Source: an uncultured bacterium (lineage in GTDB: Bacteria; Babelota; Babeliae; Babelales; Babelaceae). Taken from it: a stretch of 64,000 nucleotides of DNA. The DNA lies in the NCBI GenBank assembly GCA_963819815.1, contig CAWFXL010000001.1, positions 736,001 through 800,000 on the forward strand, in the 5' to 3' direction. The notes below the pieces were generated by a model. The model worked only from the letters and a program-made list of their open reading frames with translations. It made no database searches and had not been told where the DNA came from. Of the stretch, positions 1-64,000 are shown piece by piece. Position numbers and translations under genes: made by a program. The number at the start of each line of letters is the position of its first letter. Position 1 is the first letter of the stretch.

Positions 1-2
1 AT

Positions 3-539
3 GCTGCAGAGAACCTTGGAGAAGAGGAATGCAAATTATTGTTGAGTCAAGGAGCTCAAGAAAAGCATTTCAATAGATTTGGTTACCCCCCTGTCAACGC
101 TGACAATTTTTTCCTAGCAGCGTTACATAATAAAGAGGCTTGCTTAAGAGTATTACTCGATGCGGGAGTACCTGTAAATGCTACCCTACATGATGGAGCA
201 ACCGCTCTTCATTATGCAGCTTCTAAAGGCCATCTATCTTGTCTTTCCTCCTTGCTAAATGCCGGAGCACATACTGAGCTACGTGATACAAGGGGCTTTA
301 CCCCATTGTATTCCGCTGCAGCCGATGGTCATAAGCAGGCTGTTGATGCTCTGGTTAAATTCGGTGCCAATCGAATTCTCGATTTTTCCTGTGTTGAACA
401 TGGATATTCTCGTCAACTAGGCGAATGTATTAAAAAGTGGTTTCAGCAAGAGACGCACAATTATGAGGAGCTTGCCCAGGAGATCGATAGATTAAAAGAA
501 AAATTCGGTCCTGTGGCAAGTCAAAAGAGGTTCTTATGA
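3..539 (+). CDS. Ankyrin-repeat protein, 5'-truncated by the window edge
   Basis: Ankyrin motifs GATALHYAA and GFTPLYSAA. The frame is open from position 3 (AAENLGEEECKLLLSQG), so the true start is upstream of the window. Paralogous to the next gene. Confidence 0.9.
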   Translation, partial: AAENLGEEECKLLLSQGAQEKHFNRFGYPPVNADNFFLAALHNKEACLRVLLDAGVPVNATLHDGATALHYAASKGHLSCLSSLLNAGAHTELRDTRGFTPLYSAAADGHKQAVDALVKFGANRILDFSCVEHGYSRQLGECIKKWFQQETHNYEELAQEIDRLKEKFGPVASQKRFL

Positions 540-1774
540 AAAATCTCTTTATTCTATACATCCTCTTGGTAGGATGTGAAATACCCTGCAATGCGGCAGA
601 GTCATCTAGCCTAGTGCGGGTTGAATCAAGTGCCCCAAATACTACTTATGAAGATAAGCTGGACTCATTCTTCAACGTGTTACAATGGCGCCAGGACAAG
701 TCTGAAGATGAGGCTATCGACGAGACTTGTGAATTACTTGGTCTTGGAATGAGTGTCAATGCAAGAGGATTACTACAAAGGACTCTTCTCATGGGCGCTG
801 TTGTGCGAAATTTTAGAAATTTAGTGGAACTGCTGCTCGCTGAGGGTGCCGATCTAAGCCTTCGGGATGTGGATGGGATGTCCGCACTTATGCTTGGCGC
901 CTATCATGGTCATGCAGAACTATGTAAGCTTCTCATTGATCATATGGAACGCAAAAATAAGGAGAAGCGCCAGTATGGTGCCATTGCACGGAAATTCCAG
1001 GAGCGAATCGGTATGTGTGATATCAAAGGAGCATTACACGTGCTAACAGGTTATGATCAGGACACTATAGATACTCGAGATACGTATGAAATGACGGCAC
1101 TTATGTATGCAGCACGTAGTTTAGACAGAGCTACGATTGCTGTACTGGTACAGCACGGAGCTCAAGTTAATGCACAAAACAGGTCGGGCCACACTCCTCT
1201 TATGCAGGCTTGTGGAGTTAACATACCCACTGTAGAACGCTCCTGGCCTTCTATACATAGATCGCAACTCACTTTGAGCGAAGCAAGTGCTGCAGGTGTA
1301 GAAGCCTGCACAGAATTGCTTAAAAGCGGTGCACATATAACAATTCTTGATAATGCTGGCCACTCAGCACTGATTCATGCTGCAGCTCACTTGCGGGAAG
1401 ATGTCTGCACATTGTTATTAGCTCATGGAGCTGAAATTATAGTCTTAAGGCCGGATATAAGATCACACTACACTAACGATTTTATGCTAGCTGCTCTTTA
1501 TGGTAGAGAAAATTGCATGACCGTATTGCTCAAGGCAGGTATGCCCATAAATGCGCAAAACTCTGGTACAACAGCTCTTCACAATGCAGCCTCTGGAGGC
1601 AATCTAGGGTGCATCTCTAAGTTACTCGATGCTGGAGCAGATACAGAACTGAGAGACAATGAGGATTATACTCCCCTGCAAATAGCAGCTCAAAAGGGAC
1701 AAAAAAATGCTGCTGCTGTTTTACGAGAGCATGACAAAGCAAGAGCTCGGCGTTGCCAAAATAATAAAATATAA
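536..1774 (+). CDS. Ankyrin-repeat protein with N-terminal signal peptide
   Basis: Multiple ankyrin motifs (GMSALMLGA, MTALMYAA, GHTPLMQA, GTTALHNAA, YTPLQIAA), hydrophobic N-terminus, AGAGG RBS. Confidence 0.92.
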   Translation: MKNLFILYILLVGCEIPCNAAESSSLVRVESSAPNTTYEDKLDSFFNVLQWRQDKSEDEAIDETCELLGLGMSVNARGLLQRTLLMGAVVRNFRNLVELLLAEGADLSLRDVDGMSALMLGAYHGHAELCKLLIDHMERKNKEKRQYGAIARKFQERIGMCDIKGALHVLTGYDQDTIDTRDTYEMTALMYAARSLDRATIAVLVQHGAQVNAQNRSGHTPLMQACGVNIPTVERSWPSIHRSQLTLSEASAAGVEACTELLKSGAHITILDNAGHSALIHAAAHLREDVCTLLLAHGAEIIVLRPDIRSHYTNDFMLAALYGRENCMTVLLKAGMPINAQNSGTTALHNAASGGNLGCISKLLDAGADTELRDNEDYTPLQIAAQKGQKNAAAVLREHDKARARRCQNNKI

Positions 1775-1802
1775 GCTTTCTGAAGCGCTTCTTAGCATGG
1801 AG

Positions 1803-2528
1803 TTACCAAGAGTGCAACTCACCTTTAACAAATCCCGCTAAATACTTTAGCTTTTCAGAATTTGCCTGTACCTCTTTGGTTGAAGCAACTTCTATGATTT
1901 TGCCATCCTTCATAAGATAGATGGTACCCTCGACTGTATCATTAAGTACCAGATCCATATCATGAGTGGCCACCATCACAATGTGGCCCTCATCAGCTAA
2001 CTGTTGAATTTGTTGGGCAACATGACTTGTTAAATAGGGGTCCAAGGCAGACGTCGGTTCATCAAGGCATATAACATAGGGATTAGTAGCTAACGCACGA
2101 GCAATGGCTAGTCGCTGTTTTTGCCCTCCTGATAAACTACTAATTGCTGCTGATCCCTTATGCTCAAGCTTATATTTCTTGAGAAGCTCTTGCGCTATTC
2201 GATCAGCTTCATGTGCACTTTTATGATACACATGCTCGAGCGCTAAGGTGATATTCTGCTTCACGGTAAGATGGGGAAAGAGATTAAAGTGCTGGAAAAC
2301 CAAGCTTATTACTTTATGCACATTCGCTTTATCTAACGTCTTATTATCAAGAGTAATCGTTCCTGCAGAACAGTGCTCAAGCTCATTTAAAATACGCAAT
2401 AATGTCGACTTTCCTGCACCAGACTCTCCTAATAAAAAGGCGACATGTCCTGCAGGAATCTCCAAAGAAATATCGGTGAGTATCGGCTTGTTATTGATTG
2501 CTTTAGAGACATTATTAATTTTTAACAT
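1803..2528 (-). CDS. Polar amino-acid (probably arginine) ABC transporter ATP-binding subunit
   Basis: Walker A GESGAGKS, FQHFNLFPHL, LSGGQKQR, DEPTSALDP. Confidence 0.93.
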   Translation of the reverse strand: MLKINNVSKAINNKPILTDISLEIPAGHVAFLLGESGAGKSTLLRILNELEHCSAGTITLDNKTLDKANVHKVISLVFQHFNLFPHLTVKQNITLALEHVYHKSAHEADRIAQELLKKYKLEHKGSAAISSLSGGQKQRLAIARALATNPYVICLDEPTSALDPYLTSHVAQQIQQLADEGHIVMVATHDMDLVLNDTVEGTIYLMKDGKIIEVASTKEVQANSEKLKYLAGFVKGELHSW

Positions 2529-3177
2529 ACCAACTCATCTTTCGTTCGATGTATTTAAAGAGCAACTCTGAGACGGACGTGAGCAGGAGATAAAAAAGCG
2601 CCACAAGACAGAAAATAGTTATCACGTCATATGTTTGGTTCATAATAGCTCGCGCTTCTTTATACAGCTCCATAACACCAATCACCGAAGCAAGACTAGA
2701 ATCTTTCAGCAGCGTGATGTACTCCCCTACCAATGCAGGAAACATGATTCGTATTGCCTGTGGAATGACTATATAACGCCCTATCTGCCATGAACTAAAG
2801 CCGAGCACTCGCGCCGCTTCAATTTGTTCATTACCAACGCCAATAATGCCTGATTTTATAATCTGACTCATAAAGGCACTCGCATTAATAGCGATGGCAC
2901 AGATAGCGGCCCAAAATGGAGAAAGCTCTAGGCCGAGCAAAGGTAAAACATAGTAAAAAAACGTTATTTGAATAAGCATAGGGGTACCACGAATCAACGT
3001 AACATAGAGAGTAATAGGAATCCGCACCAAAGCATTCTGGAGCGTATGCAAATATCCTAAGAGCACTCCTAAAGCAAAACCAAGAGCATACGATATGAGG
3101 GTAATTTGCATCGTTATCCAAGCCCCTTGCACTAAGCTAGGAACTGAGGTTAAAGCAAGCGTTATATCAAAAGCCAT
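2515..3177 (-). CDS. Polar amino-acid ABC transporter permease
   Basis: RGTPMLIQ, EAARVLG (EAA motif), LLKDSSLASVIG. Confidence 0.93.
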   Translation of the reverse strand: MAFDITLALTSVPSLVQGAWITMQITLISYALGFALGVLLGYLHTLQNALVRIPITLYVTLIRGTPMLIQITFFYYVLPLLGLELSPFWAAICAIAINASAFMSQIIKSGIIGVGNEQIEAARVLGFSSWQIGRYIVIPQAIRIMFPALVGEYITLLKDSSLASVIGVMELYKEARAIMNQTYDVITIFCLVALFYLLLTSVSELLFKYIERKMSWYVKN

Positions 3178-3178
3178 G

Positions 3179-3298
3179 TCATTCCTTTAACAGTTGCTTA
3201 ATTGCGTGTTGATAGATAGACCGCTCATGCACTACCCAACTGAGAATCACTGAAGTATCTAAACCGCCACTATAGGCTAAAATAACTTTCTTTTTCAT
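3179..3298 (-). pseudogene. argG: argG (argininosuccinate synthase) N-terminal remnant fused to an unrelated C-terminal tail, 39 codons
   Basis: Hand translation MKKKVILAYSGGLDTSVILSWVVHERSIYQHAIKQLLKE*. The first 21 aa match the ArgG N-terminal LAYSGGLDTS signature. GAGG RBS. Lies inside the argR operon. Confidence 0.88.
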
Positions 3299-3310
3299 TG
3301 AATTCCTCTG

Positions 3311-4072
3311 TTAAAAATTGAGATGCCACTTCTTTTTAAGGTTATCTAAGATCCCATCTCGTTCTAAAGCAGTAAGAGCTTGTTGAATCTGTTCAAACAC
3401 TTCTGGATATACTTTTGGTACGGCTAGTGCATAGCTATCCGATACAGAAAGCGTAAGGATGCTAAACTTTTCAATCCCATAGAGATCAAAAAAAGGTTGT
3501 ACCGCTGAGCGCGAAGACACATAGGCATAGGCACGACCATTGAGTACCGCAAGAAATGCTTCTGCAGGAGTTGCTAAACTTCTTAGATCAATTCCCTGCT
3601 GCTTTTTCATATAGCTCTCTGAAGAATAACCATCATTAACTATCACCTCTTTGCCCTGAAGATCCTCAATGCTTTTAGGCGACGAGGCGGCTAAGGTAAT
3701 AACCACTAGTGGATCATTGGCCAAATAAAGCTTGGTAAAAAAAACTTTTTTGCTCCGTTCTGGCGTTGGCGTCAAACCTGCAGCAATGACCTCGATCCTA
3801 CCTGATTGTGCTTCAATCAAGAGCGAATCAAAAGCCATATCTTTAAAGATAATTTCTTTGCCAAGATAGGTGCCTATCGCGTTTACGATATCGATTTCAA
3901 AACCAACGATGGCGCCGTTCTCTCGATACTCAAAGGGAGGAAAGGCAGGATTAGTTCCAACCACGAGAACATTTTGATTGGGTGCTTCATCTTTTTTGTA
4001 GCAATAGAGTACCGCGATCAAACCAGTAATACCTAGAAACAAGGCTATGAGTATCTTCTTCATATCATTCAC
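3311..4072 (-). CDS. Amino-acid ABC transporter substrate-binding protein (SBP family 3, ArtJ-like)
   Basis: VGTNPAFPPFEY, GFEIDI, TPERSK; N-terminal hydrophobic anchor. Confidence 0.92.
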   Translation of the reverse strand: MNDMKKILIALFLGITGLIAVLYCYKKDEAPNQNVLVVGTNPAFPPFEYRENGAIVGFEIDIVNAIGTYLGKEIIFKDMAFDSLLIEAQSGRIEVIAAGLTPTPERSKKVFFTKLYLANDPLVVITLAASSPKSIEDLQGKEVIVNDGYSSESYMKKQQGIDLRSLATPAEAFLAVLNGRAYAYVSSRSAVQPFFDLYGIEKFSILTLSVSDSYALAVPKVYPEVFEQIQQALTALERDGILDNLKKKWHLNF

Positions 4073-4539
4073 TCTGTTGTTTGAGATTTCTTAAAATGAA
4101 CACTTTGACAAACAGCTTCAAAAACTTTTTGTATATTTTTTACGGATTTTGGCGTAACCAACACGACATTTTCTCCTGCCAACGTTGCAAGAACTCCTGT
4201 ATCAGTTTGCTGATCAAGAAAGTCACCAACAAATGGGGCCAGTCCACCTAATGTTTTAACAACAATCATCGATTCATTATGCACAATATCAAGCACTCCA
4301 AGACGCATGATTTCTTGCTTAACATTAATCTCCTTAAGCTCATAAATCATGGCATCTTTAAATCTATACTTGGTGACACCAAGTTCTCGCAAGTCACGAG
4401 AAACAACGGATTGATTGGTTACAATGCCATAGTCCTTTTTAAGGAGGTCGACCAACATATCCTGGTTTTCCACTGGATACTTCTTAATGAGGTCTTTAAT
4501 AGCCTCTTTGCGCGCCTGTAAATTCTCCATAGTAGCCAT
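4069..4539 (-). CDS. argR: Arginine repressor
   Basis: QSVVSRDLRELG helix-turn-helix, VVKTLGG and TLAGEN C-terminal motifs; ARG boxes upstream. Confidence 0.92.
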   Translation of the reverse strand: MATMENLQARKEAIKDLIKKYPVENQDMLVDLLKKDYGIVTNQSVVSRDLRELGVTKYRFKDAMIYELKEINVKQEIMRLGVLDIVHNESMIVVKTLGGLAPFVGDFLDQQTDTGVLATLAGENVVLVTPKSVKNIQKVFEAVCQSVHFKKSQTTE

Positions 4540-4557
4540 AGTGCAACTCCTTTATAA

Positions 4558-4575
4558 AGTGAATCTTTATTCAAT
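4558..4575. promoter_or_regulatory. ARG box (ArgR operator)
   Basis: AGTGAATCTTTATTCAAT fits TGAAT-N4-ATTCA and lies just upstream of the argR RBS. Confidence 0.8.
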
Positions 4576-4632
4576 TCAATCTTTTGTCAACTTACCAACA
4601 ACAACCAATCGCAGCTGCCCGCCTTGATCGGA

Positions 4633-4688
4633 TGTGGATTATTATTCTTTATATTGTGAATTATAATTCATTTTGTGGGTGAAGTCAA
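4633..4688 (-). promoter_or_regulatory. Sigma70 promoter of the argR operon overlapped by tandem ARG boxes
   Basis: Minus strand TTGACT (4688-4683), 17 bp, TATAAT (4665-4660). Perfect TGAATTATAATTCA at 4657-4670 covers the -10; a degenerate box TGGAT-TATT-ATTCT lies at 4635-4648. Confidence 0.85.
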
Positions 4689-4942
4689 GGACTAAAAAGA
4701 AGCTGGAAATATATAAATCGTGGAAGGGAGACTAAAGGCGTCCTTAAAGGCACTCTCGTTAGGCGAACAACCAAAAAGGCTCCCTGGTCAACGCATTTCA
4801 CCTAGGCATATAACATTGCACTCAACTGATCGATCAGCGTGGGCCCTACCAAGAAGACTGACAAGGTTCGTGAAAAAGAATGCGAGACGTGAGAAGAAAG
4901 ATAGGAATACGATCAGACCATCTGAACAAAATCTTCATGAAG

Positions 4943-4972
4943 AACGGCTGCTCTTGTAATGAAGCAGCCGTT
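4943..4972. terminator. Hairpin, probable terminator of the APC permease gene
   Basis: AACGGCTGCT...AGCAGCCGTT, a 10-bp inverted repeat 11 nt past the stop codon. Confidence 0.6.
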
Positions 4973-4983
4973 TCTCTTACTTG

Positions 4984-6276
4984 TTAGGCAGGACGCGAGT
5001 CACTTTTTCTCTTATAGAGAAGCCCACCAATCGCAAGACAAGCTAGGTATGGCAGTGCAAAGTGAATTCTGTTAATACCAAGGCAATAGATACAATAGAA
5101 TGCAAGACCAAGAACTAATGCTATAGACACATAGGTCAAAGGTACTTGAGATGCTTTACCTCTTTGGCGCTGAAGAACACTCAATGAAATGAGCGGCAGA
5201 ATAAACGACAAGAAGACGCCCAAGTTACTTAAAATACCTACAACAGGAATAATTGGTATAAAAGTTGCTACGCAGAAAGCGATCAATGCAAGCAGCACGA
5301 TTGCAACCCATGGACGATACCACGAGGTCTCGCGACGCAATGCATGAGAAAACTGAAAAAGATCCTGTTCCGCCATCGCATGAAGAACGGTAGCATTCGC
5401 ATTCAAAAGCCCTGCTGCTGCAGCAAAAAGCATTAATGCAGAAGCTGTTGGAATAACGATTTTCATAAGCGTTTTGAAATAAGGGATCGGCAGTGTTAGG
5501 AAATCTGCAAACGAAGAAGCTTGTTGTGTAGCAAGCTCTATTGGTCCCATAATGTTCAAAACCCCCAAAGTAAAGAGCGTATAGAGAAGCGCTGTAATAA
5601 TAAAACCTGTAAGGATCGCAAGAGGCGCATTACGCTCACTATTTTCAATATGCTGGCTAATTGAGCAGCAGTACTCAAATCCTAGGTAACCGAATATTGC
5701 CATGGGCATGGAAAAAGGAACTGCGAGCAACTCGGCTGAGGTCACCGTAAACGAAGGATCCATAATAAACGGCAACAGTAGTATAACCGATACGATCGGA
5801 ATAATTTTTGAGATCGTTAATGAGTTGAGAATCCTACTATAGAACTTCAAACTTAAGAGATTCAACCCAACTAACGTAAGAATAGTCACCACATTAAAGA
5901 GCAGTGGGTTTGCTGTAAACCAGGTCCAATTGGGGCCTAAGGCACCCAATAAAGTACCCCGCAAAGCCATCGTTTCAACCGCTATCGCAAAGGTATACCC
6001 GACAACATAGAGTAATCCACTCCAGAATCCAGCCGTCGTATTAAGACCAGCTTTTGCGTATCGATAAAAGCCTCCTGCTCCTGGGCTATAACGGCTCATT
6101 TGCACCGTACTTAACACAATAGGTAAAAACAGTAAAGCAACCAGTAACCAGGTAATAAAGCTCGCATTTCCCGCCACCGCAGCCATATATCCAGGTCCAA
6201 TTAAAATCCCTGATCCAACCATAATATTGATATTCATCAATATAGCAGTCGTCAACGAAATTTTGTGTTGCTTCAT
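4984..6276 (-). CDS. APC-family amino-acid permease
   Basis: MVGSGIL, GGFYRY and YLGFEY motifs and many TM segments. ATG 6276 (AAAGG RBS) preferred over the ORF-track start. Confidence 0.88.
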   Translation of the reverse strand: MKQHKISLTTAILMNINIMVGSGILIGPGYMAAVAGNASFITWLLVALLFLPIVLSTVQMSRYSPGAGGFYRYAKAGLNTTAGFWSGLLYVVGYTFAIAVETMALRGTLLGALGPNWTWFTANPLLFNVVTILTLVGLNLLSLKFYSRILNSLTISKIIPIVSVILLLPFIMDPSFTVTSAELLAVPFSMPMAIFGYLGFEYCCSISQHIENSERNAPLAILTGFIITALLYTLFTLGVLNIMGPIELATQQASSFADFLTLPIPYFKTLMKIVIPTASALMLFAAAAGLLNANATVLHAMAEQDLFQFSHALRRETSWYRPWVAIVLLALIAFCVATFIPIIPVVGILSNLGVFLSFILPLISLSVLQRQRGKASQVPLTYVSIALVLGLAFYCIYCLGINRIHFALPYLACLAIGGLLYKRKSDSRPA

Positions 6277-6607
6277 GAGGAAACCTTTCTGGTAAGCTCT
6301 ACATAGGCGCATTCGGATATCACAAAAAGATGAACAGGCCTTCAGAGCGTTTATGAGGGATCTTTTACTTTTCCTAGTACGGGAGCACTTTAATAGCAAA
6401 AGACATTGTTACAGCATATCAGGTTAAAAAAATACGTAAAGCCAGTGTTAATTGGGTGGCTGTGTAGGCCACACTTGATAGATTCGTGCTTTTCACTAGC
6501 CACTCGATCATACTTTTGGTACACTACTAAAAAAATGAAGCTTGTATGAGATACCAGGCAAAGGTGCTCCTGTAGACACACCTAACATCTAAAGCAATGG
6601 TTATGCC

Positions 6608-7009
6608 ATGAAATCATTCCGTACAGCTTTTACCAGCCCCATCTTTCTCAAAGTTTCATCCCTTATCTTAGGGTTTCTTCTCTGGTCCTCCGTAAGCGAG
6701 CTCTTTCCTCGCACGCTGTGGGTAGCGGTCCCTATTTCTTTTTACAATAAAGACTTGCGCGCAATTAGCGCACCAGAATCGGTTCATATTGAGTTGAGCG
6801 GCAAACGATCCCATATTAAACGTATTGATACTCATAATCTGGCAGTTCATATCGATGCACAAATATTGCACACGGGAGACAATCACCTAGCGATTACCCA
6901 TGAGCAGCTTCTAATGCCTCCAAGCATAACGGTAGCAACAGTAATCCCACAAAAAGTTGTGGTACAAGTAACTCAGGCACCTCCTGTACGTAAAGGAGAG
7001 GTCTCATGA
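6608..7009 (+). CDS. Single-domain YbbR/CdaR-like membrane protein
   Basis: LKVSSLILGFLLWSSV anchor followed by a YbbR-like beta domain (PESVHIELSG); overlaps the glmM start, as in cdaR-glmM operons. Confidence 0.7.
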   Translation: MKSFRTAFTSPIFLKVSSLILGFLLWSSVSELFPRTLWVAVPISFYNKDLRAISAPESVHIELSGKRSHIKRIDTHNLAVHIDAQILHTGDNHLAITHEQLLMPPSITVATVIPQKVVVQVTQAPPVRKGEVS

Positions 7010-8331
7010 ATCTATTCGGCACCGATGGCATCAGAAACAAAGTAGGCGCCTACCCTTTGACCCAAGAAGCGCTCCCCCTTTTAGGCAAGGCACTAGCACT
7101 CTGGTCCCAAGAAAAATATGGCCAAAATGACTCTCAAGCGTGCTTTCTTATCGCACAGGATACTCGCTATTCAGGACCCTGGATCAAAGCTGGACTTATG
7201 GCAGGCCTTCTTCGCTATCCTCTTACCATTTATGATGTAGGGGTTTTGCCAACACCGGGGGTATTTAATCTCATGCAAGAAGATAGCCGCTTTACCGGAG
7301 GAATTATTATCTCAGCATCTCATAACCTAGCTGAAGATAATGGTATTAAATTAGTGGATGCACGTTCAGGCAAACTATCAGCATATGATGAAAAAAGAAT
7401 TTGCGAGCTCATGAACCAACAAGGTACCGAACAGGACTTTGCCCAGCTGGGGAAAGAAATATCATTTGCGCAAGCAAAAACCCTCTACCGGAAAAATCTC
7501 CTTCGCTTATTCAGTCCCGGCTTTCTTACAGGTAAAACGATTGTTCTTGATTGTGCCAATGGAGCAAGCTCAGTGATAGCACCACAACTTTTTCGTGAGC
7601 TTGGAGCAACAGTTATTGCTATCCATAATGATCCTGATGGGTTCAACATAAATAGAAACTGTGGAGCAACCTCGCCTGAATCACTTCAAAAAGCTGTCGT
7701 TGCTCATGAGGCTTTCATCGGTTTTGCCTTTGATGGTGATGCTGATCGTATCATGGCCGTAAACCGTAATGGAGAAATCAAGGATGGCGATGACCTGCTT
7801 GCTATACTGCAGACACACCGTGACTACAAAGAAGAACGCGCGTTAGTAGGTACCGTTATGGCTAACTATGGGCTCACCGCCCATCTTATGCCTCTCGAGA
7901 AAAAGCTTCTTAGAACCCAGGTAGGAGATAAACATATTCTTGAGATGCTCGATACTGAGAACCTTAATCTCGGTGGAGAGCCCTCAGGCCATATCATCTT
8001 AAAGAATATTATTCGGACAGGCGATGGCATGCTCGTTGCTCTGAAAGTTTTAGAAACGGTTATTCAAACGGGAAATGAAACCCTTGAGAGTTTCACAAAG
8101 TTCCCCCAAATCATTATTAACGTGCCAATCAAGCACAAAATGGATCTCAATGAGCCACCTCTTTCTACATTTATAGCAGCGCAGAAAGAACAGCTCAGTG
8201 CTGGACGGCTACTCGTTCGTTATTCAGGAACTGAGCCCCTGGTTCGGGTACTTGTTGAAGGCAGAGACCTTGAAAAGGTTAAAGATAGTGCGCACATAGT
8301 CGCGAAGTATCTCCAGGAAGTTCTTTCCTAA
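7006..8331 (+). CDS. glmM: Phosphoglucosamine mutase
   Basis: FGTDGIR, ISASHN, FDGDADR, GGEPSGH, RYSGTEP. Confidence 0.93.
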   Translation: MNLFGTDGIRNKVGAYPLTQEALPLLGKALALWSQEKYGQNDSQACFLIAQDTRYSGPWIKAGLMAGLLRYPLTIYDVGVLPTPGVFNLMQEDSRFTGGIIISASHNLAEDNGIKLVDARSGKLSAYDEKRICELMNQQGTEQDFAQLGKEISFAQAKTLYRKNLLRLFSPGFLTGKTIVLDCANGASSVIAPQLFRELGATVIAIHNDPDGFNINRNCGATSPESLQKAVVAHEAFIGFAFDGDADRIMAVNRNGEIKDGDDLLAILQTHRDYKEERALVGTVMANYGLTAHLMPLEKKLLRTQVGDKHILEMLDTENLNLGGEPSGHIILKNIIRTGDGMLVALKVLETVIQTGNETLESFTKFPQIIINVPIKHKMDLNEPPLSTFIAAQKEQLSAGRLLVRYSGTEPLVRVLVEGRDLEKVKDSAHIVAKYLQEVLS

Positions 8332-8352
8332 GGTTGAAGCGGGGACACTTTA

Positions 8353-8439
8353 CAGAAAGAAGACCTTGTTTTTGTTCACTTCTCTCAAAAAGAAGCCCTT
8401 GTTTTTATAGCTTTTTACAAAAAGAAGGCCTTCTTTTAT
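8353..8439. repeat. Three 22-bp pseudo-palindromic boxes upstream of AAA ATPase gene 1
   Basis: CAGAAAGAAGACCTTGTTTTTG (8353), CAAAAAGAAGCCCTTGTTTTTA (8386), CAAAAAGAAGGCCTTCTTTTAT (8418); periods 33 and 32 bp. Confidence 0.85.
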
Positions 8440-8467
8440 TGACTTTAGACCATTCTTAGCCTATAGT
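8439..8467 (+). promoter_or_regulatory. Sigma70 promoter of AAA ATPase gene 1
   Basis: TTGACT, 17 bp, TATAGT. Confidence 0.75.
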
Positions 8468-8491
8468 ACCAGTAATTACAAAGGATATCCT

Positions 8492-9859
8492 ATGCAAAGA
8501 ACTGGAATAAGCTTCCTACAAAATTGGCTCCACTCCTCTAAGCGGTTGCCTCTTATCATCAGAGGTGCACGGCAAGTGGGTAAAACATGGCTTGTCAGAG
8601 AATTTGCCGCATCTCAAAATAAGAGATTAATAGAGGTGAATCTCGAAGATATCCCCGAAGTATTACCCGCATTTTCTTCGAATGATCCTCAGGTCATTCT
8701 TCAAAAATTAAGTTCCGCTTTTGAAACCACCATAGATCCTTCTGAGTCACTCTTGTTTATAGATGAGATACAAGAAGCTCCAGAAGTTTTCTCAAAGTTA
8801 CGTTGGTTTGCTGAAAAAATGCCTGAGTTGCCCGTTATTGCAGCAGGATCTCTTTTAGAATTTGTTCTTGGGAAAGCTCAGATAAGTATGCCTGTAGGAC
8901 GAATCAACTACATGTACTTAGAACCCTTGTCATTTGAGGAATTTTTGCTGGCTCATGGAAGAGATAACCTCGTCGCTCAGATGAAAGAGTTCACCTTCAA
9001 GTCGGGCATCTTAGAACTTACTCACCAAAAGCTTATATCATTATTTAAAGAATATCTGATCGTAGGTGGGATGCCTGCAGCAGTAGATATTTGGTCGAGT
9101 AGTCGCTCTTTTGAAGCCCTTAGTCAAAAGCATCGGGATATTCTCCGTTCCTATCGAGACGACTTTGGTAAATATGGCGGAAGGATCCCCTCAGCTCGTT
9201 TTAATGAAATCGTAGATACAGTTCCCAAAGATTTAGGTAGAAAATTTGTCTATAGTTCAGTAAGCAGAAAGGTAAGTATCCCTATAATTAAGGAAACTCT
9301 GGCGCTTCTCTGCCAAGCGAGAGTTTGTCATAAAGTCTCAGGTGTTGCGGCTAATGGTATTCCCCTCGCAGCAGAGCCACTTAATCATTATCTTAAAGTT
9401 ATTCTTCTTGACGTTGGTTTAAGTTCGGCTGAACTTGGCCTTTCATTGAGTGAGCTTGATACGATGGAAGAGCTTGATTTAATCAATAAGGGTGGCATTG
9501 CAGAACAAGCAGTAGGTCAACTGTTACGTACCACTTTCCCTTTCTATCAAGAACCAGCCCTCTATTATTGGGTAAGCACTGACAAAGGAGCTTCAGCGGA
9601 AATTGATTATGTCATACAGCATGGGAGCAAAGTCATGCCCGTCGAGGTGAAAGCCGGTAGTTCAGGAAGCTTAAAGTCCTTACATCATTTTATGCATCTA
9701 AAGAAACTTTCACGGGCAGTCCGAATAAATTCAGGGCTACCTTTGTTATCAGATATCAACGTCCAAGATACTCAGGGTAATCCCGTCAAATACAAACTTC
9801 TTTCAATCCCCCTGTATCTTACCGGAGAACTTCATCGGTTACTTCAAGAGACAGCTTAG
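8492..9859 (+). CDS. AAA+ ATPase (AAA_14) with DUF4143 / PD-(D/E)xK-like C-terminus
   Basis: GARQVGKT, LFIDEIQ, VGGMP, DVGL, AEIDY...PVEVKAG. Confidence 0.9.
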   Translation: MQRTGISFLQNWLHSSKRLPLIIRGARQVGKTWLVREFAASQNKRLIEVNLEDIPEVLPAFSSNDPQVILQKLSSAFETTIDPSESLLFIDEIQEAPEVFSKLRWFAEKMPELPVIAAGSLLEFVLGKAQISMPVGRINYMYLEPLSFEEFLLAHGRDNLVAQMKEFTFKSGILELTHQKLISLFKEYLIVGGMPAAVDIWSSSRSFEALSQKHRDILRSYRDDFGKYGGRIPSARFNEIVDTVPKDLGRKFVYSSVSRKVSIPIIKETLALLCQARVCHKVSGVAANGIPLAAEPLNHYLKVILLDVGLSSAELGLSLSELDTMEELDLINKGGIAEQAVGQLLRTTFPFYQEPALYYWVSTDKGASAEIDYVIQHGSKVMPVEVKAGSSGSLKSLHHFMHLKKLSRAVRINSGLPLLSDINVQDTQGNPVKYKLLSIPLYLTGELHRLLQETA

Positions 9860-9986
9860 CCTGAGATATCCAAAGTATAAGCTTCTTTTTTCGATAAACC
9901 TCCTCAACCTCAATCCTTTTTTTAGTTAAATTGCTATACTTACAATAAACCACTCTATTTTGAATCTGCCATGTTAGGAATCTGTC

Positions 9987-11582
9987 ATGTTTGACTGGAT
10001 AGTCATCGTACCCCCTTTACTTGTCATTAGCTGTGTCCTCGCAACACGACGTATGATCCTTTCATTTCTCGTCGGAATTATTTCGAGTGCACTTATTGTC
10101 ACTCACGGACACATTATAAATGCGCTTAAGCTTTCCATTGGACATCTGTGGAAAAGTACAGGACTCCAGAACCTAACATCAGTTGAAGGCTTTCTCTCAA
10201 GCTGGAATCTTCTTATTTTTATATTTCTTATCTGTCTTGGCATCCTTATCATCCTACTATCAGAATCAGGAGCAGCAGAGGCCTACGTCCGATTAGTAAG
10301 CCGTAAAATCAAAACCCGCAAAGAGGCGGAAAGTGCTTCTCTCCTATTATCGCTCTTTTTCTTTATTGATGATTATTTTTCAGCACTCACCGTTGGGTCG
10401 GTAATGAGACCGCTTGCACAACTACATAATATCCATCCCGTTAAATTAGCATTTCTTACTACTGCTATGGCAACGCCAATCTCAATCATATCGCCCATTT
10501 CAAGCTGGGTAGGCGAAATAATTCTTCAGCTCAAGCAAGTGGGAATAGCTCCGGAGGGACCAAATACTGTTATTATTGGTGATCCTTATACCGTTTTTGT
10601 GTCAGCAATTCCGTATCTGATATATCCACTTCTTGTCATTGCTGGAACCTGGTACATCGTCTTACGCAACATATCCTATGGTCCCATGCAAAAATATGAT
10701 GCTATGAGAAGTCCAACTCACCACTCGGTTGCCCAAGTTGGTAAGAATGCATCTTTAATCGATTTTCTTATACCTCTGCTCACTCTTGTAGGCGTGGTAT
10801 GCGGAACCATGCTCTACACAGGAGGCTATTACCTTCTAGGAGGTACTGAAGGACTTATTTCAGCAATAAAAAATGCTGCTGTTCATAAGGCACTCTTTGC
10901 AGGAGGTGTAGCGAGTCTTCTTGTAAGCATGCTCTATTTTGGCATCAAAGGGACCATATCTGGTCCTAAACTTATACAAAGTGTCAGAGTTGGTTTTAAT
11001 TTGATGTTCCCTTCTATTATCATGCTCATCTGTGCCTGGTCTTTGGGAGCCATATTAAAAAATGATCTTAAAACTGGGAGCTATATTGCTACCTCAATGG
11101 CTTCACTTATTAGTATTGAATGGTTTCCCGTTATCAGCTTCTTAAGTGCTGCGTGTATAGCCTGGATGATAGGTTCTGCATGGGCTACTATCGGTCTTAT
11201 GTTTCCCATTATGATCGATATGCTGCAAAGCCTTCTTCACCTCGCTCCTCACACTCCGGTAGAATCAGTTGAGCTTATTTTGCCACTGGTAGGTGCAACT
11301 CTTTCTGGTGCCGTCATGGGAGTGCATCTTTCAGTTATTGCAGACAACTCTATGATGTCTGCTGCAAGTACAGGAGCGAACCATCTTGAACACGTAAAAA
11401 CGATGGCTTGGTATATTATTCCTATAGGCTTCTGTGCAGCAATTGGTTTTATGTGTGTTGGACTTCTATCGGCACATGTTGGTCTGAGGGCTTCACTTGC
11501 CATTGGATTAAGCAGCAGTTTATTGCTTACATGTCTCGCACTTGAATTGTGTCAGTATCTCTTTCATAAAAAAAGCACGTAG
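9987..11582 (+). CDS. NhaC-family (Na+/H+ antiporter-like) transporter
   Basis: FFIDDYFS, PISSW, GSAWATIG, GAVMGVHLSVIAD, HLEHVKT; highly hydrophobic. Confidence 0.8.
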   Translation: MFDWIVIVPPLLVISCVLATRRMILSFLVGIISSALIVTHGHIINALKLSIGHLWKSTGLQNLTSVEGFLSSWNLLIFIFLICLGILIILLSESGAAEAYVRLVSRKIKTRKEAESASLLLSLFFFIDDYFSALTVGSVMRPLAQLHNIHPVKLAFLTTAMATPISIISPISSWVGEIILQLKQVGIAPEGPNTVIIGDPYTVFVSAIPYLIYPLLVIAGTWYIVLRNISYGPMQKYDAMRSPTHHSVAQVGKNASLIDFLIPLLTLVGVVCGTMLYTGGYYLLGGTEGLISAIKNAAVHKALFAGGVASLLVSMLYFGIKGTISGPKLIQSVRVGFNLMFPSIIMLICAWSLGAILKNDLKTGSYIATSMASLISIEWFPVISFLSAACIAWMIGSAWATIGLMFPIMIDMLQSLLHLAPHTPVESVELILPLVGATLSGAVMGVHLSVIADNSMMSAASTGANHLEHVKTMAWYIIPIGFCAAIGFMCVGLLSAHVGLRASLAIGLSSSLLLTCLALELCQYLFHKKST

Positions 11583-11736
11583 CTTACACTCACCATTAAA
11601 GAGAAAAATGCTTGAGAATAATCAAGTTTTTCCTTGAAAATCGGAAGTCCAACTTCCAAATTACAAGGTACTTTTAGTTTTGGACCCTATAAGCCATGTC
11701 CAATTTTCTTCTCTCTTATGAAACCTAAGAACCGTA

Positions 11737-12525
11737 TCACTCAGTCTCAAGCCGCACAAGTCCTTTAATTTTGCTTTGGTTAAACATATACATGAAGAAA
11801 TAGAGAGCAGCTATCCCATACAGACAATTAAGAATAAGCGCGACACCCAACTGATAGAAAGGGAAGGTACCAACACTCGCATACAAGCGCATACCTTCAA
11901 AGACATACCCCATGGGCACACACTTCGCAATCACAAATGCCCAAGAAGGTAATGCATTCAAAGCGTAAAAGAGACCACTAAAAGGAGCAAAACACCATCC
12001 AAGAACCCACACAAGTTTTTGGATTTTAAGACCGCCATACATAAGACATCCTGCAGCACAGAGACCGATCACCCATCCCGACTGCACGAGAAGCAAGAAG
12101 GCTGGCACCAAAAGAAGACCAAATGAAGCAATGTTTACCCCATAGATGATATACGCCATAATGCATCCAAATATGACGACAACCAGCGCATTGATGATTC
12201 CCACAATCATCGCAGAAGCAAGCCATTCTCGGAGCTTCAAGGGAGTTGCGAACACACTGACGATATTATGGGCCCATAGTTCAGCAAGCAAGCTCAGTGA
12301 CATATCCATATTTGATCGTACGCAGCCTTGCCACACGACCAAGCAAGCTAACCAGACGAGAGTAACGCCGGTTGTACCATCTGCATTGGGCACTCCGCGA
12401 CTGGTAAAACCCCAGAGCATGAGATCAAACAGCGGCCACCAAAAAATATCGATGTAAGGATCTATGCCGCGATAACTGAGCTTCAAATTGCGTTTAACTA
12501 ACGCCATAATTCGAACACTATCCAT
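11737..12525 (-). CDS. ABC-2 type exporter permease
   Basis: About 6 TM segments, PFSGLFYALNALPSW, PMGYVFEGMR; coupled to the ABC ATPase gene. Confidence 0.85.
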   Translation of the reverse strand: MDSVRIMALVKRNLKLSYRGIDPYIDIFWWPLFDLMLWGFTSRGVPNADGTTGVTLVWLACLVVWQGCVRSNMDMSLSLLAELWAHNIVSVFATPLKLREWLASAMIVGIINALVVVIFGCIMAYIIYGVNIASFGLLLVPAFLLLVQSGWVIGLCAAGCLMYGGLKIQKLVWVLGWCFAPFSGLFYALNALPSWAFVIAKCVPMGYVFEGMRLYASVGTFPFYQLGVALILNCLYGIAALYFFMYMFNQSKIKGLVRLETE

Positions 12526-13496
12526 TAAATATCCTTTCGAGATCCTGCTATCTCTAAAAAGTATTCCTCTAAGGTTGGCTTCTTAAGAGCAATCTGACTA
12601 TAAGAAAGGTGCCTCATGGCGAGCGCCTCAAGAAAGGGAGCAATATCTTTCTCATCAAGTTCTATGGTGATACCATCTTCATCATCCGCTGCCACCGTTA
12701 CTGCAAGATTATGATTTAAAGCAAACAGAGCAATCTCATCTTTTTGAGCACTCACAAGATAGAGACCTGTTTTTGAGACACTTGCAGCTAACGCTTCAGG
12801 CGTATCCTGGCCAATAATTTTTCCATTGCGTAACACCAAAACACGATCACAGACTTCGCTTACCTCGCTCATATTGTGGGAGGTAAACACAAGAGAAACT
12901 CCATGCTGCTTACGCTGCTCAAGAATAAAATGGCGCACTTCAATTGCAACATCTGGATCAAGTGCAGCTGTTGGCTCATCAAGCAGTACCACACGAGGGT
13001 GTGATAAAAAAGCTTTTGCAAGAATCGCACGCATCATTTCTCCAGCTGAAAGACCTGAAGCCTTGCGATCTTTCAAGCGCCATAGATCAAACACTTTAAG
13101 AAAATGTTCGATCCTTTTTACTCGTTCAGCACCGTTAATGCCATAGAGCTCACCATAGAATGATAAATTCTCAAAGATGGTAAGTCGCCCTAGTAGACGA
13201 ATATAGGTGCTCGCAAACGCAACTTTCCGCATAATATGCGAGCGGCGACGAAAAAAATCTTCACCAAAATAGGCAATTGAGCCCGATGTCGGTTGCATGA
13301 CGCCGAGCAGCATATGAATTGTCGTGGTTTTCCCCGCTCCGTTGGGGCCAAGAAGGCCAAGTATCTCACCCTTCCTAAGCTCAAAGGAGATCCCATCAAC
13401 AGAGGTAAATCGAACGTGAGAACGATCGAAGAACGACGTCGCTTCAAACACTTTCGTCAACTTCTCAACTCTCAACGGTACGTCATATGCTTCCAT
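12525..13496 (-). CDS. ABC-2 type exporter ATP-binding subunit
   Basis: GPNGAGKTT, LSAGE, LLDEPTAALD, SH motif. Confidence 0.92.
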   Translation of the reverse strand: MEAYDVPLRVEKLTKVFEATSFFDRSHVRFTSVDGISFELRKGEILGLLGPNGAGKTTTIHMLLGVMQPTSGSIAYFGEDFFRRRSHIMRKVAFASTYIRLLGRLTIFENLSFYGELYGINGAERVKRIEHFLKVFDLWRLKDRKASGLSAGEMMRAILAKAFLSHPRVVLLDEPTAALDPDVAIEVRHFILEQRKQHGVSLVFTSHNMSEVSEVCDRVLVLRNGKIIGQDTPEALAASVSKTGLYLVSAQKDEIALFALNHNLAVTVAADDEDGITIELDEKDIAPFLEALAMRHLSYSQIALKKPTLEEYFLEIAGSRKDI

Positions 13497-13564
13497 TAGA
13501 TACTATCCACCTACTTGCAAAACCTATAAAACTCAAAAACGTTGTTTCCTAGATACCCTTTTCC

Positions 13565-13648
13565 TTAGGCCCAAATGATAAGGCGGCTTAAAATAAAGAG
13601 TGCACTAAATACAATTCCTGCTAACAGCCTCAATCGGCAATGACACAT
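13565..13648 (-). CDS. Putative 27-aa single-TM small protein
   Basis: MCHCRLRLLAGIVFSALFILSRLIIWA*, with AGGAG RBS 5 nt upstream and TTGACA-17-CACAGT at 13713-13685. Confidence 0.5.
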   Translation of the reverse strand: MCHCRLRLLAGIVFSALFILSRLIIWA

Positions 13649-13855
13649 AGGAACTCCTATCTTCTGAGGGTTACTCGAGCACTCACTGTGCAACTTACTG
13701 CTCAAATTGTCAATCTCCGGGCTCGCGCAATGATTCAAAGATACTTGTAACTGCTATTTTCCTAATCATATACTTTTTTATTCTTTTAGCTTTTTTTAAG
13801 CCGGTTGCCTGATATACTTATACCAACATCACGCCCTCAACCAAGAGAGTTCGCT

Positions 13856-15172
13856 ATGAACACAACCTATCTCAAAATTGTTTTTTTCAGTATCAGCATG
13901 GCCTCACACTGCTTTGCCAGCCAACCAGTTCTCACGAAAGTTTCGGTACAACGACAGGTTCTCACTATCGAACCAAGCCCCTATATTAAAGAGACGTTTC
14001 TCAATAATCAAAATTTCACGGTTACCTATGATCGAACAATTGCAGGACTGCCAGAAACGGTGCTTACTATTCCCTACCTTATGTGTATAAGTCCCGTATT
14101 ATGGCTCTCGGGAAAAAGCTACACGATAGCCCAAATGGATCATGATACCTATTATGCACTAGAAAACATTAAACTCATCCTTAAAAAGTTCTATCCATGG
14201 CTTTCATTTGAAGGATCTCTCAAACCTAAAAGGCTCATTAACAACAGTCCTCCTCGCGCAAGAAAAGGAGCACAACTTGCTCTTCTTTTTAGTGGAGGCC
14301 TTGACTGTATAGCTGCATCGTTAGGCCTTATAGGCCACGACCAGCTCTTGATAACAAATCAAGGAATTGATATGCCTCTTAAGAACCCTCAGCTCTTTAA
14401 GAATGTAGAAGACCAAGTGAGAACCTTTGCATTAAGCTATGGTCACATGAATGCTTTGATTAGCTGTAACTTCTGCACAATACTTAACTATGAGTATTTG
14501 AAAGTATTCTCTCCAAAGATCACTAAATGGTGGTGGCTCGATGACGTTACTGATGCTATTAATCACACCTCACTAACCGCACCTCTTCTTTATAGCCTAG
14601 GCTATCAGGATCTCTATATAGCTGCTTCCCATACGGTTGATCATCCCTATCCTTATGGAAGTCATCCCCTTTTAGATAACCAGATTAGGTTTGCAGGAAT
14701 TCAAGTACATCACTTCCAGGAAGAGCTCGATCGTTGCCAAAAAATCGAACTTATAACATCCGCTTCTCAGCTCATTAATAAGCCTGTGCCAGCATTACGT
14801 GTCTGCTGGACCGATACAGAAGGAAATAACTGCCTATCCTGCGAAAAGTGTCTTCGTACCCTTAATAATATTCTCGTAACAGGCAACATACCTTTTGATT
14901 ATGGCTTCTGTATCTCAAAAGAGGAAGCTATGCATCAGACCCGAGTGTTTTTGAACAGTGATCCCATTAACACCTCAAAAATATTCTGGGAATGGACCGT
15001 CATCCAAAATGCCGCCCGTATGCGACTTAACAAGGGTATCAATCTCCCTGAAGAAGATCGCGAGTACCTCACTTGGCTTGCAAACATCAAGCTCGATGGG
15101 CAGCATGCTGAGAAAATCCATAAGGATGATGCACAAAAAGATTACTTTACCTGGCTCTGGAATGCTCGATAA
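13856..15172 (+). CDS. Hypothetical PP-loop (QueC-like fold) protein with Cys cluster
   Basis: LLFSGGLDC, PYGSHPLLD, LRVCW...NCLSCEKCLRT. ATG 13856 preferred. Confidence 0.6.
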   Translation: MNTTYLKIVFFSISMASHCFASQPVLTKVSVQRQVLTIEPSPYIKETFLNNQNFTVTYDRTIAGLPETVLTIPYLMCISPVLWLSGKSYTIAQMDHDTYYALENIKLILKKFYPWLSFEGSLKPKRLINNSPPRARKGAQLALLFSGGLDCIAASLGLIGHDQLLITNQGIDMPLKNPQLFKNVEDQVRTFALSYGHMNALISCNFCTILNYEYLKVFSPKITKWWWLDDVTDAINHTSLTAPLLYSLGYQDLYIAASHTVDHPYPYGSHPLLDNQIRFAGIQVHHFQEELDRCQKIELITSASQLINKPVPALRVCWTDTEGNNCLSCEKCLRTLNNILVTGNIPFDYGFCISKEEAMHQTRVFLNSDPINTSKIFWEWTVIQNAARMRLNKGINLPEEDREYLTWLANIKLDGQHAEKIHKDDAQKDYFTWLWNAR

Positions 15173-15195
15173 ACTTGCGACTAGCAAAGGAACCT

Positions 15196-15732
15196 ATGCA
15201 TAGAAAACATCTTCTTGAAAGCCTTGCAACCTATAGAGTAAGTCCCCTTATTACCGAAGAAGAACTTGAGGACTATGAAAAACTCATTGAGTTTATTAAT
15301 ACAAATCCCGAATGCTTTGAGCGTGAAAATGCAGGACATATTACCGGTTCAGTGTGGCTGGTGAATGACGAGATGACTCACGTTTTATTGACGCATCACA
15401 AAAAGCTCGGAATGTGGATCCAATTGGGCGGACATGCAGATGGAGATCCTGATATACAATCGGTAGCAATGAAAGAAGCACAAGAGGAATCTGGCATTAC
15501 TGGTCTTACGTTTGCCCATGAAGGAATTTTCGATATCGATATTCACCCTATACCTAACAAATGCCTTTTTCATTATGATGTGCGGTACTTGATCCAAGCA
15601 CCTCCTGGCGCAACGTATACAGTGAGTCATGAATCTCATGATCTTGCATGGGTCTCTCTTGTGAAGCTCTCTGAGTATACCAAGGCGCCTTCAGTGACCC
15701 GCATGGCTCAAAAAATGGTTCGTCTTCATTAG
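15196..15732 (+). CDS. NUDIX hydrolase
   Basis: GHITGS and Nudix box GGHADGDPDIQSVAMKEAQEESG; AAGGA RBS before ATG 15196. Confidence 0.9.
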   Translation: MHRKHLLESLATYRVSPLITEEELEDYEKLIEFINTNPECFERENAGHITGSVWLVNDEMTHVLLTHHKKLGMWIQLGGHADGDPDIQSVAMKEAQEESGITGLTFAHEGIFDIDIHPIPNKCLFHYDVRYLIQAPPGATYTVSHESHDLAWVSLVKLSEYTKAPSVTRMAQKMVRLH

Positions 15733-15769
15733 AGCCTACCTGCGGATACGCTGCGATAGCTTCATCAGA

Positions 15770-16375
15770 TCACTCAGATAGATCGAGTTCGTAGCAACGC
15801 TTAAGCCACATCATAACCTCATCATCTATATCATGCAAAGATTGAAGAGCAATACGATGCGTAATACGATCACCTTTTTCAAGGCCGCCGGTTGCAATAA
15901 GTCGATTTGATTTGGCTTCTGGCATCTTCTTAAGTGCAAGACCTAGATCAACTCTTGTGCGCGTTGTTGGCTTAATCTGCGCAAATACGTGTGTGCGATA
16001 GAGCGGTGTTATCGTCTTACAGGGGGAAACTTTGACATCCGACCCTAAGGATAAAGCCCGCTCAAGAAGTGTATCATGCAAAGGACGGAGTACTTTCTTT
16101 TCCCCAGCATACATATTTTCAACATAGCTTACAGCAGACTTTAAGTACTCTTCATCGGTCTCAACTTGTTGGCCAGAAGCATATTCAGCAAGAAGATTTG
16201 CAGTCGTAGCCCCAAGGCCGAAGTTCTCTTTAAGCCATGTCCGTCGTTCTGCTATGGTAGAAGGTCCAGTTTGCTTAATAATCTCAATCCATTGATCGAG
16301 TGATTTGCCGGTAGTTTTTGAAAGTTGACGAACTATGCTATTTATATACGCGATAGACGGGTGAACACTGTACAT
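15770..16375 (-). CDS. DUF4287/DUF5655-like protein
   Basis: KTTGKSLDQW...WLKENFGLG N-terminus; RITHRIAL...DIDDEVMMWLKRCY C-terminus. Confidence 0.7.
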   Translation of the reverse strand: MYSVHPSIAYINSIVRQLSKTTGKSLDQWIEIIKQTGPSTIAERRTWLKENFGLGATTANLLAEYASGQQVETDEEYLKSAVSYVENMYAGEKKVLRPLHDTLLERALSLGSDVKVSPCKTITPLYRTHVFAQIKPTTRTRVDLGLALKKMPEAKSNRLIATGGLEKGDRITHRIALQSLHDIDDEVMMWLKRCYELDLSE

Positions 16376-16573
16376 ACCTAATCCTCATGATATAAGACTT
16401 GTGCACTAATACTAGAATACTGGAAATTAGTATCCTCAGCAACTATGCTAAGTGCATTTGATGATTCAGTCTCACGATCGTGAATCTATTACCCACAGTT
16501 CAAAAACTGGGATGCCATACGTCGCCGATAATTCTCAGTTAACTTCTTTTATTGGCAACTTATAAAATATTCT

Positions 16574-18634
16574 CTAAGCTACCTTATTAAAAACATATTT
16601 GTGCTGCCCAGATTCAAGTACGAGCTGCAGATCACCATCATGTTGCCGTGGCAAAAACTCAAAGCCTGCGAAGAGACCAGTGGTCAAGAGTAGTTTAAGG
16701 GTACCATCTTTTTCTCGTTTTTGGCCAAGTGAACCTTTCCAATCGCGAGCATCTAATTCAGCACCACCAGATATTTCTCGAATGTTAAGCTGTCCCAATC
16801 TTGGATGCATGTACGTTCCTACAAATTGTTTGAGCCATGCACTATCCGGTTTAAAAGTGATATCCTCAAGGTATTTTTCAAACCACTTTTTTTGTTGATC
16901 AACGCCAATTTTTACCATTTCCAGCGCTTGTGATTTGCCATCAAAAAGCATCTCCATACATTTACGTTTTACCGCCTGCGTAAAAACCGTAGCTTGCCGT
17001 GCATTGGTGAGTATTACAAGCCCTAGGTTATGTTCTGGAAGGAAAAACAACAGCGACGAGAATCCCATCGTCATGCCATCATGGCCTACCGATAAAACCC
17101 CATGATCGTTTTCGATCAAAAGCGCCAGTCCATAACTAAGCTTGTCGGTAATCTTTACCTGCGACTCACGACGCTTTAAAAGATTCTCTTCTGAGATAAC
17201 TCGCTTACCTTCGGCAGTAACGCCTTTATTGAGTTCAATCATCACATATTGAGCCATATCATGAACATTGGACCACGCGCCACCTGCAGGACGTATAGAC
17301 TCTACCCATTTTTCATCACTCACTGCTAACGGTAGGTTAGCGCCATGTAAGTCCATACCATGAGGTACTGCATGATCAACCTTTTCAACTCGGGCAAAAT
17401 CAAACGTAGTTGAAGTCATACCCAGAGGATCAAACACTCGTGATTGCATGACAGTATCGTATGCCTTACCAAGTCCACTTTGTTTATCAACCGAATATGC
17501 AGCACCATAGCCACCAGCAGCAACCATCATATTGCTGTACTGAAATGTTTCGCCAAAGCCGGTAGTCGGCTTCATGTCGCGCATCTCTTGTATGCGAAAC
17601 TCAGGAGTTCCCTTATCATAGTTAAAGAGAGCTTCTATATCCTGTCGCGGTATTCCCGTACTCGCAGAAACCATATGTTTCATCAACACCTGCTTAGTAG
17701 TAGCTTCATCACCCAAAGCAAAATTAGACATCACCTTGGTTACTGGGGTATCCCACGTAAATCGTCCTTCGTCAACCAGCCGTGCCATCATCAAAGTTGT
17801 GAGCGCTTTGGTGGTAGAACCGATCATGAAAACTGTTTTTGGAGTAACCTTTTCTGGTTTGCCAAGCTCACGTACACCAAAGCCTTGCTCAAAAATCAGT
17901 TTCCCGTCTTGCACGATACCTACGGCAACGCCAGGGATTGCACACTGTACCCGTACGTGCTCTACAAAATCCGTAAACTCTTTCAACTGTTTAGCAGTTA
18001 GCGTATGTACTTTTTTATGAGCAAACGATTCCTCTTTCATACCTGGAACTTTAAAACTCGTATTTATCAAAAGCACACCAGCCATACGCCGATCAAATGC
18101 AGCTTTCGTACCATCAATAAGTATGAGGTACCATCGTGTGCCAACTCTCCCTGCTGTGGCAAAAACAAGTCGCCCTTCTTGTGTTGATGTATCATAGAAA
18201 TAGGTGACTAGCTCATCCCACCCATCCTGGGGCACTTCTTGTGATGTATGCTGAATTGTCCGTGCAAAATTTGGTTGTGCTTGCTTCCATGCACTCAACA
18301 CTGCTTGCTCAGCGTTAGCCTCGTTATTTTCAATGAGCGTTACGGTTAATTCGCGATCTGGCTCTTCGAGTATAATCATCTCCGGACGCTGCGATACAAA
18401 CCAACCTTTCTCTGCAGTAAAGGTACAACCTGAAGCGGTGGTTCCTTGCGTATTTTGATCTAGTTTTTTAAAAGACATCGTATCCCTATTTTCGCCTGTA
18501 TTCTGAGTATCACTATCATCGGCTTGTAACACAATATTATTTTTCTTGGTCGTGGGTTTTTGGTAACCTGGCATGAATTCAGCCATACCTGCTACAAAAC
18601 CTAGTACAACCAATTTTGCATATTTTTTTAACAT
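16574..18634 (-). CDS. Serine hydrolase of the beta-lactamase/AmpC-like family with an extra N-terminal domain
   Basis: IPGVAVGIV, SxxK (GSTTK), YSN, PAGG, GHDG. Confidence 0.88.
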   Translation of the reverse strand: MLKKYAKLVVLGFVAGMAEFMPGYQKPTTKKNNIVLQADDSDTQNTGENRDTMSFKKLDQNTQGTTASGCTFTAEKGWFVSQRPEMIILEEPDRELTVTLIENNEANAEQAVLSAWKQAQPNFARTIQHTSQEVPQDGWDELVTYFYDTSTQEGRLVFATAGRVGTRWYLILIDGTKAAFDRRMAGVLLINTSFKVPGMKEESFAHKKVHTLTAKQLKEFTDFVEHVRVQCAIPGVAVGIVQDGKLIFEQGFGVRELGKPEKVTPKTVFMIGSTTKALTTLMMARLVDEGRFTWDTPVTKVMSNFALGDEATTKQVLMKHMVSASTGIPRQDIEALFNYDKGTPEFRIQEMRDMKPTTGFGETFQYSNMMVAAGGYGAAYSVDKQSGLGKAYDTVMQSRVFDPLGMTSTTFDFARVEKVDHAVPHGMDLHGANLPLAVSDEKWVESIRPAGGAWSNVHDMAQYVMIELNKGVTAEGKRVISEENLLKRRESQVKITDKLSYGLALLIENDHGVLSVGHDGMTMGFSSLLFFLPEHNLGLVILTNARQATVFTQAVKRKCMEMLFDGKSQALEMVKIGVDQQKKWFEKYLEDITFKPDSAWLKQFVGTYMHPRLGQLNIREISGGAELDARDWKGSLGQKREKDGTLKLLLTTGLFAGFEFLPRQHDGDLQLVLESGQHKYVFNKVA

Positions 18635-18648
18635 ACAACCCCTCTTTG

Positions 18649-19191
18649 TTAAGGTAACTCACCATTTCTAATCTTTGTTAAGGTGCTCTCAATCCAATCC
18701 AACTCAGTCTGGTAATGAGCCAAAATTAACCGATGATTTTCATCAATATGTTTTGGCAAGGTGAGGTTTTTCATCGCCATGGGAAGGATTCGACTAGATG
18801 CTTTAATGACATGTCGCCATGTATCAGCCCGATGCTCTAATGCCATCACTAACTCATCTTTTGGTAAATAGTTCATAAAGGTAAGCGCAACTTGAAATGG
18901 ATCAACTGATGGCTTTAACTCAAGCCACTGCTTGCGTAACATTACCATAAAAGCATCCTTACCAGCTTGAGTAATTTGGTACACCGTCTTATCCTGCTTT
19001 CCACTTTGATCCTCACGAATGGTCAGAAGTCCCTCCTCAGCCATCTTCTTAAGCGCAAAGTAGATTGACCCATAGCCAATGTTGGCCCACTTATCAGCAT
19101 TCCATGATTCCAAAATCTGCTTTATTTCATAGCCATGGCTTGGCTGCCCATCATTCAAAAGACCCAAGAGTAATATTCGAATTGCTGACAT
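18649..19191 (-). CDS. PadR-family transcriptional regulator
   Basis: HGYEIK, GSIYFALKKM, YQITQAG. Confidence 0.9.
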   Translation of the reverse strand: MSAIRILLLGLLNDGQPSHGYEIKQILESWNADKWANIGYGSIYFALKKMAEEGLLTIREDQSGKQDKTVYQITQAGKDAFMVMLRKQWLELKPSVDPFQVALTFMNYLPKDELVMALEHRADTWRHVIKASSRILPMAMKNLTLPKHIDENHRLILAHYQTELDWIESTLTKIRNGELP

Positions 19192-19217
19192 AAAACCTCC
19201 ACGACTATTAAAACTTG

Positions 19218-19256
19218 TATAATAATTATTATATCAGGGTATCTTTTCTTAATCAA
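19218..19256 (-). promoter_or_regulatory. padR promoter with overlapping 16-bp palindrome
   Basis: TTGATT-17-TATAAT on the minus strand; perfect palindrome TATAATAATTATTATA at 19218-19233 overlaps the -10. Confidence 0.6.
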
Positions 19257-19359
19257 GTGCTCAAGACCAGAAGATGCTCCCCGGCAAGTCTCTTGTTTTT
19301 TGTTGAAAGATTGTATATACTATGTTTATCCTAAGTTTATACATCAAGGAGTGAGTTTT

Positions 19360-19602
19360 ATGAAAAAAAAGCTTTCACGCCATGGCAATAGTTTTGCTGT
19401 GATCATAGATAAACCAATTTTAGAGCTTTTGGACATTAACGAAAAAACGATGCTTAAAATCAAGACTGACGGAAAGAGAATAATAATTGAGCCGCTAAAA
19501 AGCATAGATTGCGTCATTAGTAAGAATTCAAAAATTCAAGGCGCTTTTGAAGACATTATGCAAGAGCACGAAGATGCTTTTAGAAAGCTCTCTAAGCAGT
19601 GA
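19360..19602 (+). CDS. AbrB/MazE-type antitoxin
   Basis: KLSRHGNSFAVII...IIIEP; AAGGAG RBS; 4-nt overlap with the toxin gene. Confidence 0.88.
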   Translation: MKKKLSRHGNSFAVIIDKPILELLDINEKTMLKIKTDGKRIIIEPLKSIDCVISKNSKIQGAFEDIMQEHEDAFRKLSKQ

Positions 19603-19994
19603 GTTCCATGGATAATATTATTTTTTTAAATACAGAAAATGTGCTGATGATTCATGAAGCTCAAATCAATATGTTTGGTGGGTTTCCTGGTGTAAGAGAT
19701 CGGCATTTGCTTGACTCTGCCGTTTTGGCTCCTCAAGCAACCTTTTCTGGATCCTATTTACATGCTGATGTGTTTGCAATGGCAGCAGCATATATGTACA
19801 GTATCATTAAGAATCATCCCTTTTTTGATGGCAATAAAAGAACAGGTATCAGTACTGGTTTAGTTTTTCTTAGAGCAAATGACATTCCCTGTTATTTTTC
19901 AAACGAAGAGCTCGTCGAATTTGGTATAAAGATAGCAAATTCAACAAGTTCATTTGAGAATATCACTGAACAGTTACGCGATAGATGCCGTTAA
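19599..19994 (+). CDS. doc: Doc (death-on-curing, Fic-family) toxin
   Basis: GVRDRHLLDSA and NHPFFDGNKRTG. Confidence 0.9.
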   Translation: MSSMDNIIFLNTENVLMIHEAQINMFGGFPGVRDRHLLDSAVLAPQATFSGSYLHADVFAMAAAYMYSIIKNHPFFDGNKRTGISTGLVFLRANDIPCYFSNEELVEFGIKIANSTSSFENITEQLRDRCR

Positions 19995-20093
19995 AAGCAT
20001 AAATTGCGAAGATTCTAACTGATTTTCCAAAAGCAAGAGCATTCCTAAGAGATTAATACCCACAGTACCATTAGAAATGCTCAATAGTTTAGG

Positions 20094-20136
20094 ATAAACC
20101 CTAAAGTTCAGAAAGAGTCTTAAATTTAGGGTTTAT
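20094..20136. repeat. 12-bp inverted repeat between convergent doc and holA-like genes
   Basis: ATAAACCCTAAA-N19-TTTAGGGTTTAT. Confidence 0.5.
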
Positions 20137-20344
20137 ATGGATGAGAAAAATACTGGTGCCTTGTTAAGAGATATCCTAATTTCTTGTACTTATAAATGCT
20201 CCGGGAATTAAAAAATCAAAAACCCATCATTTTCAGCAACTTTAGTAAAAAATAGCGCAAAAGTAGTTAAAATTACGACATTCATGCGATTTTTGCTTGA
20301 GAAAGTAGGTATTCCCGCATAGACTTGATTTAAAAACGAAGAAT

Positions 20345-21331
20345 TTAGCTTGCTCTCAAGAACCGATGGTACCACAGTTCAAGTGCATACTCACCTCCAC
20401 CATTCTTGCTTGCATAGTCAAGTTCATAAAGACCTCTATGCGCTTCAACGAGAACCTGAGGGCTATAGCGTTTCCAATCAGTGTTAAGAAACGTAAAAGG
20501 CAGCCTATAGAATCCTTTTTTTGCCTCCTCAAGACCAGATGAGTGCGCTGCCGAAACGAACTGGGTTGCTTGCCAGATCTGCTCTGACCAATAGGCCACC
20601 CAGAACTCCAGAGGATATTCATCCTTACAAGCCTTCCACTGCCGCAAAAAAAGACGCGGATTGCGACCTAAGAGATACTGACTGAGTGTAAAGAGTGAAG
20701 CTTCAGAAACAACAAGCTTGGTATACCACGAAGCAAAGAACTCCTTACCATTGCGCCCTACAACGACCTGGTAAGACATGACCCGGTAGGCTTCATCAAG
20801 TGCCAACGTCTCCTGATACGTAAAAAGATGCTGTATAAAGGCAGGGTCAGCCGTAATACCTGGATACAAGAATGAGAAAAGTTCCTTATAAAGCTCTTTA
20901 TCAACTTTTTCAGGCAATTCAATGAGCATCTGTGAAGCAGCATTCCACGATGAAGAAGCTTTCTTCGCTGCTATCTTGCGTCCTTTAGGTGCAGCTCCTA
21001 AGCTTTCAAAGAATAGTATCCCATGAGGACCTTCATAGACCTCGAGGTAGCCTTTCCAGGCTTTCTTAGCAGCAGCATCAAGTGAGGTAAAGTTCCTGAG
21101 TACATAGCGCTTTCTCATGCCAAGAAAACTCATATCTAAATGAGCCTTACACTCATTGAGGGAAGACTGCTCTACATCAAGAAAGGTAAGCTCACCAAGA
21201 AGAGCTTTTAAGCGCACAAAGAATCCTCCCAGAAATGCTGCTGGGTAGTCATAACCTTGGTATGCGATAACAAAAAACCCGGGAAAATCCGGGCTTTGTT
21301 GTATCTGTGGTAACGCAGCTCGTAACTGCAT
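20345..21331 (-). CDS. Probable divergent DNA polymerase III delta subunit
   Basis: Size, MSFLGMRKRYV (cf. SLF-x-x-x-R in delta), SLFTLSQYL, and C-terminal LYELDYASKNG (cf. D-x-x-x-K-x-G). Weak by-eye match only. Confidence 0.55.
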   Translation of the reverse strand: MQLRAALPQIQQSPDFPGFFVIAYQGYDYPAAFLGGFFVRLKALLGELTFLDVEQSSLNECKAHLDMSFLGMRKRYVLRNFTSLDAAAKKAWKGYLEVYEGPHGILFFESLGAAPKGRKIAAKKASSSWNAASQMLIELPEKVDKELYKELFSFLYPGITADPAFIQHLFTYQETLALDEAYRVMSYQVVVGRNGKEFFASWYTKLVVSEASLFTLSQYLLGRNPRLFLRQWKACKDEYPLEFWVAYWSEQIWQATQFVSAAHSSGLEEAKKGFYRLPFTFLNTDWKRYSPQVLVEAHRGLYELDYASKNGGGEYALELWYHRFLRAS

Positions 21332-21334
21332 TGT

Positions 21335-22129
21335 TTACTCCAATTCTGAAAAAAGATGCGCTGATGAGCGTAGTGCTGCACCAATATTCTTCTCAGCTGT
21401 AGGTACATAATGATTCTGGTCATAGAACTCAAAAAGCTCATTGACGCCCTTTTGAGCTAACGCACGCATATGCTCATACTGGTCCCAGGAAAGCGGAGCT
21501 CTCTCTGCTGATCCTTGTATTTCAATGACCTTGTCTGACCGCGTCAACACAAAGTTAAAGTCTGCTTCAGTACCGCTATCTTCCATAAAATCTAAATCGA
21601 GAATCGCCATATCTGAGGTAATACCAACAGACACTGCAGCAAGCTCATCAACAAGAATCTCATGAGAAATAATTCCCTGCCGAATCCACTTTGCTTGCGC
21701 TGCACGCAAGGCAAGATACGCAGCAGTAATACAGGCGGTGCGAGTTCCCCCATCAGCCTGCAGGACATCACAGTCTAAAAATATCGTCTGCTCACCTATG
21801 ACATCAAGCTGAGAAACAGACCTCAGTGCTCTCCCGATCATACGAGAGATCTCGATGGTCCTGCCACTTCTCTTATTAGCGGTTACTTCACGTACCGTCC
21901 TTATAGGAGTAGAAGCTGGAAGCAATGAATATTCAGCGGTCAGCCACCCAGATTTCTTGCCTCTCAAAAAATGAGGAACTCCCTGCTGCAGGGTGACCGA
22001 ACAAATAATCTTGGTATTGCCCAGCTCAAACAACGTCGATGCCGAAGCATACTTAAAAATATCATAGGACACACGCAGTGGTCTCAACTGGTCATGTGAC
22101 CTTTGGCCTGCTCGAACAAACTTGCTCAT
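21335..22129 (-). CDS. rph: Ribonuclease PH
   Basis: GWLTAEYSLLP, SGRTIEISRMIGRALR, DCDVLQADGGTRTA. Confidence 0.96.
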   Translation of the reverse strand: MSKFVRAGQRSHDQLRPLRVSYDIFKYASASTLFELGNTKIICSVTLQQGVPHFLRGKKSGWLTAEYSLLPASTPIRTVREVTANKRSGRTIEISRMIGRALRSVSQLDVIGEQTIFLDCDVLQADGGTRTACITAAYLALRAAQAKWIRQGIISHEILVDELAAVSVGITSDMAILDLDFMEDSGTEADFNFVLTRSDKVIEIQGSAERAPLSWDQYEHMRALAQKGVNELFEFYDQNHYVPTAEKNIGAALRSSAHLFSELE

Positions 22130-22140
22130 AGATTACTACC

Positions 22141-24219
22141 CTACTGTATGAGTTTTAAACGGATTCTCCCCGTACTTGGATCATAATCAAGTACAGACAC
22201 TTTCACAAGATCACCCGGCTTCATCGTTTTACTAAAGTCACCCACTTCTCGTGGAATATTAGAAACGTGCACAAGCCCATCCACCCCAGGAACCAATTCA
22301 ACAAAGAGTCCAAATTCAGCGATCTTCTTAATCGGACCCTCAAAAATGGCACCTTTGTCTATAATGCCCCCAAGAGTTTTCACCCAATGCACTGCTTTGT
22401 CAAGCTTCTCTCCAGGATGACCAAATATACGTACCGTACCATCATCATCGATATCAATTGTTGTAGCGGTTTTCTCAGTAATCTCACGGATCACTTTACC
22501 GCCAGTTCCTATGATAGCACCAATCTTATCGGTAGGTACCTTAACGGTCACAATCTGAGGTACTAAGTCAGACACCGTAGGATTTGGAACGGTCATTACC
22601 TTACGCATCTCGCCTAAGATATGTGCGCGTCCTTCCTTAGCCTGCGCTAATGCCATTTCAAAGACTTCTCGTGGTAATCCTACTTTAGCTTTAATATCCA
22701 TTTGAATAGCAGTGATACCTTTATCAGTACCCGCTACTTTAAAATCCATAAGTCCAAAGGCATCTTCCATACCTGAGATATCAGAAAGGGCTTGGAACTT
22801 GCCAGCTTTGCTCATTAAGAGACCCATAGCAATCCCACTCACCATACTCGTAATCGGTACACCTGCATTCATGAGTGCCATGGTAGAGCCACAGGTTGTC
22901 GCCATAGAAGTTGACCCATCAGATTCCAACATATCTGCTACTAAACGAATCGTATAGGGAAACTCTCCAGCCTTTGGAAGTACTGCACGTATAGCCGAAG
23001 CTGCTAAATATCCATGCCCAACCTCACGACGACCAACGCCACGCATAGGACGTACTTCTCCAACCGAAAACGGTGGGAAGTTATAGTGAAGCATAAACGT
23101 ACTTTCATACGATTCACCCATAATATCTTCTATACGTTGGGTATCAGTACCACCACCAAGTGTAGCACTCACTAACGCTTGTGTACGACCTCGGGTAAAC
23201 AGAGCAGAACCATGATTGAAAGGCAATAGACCAACTTCCACTTCAATTTGACGAATCTTATTAAAAGGACGGTCATCAATTCGCTTACCGCGCTTAAACG
23301 TCTCTTCAGATAATACTGATGCTATCTCTGTAGAGAAAACATAGTCAAGAACTTTTTGTGATGCTGCTTCTTCTGCACTTTCTGTTGAGGCAAATTTAGC
23401 AAAGAATTCGGTTTTTAGCCGATCCATACCCTGGCTACGCACAAGCTTATCAGTATGGAACAATACTGAAACTGTCTCCGGTGTCAGGAAATCAAGAGCA
23501 CGTTTTTTCCAAAGAGCCATATCAAAATGTTTCACCGGCTCTTCTTTGGGCGTACCCACTTCACGCTGTATCTCAAGCTGCCAAGCAACTTGCTTCTTAA
23601 TAACATCATGCGCTTTGAAAAGAAGATCCAGGAATTCTGACTCACTAATCTGATCGCAGCTTCCCTCTAACATACAGACACCTTCTTGGGTCCCTGCAAC
23701 AGTAATTTTGACCGTAGATTCGGCACTTTGTTGGTGCGTTGGATTAAAAATCCATTGGCCATCTACTCGTGCAACATTAATTGCACCCACAGGTCCAAGG
23801 AACGGAATCTTAGAAATCGTTAACGCTAACGATGAAGCCAATAATCCAAGCACTGAAGGTTCATGGATCTTATCCACAGAATAGACACCATTAACAATTT
23901 GGAGCTGCTCAAAGAAATCTTCGGGAAAAAGTGGACGGATTGCTCGATCAATAAGGCGAGAAACAAGGACATCGTTATCGCTTGGTTTGCCTTCACGTTT
24001 AAAATAACCTCCGGGAATACGTCCTGCGGCGGCAAAATTTTCTCGATATTCAACCGTCAGAGGAAGAAATCCGGGAAATTCATTACTGGGAGCGGTACAT
24101 ACCGTTGAAAGGAGAACCGTTCCTCCTTGTTGAATCCAGACTGCACCATCAGCTTGCTGAGCATATTTACCGAGGGTGACTTCAATACCATACTCGGGTA
24201 ATGTAAATTTTTTTTGCAT
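22141..24219 (-). CDS. pnp: Polyribonucleotide nucleotidyltransferase
   Basis: GRIPGGYFKREG, HYNFPPFSVGE, RREVGHG, MDFKVAG; KH and S1 domains. Confidence 0.97.
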   Translation of the reverse strand: MQKKFTLPEYGIEVTLGKYAQQADGAVWIQQGGTVLLSTVCTAPSNEFPGFLPLTVEYRENFAAAGRIPGGYFKREGKPSDNDVLVSRLIDRAIRPLFPEDFFEQLQIVNGVYSVDKIHEPSVLGLLASSLALTISKIPFLGPVGAINVARVDGQWIFNPTHQQSAESTVKITVAGTQEGVCMLEGSCDQISESEFLDLLFKAHDVIKKQVAWQLEIQREVGTPKEEPVKHFDMALWKKRALDFLTPETVSVLFHTDKLVRSQGMDRLKTEFFAKFASTESAEEAASQKVLDYVFSTEIASVLSEETFKRGKRIDDRPFNKIRQIEVEVGLLPFNHGSALFTRGRTQALVSATLGGGTDTQRIEDIMGESYESTFMLHYNFPPFSVGEVRPMRGVGRREVGHGYLAASAIRAVLPKAGEFPYTIRLVADMLESDGSTSMATTCGSTMALMNAGVPITSMVSGIAMGLLMSKAGKFQALSDISGMEDAFGLMDFKVAGTDKGITAIQMDIKAKVGLPREVFEMALAQAKEGRAHILGEMRKVMTVPNPTVSDLVPQIVTVKVPTDKIGAIIGTGGKVIREITEKTATTIDIDDDGTVRIFGHPGEKLDKAVHWVKTLGGIIDKGAIFEGPIKKIAEFGLFVELVPGVDGLVHVSNIPREVGDFSKTMKPGDLVKVSVLDYDPSTGRIRLKLIQ

Positions 24220-24231
24220 TAAGAAAACCTT

Positions 24232-24492
24232 TTATTTACGTAACCCAAGTGTTGTTATAACTTTTTTATAGCCATCAAAATTTTCGCGCTTTAGATAGTC
24301 AAGTAATTTACGACGGCGTCCGACTAGGACAAGCAATCCACGTTTTGATCCGTAGTCCTTTGCATGCGTTGCAAAGTGCTCATTTAAGGTATTAATCCTC
24401 TCGGTTAAGAGAGCGATTTGCACTTCGGTCGAGCCAGAATCACTGGCATGGCGCTTAAATTGCGCCGCTGTATCTGTTCTTGTTTCAGCCAT
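24232..24492 (-). CDS. rpsO: 30S ribosomal protein S15
   Basis: [30 protein letters not shown]. Confidence 0.97.
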
Positions 24493-24523
24493 GTTGAGAA
24501 ACTCCTTACAATTCTTTAGGATC

Positions 24524-24598
24524 TGGTAGGCGTAAGCGGATTTGAACCGCTGACCCCTGCTACGTCAAAGCAGTGCTCTACCTCTGAGCTATACGCCT
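24524..24598 (-). tRNA. tRNA-Val(GAC)
   Basis: Cloverleaf AGGCGTA...GGTTCAAATCC...TACGCCTACCA; anticodon loop TTGACGT. Confidence 0.93.
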
Positions 24599-24619
24599 AT
24601 TCATAGCACTAATACTATT

Positions 24620-27600
24620 TCAAATTACCGGTTCAAGAGGCTTAACCCCATGCAAACCTTCGAGGTATTTTTTTCTAAACGAGGCAACTCCTGTTCCAGC
24701 TGGAATCAGTTTACCTATTATCACATTTTCTTTCAATCCATACAGATGATCTATCTGCCCAGATACTGCCGCTTCAGCCAAAATACGGGTCGTTTCTTGG
24801 AATGATGCTGCAGAAATGAAGCTTTCAGTACCAAGCGATGCAAGGGTAATACCCATAAGCACCGGTTTAGCCTTCGCCACCTTTCTACCCTCAGCTTGCA
24901 ATGCTTCATTCAAGGTTTGGAAGTGAATACGGTCAACGCGGTCACCCACCAAGAATTCAGTATCTCCAGGATCAACGATACGTACCTTACGCAGCATTTG
25001 ACGCACGATAAGTTCTATATGCCTATCATTAATATCAATTCCTTGTAGGCGATAAATGAGCTGTATCTGGTTCACCAGATATTTTTGAAGAACTTCAGGC
25101 CCTAGGATCCGAAGAATATCATGGAGCACAGGAGCCCCTGCCGTAATAAGGTCACCAGCTTGCACACGATCACCATTATTAACGTTTACCTGCTTACCTC
25201 GTGGAATAAGATAATCAAAAGATTGGTCACCATCAGTTATCGTAATCTTACGCTGACCACGAGTAATACCACCAAAGGTCACTTCTCCATCGATATCGGC
25301 CAATATTGCAGGATCTTTTGGCATACGTGCTTCAAAAAGCTCCGCAATACGAGGCAACCCACCGGTGGTAATATCTTGAGATCTCGTTGCTTCACGAGGA
25401 ACCTTCATAAGAACATCACCAACTTTTACTTTTTGTCCATCAGCAACCGTTAAATGTGCACTGCTTGGCAAGAAATAATGAGCAAGCTCATCTCCCTTGT
25501 CATTGACAATGTCGATCACCGGCTGGTACTTATCGCTCTTATGTTCAAGAACCACTTTTGCTGATCGGCCTGTAGCATCATCATACCGTTCTTGAACGGT
25601 CACGTTATCGATAAGGTCTTGGTATTTTACGGTACCCGCCTGCTCAGTAATAAGAACTTTATTGTTGACATCCCACTCTACGAGCTTCGTGCCGGCTTTT
25701 ATTTGCTGGTCATTCTGTACTAAGAGACGTGACCCATATTCAAGATCATAGCGCTGTAATTCACGACCATCCAATGAGAGGATAATGAGTAACGCTTTAC
25801 GACTCAGGATCATCGTATGGCCTTCTGAATTGACCACGGTTCTTACAAGACGTAATTGTACCACGCCATCATATTTAGCAGTATAGGAAGATTGCTCAGC
25901 AACACTCGCAATACCCCCAATATGGAAGGTTCTCATAGTAAGCTGAGTACCAGGTTCACCGATCGACTGTGCGGCAATAATACCCACGGTCGTTCCCACA
26001 TCAACCAAATCAGTTTTTGAAAGATCGATACCGTAACACAAGGCACATACGCCCCGTTTTGCCTGACAAAGAAGAGGTGAACGAAGGGGTATGATGGTAA
26101 TTGCAGATTCATTAATGCGGTCTAAATCAGCAGCACTAACAAAGCTTCCTTGCTTAAGAATAATTTCACCAGAGATAGGATCTTTCGTATCTTGCGCAAC
26201 TACACGACCATAGACCCGTAAGCCAAGATCATAGAGCACCTCACCACCTTCTCTGAGTGCCTCAGTCATAACATACCCAAGCGTTTTGCAATCGTGCATA
26301 ACCACTACAAGGTCCTGAGCTACGTCTACCAATCGACGAGTAAGGTACCCTGAGTTAGCTGTTTTCAACGCGGTATCAGCCTGACCTTTACGAGCACCAT
26401 GAGTAGAAATAAAGTACTCAAACACTCCAAGGCCTTGCTTAAAGTTTGTCTTAACAGGAGTCTCCATAATTTCACCAGAGGGCTTAGCCATGAGTCCCCT
26501 CATACCGACCAACTGACGAACCTGCTCTTTTGAAGAACGAGCACCTGAGCTCAACATCATAAAGATAGCATTAAACGGTTCATTCGTTTTGTCTTCGTTG
26601 AGGTATGCTTTTTTGTCAGCTTTATCAAGTTCAGCAAAAACATGGTCTGCCACATCAGAAGTTGCCTTTGACCAAAGGCTCAGAACCTTATTGTTCCGCT
26701 CACCGTTGGTAATAACACCATCCATGTAGAGCTCTTCGATTCTTTGAACTTCTTTCTCTGCTTTTTCAATAATGACATCTTTTTCTTTAGGCACAATCAA
26801 GTTATCGATCGGGAATGAGATACCGGCCATCGTTGCATTATAAAAACCAAGTTTTTTAATACGATCGAGGCATTTTACCGTAGCCACACTACCAAAGCGG
26901 TTGTACACTTGATCAACAAGCTTAGTAAGCTCAGATTTTTTCATAATCCGATTTACCCAAGCAAAGTCAGATCCTTCAGGCAATGCTTTATACAGGAGTA
27001 CACGACCAACACTTGTTTCAGTAAGTTCGGTTTCTCCTACACGTACCTTAATACGTGCGTGAAGATGCACTTGACCCATCTGATGTGCACTTACCACCTC
27101 ATCAGTAGTAGCAAAGACAATACCTTCACCCAATTGATTACAACGGATTTTGGTAATAAAGTGAAGCCCAAGAACCATATCCTGCGAAGGAACGGTCACT
27201 GGACGACCATTGGCTGCCGATAAAATATTTTGCGTTGAGAGAATAAGATGCTTAGATTCTAAGCGTGCACTCTCACTCAACGGAATATGTACCGCCATCT
27301 GGTCACCATCAAAGTCAGCGTTGTATGCGCTACACACTAACGGATGAATCTTGATTGCTTTACCATCCACTAATATTGGATAAAAAGCCTGAATACCTAA
27401 TCTATGTAATGTCGGAGCACGGTTTAAGAGAACTGGATAGTTCTGTACAACTGACTCAAGAACGTCCCAAACTTCAGGGGCCCATTCTTCAACCATACGT
27501 TTTGCAACACGCAGGTTTGGCGCCATTTCATTTTCTAAAAGACCCGCAAACACGTGCGATTTAAAGAGCTCGAGCGCCATAATTTTAGGAAGACCACATT

Positions 27601-28702
27601 GGTCCATACGCAATTCTGGATCAACAACGATAACAGAACGACCCGAGTAATCAACCCGTTTACCAAGAAGGTTCTGCCTAAAGCGCCCTTGTTTACCACG
27701 TAACATTTCACTCAACGACTTAAGCGCACGCTTATTTGAGCCGCGAACAGCCTGACCACGACGACCATTATCAATGAGCGCGTCAACAGATTCTTGGAGC
27801 ATACGTTTTTCATTTTTAATAATTACCGATGGTGCTTGTATTTCCATTAAACGCTGTAAGCGAATATTTCTGTTAAGCACTCGACGATAGAGTTCATTAA
27901 GGTCAGAGCTCGCAAATCGGCCCCCTTCTAAGGGCACCAAAGGACGCAAGTCGGGTGGCAAGACGGGCAAGACACTCATGATCATCCAGTCAGGACGTAA
28001 GTTCGCCTGTGCAAGCCCTTTAATAACCTTAAGACGTCTCAAGAGTTTATGACGAGTCGCAACTGCTGAGGTACCCTGATATTTTTCTTCAAGAGCTGCT
28101 TTCTCCGCATGCAGATCGAGCTTTGAAAGTACTAAGCGTATCGCTTCAGCACCCGTTTCAGCTTTGAATTCAAAGTCACCTGGATTTGCATCAAGGTATC
28201 CTTCAAGTTCAGTACCACTTAAAAGGTACCGTTCTGGATAGGGAGATTTGCCCTGCTTAATAACCAAGGAAGCATCAAAGTAGATGATACGTTCAAGATC
28301 TTTAATAGGCATATCAAGGATCAGACCCAAGTAACTTGGTATCCCCTTTAAGTACCATATATGGCAGACGGGAGCTACGAGCTCTATATGCCCCATTCGT
28401 TCACGACGAACACGGGCTTGAATTACTTCAACGCCACATTTTTCGCAGGTGATCCCCCGATGTTTCATACGCTTGTATTTACCACAGTTACATTCCCAAT
28501 CCTTTACCGGGCCAAATATACGGGCACAGAAAAGACCGTCACGTTCTGGTTTGAGCGTACGATAGTTAATCGTCTCTATTTTTTTTACTTCGCCATAGGA
28601 TAATGATCGTACTTTCTCAGGAGAAGCAAGTCCGATTTTTAATGCATTAAACTGTGCCGTATTTATATACTCACGAAATCGTTCAAGCAGTTTGTTACTC
28701 AC
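24620..28702 (-). CDS. rpoC: RNA polymerase beta' subunit
   Basis: [19 protein letters not shown], zinc finger, [13 protein letters not shown]. Confidence 0.99.
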
Positions 28703-30926
28703 TTACTTCCTCCTTGCCACTTTTAAAGAGATCTATGCGTAACCCAAGACTCTGCAATTCTTTTATTAACACATTAAATGATTCAGGTAACCCCGGATCA
28801 GGTATTGGTTCATTTCTGACCAACGCCTCATACACCTTATGACGACCAACAACGTCATCAGATTTGTACGTGAGCATCTCCTGAAGACTATAGGCTGCGC
28901 CATGTGCTTCAAGTGCCCAGACCTCCATCTCCCCAAATCGTTGTCCCCCAAGCTGCGCTTTACCACCAAGTGGTTGCTGCGTAACTAAGGAGTATGGCCC
29001 CACAGAACGAGCATGCAATTTATCATCAACCATGTGGTTCAGTTTCATGATGTAAATATTACCAACCGTTACCGGCTGGTCAAAGTATTCGCCCGTTCGC
29101 CCATCACGAATCATATAGACCCCAGAAATAGGGCCACCAACGGTCTCAATAAGAGGCTTAATATCTTGCTCAAACGAAGCTCCATCAAATACAGGAGTCG
29201 TAAAACAGACCCCCTCTTTTGCAGATCGTCGTGCAAGTTCTAAAAGCCCTTCTTCACCATAGGATTTTTCATAGGTTTCAATAAGCTCTTTACCATAGGC
29301 AGCTGTAAGCAACTTGCGTGCCCCTTTCAGACCTTCAACTTCAAGAAGCTTACCAATCTGCTCACCCAACTGCTGGCCCGCAAATCCAAGAATCGTTTCA
29401 AGAATCTGACCAACGTTCATACGTGAGGGTACACCTAAGGGGTTGAGCACAATATCAACCGGCGTTCCATCATCCATATAGGGCATATCTTCACGAGGAA
29501 CAATAATAGATACCACACCCTTATTACCATGGCGACCGGCAACTTTATCACCAACCGATACATGCCGCTTCATACCGATGTACACTTTTACCATCTTAAT
29601 AACGCCTGAAGGAAGCGGATCACCTTTTTTCAAACGGTTAATACGTTCTTCCTTGAGACCTAACAAGATACGTGCCTGATTTTCACAGGATGATGCAAGG
29701 TTCTTAACCTCAGTAGCAAGCGCCTTATCAGCCGGTTTAAGCGCAGCAAGCTCTTTAAGCTCAGCTTGTTGAAGTTTCGCTTTATCGAACTTACCTGTCT
29801 TAATAAGCGATGATTTATCGCCCTTAGCAGCCTCTTTACCGCCAAGAAGTTCAGCAATTTTAAGCCCAACCATTTTTTCAAGGGTATGCACATGCATGTC
29901 ATACTCTTTTTCAAGACGGAAGGTTTCCTGTGCAACCATCTCTTTATAACGTCTATCTCGACGTATACCTGCGCGTGAAAATACTTTCACGTCGATAACC
30001 GTTCCCTCAATACCAGGGGGTACTCGAAGAGAAGTATCGCGCACTTCACGAGATTTTTCTCCAAAGATCGCACGTAATAATTTCTCCTCTGGAGAAAATT
30101 GAATATCACCTTTTAAGGTAACTTTACCTACTAAGATATCACCCGGTCGAACCCTAGTACCTATCCGTACAATGCCATCTTCATCAAGACCTGCGAGCAC
30201 CGATTCACTAATATTAGGAATATCACGAGTAATCTCTTCAGGCCCGAGCTTGGTGTCTCTCGCTTCTACGACATATTCATCGATATGCACCGACGTTAAC
30301 ACATCATCCGTTACTAACCGTTTGCTTAAGACAATTGCGTCCTCAAAGTTGTATCCATGCCATGGCATGAAGGCAACATTTAAGTTACTTCCTAGAGCAA
30401 GCTCACCATTATACACTGAGGTTCCATCACTCAAAAGATCGCCTTTTTTCACCCGATCACCAACATGTACAATCGGTGATTGATGAATCCAGGTATAGTA
30501 ACTTGAACGCTGGAACTTCCTCAGATAATAGGTATCTACCCCTTGAGAAATCCAATCATCAACGTTTTTAAATTCCGATTCATCAAGACGTACAACAATC
30601 TTCTCTGAAGAAACATATTCTACATAGCCATCATGTTTCGCAATAATAATCGCACCAGAAGCACGAGCAATTTCACGCTCCATGCCGGTACCTACAATAG
30701 GTGTTTGAAGTTTAATAATCGGAACCGCTTGTCGTTGCATGTTCGATCCCATGAGCGCACGAGATGCATCATCATGCGATAAGAAGGGAATCAATGCAGT
30801 CGAAACAGAAACAAGCTGTTTTGGTGATAAATCTACATAATCGATCTTATCACTATCGACATACATGAAGTTACCTTCATGTCGTAGCAAAAACACGTTC
30901 CTCAATAACTTCTTTGGTATCTTCAT
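28695..30926 (-). CDS. rpoB: RNA polymerase beta subunit, C-terminal part (after frameshift)
   Basis: [40 protein letters not shown]. Homologous sequence resumes at RHEGNFMY near 30884. Confidence 0.95.
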
Positions 30927-33024
30927 TCACCGAACTTGCTTGACCAATATACTTGTTGCTCTCTTCAAAAGCATCAAGAAATACTACTTCATTAAGTAAC
31001 TTACCTTTACTTACTGGCCGATAGGCGGTTTCAATAAAGCCAAGATCATTAACAAAAGCATAGGTAGCCAAGGAAGAAATCAGACCTACGGTTTGACCTT
31101 CAGGAGTCTCAATTGGACAGATTCTTCCATAGTGAGAGGTATGCACATCACGAATTTCATAGGTTGCACGGTCTTTCATAACGCCGCCGGGCCCAAGAGC
31201 TGATAGACGCCGTTTATGTGCAATTTCTGCCAAAGGATTCGTTTGATCCATAAACTGGGAAAGCTGCCCTGTCCCAAAAAATTCACGCAATACTGCACTG
31301 AGCGGTTTCACATTCAAAAAATCTTGAGGCATTAATGCTCCATGAGCTTCCTGAATTCTAAAACGTTCACGAACTATTCGTTCAATGCGCAACAGACCCA
31401 GATAGATCTGGTTATTTAAAAGCTCACCCACCAAGCGAACTCGACGATTTCCTAAATGATCGATATCATCAAGCTCACCTTCACCACGCTCACGTAAGTT
31501 CACAAGATATTTAATGGTCGCTATAAAATCTTCTTTCGTCAGCGTCGACATTTCTTCATCAATAGAAAGACCAAGTTTACGGTTCATCCGAATACGTCCA
31601 ACTTTTGTCAGATCATATAAGCGCGGATTAAAGAAGTTATTAAATAAACGTTCTTTAATCTCATCAAGGGATGCATTATCACCCGGATACAATTTAGCAT
31701 GAACTTCTTTAAGCGCTTCATCTTCCGAATAACACTTGTCTTGTGCAAGCGTTAACGCAAGCGTAGGCTGGAACACATATCCCGATTGACTGATCAGCTT
31801 AAATTCTAGCTTAGGAAATTTAAGTAAAAGCTCATAGTACTCTTCAGAACAGTTCTCTCCTTGCTCGATGATAACTTCACCGGTAGCAGGATCGATAACA
31901 TCAGATCCAAAAACACGATTGAGTAAGCTCGTTTTTCCTAAGTAAATTCTTGTGAGTTTGTTCTTTTGTAAGGTGCTGAGGATTTCTTTTGTAAAACGCT
32001 TACCTACAAGATCTTTCTCATCTTTATAATCAGAAATCATACCACTGATGATACGGGTCCCAATAAGTGACTCATCAAGCATTTGATAGCATTCACCCTT
32101 TTCAACAAATACCGTATCAAAGTTATAAAAATGGCCTATAATTTCATCACGTGGAATACCAAGTGCCTGCAATAAGGTGGTTGCAAGCATCTTTTTCTTC
32201 TTATCGATACGAACCTGTAAATAGTCGTGGCTATCAAACTCAAAGTCTACCCAAGAACCACGCATAGGAATAATTCGTGCAATAAAAGGAAGTTGTCCAC
32301 GAACATCTTTAGTTTTCTTGCTATGCGAAAAAACAACCCCAGGCGATCTATGCAGCTGACTTACAATGACACGATCAACCCCATTAATGAGGAAAGTTCC
32401 TAAGTTACCTAATTTAAACTGGCCATTATCAAGGTACAAATCTGCCATAACAGGAACATCAGCAAAGAAGATATCTTGCTCTTTAATATCGCGTAGCGTC
32501 TTATCGCCCGCTTCACTCACATCCCAAGAGATCAATTGCAACTTAACTTTTAACGGCATAGAAAAAGTTTGGCCACTTGAACGACATTCATCAAGGGTCA
32601 AGGGTAACTGTACCGTAACCCGCGCAAGACAATTGGTACACGTTTTATACCGTGCGGTATCCTTATGACAAAACGTACATTCAAGCTTGTCATTTAAACG
32701 ACCGCTATCAGATTTTTTACATGATGAGCAGGACCAGACATACCGGTTTGCGATACCCGTTAACTTCCCACAGGTGCATGCCCAGAGTCCGAGCTCATAG
32801 CTCACATACTGGAGAGACATCCTATCATTGTAATCTATGGGAAAAATATCTTTAAATACTTTCTCTAACCCTATAAGCTCCCTTTCAGACGGCAAAAAGT
32901 CCAACTGAGCAAACTCATTGAAGGACCTCGATTGAATTTCTATTAAATTCGGAACCGGAACAATATCCTTGATCTTACCAAACAAGCGACGTACCGCTTC
33001 TTTGCCTTGACGGAGGCTCGACAT
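30877..33024 (-). CDS. rpoB: RNA polymerase beta subunit, N-terminal part (ends at frameshift-derived TGA)
   Basis: [41 protein letters not shown]. Confidence 0.95.
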
Positions 33025-33164
33025 TCAGAAACTCCTTTTGCAGGGGTTATAGAGTACTCCTTGCCTATACGCACACGCCCTCACGGCTTGTATATACAAG
33101 TTCAGACACCCTCTTCTCTATTTTTCGCGCACTACACTACTACTACCACTTTTTTAGCTTCATA

Positions 33165-33202
33165 ATCAGGGATCACTCGCTACCACACGCCTGATCCCTG
33201 AT
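33165..33202 (-). terminator. Hairpin between rplL and rpoB (terminator or attenuator)
   Basis: ATCAGGGATCA-N16-TGATCCCTGAT, an 11-bp stem just after the rplL stop. Confidence 0.55.
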
Positions 33203-33211
33203 AGAATATTT

Positions 33212-33595
33212 TTATGAAAGAGTTACTTTAGCACCAGCAGCTTCAAGTGCTTCTTTCATTTTTTGAGCGTCAGCTTTAGAGGCCGCTTCAGCGATAACTG
33301 TCGGAGCTTCTTCAACTGCTTTCTTCGCTTCGGTCAACCCAAGAGTTGTCACCGTACGAAGTGCTTTAATTACTTTAATCTTTTCAGCACCACCATCTGA
33401 AAGTTCAACTTTAAACTCTGTTTTTTCACCACCAGCGGCAGCAGCAGGAGCAGCCGTAGCAGCAACTGCAGCGCTCGCAGCAGGAGCGGCAGCAGATACA
33501 CCAAATTTAGTTTCTAGGGCTTTTACCAGTTCTGAAAGCTCCAAAACCGACATGCTGCCTATTTCTTCGATAAATTTCTCTTTATTCAATGCCAT
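33212..33595 (-). CDS. rplL: 50S ribosomal protein L7/L12
   Basis: [43 protein letters not shown] favours ATG 33595. Confidence 0.97.
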
Positions 33596-33621
33596 AGCAT
33601 TCTCCATCTATTGTTAGAAGA

Positions 33622-34140
33622 TTAATGTTTCGCGTTTTCAATCTGACTAAGCACCCTTACAAACCGTGCAACAAGCTCATTGAGCACTCGCACATAATTC
33701 GTAATCGGCGCATTCAAAGTACCACAGAGTTGTGCAAGCAATACTTCCCTTGACGGTAAAGTCGCCAGCTGCTCAATTTGCAGAGCCGTAATAACTCTCG
33801 CATCAAGAGTCCCCCCAACTAACGTTAACTTTTGCCCATCTTTTGTAGCATCATAGAGCAATTTAGCTACAGCTGGCGCCTCATCTTGCGCGAACACCAC
33901 GGCTATCTGCTCTTTAAAAAGTGGTTCTAAGTCACTTATACCAGGAAGATCTTTTGTAGCTCTCACTAACAAGGTATTTTTAACTACCTTCATTTTGCCA
34001 TTCTTGGAGTAAAGGCCCATACGCAATCTCTGTATGGAACTTACATCCATACCTTGCGTAGCTACGATGAAAGCAGCTTGACTATGTTGAAAGTCCTCTT
34101 TCACCGCATCAATAATCGACTGTTTTTCTTGGCGATTCAT
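33622..34140 (-). CDS. rplJ: 50S ribosomal protein L10
   Basis: KVVKNTL, LATLPSREVLLAQL; operon position. Confidence 0.96.
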   Translation of the reverse strand: MNRQEKQSIIDAVKEDFQHSQAAFIVATQGMDVSSIQRLRMGLYSKNGKMKVVKNTLLVRATKDLPGISDLEPLFKEQIAVVFAQDEAPAVAKLLYDATKDGQKLTLVGGTLDARVITALQIEQLATLPSREVLLAQLCGTLNAPITNYVRVLNELVARFVRVLSQIENAKH

Positions 34141-34152
34141 TCGATTCCTTTC

Positions 34153-34848
34153 TTATAACGCTATTTCATCAGGGTTGAGGGGAACCCCTACGCCCATCGT
34201 AGAAGATATGGTTACTTTCTTAATATACTTACCTTTTGCAGAAGGCGGTTTAGAAGAAAGTAATGCCTTCATAAAAGTCGTCAAATTATCGGTTAACTTA
34301 TTCACGTCAAATGAAACACGACCCAATGAAAAATGCACAATGCCATTTTTATCATTTTTAAAGAAGTGACGACCTTTTTTAAGATCTGTCACTACAGGAC
34401 CTACGTCAAAGGTTACCGTTCCCGTTTTCTTATTGGGAACTAAACCACGAGGCCCGAGAATCTTTGCAACCTTACCCACTAAAACCATCATGTCAGGAGT
34501 TGCAATCGCATCCGTGAAATCTACCCATCCACCTTCAATCTTTTCAATAAGATCTTCAGCTCCTACATAGTCAGCGCCTGCTTTGGTAGCAGCATCAGCA
34601 TGCTCACCTTTTGCAAACACCACAATCTTTCTCACTTTTCCGGTTGAATGGGGCAGAACAACAGAACCACGAACTACTTGATCTCCCTTTGAGGGGTCAA
34701 TTCCAACATTCACATTCACATCAACCGATTCATCAAACTTTGCAAAGGCAAGGCCTTTCACCTGCTGAATACCATCAGTGAAAGAAAGTGGCTTCGTAAC
34801 CTGAAACTTTTCCCGTGCTTGCGTATATTTTTTACCGTGCTTAGCCAT
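34153..34848 (-). CDS. rplA: 50S ribosomal protein L1
   Basis: [28 protein letters not shown]. Confidence 0.97.
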
Positions 34849-34857
34849 GTGCCACCC

Positions 34858-35283
34858 TTAATCTACGACTTTTACACCCATACTACGAGCACTTCCTGCA
34901 ATAATCTTTACTGCTTGCTCAATCGTATGCGCATTTAGGTCAGCCATTTTAATCTTAGCTATTTCCTCAATATCCTTTTTTGAGATGGTACCAGCTTGAT
35001 CCTTTTTAGGATTAGCTGCACCCTTTTGGATATTGCTCTTCTTTTTAATAAGTTCGGAAGCCGGTGGCGTCTTTACGATAAAATCGAAGGTTCTATCTTT
35101 GTATATCGTCACAACTACAGGACAGGTCTGGCCTTTTTTGTCAGCAGTCTTTGCATTAAACTGCTTACAAAATTCCATAATAGCTACCCCTTGTTGTCCT
35201 AATACTGCACCCACTGGTGGTGCCGGCGTCGCCCCGCCTCCCGGTATATTCATGCGAACTTTGGCTTTAATCTCTTTTGCCAT
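34858..35283 (-). CDS. rplK: 50S ribosomal protein L11
   Basis: ATPAPPVG, EFCKQFNAKT, GSARSMG. Confidence 0.97.
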   Translation of the reverse strand: MAKEIKAKVRMNIPGGGATPAPPVGAVLGQQGVAIMEFCKQFNAKTADKKGQTCPVVVTIYKDRTFDFIVKTPPASELIKKKSNIQKGAANPKKDQAGTISKKDIEEIAKIKMADLNAHTIEQAVKIIAGSARSMGVKVVD

Positions 35284-35292
35284 TCGTGTCCT

Positions 35293-35817
35293 TTATCGTT
35301 TTACTTGGTCAAACGCTAATTCTACCGGTGTCATTCGACCGAAGATGCTTACCATCACGGTCAATCTTTCATGTGTTTCATCTATTGCTTCAATAATTCC
35401 CATAAACCCTGCAAATGGTCCATCGGTAATTTCTGTTTCACTGCCCGTTTCAAATGCATGCTTCTCACGCGATACGACCACTTCACCACGAATCTGGGCA
35501 AGCACTCGTTCCATTTCAGAAGGGCTGAGCGCTAGAGGCTCTTTCCCTCCCAAAAATCTCGAAATACGAGGCGTCTGTGTTACTAAACGCAAGGCTTCCT
35601 GTACCGGTTCAAGTTCTACAAGCATATACCCGGGAAACAAGTACTGTTCCTCAGGATTCTTCAGGACTTCTTCATGAGAAGACTTAGCCTTAGCAGAGGG
35701 GATAAGAATGTCACCAAACTTATCCTGGAGGCCTTTTTCTTCAATAGTTTTCAGCAGATCCGCTCGGATACGATCCTCATATCCTGCAAGAACCTGAATA
35801 ACATACCATTTTTTCAT
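35293..35817 (-). CDS. nusG: Transcription elongation factor NusG
   Basis: WYVIQV, FPGYMLV, DGPFAGF, VSIFGRMTPVEL. Confidence 0.97.
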   Translation of the reverse strand: MKKWYVIQVLAGYEDRIRADLLKTIEEKGLQDKFGDILIPSAKAKSSHEEVLKNPEEQYLFPGYMLVELEPVQEALRLVTQTPRISRFLGGKEPLALSPSEMERVLAQIRGEVVVSREKHAFETGSETEITDGPFAGFMGIIEAIDETHERLTVMVSIFGRMTPVELAFDQVKR

Positions 35818-35839
35818 GTAGTATATGACCTTATCCGCC

Positions 35840-36037
35840 TTAGCGTCTTACGAGGCTAAAAATCTGTTTATATATAACCCACTCAAGAATCTTATCAAGC
35901 AAACCTAGATAAATGGTGAAAAAGAGCACCAGTAAAAGGGTCACTATAGTAGCTCCAATAAATTCCTCAGGCTTGGGCCATTCCACCCGGGCCATTTCTG
36001 AGCGGACCTCTTTTAAAAACGTTCCAATATTCTTCAT
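35840..36037 (-). CDS. secE: Preprotein translocase subunit SecE
   Basis: FLKEVRSEMARVEWP plus a TM helix. ATG 36037 used because the ORF-track start lies inside tRNA-Trp. Confidence 0.93.
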   Translation of the reverse strand: MKNIGTFLKEVRSEMARVEWPKPEEFIGATIVTLLLVLFFTIYLGLLDKILEWVIYKQIFSLVRR

Positions 36038-36058
36038 TGCCTTACACCCTAGCTGTAC

Positions 36059-36134
36059 TGGCAGGCCAGGAGGGATTCGAACCCCCAACCCGCAGATTTG
36101 GAGTCTGCCGCTCTACCGTTAGAGCTACTGGCCT
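36059..36134 (-). tRNA. tRNA-Trp(CCA)
   Basis: Cloverleaf, anticodon loop CTCCAAA, CCA end. Confidence 0.95.
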
Positions 36135-36144
36135 CCATACATAT

Positions 36145-36305
36145 CTATTTCGTTTCTTTATGCACATTATGCTTACGACATCGAGAACAAAACTTACTTA
36201 AGCTTCAAAGAACCCAGCAGTTCTTTTTTTAGCAACAACTTGCGTATAATTACGCTCTTTACACTCTTCACATGCCAAATGAGTCGTAACTCTATTTTTT
36301 GCCAT
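36145..36305 (-). CDS. rpmG: 50S ribosomal protein L33, apparently frameshifted in this sequence
   Basis: MAKNRVTTHLACEECKERNYT in one frame and KFCSRCRKHNVHKETK* in another; span of 161 nt is not a multiple of 3. Confidence 0.9.
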
Positions 36306-36351
36306 ATATTAAGCACCTTGATACTATTCTAGTAACTTCATTGTAACTTTC

Positions 36352-36427
36352 TGGAGCCCGCGACCGGATTTGAACCGGTGACCTCTCCCTTACCAAGGAA
36401 GTGCTCTACCAACTGAGCTACGTGGGC
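36352..36427 (-). tRNA. tRNA-Thr(GGT)
   Basis: Cloverleaf, anticodon loop TTGGTAA, CCA end. Confidence 0.95.
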
Positions 36428-36532
36428 ATCAATTTCAACTTTCTACTAACTATACTTATAATAGATTAAATGAAAAAAACATAAAAAACAACATTATTTT
36501 ATCAGCTTGCTACTAGAACTACTTTATAACTT

Positions 36533-36608
36533 TGGAGCTGGCGACTGGATTTGAACCAGCGACCTGCTGATTACAAATCAGCTGCTCTACCAACTGAGCT
36601 ACGCCAGC
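36533..36608 (-). tRNA. tRNA-Thr(TGT)
   Basis: Cloverleaf, anticodon loop TTTGTAA, CCA end. Confidence 0.95.
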
Positions 36609-36625
36609 ACTACTAATTTCATATT

Positions 36626-36701
36626 TGGAGCGGGAAACGGGACTCGAACCCGCAACCTACAGCTTGGAAGGCTGTCGCTCTACCAATTGAGCTATTCCCG
36701 C
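36626..36701 (-). tRNA. tRNA-Gly(TCC)
   Basis: Cloverleaf, anticodon loop CTTCCAA, CCA end. Confidence 0.95.
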
Positions 36702-36716
36702 ACTTATATCAACTTC

Positions 36717-36801
36717 TGGTGGCGAGAGTAGGATTCGAACCTACGAAGGCTGAGCCAACGGATTTACAGTCCGTCCCCTTTGACCGCTCGGGAATCTCGC
36801 C
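36717..36801 (-). tRNA. tRNA-Tyr(GTA)
   Basis: Cloverleaf with long variable arm, anticodon loop CTGTAAA, CCA end. Confidence 0.95.
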
Positions 36802-37267
36802 GCTTTTACTAAGTATAAACAAGCGATTATTAATTTCAACGTTCAGCCAGCGCTTCTTGGAAACTCTCCGCCCACCATCTTCACCTAAGCCATTTGGTAC
36901 TACTTAGGTTACCGTATTGCTCAATTGTAGCAAACTTTTTAGAACTTACAAATCTCGCAATCAAAAGCGTCTTCTTTATGATTCCGGGCACTACGGTCCA
37001 TTCAGGACGAGCATGCAACCAGGCCATTCACAATTGCCTACAGCTCACCAAGGCTCCAAAATTATAGACTCTGGCTCATCCTCAGAGATACAAATCCCCA
37101 AAATGTCTCGGGGGCGTAAGAATGCGACAATGATAAGCAAGTCCATTTTATTTAGTTCAAGTAGAAACAGCGTGAAACTCTTGAAGTCAGAATCGCCACT
37201 CTGTTACTATACTGGTAACTGGGTACTAAGCCCAAGAAACCAAAATCCTAATAAAGTGGGGAATACT

Positions 37268-38824
37268 ATGAAGTTCTTAACTAAATCTCTTGGGTTACTC
37301 CTAACCCTTACCTTGCTCGCACCTGCGTTAGCAAAATCGGACAAACACCGCCATAACGAAGAAATCGTAAAATTTGTTCAAGGTGGTGCTCCAGCAGGTG
37401 GCACCGGTACCAAAAGGCATCCTTTTGCAACACTCAAAGAAGCGGCGGCGAGTACGTGGGACATTCTTATTGTTCTTCCCTCAGCGGTTGCATTAACCGA
37501 TGGTATCACCCTCACCAATCAAAAGCTCATTGGTGACATATGTGACTCTAATGTAGCTCTATTCCCTAGGCTTACAACCAATCAAGTAACTGTTATCGGT
37601 GACGGTGCCATTGAAAATATCTTCTTTACTAATATGTTAGGTTCCGCAATCAATTATGACTTGGCAGAAAATCTTATCGTGAAAGATGTCAGTATTGACG
37701 GTTTTAATACAAAGACACCATCTACAGGAGCACCAGCAATCACCGGTACCTGCCCACAATCTGGAAATACTCTTATTGAAAACGTAATTATCCGCAACGA
37801 TAATGGAGCAAATGCCGGTATCTATGACAGCCCCACAGGCAGTGGTGTATCAAGAGAATTAACAATATGCGGGTGTGAGCTTACTACGATCACTAAAAAT
37901 GGTATAGAAACAGCACCAGATAAAGGAGCCTCCTCTGAAGTCGTTATCAAAGATTCGTATTTACATGATTTTACTGGTGGTGAATCTAATGGCATATTTG
38001 TAAATTTGGGTTCTACCTCTAGCGCGACAGAGGCTATTCTTGTTAAGAATACATCTTTTTATAATGTTGGCATTATCGAAGGCGTCGAAATTTTTTTAAA
38101 TACCAAAAATAATTCAGATCTAAAAATGAAAGTTGATTGCTGCTCATTCCAAGAAACCGGATCTGGCAATGGCGTAGCTGGTGTATTTTCTGTAAATTCC
38201 AGTTCATCATGCGAAATTGTGGTAGAAAACTCAGTAAGTACGAATGTGGGGGGGGATTTTTTCAACGAGACTTTATCAGCTGCTATCAGACAAGACAATA
38301 GACTCTGCGGAAACATGGTGACTGGGGGCATCTTTTATGAAACGCGATTAAGTGGTGCTGGAAAATCTGCAGTCATAACTGATATCAGAGGAAACATCTT
38401 TAATGGAACTACAGGAATACAAATAAATGGCGCCTCCTCCGGTAGAACTTACTCCCCACTGTATATAACTGCTGAACATAACTGCTTCACAGGCACTGGT
38501 AATGCTTTTCATACCTCTGCTACAGGCAATATTGGTACAGCAGTCATTGATGCTCATTGCAACTCATTTTCAGGGTTCAATCCTGATATTTCAGATGCTG
38601 GAAGCAATGTCAGCTACCTGGTAAGCAAAAACTTCTGGGGCCCTTTAAAACCCTGCACAGGTACTACTTGCCCTGCACCCCAAATCTGCCAAAATGGTTT
38701 TTGTCTGGGACCAACAACTATGCTTGGCAGCACTGGACACCCTTTCATTGGTTACTTAGATGCAAGTGATCCACTCGCAGTTTCTATCAAGTGTCCTAAG
38801 ACCTGCCACTCATCTGACATATGA
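37268..38824 (+). CDS. Secreted Gly/Asn/Thr/Cys-rich protein, probable right-handed beta-helix (copy 1)
   Basis: Signal peptide MKFLTKSLGLLLTLTLLAPALA, GTGTKRHPFATLKEA motif, repeated short beta strands, NFWG, Cys-rich tail. Confidence 0.75.
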   Translation: MKFLTKSLGLLLTLTLLAPALAKSDKHRHNEEIVKFVQGGAPAGGTGTKRHPFATLKEAAASTWDILIVLPSAVALTDGITLTNQKLIGDICDSNVALFPRLTTNQVTVIGDGAIENIFFTNMLGSAINYDLAENLIVKDVSIDGFNTKTPSTGAPAITGTCPQSGNTLIENVIIRNDNGANAGIYDSPTGSGVSRELTICGCELTTITKNGIETAPDKGASSEVVIKDSYLHDFTGGESNGIFVNLGSTSSATEAILVKNTSFYNVGIIEGVEIFLNTKNNSDLKMKVDCCSFQETGSGNGVAGVFSVNSSSSCEIVVENSVSTNVGGDFFNETLSAAIRQDNRLCGNMVTGGIFYETRLSGAGKSAVITDIRGNIFNGTTGIQINGASSGRTYSPLYITAEHNCFTGTGNAFHTSATGNIGTAVIDAHCNSFSGFNPDISDAGSNVSYLVSKNFWGPLKPCTGTTCPAPQICQNGFCLGPTTMLGSTGHPFIGYLDASDPLAVSIKCPKTCHSSDI

Positions 38825-38959
38825 GCCCTGCTCTTCAAACCGTCAAGTGTTCTGACGAAGAGAGATGTGAGATTGGTGAAGGAAAAAGGCAAAGAAGCAG
38901 AGAAAGGTCTATAGATCAAGCCTCTCAAGCACCCGAAAATCAATAGCAGTAGTCAATCG

Positions 38960-38992
38960 CCTCCTTGTGGTACAAAAAATACCACAGGGAGG
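38960..38992 (+). terminator. Hairpin after copy 1
   Basis: CCTCCTTGTGGTA-loop-TACCACAGGGAGG. Confidence 0.65.
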
Positions 38993-39084
38993 AACTCTTG
39001 CAGTCAACATCACCCCTCTGCTACTATTATGGTAACTGGGTACTAAGCCCAAGAAACCAAAATCCTAATAAAGTGGGGAATACT

Positions 39085-40620
39085 ATGAAGCTCTTAACTA
39101 AATCTCTTGGGTTACTTCTAACCCTTACCTTGCTCGCACCGGCGTTAGCAAAATCGGACAAACACCGCCATAACGAAGAAACCGTAAAATTTGTTCAAGG
39201 TGGTGCTCCATCAGGAGGAAATGGCACTAAAAAGCATCCTTTTGCAACACTCAAAGAAGCAGCGGCGAGTGCCTGGGACGTCCTTATTGTGCTTTCCTCA
39301 GCGGTTGCGTTAACCGATGGCATCACCCTCACCAATCAAAAGCTCATCGGTGACATATGTGACTCTAATGTAGCTCTATTCCCTAAGCTTACTACCAATC
39401 AAGTGACTGTTATCGGTGATGGTGCCATTGAAAATATCTTCTTTACTAATATGTTAGGTTCCGCCATCAATTATGACAAGGCAGAAAATCTTATCGTGAA
39501 AAATGTCAGCATTGATGGTTTTAATACAAAGACACCACCTACAGGAGCACCAGCAATCACCGGTACCTGCCCACAATCTGGAAATACTCTTATTGAAAAC
39601 GTAATTATCCGCAACGATAATGGCGCAAATGCCGGTATCTATGACAGCCCCACAGGTAGTGGTGTATCAAGAGAATTAACAATATGCGGGTGTGAGCTTA
39701 CTATGATCACTAACAATGGTATAGAAACAGCACCGGATAAGGGCGCTTCCGCTGACGTCGTTATCAAAGACTCGTATTTACATGATTTTAATAATAGTAA
39801 TGCTAATGGCATATTCGTATTTTTAGGTTCTACCTCTAGTGCTACAGAGACTATTCTGGTTAAGAACTCATCTTTTTATAATGTTGGAGTTAGCGAAGGC
39901 CTCGAAATTCGTTTAAGCCTCTCTAATAATTCAAATCTAGAAATGAAAGTTGACTCCTGCTCATTCAAAGAAGCCGAATCCGTCAACGCCGTAGTTGCTC
40001 TGTTCTCTCAAAATAGCAGTTCATCATGCGAAATAGTGATAGAAAACTCAGTAAGTACGAATCTGGTGAAATTTTTCTCAGAGATTTTATCAGATGTTAT
40101 CAGACAAGACAATAGACTCTGCGGAAACACGGTGACCGGAGGCACTTTCTATGAAACACACAATAATGGAAAATCTGCAGTCATAACTGATATCAAAGGA
40201 AACATCTTTAATGGAACCACTGTAATACAAATTGATCCCCTCATCTCCGTCGGCACTTACTCCCCCCTGTATATAACGGCTGAACATAATTGTTTCACAG
40301 GCACCAGTAATGCTTTTCTTACCCATGCTAAAGGCAATATTGGTACAGCAGTCATTGATGCCCATTGTAACTCATTTTCAGGGTTCAATCCTGATATTTC
40401 AGATTCTGGAAGCAATGTTGCCTACCTGGTAAGCAAAAACTTCTGGGGCCCTTTAAAAGCCTGCACAGGTGGTACTTGCCCTCCATCCCAAATCTGTCAA
40501 AATGGTTTTTGTCTGGGACCAACAACTACTCTTAACTCTTTCATTGGTTACTTAGATGCAAGTGATCCACTTACAGTCTCTATCAAGTGTCCTAAGACCT
40601 GCCACTCATCTGACATATGA
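39085..40620 (+). CDS. Secreted probable beta-helix protein (copy 2)
   Basis: Paralog of 37268-38824 with nearly the same signal peptide and termini. Confidence 0.75.
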   Translation: MKLLTKSLGLLLTLTLLAPALAKSDKHRHNEETVKFVQGGAPSGGNGTKKHPFATLKEAAASAWDVLIVLSSAVALTDGITLTNQKLIGDICDSNVALFPKLTTNQVTVIGDGAIENIFFTNMLGSAINYDKAENLIVKNVSIDGFNTKTPPTGAPAITGTCPQSGNTLIENVIIRNDNGANAGIYDSPTGSGVSRELTICGCELTMITNNGIETAPDKGASADVVIKDSYLHDFNNSNANGIFVFLGSTSSATETILVKNSSFYNVGVSEGLEIRLSLSNNSNLEMKVDSCSFKEAESVNAVVALFSQNSSSSCEIVIENSVSTNLVKFFSEILSDVIRQDNRLCGNTVTGGTFYETHNNGKSAVITDIKGNIFNGTTVIQIDPLISVGTYSPLYITAEHNCFTGTSNAFLTHAKGNIGTAVIDAHCNSFSGFNPDISDSGSNVAYLVSKNFWGPLKACTGGTCPPSQICQNGFCLGPTTTLNSFIGYLDASDPLTVSIKCPKTCHSSDI

Positions 40621-40754
40621 GCCCCTGCTCTTCAAACCGTCAAGTGTTCTGACGAAGAGAGATGTGAGATTGGTGAAAGAAAATGGCAAAGAGGCAAAAC
40701 CAAATCTATAGATCGATCTTCTCATACGCTCGAAAATCAATAATAGCAGTCAAT

Positions 40755-40789
40755 TTCCTCCCTGTGGTACAATCTACCATAGGGAGGAA
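40755..40789 (+). terminator. Hairpin after copy 2
   Basis: TTCCTCCCTGTGGTA-loop-TACCATAGGGAGGAA; pairing is preserved relative to copy 1. Confidence 0.65.
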
Positions 40790-41054
40790 TCTTTAGATGC
40801 TTCTTAGTAAGCTGTGAGCACTAAAGAATGATAGCCAGAGCATACAGCTTAGTCTCCTCTCCTCAGCCTCCTCGCTCATCTACACACCCTCACACATACG
40901 CTTGAACCGCATTCGGGCTTTTTTTTGCAACACTCATTTCAATAGCTTTATGAGATCGGATCAATGAAACTTGCCATCATTGCATAAATTCTTTGCAGAA
41001 CACCAAAACCTGCTATACTCAAGACAGTTGGTCACCTTACAAGAAAGCTTCCCA

Positions 41055-42455
41055 ATGAAACCTAAACCAGCGTCAGCAATTCGTACTAGCACTCTTATGA
41101 GCTATTTTATTCCTGAGCTGATCACCACAGGCATTCTGTATATTGGCCTTGAAATCATCAATTTTAGCTTTATAGCCTGCACCAATGTCGCCCTCTGTAA
41201 TGCAACCCTTTTTATTAGCGCTTCCTTATTTCATCTTCTTATCAAGATAGCAGAAGGCTTCTCAACAGGCCTGGTAATCATGTGCGGACAATATAATGGT
41301 GCTCAAGAATATACCAAAGCAGGGAGAGTGCTTACCGATGCCTTTTGGACCACCTCATTAATCGGCCTACTCCTTTCTGCAGGAATTTATTTTGGGGCCC
41401 ATGCTATCTATACCTTCCATGATGTACCACCAGAGATCCTTGAGCTTGGGGTTCCCTATCTTAAGATTAGAGCTCTTGGAGTACTTCTCACGTTTACGTA
41501 CTTAGCCATTATAGGATTTCTCCGCGGTATTAAAAATCCCAAGATGCCTATGTTATTCTTTATCATAGGTGCTGTCGCGTATCTCTTTTTTGATTATGCA
41601 CTTATATTCGGCGCCTGGGGATTTCCAGAGATGGGACTCAACGGTTCTGCAGTCGCCTCGGTTATTCAGTATGCAGTCATGCTTGTAGCAGCCCTTATCT
41701 ATATTATCTATGATAAGGAGCTTCACAAATATAACATCGCTCTTTTTTCTGAAAATCCTTTTTCATGGGGAAGAATTTCTCATATAAGAAACCTTGTACA
41801 CATAAGCTGGCCCGTTATGATCGATAAAGCAAGTCTTGCCATAATCCCTATCTGGCTCAATAAAATGATCGGCTGCGCGGCAATTCTTGCTACGAACAAA
41901 AGCATCGTCTACGAGAGCCTCACAGTACTTAAAACTATGGAACGGATCGGTATACTTCCTGCCTTAGCATTCGCTCAGGTCATTACCTATTTAGTAAGTA
42001 ACGACTACAAGACACTCCATTTTAGGACGATTAAAAGAAATATCAAAAAAGTGCTCGTCTTTGCCTGCATTACGACGATGCTCTTTACCCTTATGTTCTA
42101 CCTTCAGCCCCACTTCTTCCTCTGGATACTCAATAAACCTGATGTGTATAATGATCTCATCATGTACACATTACCGATTATTGCGCTTCTTATTTTGTTT
42201 GATGTCCTCCAGCTTGTTCTAGCCGGAGCACTCCGCGGAGCTGCAGATGTTAAAGTAGTCATGATTACAAGGCTTGTCATTACGGCACTTTTCATTCCTC
42301 TTTCCTATGGAATTGCCATACTGCCGACCTCTAGCCTACTTTTAAAATTTGTTCTTCTCTATGGCTCAGTCCATATAAGCCTTGCGCTTATGGGCCTTAT
42401 CTATATCATTCGTTTTAAAAGCGGTAACTGGAAAAAACAATCTATTGAAGACTAA
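41055..42455 (+). CDS. MATE-family efflux transporter
   Basis: GQYNGA, GFLRGIKNPKMP, GFPEMGLNGSAVAS, GALRGAAD. ATG 41055 preferred. Confidence 0.9.
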   Translation: MKPKPASAIRTSTLMSYFIPELITTGILYIGLEIINFSFIACTNVALCNATLFISASLFHLLIKIAEGFSTGLVIMCGQYNGAQEYTKAGRVLTDAFWTTSLIGLLLSAGIYFGAHAIYTFHDVPPEILELGVPYLKIRALGVLLTFTYLAIIGFLRGIKNPKMPMLFFIIGAVAYLFFDYALIFGAWGFPEMGLNGSAVASVIQYAVMLVAALIYIIYDKELHKYNIALFSENPFSWGRISHIRNLVHISWPVMIDKASLAIIPIWLNKMIGCAAILATNKSIVYESLTVLKTMERIGILPALAFAQVITYLVSNDYKTLHFRTIKRNIKKVLVFACITTMLFTLMFYLQPHFFLWILNKPDVYNDLIMYTLPIIALLILFDVLQLVLAGALRGAADVKVVMITRLVITALFIPLSYGIAILPTSSLLLKFVLLYGSVHISLALMGLIYIIRFKSGNWKKQSIED

Positions 42456-42459
42456 CCGT

Positions 42460-42882
42460 TCACCAAGAAATATGACACCTTCGAGTCTCTAGGGACAGGT
42501 AATCTAACGTGACATGGCACACTGAATGAGTAAGCAGAGGCATAATTACTTCGGGCCATTCTATGAAAGACCAGCTCTTGGGAACATACAGATATTCGTC
42601 AAAACCTGCTTGGAGGAAATCATTAAGATTCTGTATGCGATACAAATCAAAATGATAAAAGGTCTCTTGTTTACCGTTATGGTACATCGCCATATACGTA
42701 AACGTAGGACTGATAACTACATCGGTCACTCCACAGCGCGCTAACAATAGTTTAATAAGTGCAGTTTTTCCTGCACCAAGCGGACCAGTAAATGTAAAAA
42801 CCTTATGGGCAGGCATCTGAGCATAGAGAAGTTCAACCACCTCATCTATAGTGTCTAATGAATATGCTAACTCCTGTTGCAT
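42460..42882 (-). CDS. tsaE: tRNA threonylcarbamoyladenosine biosynthesis ATPase
   Basis: GPLGAGKT, SPTF, YHFDLYRI, IEWP. Confidence 0.96.
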   Translation of the reverse strand: MQQELAYSLDTIDEVVELLYAQMPAHKVFTFTGPLGAGKTALIKLLLARCGVTDVVISPTFTYMAMYHNGKQETFYHFDLYRIQNLNDFLQAGFDEYLYVPKSWSFIEWPEVIMPLLTHSVCHVTLDYLSLETRRCHISW

Positions 42883-42891
42883 AGTTTTTTC

Positions 42892-43461
42892 CTAGAGCTT
42901 CTTCAGCACGGCAAGTAAGCGTTTCTCTCTTTTAGATACTCCATGACTTCGAGGTTCCTCCTCTTGTTCTTCTTCTTTATACCATAAGGTGGAAGATCCT
43001 TCTTCCATGAGGGCATCTAGTGAAGGAGAGCTTACGTCTTGATGAAGTTTATGAGCATGCCCTGGTGCTTTGGTATAGCCACGTACCGGTGCATTAGTTT
43101 TATTCATATAGCTATAAAAATCAAGCGAATCGATCGAAGGTACTTCGTACGTATCTGCAAACGCATTGAGTTGGCGATCGGTAGTTACCAAAAGAAGATT
43201 TTTAAGGAGCCTTTCCTCAATATATCTTTTAATAATATCATCCGCACTATCCTTGTGCCCAGAATATACCGTTATTACGCGACCATTTTTCACAACGGTC
43301 ATTCGGTTGTAGGGCCCTGCATCATAGATAATATACAGGGTATGGCCTTTGCGTTGAGCATAGTCAAGAGCACGAAGTTCAAAGCTTGTACGTTGCAGTT
43401 CAGTAATCTGACCGCCAAAAACCTGTTTTAGGACATTATAACCATCAATGAGTATGTTCAT
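42892..43461 (-). CDS. NYN-domain (YacP/Rae1-like) ribonuclease
   Basis: MNILIDGYNV, IYDA, SADDII, VTTDRQL. ATG 43461 used because the longer ORF overlaps atpG. Confidence 0.85.
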   Translation of the reverse strand: MNILIDGYNVLKQVFGGQITELQRTSFELRALDYAQRKGHTLYIIYDAGPYNRMTVVKNGRVITVYSGHKDSADDIIKRYIEERLLKNLLLVTTDRQLNAFADTYEVPSIDSLDFYSYMNKTNAPVRGYTKAPGHAHKLHQDVSSPSLDALMEEGSSTLWYKEEEQEEEPRSHGVSKREKRLLAVLKKL

Positions 43462-43584
43462 AGTCTGTGTGCAAAAAGTTGAATGTGAGTCTTCTAAAGA
43501 AACAGGATAATCAACTTCTTGCAAAAGAATCAAGCACCGCGTACACTCTGAAAGACAAAGCATCACGTAAAAAAGGTATGCATC

Positions 43585-44415
43585 ATGGAACAGCTCATAC
43601 TTATGAAACAGCGGATTAAAACCGTTGAAACAATAAAAAAAGTAACCCATGCAATGCGCCTTATTTCCATGTCATCACATACACGCTTACTCGACAAGAG
43701 GAAACATCTTGCTCAGTACAAAAAAACATTCGAAGAGCTTTGGTCATCAGTACATCATGCGCTCCCTATAGAAGCACCTGAACTGCTCACCGAAGAGCCT
43801 AAAGATCTCTGCATTCTTATCGGTTCGCAAAAAGGATTATGCGGCACCTTTAACTCATCCTTATATAAGTTCTTTGAACACAATGTGCCCAAAGTCCCCA
43901 AATCTATGCATGTCATCGCGATTGGAAATTTTGCTGCTGAGTATTTCAAACGACATCGTGTAACCCCCATTGCTTCGTATACCACCTTTTCAGTACAGCA
44001 TTTTATTACTGTTGCCCATGCAGTTACCGAACTTATTATGAAAGATCCTACGAGATATACGACAGTAACTGCCTATAGTAATATGGAGAAAACTTTTTTT
44101 GTGCAGCTCCCAAAAAAGACCGTAGTCTATCCATTTAGTGCACCACACAAAGAGAGTCAACCTCAGACTTCCTATCTTTTTGAGCAATCTCCTGAGCTAC
44201 TGCATGATACCATTAGCAGACTCTTAGTATCTGTATCCTTACAGAGTCTCTTCTTTGAATCTCTTTTGTCAGAACAAGCAGCTCGCTTTATTTCTATGGA
44301 CACTTCCACACGAAATGCGGATAATCTCATAACCTCCATGAAATTAGGATATAACAAAGTAAGACAAGCAACCATAACGAGAGAACTTAGCGAACTTTCA
44401 GCAACTCTTACCTAA
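43585..44415 (+). CDS. atpG: F0F1 ATP synthase gamma subunit
   Basis: IKKVTHAMRLIS, KGLCGTFN, SEQAARFISM, YNKVRQATITRELSE. Confidence 0.94.
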   Translation: MEQLILMKQRIKTVETIKKVTHAMRLISMSSHTRLLDKRKHLAQYKKTFEELWSSVHHALPIEAPELLTEEPKDLCILIGSQKGLCGTFNSSLYKFFEHNVPKVPKSMHVIAIGNFAAEYFKRHRVTPIASYTTFSVQHFITVAHAVTELIMKDPTRYTTVTAYSNMEKTFFVQLPKKTVVYPFSAPHKESQPQTSYLFEQSPELLHDTISRLLVSVSLQSLFFESLLSEQAARFISMDTSTRNADNLITSMKLGYNKVRQATITRELSELSATLT

Positions 44416-44429
44416 CAAAAGGAGCGCCC

Positions 44430-44699
44430 ATGTTTACACCAAAAAACCCTTGTCAAAGCTGCGGAATGCCTCTTTCAAAGGACAAAAAAGGCGGCGGTAC
44501 CAATCGTGATGGAACACTCAATAAGGAATATTGCAGCCACTGTTATACTAAAGGTACCTTTAAAGAACCGAACCTTACCCTAGATCAGATGAAGGATAAA
44601 GTGCAGGGAAAGCTCAAAGAAATGTGGATTCCTTCGTTTATCGGAAAATATTTTACCCGATCTATTCCTCAACTTAAGCGCTGGCGCGCCTCAAAATAA
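44430..44699 (+). CDS. Putative zinc-ribbon protein
   Basis: CQSCGMPL...YCSHCY...PQLKRW. Confidence 0.85.
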   Translation: MFTPKNPCQSCGMPLSKDKKGGGTNRDGTLNKEYCSHCYTKGTFKEPNLTLDQMKDKVQGKLKEMWIPSFIGKYFTRSIPQLKRWRASK

Positions 44700-44714
44700 T
44701 CTTGGTAAGTAACG

Positions 44715-44751
44715 AATGGGACTCTGCATTATAGCCAGAGTCCTATTTTTT
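44715..44751. terminator. Intrinsic terminator between convergent genes
   Basis: AATGGGACTCTG-loop-CAGAGTCCTATT followed by a T run. Confidence 0.75.
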
Positions 44752-46024
44752 AGCATTCTTCATAATGAGCACTAATACGTCCACGAAGCGATGCAAGTTT
44801 GGAAACAATACCATCATATCCTCGCTTAATATGATGAACTCCTGTCATAGTCGTCTGCCCATGAGCTGCCAGACCTGCAATAAGAAGTGCGGCTCCTGCT
44901 CGAATATCAGAAGCGATGACAGCAGCACCATACAGCTCATCTACCCCAACTACCGTCGCAGTTTGCCCATCTATTACGATTTGAGCGCCCATTTTTTGAA
45001 GCTCGCGGACATGCACAAGCCTATTTTCATATACCGTTTCGTGAATAACACTCGTACCCGAAGCTAAACAGAGGGCTGCCATCATAGGAGCCTGAAGATC
45101 GGTAGGAAATCCTGGGTAAGGCATCGTTTTAAAAGATACTGCATAAGGATGTGACGTCGCCTTAAAGAATATGCCCTGTCCCTGCGGGCCGAAAGTCACC
45201 TCATGGCCCATCTCCTCAAGAAGTGAAAGGAACACGGTCATAGATGCTGCTGGGGCCGTTGGCAAGGCAATCTCTCCACCGGTAATAGCCGCAGCCAAAA
45301 TCAGTGTTCCTGCCTCTAAACGATCATACATAACATGATGATTAATCGAATCTAAGGAAGAAACCCCTTCTATAAGAATGGTGGCAGGCGCTTTAAGCTC
45401 AATACGAGCCCCCATCTTTCTTAATACTTCAACTAGATCGAGGACTTCGGGTTCTATAGCTGCATTGATAATACGTGTAGAACCCTGGGCTAATACCGCC
45501 GCCATCATAATATTTTCAGTAGCACCTACGCTTGGATAGGCTAATATATGGTCAACTGCTTTAAGCGAATTTGCCTGAGCATGTAGTGAATCATTAGATT
45601 GAGTAAACGTCGCGCCCATTTTAGCAAAAGACTTTATGTGGTAATCAATAGGCCTCATTCCAAGGACACATCCACCAGGCAGAGCAACGTCAGCCTTACC
45701 AAAGCGAGCCAACAGTGGCCCCAGTACTAATATGGAAGCACGCATTTTCTTCATAATATCTGGCCCTATATGAGCCGAAGAAATAGAGCTCGTATCGACC
45801 GTTAAAGTCTTCGTTTCTTCATCATGCACTACCTGCGCTCCAAGCGATTCTAACAGGCGAATCATATGAAGAACATCTTCAGAATACGGAACATTTGATA
45901 AGGTGCTCTTTCCTCGGGTGAGTATCAGGGACGCCATAATAACCAATATGGCATTTTTCGCACCGGCAAGATCAACTGTCCCCTGTAAGGAAGGAGAAGT
46001 TTCTATAGCTATATATTCATTCAT
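44750..46024 (-). CDS. murA: UDP-N-acetylglucosamine 1-carboxyvinyltransferase
   Basis: GAKNA, MRASILVLGPL, PGGCVLGMRP, SVGATEN, PGFPTDLQ. Confidence 0.97.
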   Translation of the reverse strand: MNEYIAIETSPSLQGTVDLAGAKNAILVIMASLILTRGKSTLSNVPYSEDVLHMIRLLESLGAQVVHDEETKTLTVDTSSISSAHIGPDIMKKMRASILVLGPLLARFGKADVALPGGCVLGMRPIDYHIKSFAKMGATFTQSNDSLHAQANSLKAVDHILAYPSVGATENIMMAAVLAQGSTRIINAAIEPEVLDLVEVLRKMGARIELKAPATILIEGVSSLDSINHHVMYDRLEAGTLILAAAITGGEIALPTAPAASMTVFLSLLEEMGHEVTFGPQGQGIFFKATSHPYAVSFKTMPYPGFPTDLQAPMMAALCLASGTSVIHETVYENRLVHVRELQKMGAQIVIDGQTATVVGVDELYGAAVIASDIRAGAALLIAGLAAHGQTTMTGVHHIKRGYDGIVSKLASLRGRISAHYEEC

Positions 46025-46377
46025 TGGGCATCTTCTTGGGGTAGTTGATTAGAGAGGTTCATTCATACTATTAAAGTGTACACCTCTCGTTATACCTGTC
46101 AATCAACTTTTTCAAGAAACCAGAAAGATCCAGAGTATAACTCGACAATAGTACTGCTACATAATTTTTGATAGCTTATTTACGAGGTATAACAAAATGA
46201 TCCTTCGCATCTCTAGATCATGTCTTGCGCTGTCTTGTAAGTTTCCCCTACTAACGAATGCACGTACTACAATTAGTACAGTTTGAATAAAAATACTCTT
46301 TACAAGTTCTTTATTATTATGATAATATTTACAATAAGAAAACATTTGCCTGGCCTTAAAAGAGAAAGAATCCACCT

Positions 46378-47283
46378 ATGAAGCGCACAATCCTTCTCCT
46401 AATAAGCTTTTTTGGAGCATATCACAGCACAGTAAAAGCTATGCAGGACCCCCTACTCGCAAGAGAGCAATTAACCGACTTATACAATGAAATTGCGAAC
46501 ATGGAAACTAATGTGAATACTATCAGTGAAGTACCAGACATTGTTCGAAATCAAAAACAAATGCTCGAGTTTTTTGAGTCCATCAGCTATTCACCTATTA
46601 ACCAAGATCTTGTCGCTTTGGCAAATTCTGTATTCTATCGCCTCAGGGCAATTCGCAGCATTATCATAGATAATTTAGATACCTGGACAAGTGATTACCT
46701 ACGCAATGCCACTTATTGGTATAGCCTAAGCCACCAGAAAAAAGAAGAACTTACAACACATGTCAAACTGTGTGCCCAGGCTTTAGAATTTTTTAGTCCA
46801 ATTTATAGGTATCTCTCCGCTAGAGAAAGGCAAGCCCTTAATGAAATAGCCGATAGAATTACGTCTATCCGCGAGATTCTATTAGATCAAGAGGTAAATG
46901 AATTAGAAGTATATAAACTGCACGCGGCACTCACGCATCTCGCAACTCTTAGGGAGAACTTTGGCCGTCCCCTTACAAGTGAGATTGAAAGCCATGTTCA
47001 AAGATTAGAACTTCGCATCATGAGCTTTCTAAATAATGCAATTGCACATCTAGATGAACAAACAGCACTCCTCTACAATCAATTGACGAAATTATCTGAC
47101 CTTTCCGAGCATGACCTCCATGGATATGACCTCAGGGTTAATATCGCAACAATGAGCTTTAAAGCTTTAATGAATATATCTCAGATCTTCTCTGCTGAAC
47201 AACAACAAAAAATGACCAGTATACAGAGCCGTCTTGTCCTGATTAATGCAATGCGCCGTACCTTTTCTGAAAGAGCGGGGTAA
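46378..47283 (+). CDS. Secreted alpha-helical hypothetical protein (paralog 1)
   Basis: Signal peptide ending VKA-M; helical pattern; FSAEQQQKMTSIQSRL resembles the neighbouring genes. Confidence 0.75.
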   Translation: MKRTILLLISFFGAYHSTVKAMQDPLLAREQLTDLYNEIANMETNVNTISEVPDIVRNQKQMLEFFESISYSPINQDLVALANSVFYRLRAIRSIIIDNLDTWTSDYLRNATYWYSLSHQKKEELTTHVKLCAQALEFFSPIYRYLSARERQALNEIADRITSIREILLDQEVNELEVYKLHAALTHLATLRENFGRPLTSEIESHVQRLELRIMSFLNNAIAHLDEQTALLYNQLTKLSDLSEHDLHGYDLRVNIATMSFKALMNISQIFSAEQQQKMTSIQSRLVLINAMRRTFSERAG

Positions 47284-47580
47284 AGCAAGAATACGAGAGG
47301 TTGTGTATGAGGAAATGCTGTTAAAGACAACTTGGAGCAAATCACCTGACTGATCATGGCAAACGCAAGGCCACCCCAAAATGCTTTTCGTCGCAAACAC
47401 AACAAACAAGAACCCCATACTATAGGCACTCTACTTTTTTGGTAATTTTTCAATAAGAAGTGGCTGGCCCATTCTTTTTAATACAAAAATGAAATAGGGT
47501 TACTCTTTACAATACTGTTGAAATTTGGTAAGATTTACATTAAGAAAATAAAGACTCGCCAAAGGAATAAGAGGTTCTTC

Positions 47581-48525
47581 ATGAAAAAAATTATCATCAT
47601 CGCCCTACTTGGTCTTCTAAGTCCACAATTTATTGGCCTAGAAGCAATGGTAGTTGACGAAAATGACTCAATGGCGATCATGCAGTTACACTTGTTTAAA
47701 AGTGATATAGAGCTACTGATAGAGGGTGTATCTACTCTCGATAGTACAGCAGCAGCCGTAAGGTGGATCCAACCTTTCCGTGCTCACCTTGAGAGGATCA
47801 TACAAGACTTGCAGCCAGCTCCCACGGATGAGATGCAAGAACAGTTTCAAGCTTTAAGCGACAGAATCGATACGATTCAGGAGTACGTTGTTAATTATCT
47901 AGATCGTTTAACAAACGGTCAGTTAGCCCTCATGAGCGAGTATGATCAATATCCACCGCAGATACAGGAACAAATTGATGACGAAGTAACTATAGCTTCT
48001 GAAATATTGGAAGCGTTTGGTACTCTTCAACTTACACCCCAGCAACAAAGAATAGCCTCTGCTATACAGAAGCGCCTTAATATGATTCTCAAAATTTCTT
48101 TAGAGAGACAGATACAAGACATGGAGGGTATGGTTAATCATATCGAAACATCAGCAAGAGCTGTAGAGATGCTGAGTCCAGCTCTTAATAGGCTTGCAAG
48201 TCTAAAAGATTACTTCCGAACAACTGACAGCGGCATTCACTTTGAAAGAATTGGAAAAGCGCTAGAGTACCGCATTATGCAAGTTCAAAGTAATGCCATT
48301 AAGCGTTTAGAGGAATGGACCACGGATCTTACCGATAACCTACCTTTGTTCTATCAAAAGACTCCTGATGAACAACAAGCATACATCATCGCTGTAAACC
48401 GTTGCGATAATATTCATAATGCCTTGGTAATAGTTCCTCGCAGCTTTGCACCGGGTGAACGGAAAAGGATCACTACTGCACAGAATACAATTAATTCGAT
48501 ACGTGAAGTCCTTACAGGGGAATGA
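47581..48525 (+). CDS. Secreted alpha-helical hypothetical protein (paralog 2)
   Basis: GAGG RBS, signal peptide ending LEA-M, two internal repeat units. Confidence 0.78.
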   Translation: MKKIIIIALLGLLSPQFIGLEAMVVDENDSMAIMQLHLFKSDIELLIEGVSTLDSTAAAVRWIQPFRAHLERIIQDLQPAPTDEMQEQFQALSDRIDTIQEYVVNYLDRLTNGQLALMSEYDQYPPQIQEQIDDEVTIASEILEAFGTLQLTPQQQRIASAIQKRLNMILKISLERQIQDMEGMVNHIETSARAVEMLSPALNRLASLKDYFRTTDSGIHFERIGKALEYRIMQVQSNAIKRLEEWTTDLTDNLPLFYQKTPDEQQAYIIAVNRCDNIHNALVIVPRSFAPGERKRITTAQNTINSIREVLTGE

Positions 48526-48589
48526 TTAGCGTTATAAAGATGAAAACAGGAACTTGTACAAAAAATAACTCACTTAAAAAAAGGTTCTT

Positions 48590-49546
48590 ATGAAAAAGAT
48601 ACTTCTTACTTTACTCACCCTTATGACTCCGCATGTTAGCGCTTTACACGAAAGATTCGCCAGTCAAGCCATCGTTAATTCCTTTGCCGTATCAGAAAGT
48701 TTGTTGCAGCAAATGGAAGATTCAACATTTCAAATGGAAGAGGTAGCAGGTCTTATTGATATAGGGGTAGAAATGTTGCGAAAAGTGCGAACAGCTCAAG
48801 CTCAACTTGCCATTATTGTGCAAAGATTTGAACAGCCTCATCATCCCGAACTTGTAACATGGGCAAACAATTTGGAAGATAGGCTGAGAAGGATTCGACG
48901 CAAGGTCATTACTGGTTTAGTTAGTGAAACTGAGCAAACCCAACGTGAAGTTCGTGTATACGACAGACTGTCTCTTGAAAGCCGACAAGAAATAATGAGA
49001 CACCTAAGTTTATGCGATCAAGTTTTGAATGCTTTACGTGCACGACCTCTCACGGCTGCAGAACAAAGAATGATTGACAGCGCACAGCAACGTCTTAATT
49101 CAATTCGTAAATCTCTTCTAGAGATAAAGGTAAGCGATATGGAAGAACTCATTGATTACATTGAAACAGCCGAAGAAGCTGTAGAAATGTTGCAACCTTC
49201 TGTAATCTATCTTGGAACTATTAGACAATATTTCCAGCAGTATCCTAACTTGGAGTTTTCAAGACAACTAGGACTTTTAGAAGATCGTATTATGCAGGTT
49301 AAAAATAAGGCGATTATTAAATTAGACAGGTATACACAAGAACTAGATAGACTACTCCCTACGTACAGCCAAATGAATCATGAGGATCAGGATACCTATA
49401 TAACCGATCTAAATCGCTGTGATAACATCTATAATACGTTAGTAGCACCTGGGGCCATATTCACACCTGAACAGCAACAAAAAATCACTTCGGTTCAGAA
49501 TAGAATTACTATGATACGAAATAACTTTGTAGGTACAGCTAGCTAG
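48590..49546 (+). CDS. Secreted alpha-helical hypothetical protein (paralog 3)
   Basis: Signal peptide; shares RIMQV, NRCDNI and AVEML motifs with paralog 2. Confidence 0.78.
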   Translation: MKKILLTLLTLMTPHVSALHERFASQAIVNSFAVSESLLQQMEDSTFQMEEVAGLIDIGVEMLRKVRTAQAQLAIIVQRFEQPHHPELVTWANNLEDRLRRIRRKVITGLVSETEQTQREVRVYDRLSLESRQEIMRHLSLCDQVLNALRARPLTAAEQRMIDSAQQRLNSIRKSLLEIKVSDMEELIDYIETAEEAVEMLQPSVIYLGTIRQYFQQYPNLEFSRQLGLLEDRIMQVKNKAIIKLDRYTQELDRLLPTYSQMNHEDQDTYITDLNRCDNIYNTLVAPGAIFTPEQQQKITSVQNRITMIRNNFVGTAS

Positions 49547-49666
49547 TTGAATACAATTTTTTAAGAAGATAGAGCATCGTCGTTCTCTCTAAAGACATAT
49601 AGAAACGAGCAGATGCGATGAAATGTAACAAAAAGATAAACCGTTCCCTTATGATAAGAGGTTCTC

Positions 49667-50233
49667 ATGAAAAAAATAGTACTTACCTTACTCGCTCTTA
49701 TGAGCACCTATTATACTGTTATAGACGCGATGATCTTGGACCCGATAGAAGTAGAACAAAATGTTGTAGTGCGTGATACAGTTGCAGAATCGGCAGCTAA
49801 GCTGCATAATTTTGAAGCAATAGTACTCAGAATGGAGGAACTTGTTACTCGGTTAGATAGAATCGCTGCCGTTGTTAGTGCGTTACGACCAACAGACACT
49901 ATTCTTGGGAACATTAAGCACAAGTTCCAGCAACCTCCCGACATTCATCTAGAAGGACGAATCGCGCGATTTCAAGAACGGCTTTTACGGATTAAGAATA
50001 CCGCTATCGAGCAATTAGTAAACCATTCGGTATATCTTAGATCCCTACTAAATGGGTTTGACCAGATGAGTTTGGCTGATCAAGATGAATTCATAACAAT
50101 ATTAAATGATTGTAACGCTGTCTATAACGCCTTCGTACTATCTCGCCTCACGTTACAGCCTGAAGAAAGACAAACACTCACGAACGTTGCAAATCAGCTT
50201 AATACCATACGCGAGGATATTCTAGGGCATTAA
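49667..50233 (+). CDS. Secreted alpha-helical hypothetical protein (paralog 4, single unit)
   Basis: Signal peptide ending IDA-M; MEELV, DQDEFITILNDCNAVYN and PEERQ match the family unit. Confidence 0.78.
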   Translation: MKKIVLTLLALMSTYYTVIDAMILDPIEVEQNVVVRDTVAESAAKLHNFEAIVLRMEELVTRLDRIAAVVSALRPTDTILGNIKHKFQQPPDIHLEGRIARFQERLLRIKNTAIEQLVNHSVYLRSLLNGFDQMSLADQDEFITILNDCNAVYNAFVLSRLTLQPEERQTLTNVANQLNTIREDILGH

Positions 50234-50280
50234 AATAACCTAATATAAACTACTTTAGGTAGTCGCAAAAAAAGGACACG

Positions 50281-51009
50281 ATGAAGCATCTTATTCTTAT
50301 GGCAAGCACTCTTCTTGCCAGCTCATATATCTTTGGTGATTCCGAGACCAACTTACGTAAAGAATGTGCTCCGATATACGCCGAAAACTGTGAAAAGATT
50401 CTGTCTCAATTTAGGAAGCCAATAACCGTTAAGCAGAGTAATGCCTATAATAGGACCACCTTGCGTAAAGGATGTGATGCTATCTACACCGAAGATATCG
50501 AACATATTCTGACGCAGTTTATGCGTAATAGCACCCCGAAGGAGCGCAAAGACTATAAAAAGTTCATGCTTCTTATTAAACTGCGCAATGATCTGCTATT
50601 TAAATTGACTGCATTTGAACAAACCATTAAGTCTGAGGAGCGTGCACTTTTAAGGACACCGCTTACCAATTATACCGCATGCAGATCTCGGGTAGGTGTC
50701 GCTTTTGGCTATGAATTTCAAACAGCCAACCCCTCCAAAAAAGTTCTTTCACCATGCGAAACCAGTTATGCAGCACAAATGCAACTAGTGCTTAACTCAG
50801 TCAGAAAATCGGTATCGAATAGAACACTCAAAAGATACGAAAGCTTTATGCTCATGCTTAAATATTATGAAGATCTTGGAGCCATGCTCAATGAGTTTGA
50901 AAGAAAAACCAACTATACGATTCGAACTCGACTCCGTGAACCCTTAGTGAAATATCTTAACTGCAGAAATAGTCTCATACTCCGTCAAGTGCAGTCTGTT
51001 CCTCAGTGA
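50281..51009 (+). CDS. Secreted hypothetical protein with internal repeats
   Basis: Signal peptide; repeated C-x3-Y...FML...FE...LR-x-PL-x2-Y-x2-CR units. Confidence 0.7.
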   Translation: MKHLILMASTLLASSYIFGDSETNLRKECAPIYAENCEKILSQFRKPITVKQSNAYNRTTLRKGCDAIYTEDIEHILTQFMRNSTPKERKDYKKFMLLIKLRNDLLFKLTAFEQTIKSEERALLRTPLTNYTACRSRVGVAFGYEFQTANPSKKVLSPCETSYAAQMQLVLNSVRKSVSNRTLKRYESFMLMLKYYEDLGAMLNEFERKTNYTIRTRLREPLVKYLNCRNSLILRQVQSVPQ

Positions 51010-52235
51010 ATTCCTGAGGTGAAATACCTCAAGAAGTTCATCCACTGATGCTCGTGTGCAAATGATCCTGTATACGAACTATCAATGTGCGAAAGCGGAA
51101 AATACCATGAGCATCCTTGCAGAGTCTTACACAAAGGCCCTGCAACTGAAGCATCTACCATAAGGCTTAGGACTTCCCGAGCATGCAAAAGTTCACTAAT
51201 AAGTAATTCGGTATCGGGAGTAAGCTGATGCTCCATAAGTTCAGCATATAATGCTTCAATAGATTCTCTCACATCAACATAAAACTGCAATGCTGTCACC
51301 GGATGAAGTGATAGGCGAGCATGACATAAGATCTCCATAAGATGATCTATCTGTAAGATGGTATTGACGAGCTTATCAACAACCTCTGCGAAATAAGTCG
51401 TTAAGGTAAGATCAAGCAATGAAAGACTGAACCGCTCATGACCTCTCAGTATTTGAATCCGTTCGTAGCTATAGACAAGACGCTTGCCAGCCCTTAAAGC
51501 AGAATCCTCTCCCAAGGATTCTATGACTTTTTTGTAGTCCCACCCATCTTTCTCTTCGCAATCTTGTGATGCAACCAGATAGTGCACTGTGTCTTGTATC
51601 TGATAGGCAACTTCAAGCATCGCCATATAGCATGAATCAAATCCCAGGATATCAAGTTTTCTTTGAAGCACAGAGGTCGCATAAGTCGTCAATTCATGAA
51701 GATCATGAATTGACAGAAATGAGCCTCCTCCTGCAACGAGCATCGATTTGCTGTTCATAATATGCTCTATTTGCCGGTAGAACTCCTTAATACGCACATC
51801 GCAGTAGCGCTTACAGGGAGATCGGCCTTCGTCAGGCTCGTAGAGCCATTTCTGTTGAGCACTATCAAAGGTCGGAGCAAGAATTCCCGTGCCATGGCCT
51901 GAGATAATGAGTAAGGTGCTCCCTTCAGTTGCTGAACTAAATGCTTCCCTAACACCCTCTTTTAAAAACTCCAGGCGCTTGGAAGGCACTTCAACTATAG
52001 TATGGCTCGAAGTCCCTCGTTCAATGATAATTCGCTCTGCTGAACTACCGACTTGTATATCAACATGCACAGCAATGCGACCATCAAGGTCATCCTTAAG
52101 CGCATCCTGCAGCTGACGTACAGATGTACATGCCTCTACATAGGAATCAGAGGCCTCCATATACAGGTATACCGTCCATTGACGAGCTTCGGCAGAGCCT
52201 CCCGCTAGCACTAAGAACAAAAGTAAGCCTTTCAT
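51003..52235 (-). CDS. Clostripain-family (peptidase C11) cysteine protease, secreted
   Basis: WTVYLYM, SGHGTG (His), ILGFDSCYMAMLEVAYQ (Cys), VASQ, GWDY. ATG 52235 gives a signal peptide. Confidence 0.85.
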   Translation of the reverse strand: MKGLLLFLVLAGGSAEARQWTVYLYMEASDSYVEACTSVRQLQDALKDDLDGRIAVHVDIQVGSSAERIIIERGTSSHTIVEVPSKRLEFLKEGVREAFSSATEGSTLLIISGHGTGILAPTFDSAQQKWLYEPDEGRSPCKRYCDVRIKEFYRQIEHIMNSKSMLVAGGGSFLSIHDLHELTTYATSVLQRKLDILGFDSCYMAMLEVAYQIQDTVHYLVASQDCEEKDGWDYKKVIESLGEDSALRAGKRLVYSYERIQILRGHERFSLSLLDLTLTTYFAEVVDKLVNTILQIDHLMEILCHARLSLHPVTALQFYVDVRESIEALYAELMEHQLTPDTELLISELLHAREVLSLMVDASVAGPLCKTLQGCSWYFPLSHIDSSYTGSFAHEHQWMNFLRYFTSGIH

Positions 52236-52335
52236 TGCTAAGTGGAGCCTCACTAAGCCAAGCCTTAATGAAGCAATTCTTTTTTTAAGGAATATGCTAT
52301 GATTTTGTATAACACAAGCAACATAACAGGCGTCC

Positions 52336-53247
52336 ATGATTCTCATTCTTCTACTCTATACTCTGCTTGGCTTCAGCTTTACGCTGGGCAAAATTACTCT
52401 GTTCTATGCAAGTCCTTTTTATGTGGTAGGCAGCCGCATGATGATAGGCGGCATTGGCCTTGCACTCTACTATTACTTTTTTCAGTCTACAACATACCGT
52501 CTCCAAATGAAAGATTGGCCAGCATTTATGCAAGTAACTCTTTTTGGTATCGTAGTACCCTATTGTCTTCGTGCCTGGGGCTTAAACTACCTATCATCGA
52601 CAAAAGCTGCGTTTATATTCACACTCATGCCCTTCTTTACGGCCCTATTTTCCTATATGTTTCATAAAGAACGTCTTTCATATCAGAAAAGTATAGGACT
52701 CATGCTCGGCTTTTTGGGCATGATGCCAACCCTCTTTACAGGAAGTTCCTTTGAGACGCTTGCAGGCTCATTTGGGCTCTTCTCATGGCCCGAGATTGCT
52801 ATGCTCGGTGCAGTTGCCTCATTTGGCTATAACCTCATCGCGCTCAAACATCTAGTAAAAACACGACAATGCCCCGCTTCACTCGCCAATGGCCTTACGA
52901 TGCTTTTTGGGGGATTCATAGCATTGAATCTTTCTTTCATCGTTGAGCCGGTCTGGATCTTCAAAGATCCACTTACCTTCGCAGGTTTTTTAGCACTGCA
53001 AATCGTCATTAGTAATCTGATCTGCTCAAACCTACAGGCGGCACTCCTTAAAACCTATAGCTCAACCTTCATGGCATTTGCAGGATTTTTGACACCACTC
53101 TGCGCATCAGCCTTTGGCTGGTTTTTCCTCAATGAAGAAATAAAGGTACAATACCTTGTCTCGCTTCTCATGGTGATGATCGGATTAGCTATGTTCTATT
53201 TTGATGAGATAACGAGCCACAAAAAGAAAGGCCTCAGCTTCGAGTGA
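52336..53247 (+). CDS. DMT/EamA-family transporter
   Basis: About 10 TM segments, STKAAFIFTLMPFFTALFS, FGWFFLNE. Confidence 0.88.
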   Translation: MILILLLYTLLGFSFTLGKITLFYASPFYVVGSRMMIGGIGLALYYYFFQSTTYRLQMKDWPAFMQVTLFGIVVPYCLRAWGLNYLSSTKAAFIFTLMPFFTALFSYMFHKERLSYQKSIGLMLGFLGMMPTLFTGSSFETLAGSFGLFSWPEIAMLGAVASFGYNLIALKHLVKTRQCPASLANGLTMLFGGFIALNLSFIVEPVWIFKDPLTFAGFLALQIVISNLICSNLQAALLKTYSSTFMAFAGFLTPLCASAFGWFFLNEEIKVQYLVSLLMVMIGLAMFYFDEITSHKKKGLSFE

Positions 53248-53277
53248 ATTCACCGCGTCCTAAAAGACTCGGCTTTC

Positions 53278-55122
53278 TTAGCTTCGCGTAATCTCTTCCC
53301 ATTCTTGGGTCAAGGTAGCAAGCTTCCGCTGTGATTGCTTAAGAGTCATGACTGCCGTATCATATTCCTTCGAACCAAAGGTCAACCCAGTAAATGCATT
53401 CTCCAAGGAAGCTATCTGCTTTTCTTGGCGGAGAATCGATTGCTCAAGGTTCATCAGCCTCTTTGTTTGGCTATGATCTTTTGCTATCTTCTCAGACGAA
53501 GGTTTTTTTGAAGCATGCTCAATGGGAGGATTTTCCTGTAACCGCTTCTCCTCAAGATAGGATTCATACGTGCCAAGATGATCGATGATGCCATCGGGAG
53601 TAAGCACCCAGATACGTGTCGCTAAATTTTGCAAAAATGAATGGTCATGAGATACAAAAAGCATCGTCCCATTATATTGCTGCAATGCCTGCAAGAGTAC
53701 CTCTTTGGCAAAGAGATCAAGATGGTTCGTCGGTTCATCAAGGAGTAAGAAGTTCGCTTTTTTAAGCAGCACTTTCACCATGGCAACACGATTACGCTCA
53801 CCACCACTTAACACACTTATCTTTTTCTTCACCGAATCGTTACTGAATAAGAATGACCCTAAGAAAGAACGAACGATCGAATCTGGTATCTCAACTGAAT
53901 CCAATACTTCCTCAAAGACAGTCTTTTCAGGATCGAGGGCCTTTAACTGATCTTGCTCAAATATCGCCGTCGTAACATTATGTCCAAAGGTAACGTCACC
54001 GCCCTGCAGAGGATAGGATCCGGTAAGAATATTAAAGAGCGTTGTTTTACCCGTTCCATTAGGAGCGATGAGGGCAACCTTCTCTCCACGCTTAATCGTA
54101 CCAAAGGCATTTTTAAATAGGAGTCTCTCATCAAAGGAGTACTGAACTTTTTGAATCGTCAGAGCTACATCCCCAGAACGCACCGCGGGGGGGAACCGTA
54201 ATGAGATGGTCGGCTCAAGAGGCTCGAGTTCGATCACTTCTATTTTATTAAGCTGCTTTTCCATCGATTGAGCCATACGGGCCTTTGATGCCTTGGCCCG
54301 GAATCTTTCGATGGTCGCTTTTTTTTGTGCTATCTCTTTTTGCTGTCTGGCATGAGACTTTTCAAGATTCTCTCTTCGTTCTTTCTCGGCAGCTACGTAC
54401 TGAGTATAGTTTCCCACAAAGTAGGTGGCCGTTCCTTTTTCTAAGGCAAGAATTCCATCACACGCCTTATCAAGATAATGGCGATCATGAGAAACGAGTA
54501 AATAGCCAAAGGAACCCTGTTTTAAAAAGTCGAAGAACCATTCCTTTGCCGGCAAATCAAGATGGTTAGTCGGTTCGTCAAAGAGATAAAAATCGGCATC
54601 TTCTAATAGAAGCTTTGCAAGGACAAGTCGCATCTTCCATCCGACACTGAGCTCAGCAACAGGTTGCTCAAATCCCTTTGGAGTAAATCCAAGCCCTTTG
54701 AGAATCTTTTCTGCAGATTCCTTAGCACGAGCTACATCTAGTGTAGAATACTGCTCGAGCAATTCAGCATACCGGCTCACCAAGGCTTCATCGGCAGAAG
54801 TCTCCATCTGTTTTTCCAGAGCTACTTTTTCGTATATAAGTGCTTGATATGCTTTTGAAGCAGTTAATATCTCCTCAAAGACCGATTTATCGGACATCAT
54901 TACCACTTCTTGAGGCATATACCCTACTTTGGCATACTTATCGATGGTCACCGACCCCTCATCAAGCTTAATCAGGCCCGAAATGACCTTTAAAAGAGTC
55001 GATTTTCCTGAACCATTCCGCCCCAAGAGTCCAATTCGTTGGCCGTCACCACAAGTAAAAGTCAGTTCATCGAAAATTGTCTGCCCAGCATAGGAAAGAT
55101 GGGCGTTAGTAATGTAAATCAT
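53278..55122 (-). CDS. ABC-F family ATPase (ribosome-associated)
   Basis: Two ABC domains (GRNGSGKST, APNGTGKTT), DEPTNHLD twice, no TM segments. Confidence 0.93.
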   Translation of the reverse strand: MIYITNAHLSYAGQTIFDELTFTCGDGQRIGLLGRNGSGKSTLLKVISGLIKLDEGSVTIDKYAKVGYMPQEVVMMSDKSVFEEILTASKAYQALIYEKVALEKQMETSADEALVSRYAELLEQYSTLDVARAKESAEKILKGLGFTPKGFEQPVAELSVGWKMRLVLAKLLLEDADFYLFDEPTNHLDLPAKEWFFDFLKQGSFGYLLVSHDRHYLDKACDGILALEKGTATYFVGNYTQYVAAEKERRENLEKSHARQQKEIAQKKATIERFRAKASKARMAQSMEKQLNKIEVIELEPLEPTISLRFPPAVRSGDVALTIQKVQYSFDERLLFKNAFGTIKRGEKVALIAPNGTGKTTLFNILTGSYPLQGGDVTFGHNVTTAIFEQDQLKALDPEKTVFEEVLDSVEIPDSIVRSFLGSFLFSNDSVKKKISVLSGGERNRVAMVKVLLKKANFLLLDEPTNHLDLFAKEVLLQALQQYNGTMLFVSHDHSFLQNLATRIWVLTPDGIIDHLGTYESYLEEKRLQENPPIEHASKKPSSEKIAKDHSQTKRLMNLEQSILRQEKQIASLENAFTGLTFGSKEYDTAVMTLKQSQRKLATLTQEWEEITRS

Positions 55123-55408
55123 AAGGAATGCTCATCTAATAGCTTTTTATATACGTACCTACTTCAAACGTTTGATTTATTCTCATGCCTAGTATATCAC
55201 ACTACTCGCTTTGCGGCAATCATGGCTATCTCAAGAGTTATTCTCGCTTTTCAATGTCTCTGATTCTGTAACGTCTTACTCGAGCTGGCTCACGAAGCAT
55301 AGAGATCATAAACACCAGCAAATCTTCATTAGAGGTATACCCAAAATACTCGACAAACTATCACCACAGGAGACACTCTTTAGCTGTACATTATTTCAGC
55401 TCCTGTAA

Positions 55409-55432
55409 AGGCTCCAACTAAGCATATTTGCC
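55409..55432 (+). repeat. 24-bp direct repeat, left copy
   Basis: AGGCTCCAACTAAGCATATTTGCC, 23/24 identical to 57342-57365. Confidence 0.85.
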
Positions 55433-55549
55433 CAGTTCAGATTTTCATACAAGCGCCACAAAGACCTAATGACGGATAAAACTCGGAATCTATATCATCA
55501 ACATCACCTTACCAATGAAGCGTTTTAAACAATGACATTAAGAGTAGTT

Positions 55550-55635
55550 AAAAATCACGGGGGTGTTTTTGCAAAAAACTAGAAAAACACCCCCGTGATT
55601 TTTGAAAAACATGAGAAATCACGGGGGTGTTTTTT
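55550..55635. repeat. Three 22-bp boxes (forward, inverted, forward) upstream of AAA ATPase gene 2
   Basis: AAAAATCACGGGGGTGTTTTTG (55550), inverted GAAAAACACCCCCGTGATTTTT (55582), AGAAATCACGGGGGTGTTTTTT (55614); period 32 bp. Confidence 0.92.
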
Positions 55636-55662
55636 GACTCTGCTCAAAAAAGAAGCTACACT
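55634..55662 (+). promoter_or_regulatory. Sigma70 promoter of AAA ATPase gene 2
   Basis: TTGACT, 17 bp, TACACT; AAGGA RBS before ATG 55685. Confidence 0.72.
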
Positions 55663-55684
55663 AAGACTCGTAAAGGAATGTTAT

Positions 55685-57049
55685 ATGGAAAGAACTGCAC
55701 TTACATTTTTACGTCGTTGGCTTCATGAGAAAGGGCGGCTACCCTTGATTATTAGAGGGGCCCGGCAAGTAGGAAAAACTTGGGTGGTAAGGCGCCTGGC
55801 TGAGCTTGAGAACCGTGATCTCATCGAACTCAACCTCGAGTTTGAACCAGAATTGGAATCACTTTTTGTAAATAATGATCCTAAAGCCGTTTTGCTAAGC
55901 ATTGAAGATATACTCAATAGAAAAGTTGATCCCTCCAAAGCTCTCCTTTTTATAGATGAAATTCAAGCAAAGCCGCATGTTATTGCGAAGTTACGCTGGT
56001 TTGCCGAGATGATGCCAGAATTGCCTGTTATATCTGCGGGATCTCTTTTGGAATTTGCTCTAGGTACCTACGTTATGAGCATGCCAGTGGGCCGAATCGA
56101 ATACCTATATTTAGAGCCGCTATCATTTGAAGAGTTCTTAATGGCCAATCAGAAAGATGGTTTCGTAAGATTAATCAAGAATTTTCAATGGGGAGATGAG
56201 CTCCCTTTCATTGCACATCAACAGCTTACAAGCCTCTTTCATGAATATATCATAGTTGGGGGGATGCCTGCCGCAATAGAAAAATGGATAGAAACACGAT
56301 CTCTTGAAGAAGTTGGACGTGTTCATCGAAGGATAGTCTCCACGTATAGAGAAGATTTTACCAAATATGGAACAAAAGTTTCTCCTGAGCTTATGAATAA
56401 AATGATACATTTTATTCCTCGGTCTCTTGGGGAAAAATTTGTGTATAGCCACGTTGATAAAGCAGCACCTCTCTATGCTGTGCAACGGGCTCTTACTGCA
56501 TTGCAAAAAGCTCGCATATGCCATATAGTGCACAGCACTGCTGCTAATGGAGTTCCTCTTGCAGCAGAGATTAATGAAAAATTTTTGAAAGCTATCTTTG
56601 TCGATGTAGGACTTTGTTCTGCATCACTCGAACTTTCACTGACGCAAATCGAGTCTACCGAGGATCTTACCCTCGTTAATAAAGGTGCCATAGCAGAGCA
56701 GGTTACTGGACAGCTCCTAAGAACAGTATTTCCGCTAACTCAAGATCCTCAGCTATATTATTGGGTGAGGCTGCATCAAGAAAAAGGTGCTTCAGCCGAA
56801 ATTGATTACGTCATTGCTCAAGGAACTTTGCCGGTTCCTATCGAGGTTAAGTCTGGCGCTACGGGGTCGCTCAAATCGCTACATGTTTTCATGGAACTCA
56901 AGAAGCTTTCAAAAGCAGTGCGCGTCTGTTCTAGAATTCCGAACATCTCACAGATAGAGTTTAAAAGCACAGCAAGTACGACAGTTCGTTATGAACTCAG
57001 GTCTATCCCATTTTATCTGCTCGGTGAAATTCATCGTTTGCTCACCTAG
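55685..57049 (+). CDS. AAA+ ATPase (AAA_14) with DUF4143 / PD-(D/E)xK-like C-terminus, paralog of 8492-9859
   Basis: GARQVGKT, LFIDEIQ, VGGMP, DVGL, AEIDY...PIEVKSG; start set by alignment to the paralog. Confidence 0.9.
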   Translation: MERTALTFLRRWLHEKGRLPLIIRGARQVGKTWVVRRLAELENRDLIELNLEFEPELESLFVNNDPKAVLLSIEDILNRKVDPSKALLFIDEIQAKPHVIAKLRWFAEMMPELPVISAGSLLEFALGTYVMSMPVGRIEYLYLEPLSFEEFLMANQKDGFVRLIKNFQWGDELPFIAHQQLTSLFHEYIIVGGMPAAIEKWIETRSLEEVGRVHRRIVSTYREDFTKYGTKVSPELMNKMIHFIPRSLGEKFVYSHVDKAAPLYAVQRALTALQKARICHIVHSTAANGVPLAAEINEKFLKAIFVDVGLCSASLELSLTQIESTEDLTLVNKGAIAEQVTGQLLRTVFPLTQDPQLYYWVRLHQEKGASAEIDYVIAQGTLPVPIEVKSGATGSLKSLHVFMELKKLSKAVRVCSRIPNISQIEFKSTASTTVRYELRSIPFYLLGEIHRLLT

Positions 57050-57341
57050 TAAAGAAAGCTTCAGCAGTATGATTCAAATAAGTTGTTTCAGCACTCGGAA
57101 GAATCCTCGAATCCTCCAGCATGGGCTATTCCCCTGAAAAATAGAAAACTCCCCCATTATAACATTTTCCTTGATCATTCTCCTCCTACAGACCTAGGAA
57201 AAGCCTTATTCCAGCAGGCTATAAAAACGTAGAATTTATAAACACATCTGGGGTATACCTACAAAATACTCCCTAAAAAAATTCGGCAACCCATTACCTA
57301 AGGTGATACCTCTGAGATGAATGTCATTCCAGCACCAGTAT

Positions 57342-57365
57342 AGGCTCCAACTAAGCACATTTGCC
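57342..57365 (+). repeat. 24-bp direct repeat, right copy
   Basis: AGGCTCCAACTAAGCACATTTGCC. Confidence 0.85.
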
Positions 57366-57425
57366 ATGTCTTGATAAATATGACATCCTCTGTACGTTTT
57401 CATAAATTAATAAGGACGATACTTC

Positions 57426-60400
57426 ATGATAAGACCTTCTTATGTTGTCATACTAGTAGGATTGCTTGCCATCCCTCATCTTACTTTGCCTTCGTGCGCA
57501 GCAGTTCTTAAAAAAGAGGCTGCTCTTGTCGCTCCCCAAAAGCGCGAGTACGCCCTGCTTACACCTGAGCAACTTCAGAACATGATACATATCCATCACG
57601 AACTTCTCACAGTAGAAGACTCTTTGACTAAAAATTCTGAAACCTGGTATACGATTGCTAATGAATACCGACACCGCTTTGACCATCAAGAAGCGATCTC
57701 TTTTTCTACCCAAATCTTTGAGCTACTTACAGAGCGAAGCTCTTCTCTCGCTATCAAAACGCATAGTGCTCGATGCCTTGCAAAAATTATGCAAAGAAAC
57801 GGCCAGTTACCAGAAGCTCACGACTGGGCTATGAAGGCTGAAGCGTGGGGTCGTACTACTTCAGCGTATGGCGAAACACTCTATTTCTTGGGCTACCACT
57901 ATTACTACACACTAAAAAATCCTAATCAAGGAATAGCATGGTATCTCAAAGCACGACAATGGTCCTCCAATGGTAAGGATATGAAAATCTTTATTCAATC
58001 TCTTATCAGCCTTGGTAACGCATACTATAAAGATGAAGCGCATCAGACAGATGCACAGTGGTTTGTAGAAGCTCTCGAAGCGTTAACCATCTATAGGGAT
58101 ACAGAGCTCATAGCAAAAGCATATATCGGCCTTGGTAACGCCAGATACACCGATAAAAAGCATAAAAACCACGCTCAGTGGTACCTTAATGCCCTTGACG
58201 AACTTGGCCAAGACGGTGACATAACACTACGAGCAGCAGCTCTTATCGGTCTTGGCAATGCTCGCTATACTGATAAAAAAAAAGGACGAGAATATTGGTT
58301 TAAGCAAGCCCTTCAAGTACTCGGTCCCCGCGGCGACAAAAATCTAAGGGCTCAGGCACTCATGGGACTTGGTAACATCAAACATACTGATGAAACACAT
58401 AGAAGCCACACATGGTATCTCGAGGCACGTGAGCTACTTGGCGAAAATGGTGACAAAGACTTACGAGCACGAGCCTGCATTGGCCTTGGTAACGCCAAAT
58501 ATACTGATAATACTGATAGTAAGCTTAGCACCGATGCCCAATGGTATCTGAACGCGCTCAATTTGCTAGGCAAAGATGGCACTAGTAACCTACAGGTCCA
58601 AGCTTTCATCGGCCTTGGCAATGTCAGACATACTGATGATACTCATCCCAAAAGTCATGCCTGGTATCTCGAGGCCCTTGCACTACTAGGTAAAAATGGT
58701 GATAAAGAACTACGAGCACGAGCCTGCATCGGCCTTGGTAATGCCAAAGAACCCCATGCTACTGGCCAAAGCTACGTTCAGTGGTATGTAGATGCGCTCG
58801 GCTTATTGGACAAAGAGGAGGACAGAGATCTCAAAGCGCAAACTCTTATGAGACTTGGCCATGCCAGACATACTGACGCTCAACACCCTAAACAAGCCGA
58901 TTGGTACGTAGATGCTCGTAATACACTTAGTAAAGAAGGCACCAGAGATTTACGAGCTGAGGTTTGTATTTGCCTAGGCAATACGCGATATGTTGATGAT
59001 GAGATTTGGTCAAGTGAGCAGTGGTTTCTAGAAGCTCTCACAATTCTTGGCGACGACGGGGATAGAAGTCTTTATGCGCAAGCTCTCATTGGACTTGGAA
59101 ACGCTCAATACACCAACAAAAAACGTGACCAATCCTCATGGTTTAGAGAAGCACTCCAGATACTTGGTAAGAATGGGGTCACTACCCTTCGGGCCCAGGC
59201 TCTGATTGGCCTGGGGAATACTAGATATGTTGATAAGGAACATCCAACACAAGCCATATGGTACCAAGAAGCACTTATGGTACTTGAAGCAGAATCGCAC
59301 GGTGCCCTATATGCTCAAGCTCTTATCGGTCTTGGTAACTATTATTGTGGACAAAGAGTTAACGCCAAAGGAATAACCTATTTTCAGCAAGCTTTAACGT
59401 GTGCCCCTGCAGAAATGCATCCTTCCATTCAGCAAAAGATAGACCATTCGCAGGAAATAATAAGTACAGGCTCAGTTTGCACAAGCATTGATGCAGACCT
59501 AGAGACCCTTCTCATTCTCAAGGAAGATAGGGATGTGACCGTCCGAGCACAAGCTCTTATTAGACTTGCTAATTGGGGATATACTGACAGGGCTCATCCT
59601 AAAGAAGTTGATTGGTACCTCGATGCACTAGAGGTGCTCGGCACAAGCGGCAGTAACGATCTTCGAGCACGAGCGCTTATTGGGCTTGGCAATAAAAAAT
59701 ATAGCACTAAGACACGTGATAAGAATTACTGGTTTGTGCAAGCGCTAAATCTCCTCGAAAATGATGGTGATCCAGTACTCCAGGCAAAGGCTCTTATTGG
59801 CCTTGGCAATGGCAAATATTTCCATAGTGGAGGACGAGCTCACTGGTATCTGAAAGCACTCTCCCTACTCGGTGAAAATGCCCCCTCTGAAATCTCTGCT
59901 CAAGCACTTATTGGACTTGGCAATGCCCGATATACCGACAATACACATACGAGCAATACTCAATGGTATGTTGAAGCACTCTCCATACTTGGCAAGGATC
60001 GCGAAAAGAACTTACAAGCCAGAGCTCTTATCGGTCTTGGTAACGCTCGGCATGTTGATGAAACACATGCGAATCATGCCCTGTGGTTCCTCGATGCATT
60101 GAGAGTTCTTGGCGAAGATGGCGATAGAGATGTTCAAGCAAAAGCTTTCATTGGCCTTGGCAATGCTCAATATGTCGAGAAGGACAAAGAGCGAAGTACA
60201 TGGTATCTAAAGGCACTCGATGTGTTGGGTAATGACGGCAATCAAGATCTTCAGGCTCAAGCTCTTATCGGTCTTGGCAACTCTCGGTATGTGGACGAAA
60301 CCCATCCAGATCATGCTCAGTGGTACCATGATGCCCTCACGAAGCTCGGTGATGCAGGTGATAAAACTGTACGTGCTAACGCGCTGGTCGGACTTGGAAA

Positions 60401-61637
60401 TCACCACTGCTGGACAAGTGATAACGCACATGGCGTATCCTTTTATCAGCAGGCTTTAGTCTATGCATCAGAGGAAATGAAAGACAACATTCAACAAAAG
60501 ATAGACCAGGCTCAGACCTATGTTGAGCGTGAAAAATCCCGTATTATACGTCTTGATAAGCTCAAGAAACTCGTTAATAATGGCGACACAGCTCTACGAG
60601 CTCAAGCGCTGATTGAACTTGGTAAGCTAATCCATACGGACGAAACCCACCAAACTCCAGCTGCTTGGTTCCTCGATGCACTGAACGCCCTGGGTGATAC
60701 TGGCAATAGAGGACTTCGAGCTCAAGCGTGTATAGAACTTGGCAATACCAACTTTACTGATTCTCGACATACCCAAGTTCAGTGGTATCTCCATGCTCTC
60801 ACCATGCTCGATAGAGATCACGATCACGACCTCTATGCTGAAGCCCTTATAGGTCTTGGGGCTACAGACTACGTCGATGATACTCACAAAACTCAGGCTG
60901 ACTGGTTCTTAGATGCGCTCAGAATCCTAGGTAACGACGGTACTATAAGTCTCCGAGTAAAAGCTTACCTTGCTCTTGGCAATGGTCAGTATAGAGGTAT
61001 ACATAATGAATATGCTAATAGCTCTCATTGGTATCTAGAAGCACTCAGAATACTTGGCGATAAAGGTGATAACGTATTACGAGCTACCGCATGCATGGGT
61101 CTTGGTCGGGTGAGGTATTTAGATGCAACTCATACCCACAGCGGTCAATGGTACCTAGCTGCGCTTGCCATTCTTACTAACGGTGATGATACAAACCTAG
61201 AAGCTCAAGCTCTTCTTAACCTTGGTGACCTCAGATACCGGTGTAACCACCACCCTCCGACCTATTGGTACGAAAAAGCACTTACCGTTCTCGACAGAGG
61301 TGGCAGTAGAACTATACGAGCCCAAGTCCTTATAGGCCTCGGAGACTACTACTGTACTTGCGTGCCAAACGATATTCCGTTAGGAATAAAGAAATATCAG
61401 GAGGCTTTAGCGCATGCTCCAGAAGACCTGCAGGTCCTTATTAGAGAAAAAATAAACGCAAGGCAACCGTCTAGTCGACAAAAGAATGGGGGGGTTTTAG
61501 CTCAGGCTCCAGAGCACCTGCAATTCCTTACGAGAACAAAAAGGGAAACTCAGCAAGCAACTATTCGACAAGTAAGCCTTTTGCAGCGTGTCCAGCAGAT
61601 AAAAGACAAAATCGGCCAACCTGTCAGCTCTAAATAA
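57426..61637 (+). CDS. 1403-aa secreted TPR-like solenoid protein with 27 LGN-type repeats of about 40 aa
   Basis: Consensus RAQALIGLGNARY-x-D-x2-H...WYL-x-AL-x2-LG-x2-GD-x2-L; hydrophobic N-terminus; AAGGA RBS. Confidence 0.88.
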   Translation: MIRPSYVVILVGLLAIPHLTLPSCAAVLKKEAALVAPQKREYALLTPEQLQNMIHIHHELLTVEDSLTKNSETWYTIANEYRHRFDHQEAISFSTQIFELLTERSSSLAIKTHSARCLAKIMQRNGQLPEAHDWAMKAEAWGRTTSAYGETLYFLGYHYYYTLKNPNQGIAWYLKARQWSSNGKDMKIFIQSLISLGNAYYKDEAHQTDAQWFVEALEALTIYRDTELIAKAYIGLGNARYTDKKHKNHAQWYLNALDELGQDGDITLRAAALIGLGNARYTDKKKGREYWFKQALQVLGPRGDKNLRAQALMGLGNIKHTDETHRSHTWYLEARELLGENGDKDLRARACIGLGNAKYTDNTDSKLSTDAQWYLNALNLLGKDGTSNLQVQAFIGLGNVRHTDDTHPKSHAWYLEALALLGKNGDKELRARACIGLGNAKEPHATGQSYVQWYVDALGLLDKEEDRDLKAQTLMRLGHARHTDAQHPKQADWYVDARNTLSKEGTRDLRAEVCICLGNTRYVDDEIWSSEQWFLEALTILGDDGDRSLYAQALIGLGNAQYTNKKRDQSSWFREALQILGKNGVTTLRAQALIGLGNTRYVDKEHPTQAIWYQEALMVLEAESHGALYAQALIGLGNYYCGQRVNAKGITYFQQALTCAPAEMHPSIQQKIDHSQEIISTGSVCTSIDADLETLLILKEDRDVTVRAQALIRLANWGYTDRAHPKEVDWYLDALEVLGTSGSNDLRARALIGLGNKKYSTKTRDKNYWFVQALNLLENDGDPVLQAKALIGLGNGKYFHSGGRAHWYLKALSLLGENAPSEISAQALIGLGNARYTDNTHTSNTQWYVEALSILGKDREKNLQARALIGLGNARHVDETHANHALWFLDALRVLGEDGDRDVQAKAFIGLGNAQYVEKDKERSTWYLKALDVLGNDGNQDLQAQALIGLGNSRYVDETHPDHAQWYHDALTKLGDAGDKTVRANALVGLGNHHCWTSDNAHGVSFYQQALVYASEEMKDNIQQKIDQAQTYVEREKSRIIRLDKLKKLVNNGDTALRAQALIELGKLIHTDETHQTPAAWFLDALNALGDTGNRGLRAQACIELGNTNFTDSRHTQVQWYLHALTMLDRDHDHDLYAEALIGLGATDYVDDTHKTQADWFLDALRILGNDGTISLRVKAYLALGNGQYRGIHNEYANSSHWYLEALRILGDKGDNVLRATACMGLGRVRYLDATHTHSGQWYLAALAILTNGDDTNLEAQALLNLGDLRYRCNHHPPTYWYEKALTVLDRGGSRTIRAQVLIGLGDYYCTCVPNDIPLGIKKYQEALAHAPEDLQVLIREKINARQPSSRQKNGGVLAQAPEHLQFLTRTKRETQQATIRQVSLLQRVQQIKDKIGQPVSSK

Positions 61638-61656
61638 GTTGATGTAGGACGACCAA

Positions 61657-62631
61657 TCACTTCACCTGCGTTTCTTTTTCTTTCCCACGTTTGAGGGGAA
61701 AGCTCTCACCTTGCACAAAATGTTTTGTTCCTTGAGGTGCATAAAAATAGGTTAACGTACTCGATGCTAAGTCTTTACCCATAGTAATTACTGCATAAGC
61801 AGAAGTGCTATACCCATATCTCAGCGTATATTCAAGAGATGGGCTTGAAATCAGATGCCAAGATGAATCTGCATGCTGCAGACCCTTCATAGTTGCCCAA
61901 TCAATCTTTTGATCATCACTATCGATTATTCCCGCAAGAGTTCCTTCAGAATAATAGCAAAGATCATTCAAGTGACATACGGACTGTATCGGTCCATTAT
62001 TAACAGGATAGCATGCGATTCTATCAAATTGAGAACTATCAGCACCATAGGGTCCAATACGGACTGGCAGCTCATTAAGATTTTCAGCAAGAAGATAGAG
62101 TGCACGCGGCAGGGTTCCATAAAAAGCTCCTACCGTTCGTGCTTGAAGAAAAGACATCCCCTTGCTAAACAAGGAAAGGTCCTGCAATTTTCCAAGATCG
62201 TCCTGAGGACCACGAAGATACCAGACCATCTGGGAATTCTGTTCAATGAGTTGAGCAAGAGTCTCAAGCACCTGTCCATTAGTTGAAGTTGGCCCAAGGA
62301 ACGGACCATTCATGATCAGAAAGTGATCCTTTTTTAATGTCCCTTTCAAAGAAAGCACCGAGGATCGCGTAAGTTCATCAAGTATCTGCCTGAGCGACTC
62401 ATAATTGCCAAGAACATTTCCCAAGAGGATGATCTGCGAGCCTTCAGGTAGTGAGATAACAAAGGCTTGCTTACCTTGGTATCCTTCCTGCTTTCGCACA
62501 TCTGTAAGATGAGAAAGCGTGCGCATGAGCCGTTCTGCCGGCAGCGACCTTAGGTAGAGGATCTGAATTCCTCGTGCCAATAACAGTCCACCTAGAATCG
62601 CAAGGGGCCATACAAGATAGCGTACTTTCAT
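61657..62631 (-). CDS. Membrane-anchored, degenerate calcineurin-like (PPP) metallophosphoesterase-fold protein
   Basis: N-terminal TM; ILLGNVLG, IMNGPFLG and YLRGPQD occupy the positions of GDxHG, GDxVDRG and RGNHE. Confidence 0.55.
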   Translation of the reverse strand: MKVRYLVWPLAILGGLLLARGIQILYLRSLPAERLMRTLSHLTDVRKQEGYQGKQAFVISLPEGSQIILLGNVLGNYESLRQILDELTRSSVLSLKGTLKKDHFLIMNGPFLGPTSTNGQVLETLAQLIEQNSQMVWYLRGPQDDLGKLQDLSLFSKGMSFLQARTVGAFYGTLPRALYLLAENLNELPVRIGPYGADSSQFDRIACYPVNNGPIQSVCHLNDLCYYSEGTLAGIIDSDDQKIDWATMKGLQHADSSWHLISSPSLEYTLRYGYSTSAYAVITMGKDLASSTLTYFYAPQGTKHFVQGESFPLKRGKEKETQVK

Positions 62632-64000
62632 CTAGGCCTCTTTATCGATTTTTTGTTCGATCCATTCATGTTTTCCTACATCGAGCCACAATTCATGAAC
62701 GAGCTCACGGGTGTCAGGATCAAAGGTAAGAGGAAGACCCTTATACTGTTCGTCTTTCATCGTTGCTATAATCTTATTTATAGAATCGATTGAAAAGTCC
62801 GCAGCTTTACTGAGTATATGCAGCATTAAACTCGAACTAATGTACCCTTCTAAGGTAAATACATCAGCCAATGAGAGCCCTTGCTCACTCAATGCTCGAC
62901 GGAATTCTTTAACGATAGGTAAAGTACTCGTCATAGGATTTGGAGCAAACTGTGAGATAATCAGATCAAGACCACGCTGAGCTACAAACTTTTTAAATGA
63001 CTCATCAGCAAGATCAGATAAGGCAAACAGTTTTTTACCAATAAAGAATTCAACTCCTGCTTGGCGAATAAATTCGGTCGCTGCCAACGAGGTTGAAAAG
63101 AATCCAAGACCGGTAACTGATGCCTCTTTGATCTGCTTTATTTGCGAAGCAAATGTAGTAGTATTACGCTCATAGCCAACATTAACTGCCTGCTTAATCC
63201 CCTCTTTTTTAATCACCTGGTTCGACCCTTCCAAGGCACCAAGTCCGTAGGAATCGCTCTGATAAAGCAAGGCAAAGTTACGCACTTTAAGTGTATCGAT
63301 CATATACCGAGTAAGCGCGAGAGCTTCAGTCTTATAGGATGCTCGCCAATGGACAATTCCCTTAATATCTGCCTTCCTAAATATCGGGGCACCCGTTATC
63401 GGGAAAAAGAGAAAGATCTTTTCTTGCTTTACAAGATCAATATACGTTTCTAGCGTTGGACTTCCAAGATTGCAAAGAAAGAGATTACTCGAATATTTCG
63501 TGATAAATTCTTCAACATTTTGGCGGGCCTTTTCTGGCGAATACTCGTCATCCATAAATACTACGCGCACCGTTTGACCATTAATACCCCCTTCTGCATT
63601 TATTTTATTTATACGGAGTGCAATACCATCCCGTACAGCTCTCCCTATGGGCGATCCTCCCTTTGTAAGATCAAGTGTACACCCAATATATAAAGGAGCC
63701 TTCTCCGGTTTTTTCACCGCATGGTTTTGGCCTTTCTTGCAAGCCTCAAGCTCTTTTTGAACTTTTAAAGAGGGTATAAAATGATTTTCGCCCTGTGGTA
63801 AAATCAATGCTGTATTCATAAGACTTCTGCCTGTCATAGCCTCATAGTAAGCTCGTTTATGAAAGCCATCAAGCTCTACAACATCTTGTGCATAGAGAGT
63901 AAGCACACTTTGAGGAAAAGGATTCTCAATCGTAAGAATGACAAATGCATCGTACAGGAAAGAAAAGTTATGGCGATACCAAAAGTTAGGAGCACTAAAC
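62632..64000 (-). CDS. Type I periplasmic (branched-chain amino-acid-like) binding protein with an additional N-terminal domain; 5' end outside the window
   Basis: INAEGGING, DDEYSP, LGSPT, WRASYKTE, YQSDSYG, TLEGYI. The frame stays open to position 64000 and begins FSAPNFWY. Confidence 0.82.
   Translation of the reverse strand, partial: FSAPNFWYRHNFSFLYDAFVILTIENPFPQSVLTLYAQDVVELDGFHKRAYYEAMTGRSLMNTALILPQGENHFIPSLKVQKELEACKKGQNHAVKKPEKAPLYIGCTLDLTKGGSPIGRAVRDGIALRINKINAEGGINGQTVRVVFMDDEYSPEKARQNVEEFITKYSSNLFLCNLGSPTLETYIDLVKQEKIFLFFPITGAPIFRKADIKGIVHWRASYKTEALALTRYMIDTLKVRNFALLYQSDSYGLGALEGSNQVIKKEGIKQAVNVGYERNTTTFASQIKQIKEASVTGLGFFSTSLAATEFIRQAGVEFFIGKKLFALSDLADESFKKFVAQRGLDLIISQFAPNPMTSTLPIVKEFRRALSEQGLSLADVFTLEGYISSSLMLHILSKAADFSIDSINKIIATMKDEQYKGLPLTFDPDTRELVHELWLDVGKHEWIEQKIDKEA

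Follow-up and report, generated by a model that had tools for sequence, protein, structure and literature searches.

The window analysed here is a stretch of 64,000 nucleotides that carries two related genes, hereafter gene 1 and its paralog. The genes that flank gene 1 are glmM and a Na+/H+ antiporter gene, and an ABC ATPase and a HEAT/TPR protein are also encoded among the neighbours in the window. The two genes and the domains of the gene 1 protein are located as follows.

8492..9859, + strand: gene 1, 455 aa, AAA_14 + DUF4143 (Pfam), PADLOC family PDC-S01 (E 1.8e-143), structural model with pLDDT 92.3
8492..8947, + strand: P-loop NTPase domain of gene 1, with Walker A GARQVGKT, Walker B LFIDE and R137
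9176..9409, + strand: probable winged-helix domain of gene 1 (residues 229-306), from the secondary structure of the model and within the span aligned to 2qen and 2fna
9479..9856, + strand: PD-(D/E)xK nuclease-type domain of gene 1, with motif residues E338, D372, E385 and K387 in the sequence
55685..57049, + strand: paralog, 454 aa, AAA_14 + DUF4143 (Pfam), PADLOC family PDC-S01, 55% identical to gene 1

Both proteins match the PDC-S01 profile over its full length (E 1.8e-143 for gene 1 and 9.9e-143 for the paralog), with AAA_14 and DUF4143 above cut-off. Among the PD-(D/E)XK families, PMC3424549 includes DUF4143 as one whose function is unknown. On inspection of the gene 1 sequence, the Walker A/B and PD-(D/E)xK motifs are intact. 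Residues K31, D91, E92 and R137 are invariant in 78/78 close homologs, and the nuclease-type residues E338, D372, E385 and K387 are kept in 77-78 of the 78; in a more distant set of homologs (subfamily 2, see below), the Walker A/B, R137 and nuclease residues are likewise kept in 114-117 of 117. NCBIfam holds no family for either protein, a sequence search against solved structures returned short P-loop matches only, and the leads from a protein atlas search were either unnamed or below 0.9.

Structural similarity searches with the gene 1 model gave the archaeal STAND-type ATPases as best matches over residues 1-316, namely PAB2304 (PDB 2qen), with a Z score of 16.6 and an RMSD of 4.5 Å over 266 aligned residues, and SSO1545 (PDB 2fna), with a Z score of 15.6 and an RMSD of 4.0 Å over 261 aligned residues. 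Foldseek likewise placed 2qen and 2fna on top, and the next matches were plant resistosomes and Avs5 (Z 11-14). Cdc6 (PDB 1fnn) aligned to residues 1-208 only, with a Z score of 10.9, and the STAND-type ATPases scored about 5 Z units above it. The model thus suggests a STAND-like NTPase, in which an NTPase, a helical and a winged-helix module are together matched by 2qen and 2fna. The winged-helix region has helices at residues 235-246 and 263-275 and strands at residues 279-285 and 296-305, in a helix-helix-helix-hairpin topology. We grade this winged helix as probable rather than proven, because the domain modelled in isolation is of low confidence (pLDDT 56.7) and gave weak fold matches (best Z 4.3), many of which are winged helices; no HTH Pfam family was found in 42 members of the family.

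Each of the two genes is preceded by three boxes and a predicted sigma-70-type promoter, listed below.

8355..8372, no strand assigned: gene 1 box 1, 18-bp quasi-palindrome with centre AGACCT, rank 9 in the 1.6-Mb contig by a matrix from other genomes
8388..8405, no strand assigned: gene 1 box 2, centre AGCCCT, 33 bp past box 1, rank 1 in the contig
8420..8437, no strand assigned: gene 1 box 3, perfect palindrome with centre AGGCCT, 32 bp past box 2, rank 2 in the contig
8439..8467, + strand: predicted sigma-70 promoter of gene 1, TTGACT-17-TATAGT, 10/12 in a consensus scan
55552..55569, no strand assigned: paralog box 1, centre CGGGGG
55584..55601, no strand assigned: paralog box 2, inverted with respect to boxes 1 and 3 and complementary to box 1 at 21/21 positions
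55616..55633, no strand assigned: paralog box 3, with the predicted -35 directly after it (zero gap)
55634..55662, + strand: predicted promoter of the paralog, TTGACT-17-TACACT, 9/12 in a consensus scan

The three-box arrays of gene 1 and its paralog are real. The initial annotation had placed the gene 1 boxes at 8353, 8386 and 8418, described the third as a perfect palindrome and set it against the TTGACT-17-TATAGT promoter, all of which is borne out: the start-to-start spacings are 33 and 32 bp, all nine base pairs of the 18-bp core of box 3 are palindromic, and the predicted -35 (TTGACT, 8439-8444; the -10 TATAGT at 8462-8467), which is a consensus match, begins after a gap of 1 nt. In the two 160-nt upstream regions, the three-copy match reaches 16 and 18 of 18 positions, and none of 150 dinucleotide shuffles of either region did as well (at most 13). 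The paralog had been credited with the same layout around a different core. Its three boxes, 32-bp period (spacings 32 and 32) and final box at a TTGACT indeed correspond to those of gene 1, but the outer frame is common to both arrays and the middle paralog box is inverted. All six boxes fit the frame AAAA[CG]A-N6-T[CG]TTTT with at most one mismatch. At that tolerance the frame (AAAASA-N6-TSTTTT, S being C or G) has eight matches in the window against 1.9 expected, and six of the eight are these boxes. The two arrays have the outer 12 bases in common and differ at 5.7 of 18 bases, nearly all of them central.

It had been suggested that repeats phased at 32-33 bp should be sought upstream of AAA_14 + DUF4143 homologs at large. 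Loci were sampled from the phylum of this genome, the phylum of a Protochlamydia record and a gammaproteobacterial order, and were subjected to a blind repeat test (two 18-mers alike at 15 or more of 18 positions, in either orientation, 31-34 bp apart, within 200 nt). Upstream regions were positive for 102 of 124 close homologs (at least 45% identity, dereplicated) and 28 of 34 distant ones, with a modal spacing of 33 bp, compared to downstream regions positive for 2 of 126 and 1 of 33; these counts give a prevalence and not a P value, as kin are not independent. The remaining 22 of the 124 close homologs fail this strict test. As a control, 22 of 718 upstream regions in the genome itself were positive, 15 of which precede AAA_14 or ATPase_2 genes. 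On this comparison of upstream sequences, the array is a widespread trait of AAA_14 + DUF4143 genes.

Moreover, a matrix derived from 136 boxes found in other genomes ranked the gene 1 boxes 1, 2 and 9 and the paralog boxes 17, 17 and 19 in the 1.6-Mb contig. Each of the nine site pairs that it found at 32-33 bp belongs either to one of four paralog promoters or to a gene relic, with none elsewhere in the contig, and it missed the variant box of a fifth paralog. The relic is a gene with an internal deletion, of which the array, the promoter, a few initial codons and the final ones are left. The box frame of the gene 1 subfamily recurs in three phyla, and other subfamilies within the same genome carry different repeats. 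The mismatch between boxes drops from 5.0 to 2.7 of 18 positions as protein identity climbs from below 50% to above 80%. Within arrays the boxes differ by 1.45 mismatches; some arrays consist of near-perfect 33-bp tandem units that include TTGAC, and in array comparisons the spacers drift while the boxes stay. Avoidance of the frame as a restriction site was considered and rejected, since the genome contains 21 copies of the frame where about 9 would be expected, which is no depletion.

The array and gene 1 together make up a single accessory unit that occupies a variable slot of the chromosome, because the DNA of another genome (G001) is 93% identical up to this point, with the alignment ending at the glmM stop codon, and none of nine glmM or antiporter loci in same-genus genomes carries gene 1. 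Neighbours were compared across 68 homolog loci that have long flanks: no real gene family recurs in more than four of them, one bigger cluster being the antisense frame of the gene itself, and no recombinase or replication gene recurs. The frame occurs within 300 nt downstream of the gene in only 2 of 121 close homologs, neither copy resembling the locus's own box, and the other 119 have no copy at the far end; we therefore rejected a mobile cassette with terminal repeats. The 1.6-Mb genome has 21 AAA_14 and 11 ATPase_2 matches with one in common, corresponding to about 31 genes of this general kind. Five of them are close paralogs, each with three boxes.

A DNA-first scan with a strict two-box pattern detected arrays in 26 of 401 genomes, and its reversed control in none. 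At 17 of the 26 loci an intact gene lies just downstream, at one the gene is internally deleted, and at eight there is no gene nearby. The query used found no close homolog elsewhere in the genomes with orphan arrays. Perfect arrays are therefore able to survive where the presumed binder is missing. One orphan array is syntenic with an intact locus, and gene loss therefore explains some of the orphans; another lies 95 nt before an AbiEi-type gene. We infer that arrays would outlast their genes if prior loss of the operator were toxic. In viral contigs the two-box pattern matched three times, never with the gene, and one match is a low-complexity repeat.

As to what binds the boxes, the gene's own protein is very likely the binder when all readings of the array are weighed together, because the box follows the protein subfamily across phyla. 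The initial annotation had proposed that winged-helix residues and boxes covary, and this proposal fared differently in two subfamilies. In the gene 1 subfamily, 91 of 124 loci had a good box call, and removal of 13 from a distinct gammaproteobacterial clade left 78 rows. Across these close homologs, residues 253-276, the helix named in that proposal, gave no signal against the box (mean partial r -0.04), and no residue-base pair beat the null (P of the maximum z 0.90-0.97). A wing window (residues 277-288) peaked at 0.29, with a max-window P of 0.00-0.06 in tree simulations. We dropped the wing (residues 271-306) as a specificity element, because this signal does not replicate in subfamily 2 (wing mean 0.002).

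Subfamily 2, a sister subfamily with about 38% identity to gene 1, is represented by 110 loci of 153 matches plus earlier loci, which gave 124 after dereplication and 117 with called sites. Its site is TTGAWTTTYRACCAW, at a 33-bp pitch in 2-6 copies. In an all-against-all test of 16 site positions and 430 residues, the best pair links site position 12 to the residue that corresponds to 262, where the predicted recognition helix begins. C at position 12 goes with R262 in 86 rows and with K in 3, and where position 12 is not C the residue is Q, K or T (28 rows) and never R, so that 114 of 117 rows agree; these pairs were selected as the top scorers out of many, and the definition of the position-12 trait was adjusted following a first look at the data. 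An Arg reading the G of a G-C pair is a classic contact. The second pair links T or A at position 15 to H/F/Y or another residue at 232 (103 of 109 rows, 8 ties dropped), with the next-best column reaching 91, and the third links position 11 to residue 253. The top three pairs and six of the ten best fall in the winged-helix region, which makes up 18% of the columns, and this top-10 count has a P of 0.00-0.02 under a simulated null (60 simulations per rate). The maximum z was, however, equalled in 20% of slow-rate simulations. On the tree, the position-12 trait changes only 5 times and the position-15 trait only 11 times, and independent pairs stand at 2:0 (p 0.5) and 5:0 (p 0.06) in sign tests, the latter from a rerun with H/F/Y grouped, as the single-residue version for residue 232 was uninformative. 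A window test for subfamily 2 was set aside because the tree signal of its null was weaker than that of the data (r 0.22 vs 0.45). Altogether, this covariation is good suggestive evidence, not proof, for direct base readout by the winged helix in subfamily 2.

The proposal that each paralog binds a private array of its own was not supported. Besides having the outer 12 bases in common, the boxes of gene 1 and the paralog differ at 5.7 of 18 positions compared to 4.9 for random pairs at equal protein distance. For 29 within-genome pairs of co-resident paralogs the mean difference is 4.96, compared to 4.69 for matched cross-genome pairs (P ~0.2), and orthogonal operators of co-resident paralogs were thus not detected in this set. 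In the gene 1 subfamily, positions 259-265 are small and variable, and K251, Y254, K267, N288-G289, P291 and K302 are near-constant. Since both copies use one box frame, the sites of gene 1 and its paralog are probably not fully private. We expect partial cross-binding, because the paralog boxes are no more divergent than matched pairs and the near-constant residues fit readout of the common frame. The gene 1 clade favours a GGCC box centre and may have some box preference. Cross-talk between paralogs is a real question, as the genome carries about 31 such genes in 1.6 Mb.

The palindromes stand at the gene's own promoter and are conserved with the gene, as operators are. Promoters were called at 45 of the 78 loci of the gene 1 subfamily, and a gap of 1 nt separates the last box from the -35 in 30 of the 45, with the box end within -2 to +3 nt of the hexamer in 43. 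Box 3 of gene 1 abuts and does not cover the predicted -35, with its centre near -45. Activators too bind near -45, and the position of the box centre alone does not decide between repression and activation. In subfamily 2, the array encloses both promoter hexamers in 32 of 51 called promoters, and at 58 of 117 loci fewer than 20 nt separate the last site from the start codon; in the gammaproteobacterial clade, the second box overlaps TATAAT. Autorepression is the likely common reading of this register across subfamilies, and it would suit a nuclease that has no partner.

We propose that the three boxes are probably the autorepression operator of a solitary STAND-like ATPase-nuclease gene. Each 18-bp palindrome would be bound by the ATPase/winged-helix/nuclease protein via the predicted winged helix, presumably as one dimer per palindrome, and neighbouring dimers about three helical turns apart might touch through their ATPase bodies and bind cooperatively. 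Protein bound against the predicted -35 would repress its own transcription and could thereby keep the partner-less nuclease scarce, until a trigger, such as a nucleotide state or invading DNA, releases or activates the nuclease. In the gene 1 subfamily the protein would read mainly the common outer frame, so that paralogs partly cross-repress, and the central 6 bp would tune affinity. The nuclease itself may serve defence or selfish persistence. A more far-reaching version can be put forward tentatively: PDC-S01 proteins may be their own sequence-specific repressors on a 33-bp-pitch array, with a winged-helix code in which Arg262 specifies a G-C pair and residue 232 the flanking base. The array would both silence the gene and store the nuclease, and its loss or titration would unleash the nuclease, making a one-gene addiction or sensing module.

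Three other explanations were weighed against the autorepression operator. The array might act as an activation-repression switch in the manner of restriction-modification (R-M) controllers, in which the site by the -35 recruits RNA polymerase at low protein level and full occupancy shuts the promoter, delaying the nuclease after transfer. Activators need a fixed register of the kind seen between box 3 and the -35, but the sites over the -10 and start region in subfamily 2 and the gammaproteobacterial clade fit repression only and there is no methyltransferase whose lag needs covering, and we consider the switch unlikely. A similarly low probability attaches to the array being mainly a loading, storage or "self" site (origin-, iteron- or attachment-like) for oligomer assembly, local cutting or cassette movement, with the promoter position secondary. 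The 33-bp pitch kept across unrelated box sequences speaks for such a site, as do Cdc6/Orc1 among the fold matches, the patchy occurrence of the cassette (missing from all nine same-genus loci), the orphan arrays, and the internally deleted genes beside intact arrays. Against it stand the better match to the STAND-type ATPases 2qen and 2fna than to Cdc6, the strict register of the array to the -35, the want of far-end boxes and of recurring recombinase or replication neighbours, and three orphan-type arrays that are plain gene-loss relics. The alternative put forward initially, operator or iteron-like site, is therefore narrowed: comparison supports an operator at the gene's own promoter, and an iteron or origin is without support given the STAND-type fold and a lone gene in a variable chromosomal slot.

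The third explanation makes the boxes the target of a host regulator, or a structural by-product of A-tract bending or of tandem duplication of a promoter unit with gene conversion, the gene's own protein having no role. It would accommodate the eight genomes with orphan arrays and no close homolog found, among them the array 95 nt before the AbiEi-type antitoxin gene, and the arrays built of near-perfect tandem units including TTGAC; the likeness of boxes within arrays could be explained by history alone. One subfamily, however, keeps its box across phyla and other subfamilies in one genome have different boxes, which argues against a host regulator. The lack of paired sites elsewhere in the contig, the residue-base tracking located in the winged helix of subfamily 2, and boxes that stay while spacers drift also speak against this explanation, which we regard as the least probable of the three.

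The gene itself belongs to a known PADLOC candidate family, and the initial description of an undescribed system therefore survives only for the arrays, of which we found no published account in the openly accessible literature on PDC-S01 (subscription papers fell largely outside this scope). What defines the PDCs is their location within BREX, DISARM or type I R-M loci (bioRxiv 10.1101/2024.01.29.577857). PDC-S01 reportedly ranks fourth in abundance among prokaryotic defence systems, having been detected 29,494 times in bacteria and 9,986 times in archaea (PMC12988326). Gene 1 agrees with that description in its full-length profile match, its single-gene make-up and its ATPase fused to a PD-(D/E)xK domain; it differs in that the sections of the description drawn on here mention no upstream array, operator or DNA-binding role and present a candidate defence family only (PMC12988326). 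Two further reports bear on function. When eight systems, including a PDC-S01 and a PDC-S27, were tested against T4, T5 and T7 in E. coli B, the four listed as protective included neither of these two (PMC12881386), and a Thermus AAA_14/DUF4143 gene adjoining a CRISPR locus rose 6.6-fold with a plasmid present (PMC4406477). The cognate DNA site proposed here would be the first concrete substrate of the family. A candidate site opens the way to direct tests of binding, of its dependence on ATP, of oligomer geometry and of nuclease activation. Should the gene be self-repressing, the presence or absence of the array in a clone would alter expression and toxicity, which matters for how defence screens are read.

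Compared to other self-regulated defence loci, the arrangement resembles AbiEi/Rv2827c (PMC7319586) and the WYL protein BrxR (PMC9122601), where, in the parts of these papers drawn on, a defence-type gene has inverted repeats at its own promoter, with several repeats and cooperative binding. In those systems the regulator is a separate antitoxin or repressor, whereas here the ATPase-nuclease itself is the presumed binder, with no second gene and a fixed 33-bp pitch. The C proteins of type II R-M systems are small separate HTH proteins with an endonuclease and a methyltransferase nearby. C proteins and their upstream palindromic C-boxes diversify together, and a footprinting approach of the same kind served to predict them (PMC2632904). 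In the 68 loci of PDC-S01 homologs no partner of this sort recurs, which sets gene 1 apart from these systems, and a separate small HTH controller with linked endonuclease and methyltransferase was found neither in the window nor as a recurring partner.

Archaeal Orc1/Cdc6 proteins have repeated origin recognition boxes beside their own gene. They resemble the gene 1 protein in combining an ATPase with a winged helix and are present in both fold searches, yet they score lower (Z 10.6-10.9), and the match to 1fnn is confined to the NTPase part. The present family further differs in its fused nuclease domain, in about 20 such genes in one bacterial genome and in sites tied to the -35. An Orc1/Cdc6 or Rep-iteron origin was rejected, as STAND-type ATPases score higher, the chromosomal slot is variable and the array fills the promoter. 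The closest structural relatives thus remain PAB2304 and SSO1545. Unlike the STAND proteins of the NLR/Avs5 type, the gene 1 protein has no C-terminal repeat sensor and carries its effector at the C-terminus. To our knowledge, sequence-specific DNA binding by the winged helix is no standard STAND feature, and an effector that acts as its own repressor, if true, would extend the known roles of STAND-type winged helices.

Paired boxes before the AAA_14+DUF4143 gene also occur in a gammaproteobacterial clade (L091 and L172-L186). Here two AAAATATACCTGTATATTTT-type boxes, 32-33 bp apart, lie upstream of the gene on either side of an extended -10 promoter, and the pair stops ~16 nt short of the start codon. 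At loci of the close subfamily, the near homologs of gene 1, the 15-nt spacers are weakly symmetric, with TC at -5/-4 of the box and GA at +4/+5. Because of this symmetry, the footprint may extend into the -35 element itself.

Two-box arrays were also found at the following sites apart from any intact AAA_14+DUF4143 gene:

G000 C1:267682-268300 (1.6-Mb contig of the source genome), relic locus with an orphan two-box array, a promoter and what is left of a deleted paralog (its final codons and a few initial ones)
L330:1501-1551, perfect two-box array, 95 nt 5' of an AbiEi_2-family antitoxin gene
1501-1551 in each of L336, L338, L343, L344, L349 and L351, orphan arrays
1801-1851 in each of L325 and L326, orphan arrays

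The relic locus has a third box, a near-perfect palindrome of ~34 bp, 298 bp upstream, in a region that aligns with the related genome G001. No ATPase gene was found near the L330 array, and its position before the AbiEi_2-family gene possibly reflects a replaced cassette. No gene remnant was detected at the arrays of the last two lines, two of which are carried by viral contigs.

Two other genes of the source genome were positive in the upstream repeat test at 31-34 bp:

G000 C1:1018624 (L191), Schlafen AlbA_2 + HATPase_c_4 gene
G000 C1:1271934 (L195), HTH_3 gene

Their repeats are probably operators of those genes themselves. Long palindromes also occur in the intergenic region common to two divergent AAA_14 genes (G000 C1:927212-927474).

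The window further encodes:

16574-18634, - strand, protein of 686 aa that includes a serine beta-lactamase/penicillin-binding-like domain, scoring far under every class C cut-off
57426-61637, + strand, 1403-aa HEAT/TPR repeat protein, directly downstream of the paralog

G000 C1 also contains 11 ATPase_2 (PDC-S27-like) genes, such as L190, L192, L196, L199 and L200. The best direct 16-mer upstream repeat is spaced 50-55 bp, with at least 14/16 matches, in seven of them, and 32-34 bp in none of the 11. Both 33 and 55 are multiples of 11. The 50-55-bp geometry of the ATPase_2 repeats differs from the 32-33-bp pitch of the AAA_14+DUF4143 arrays.
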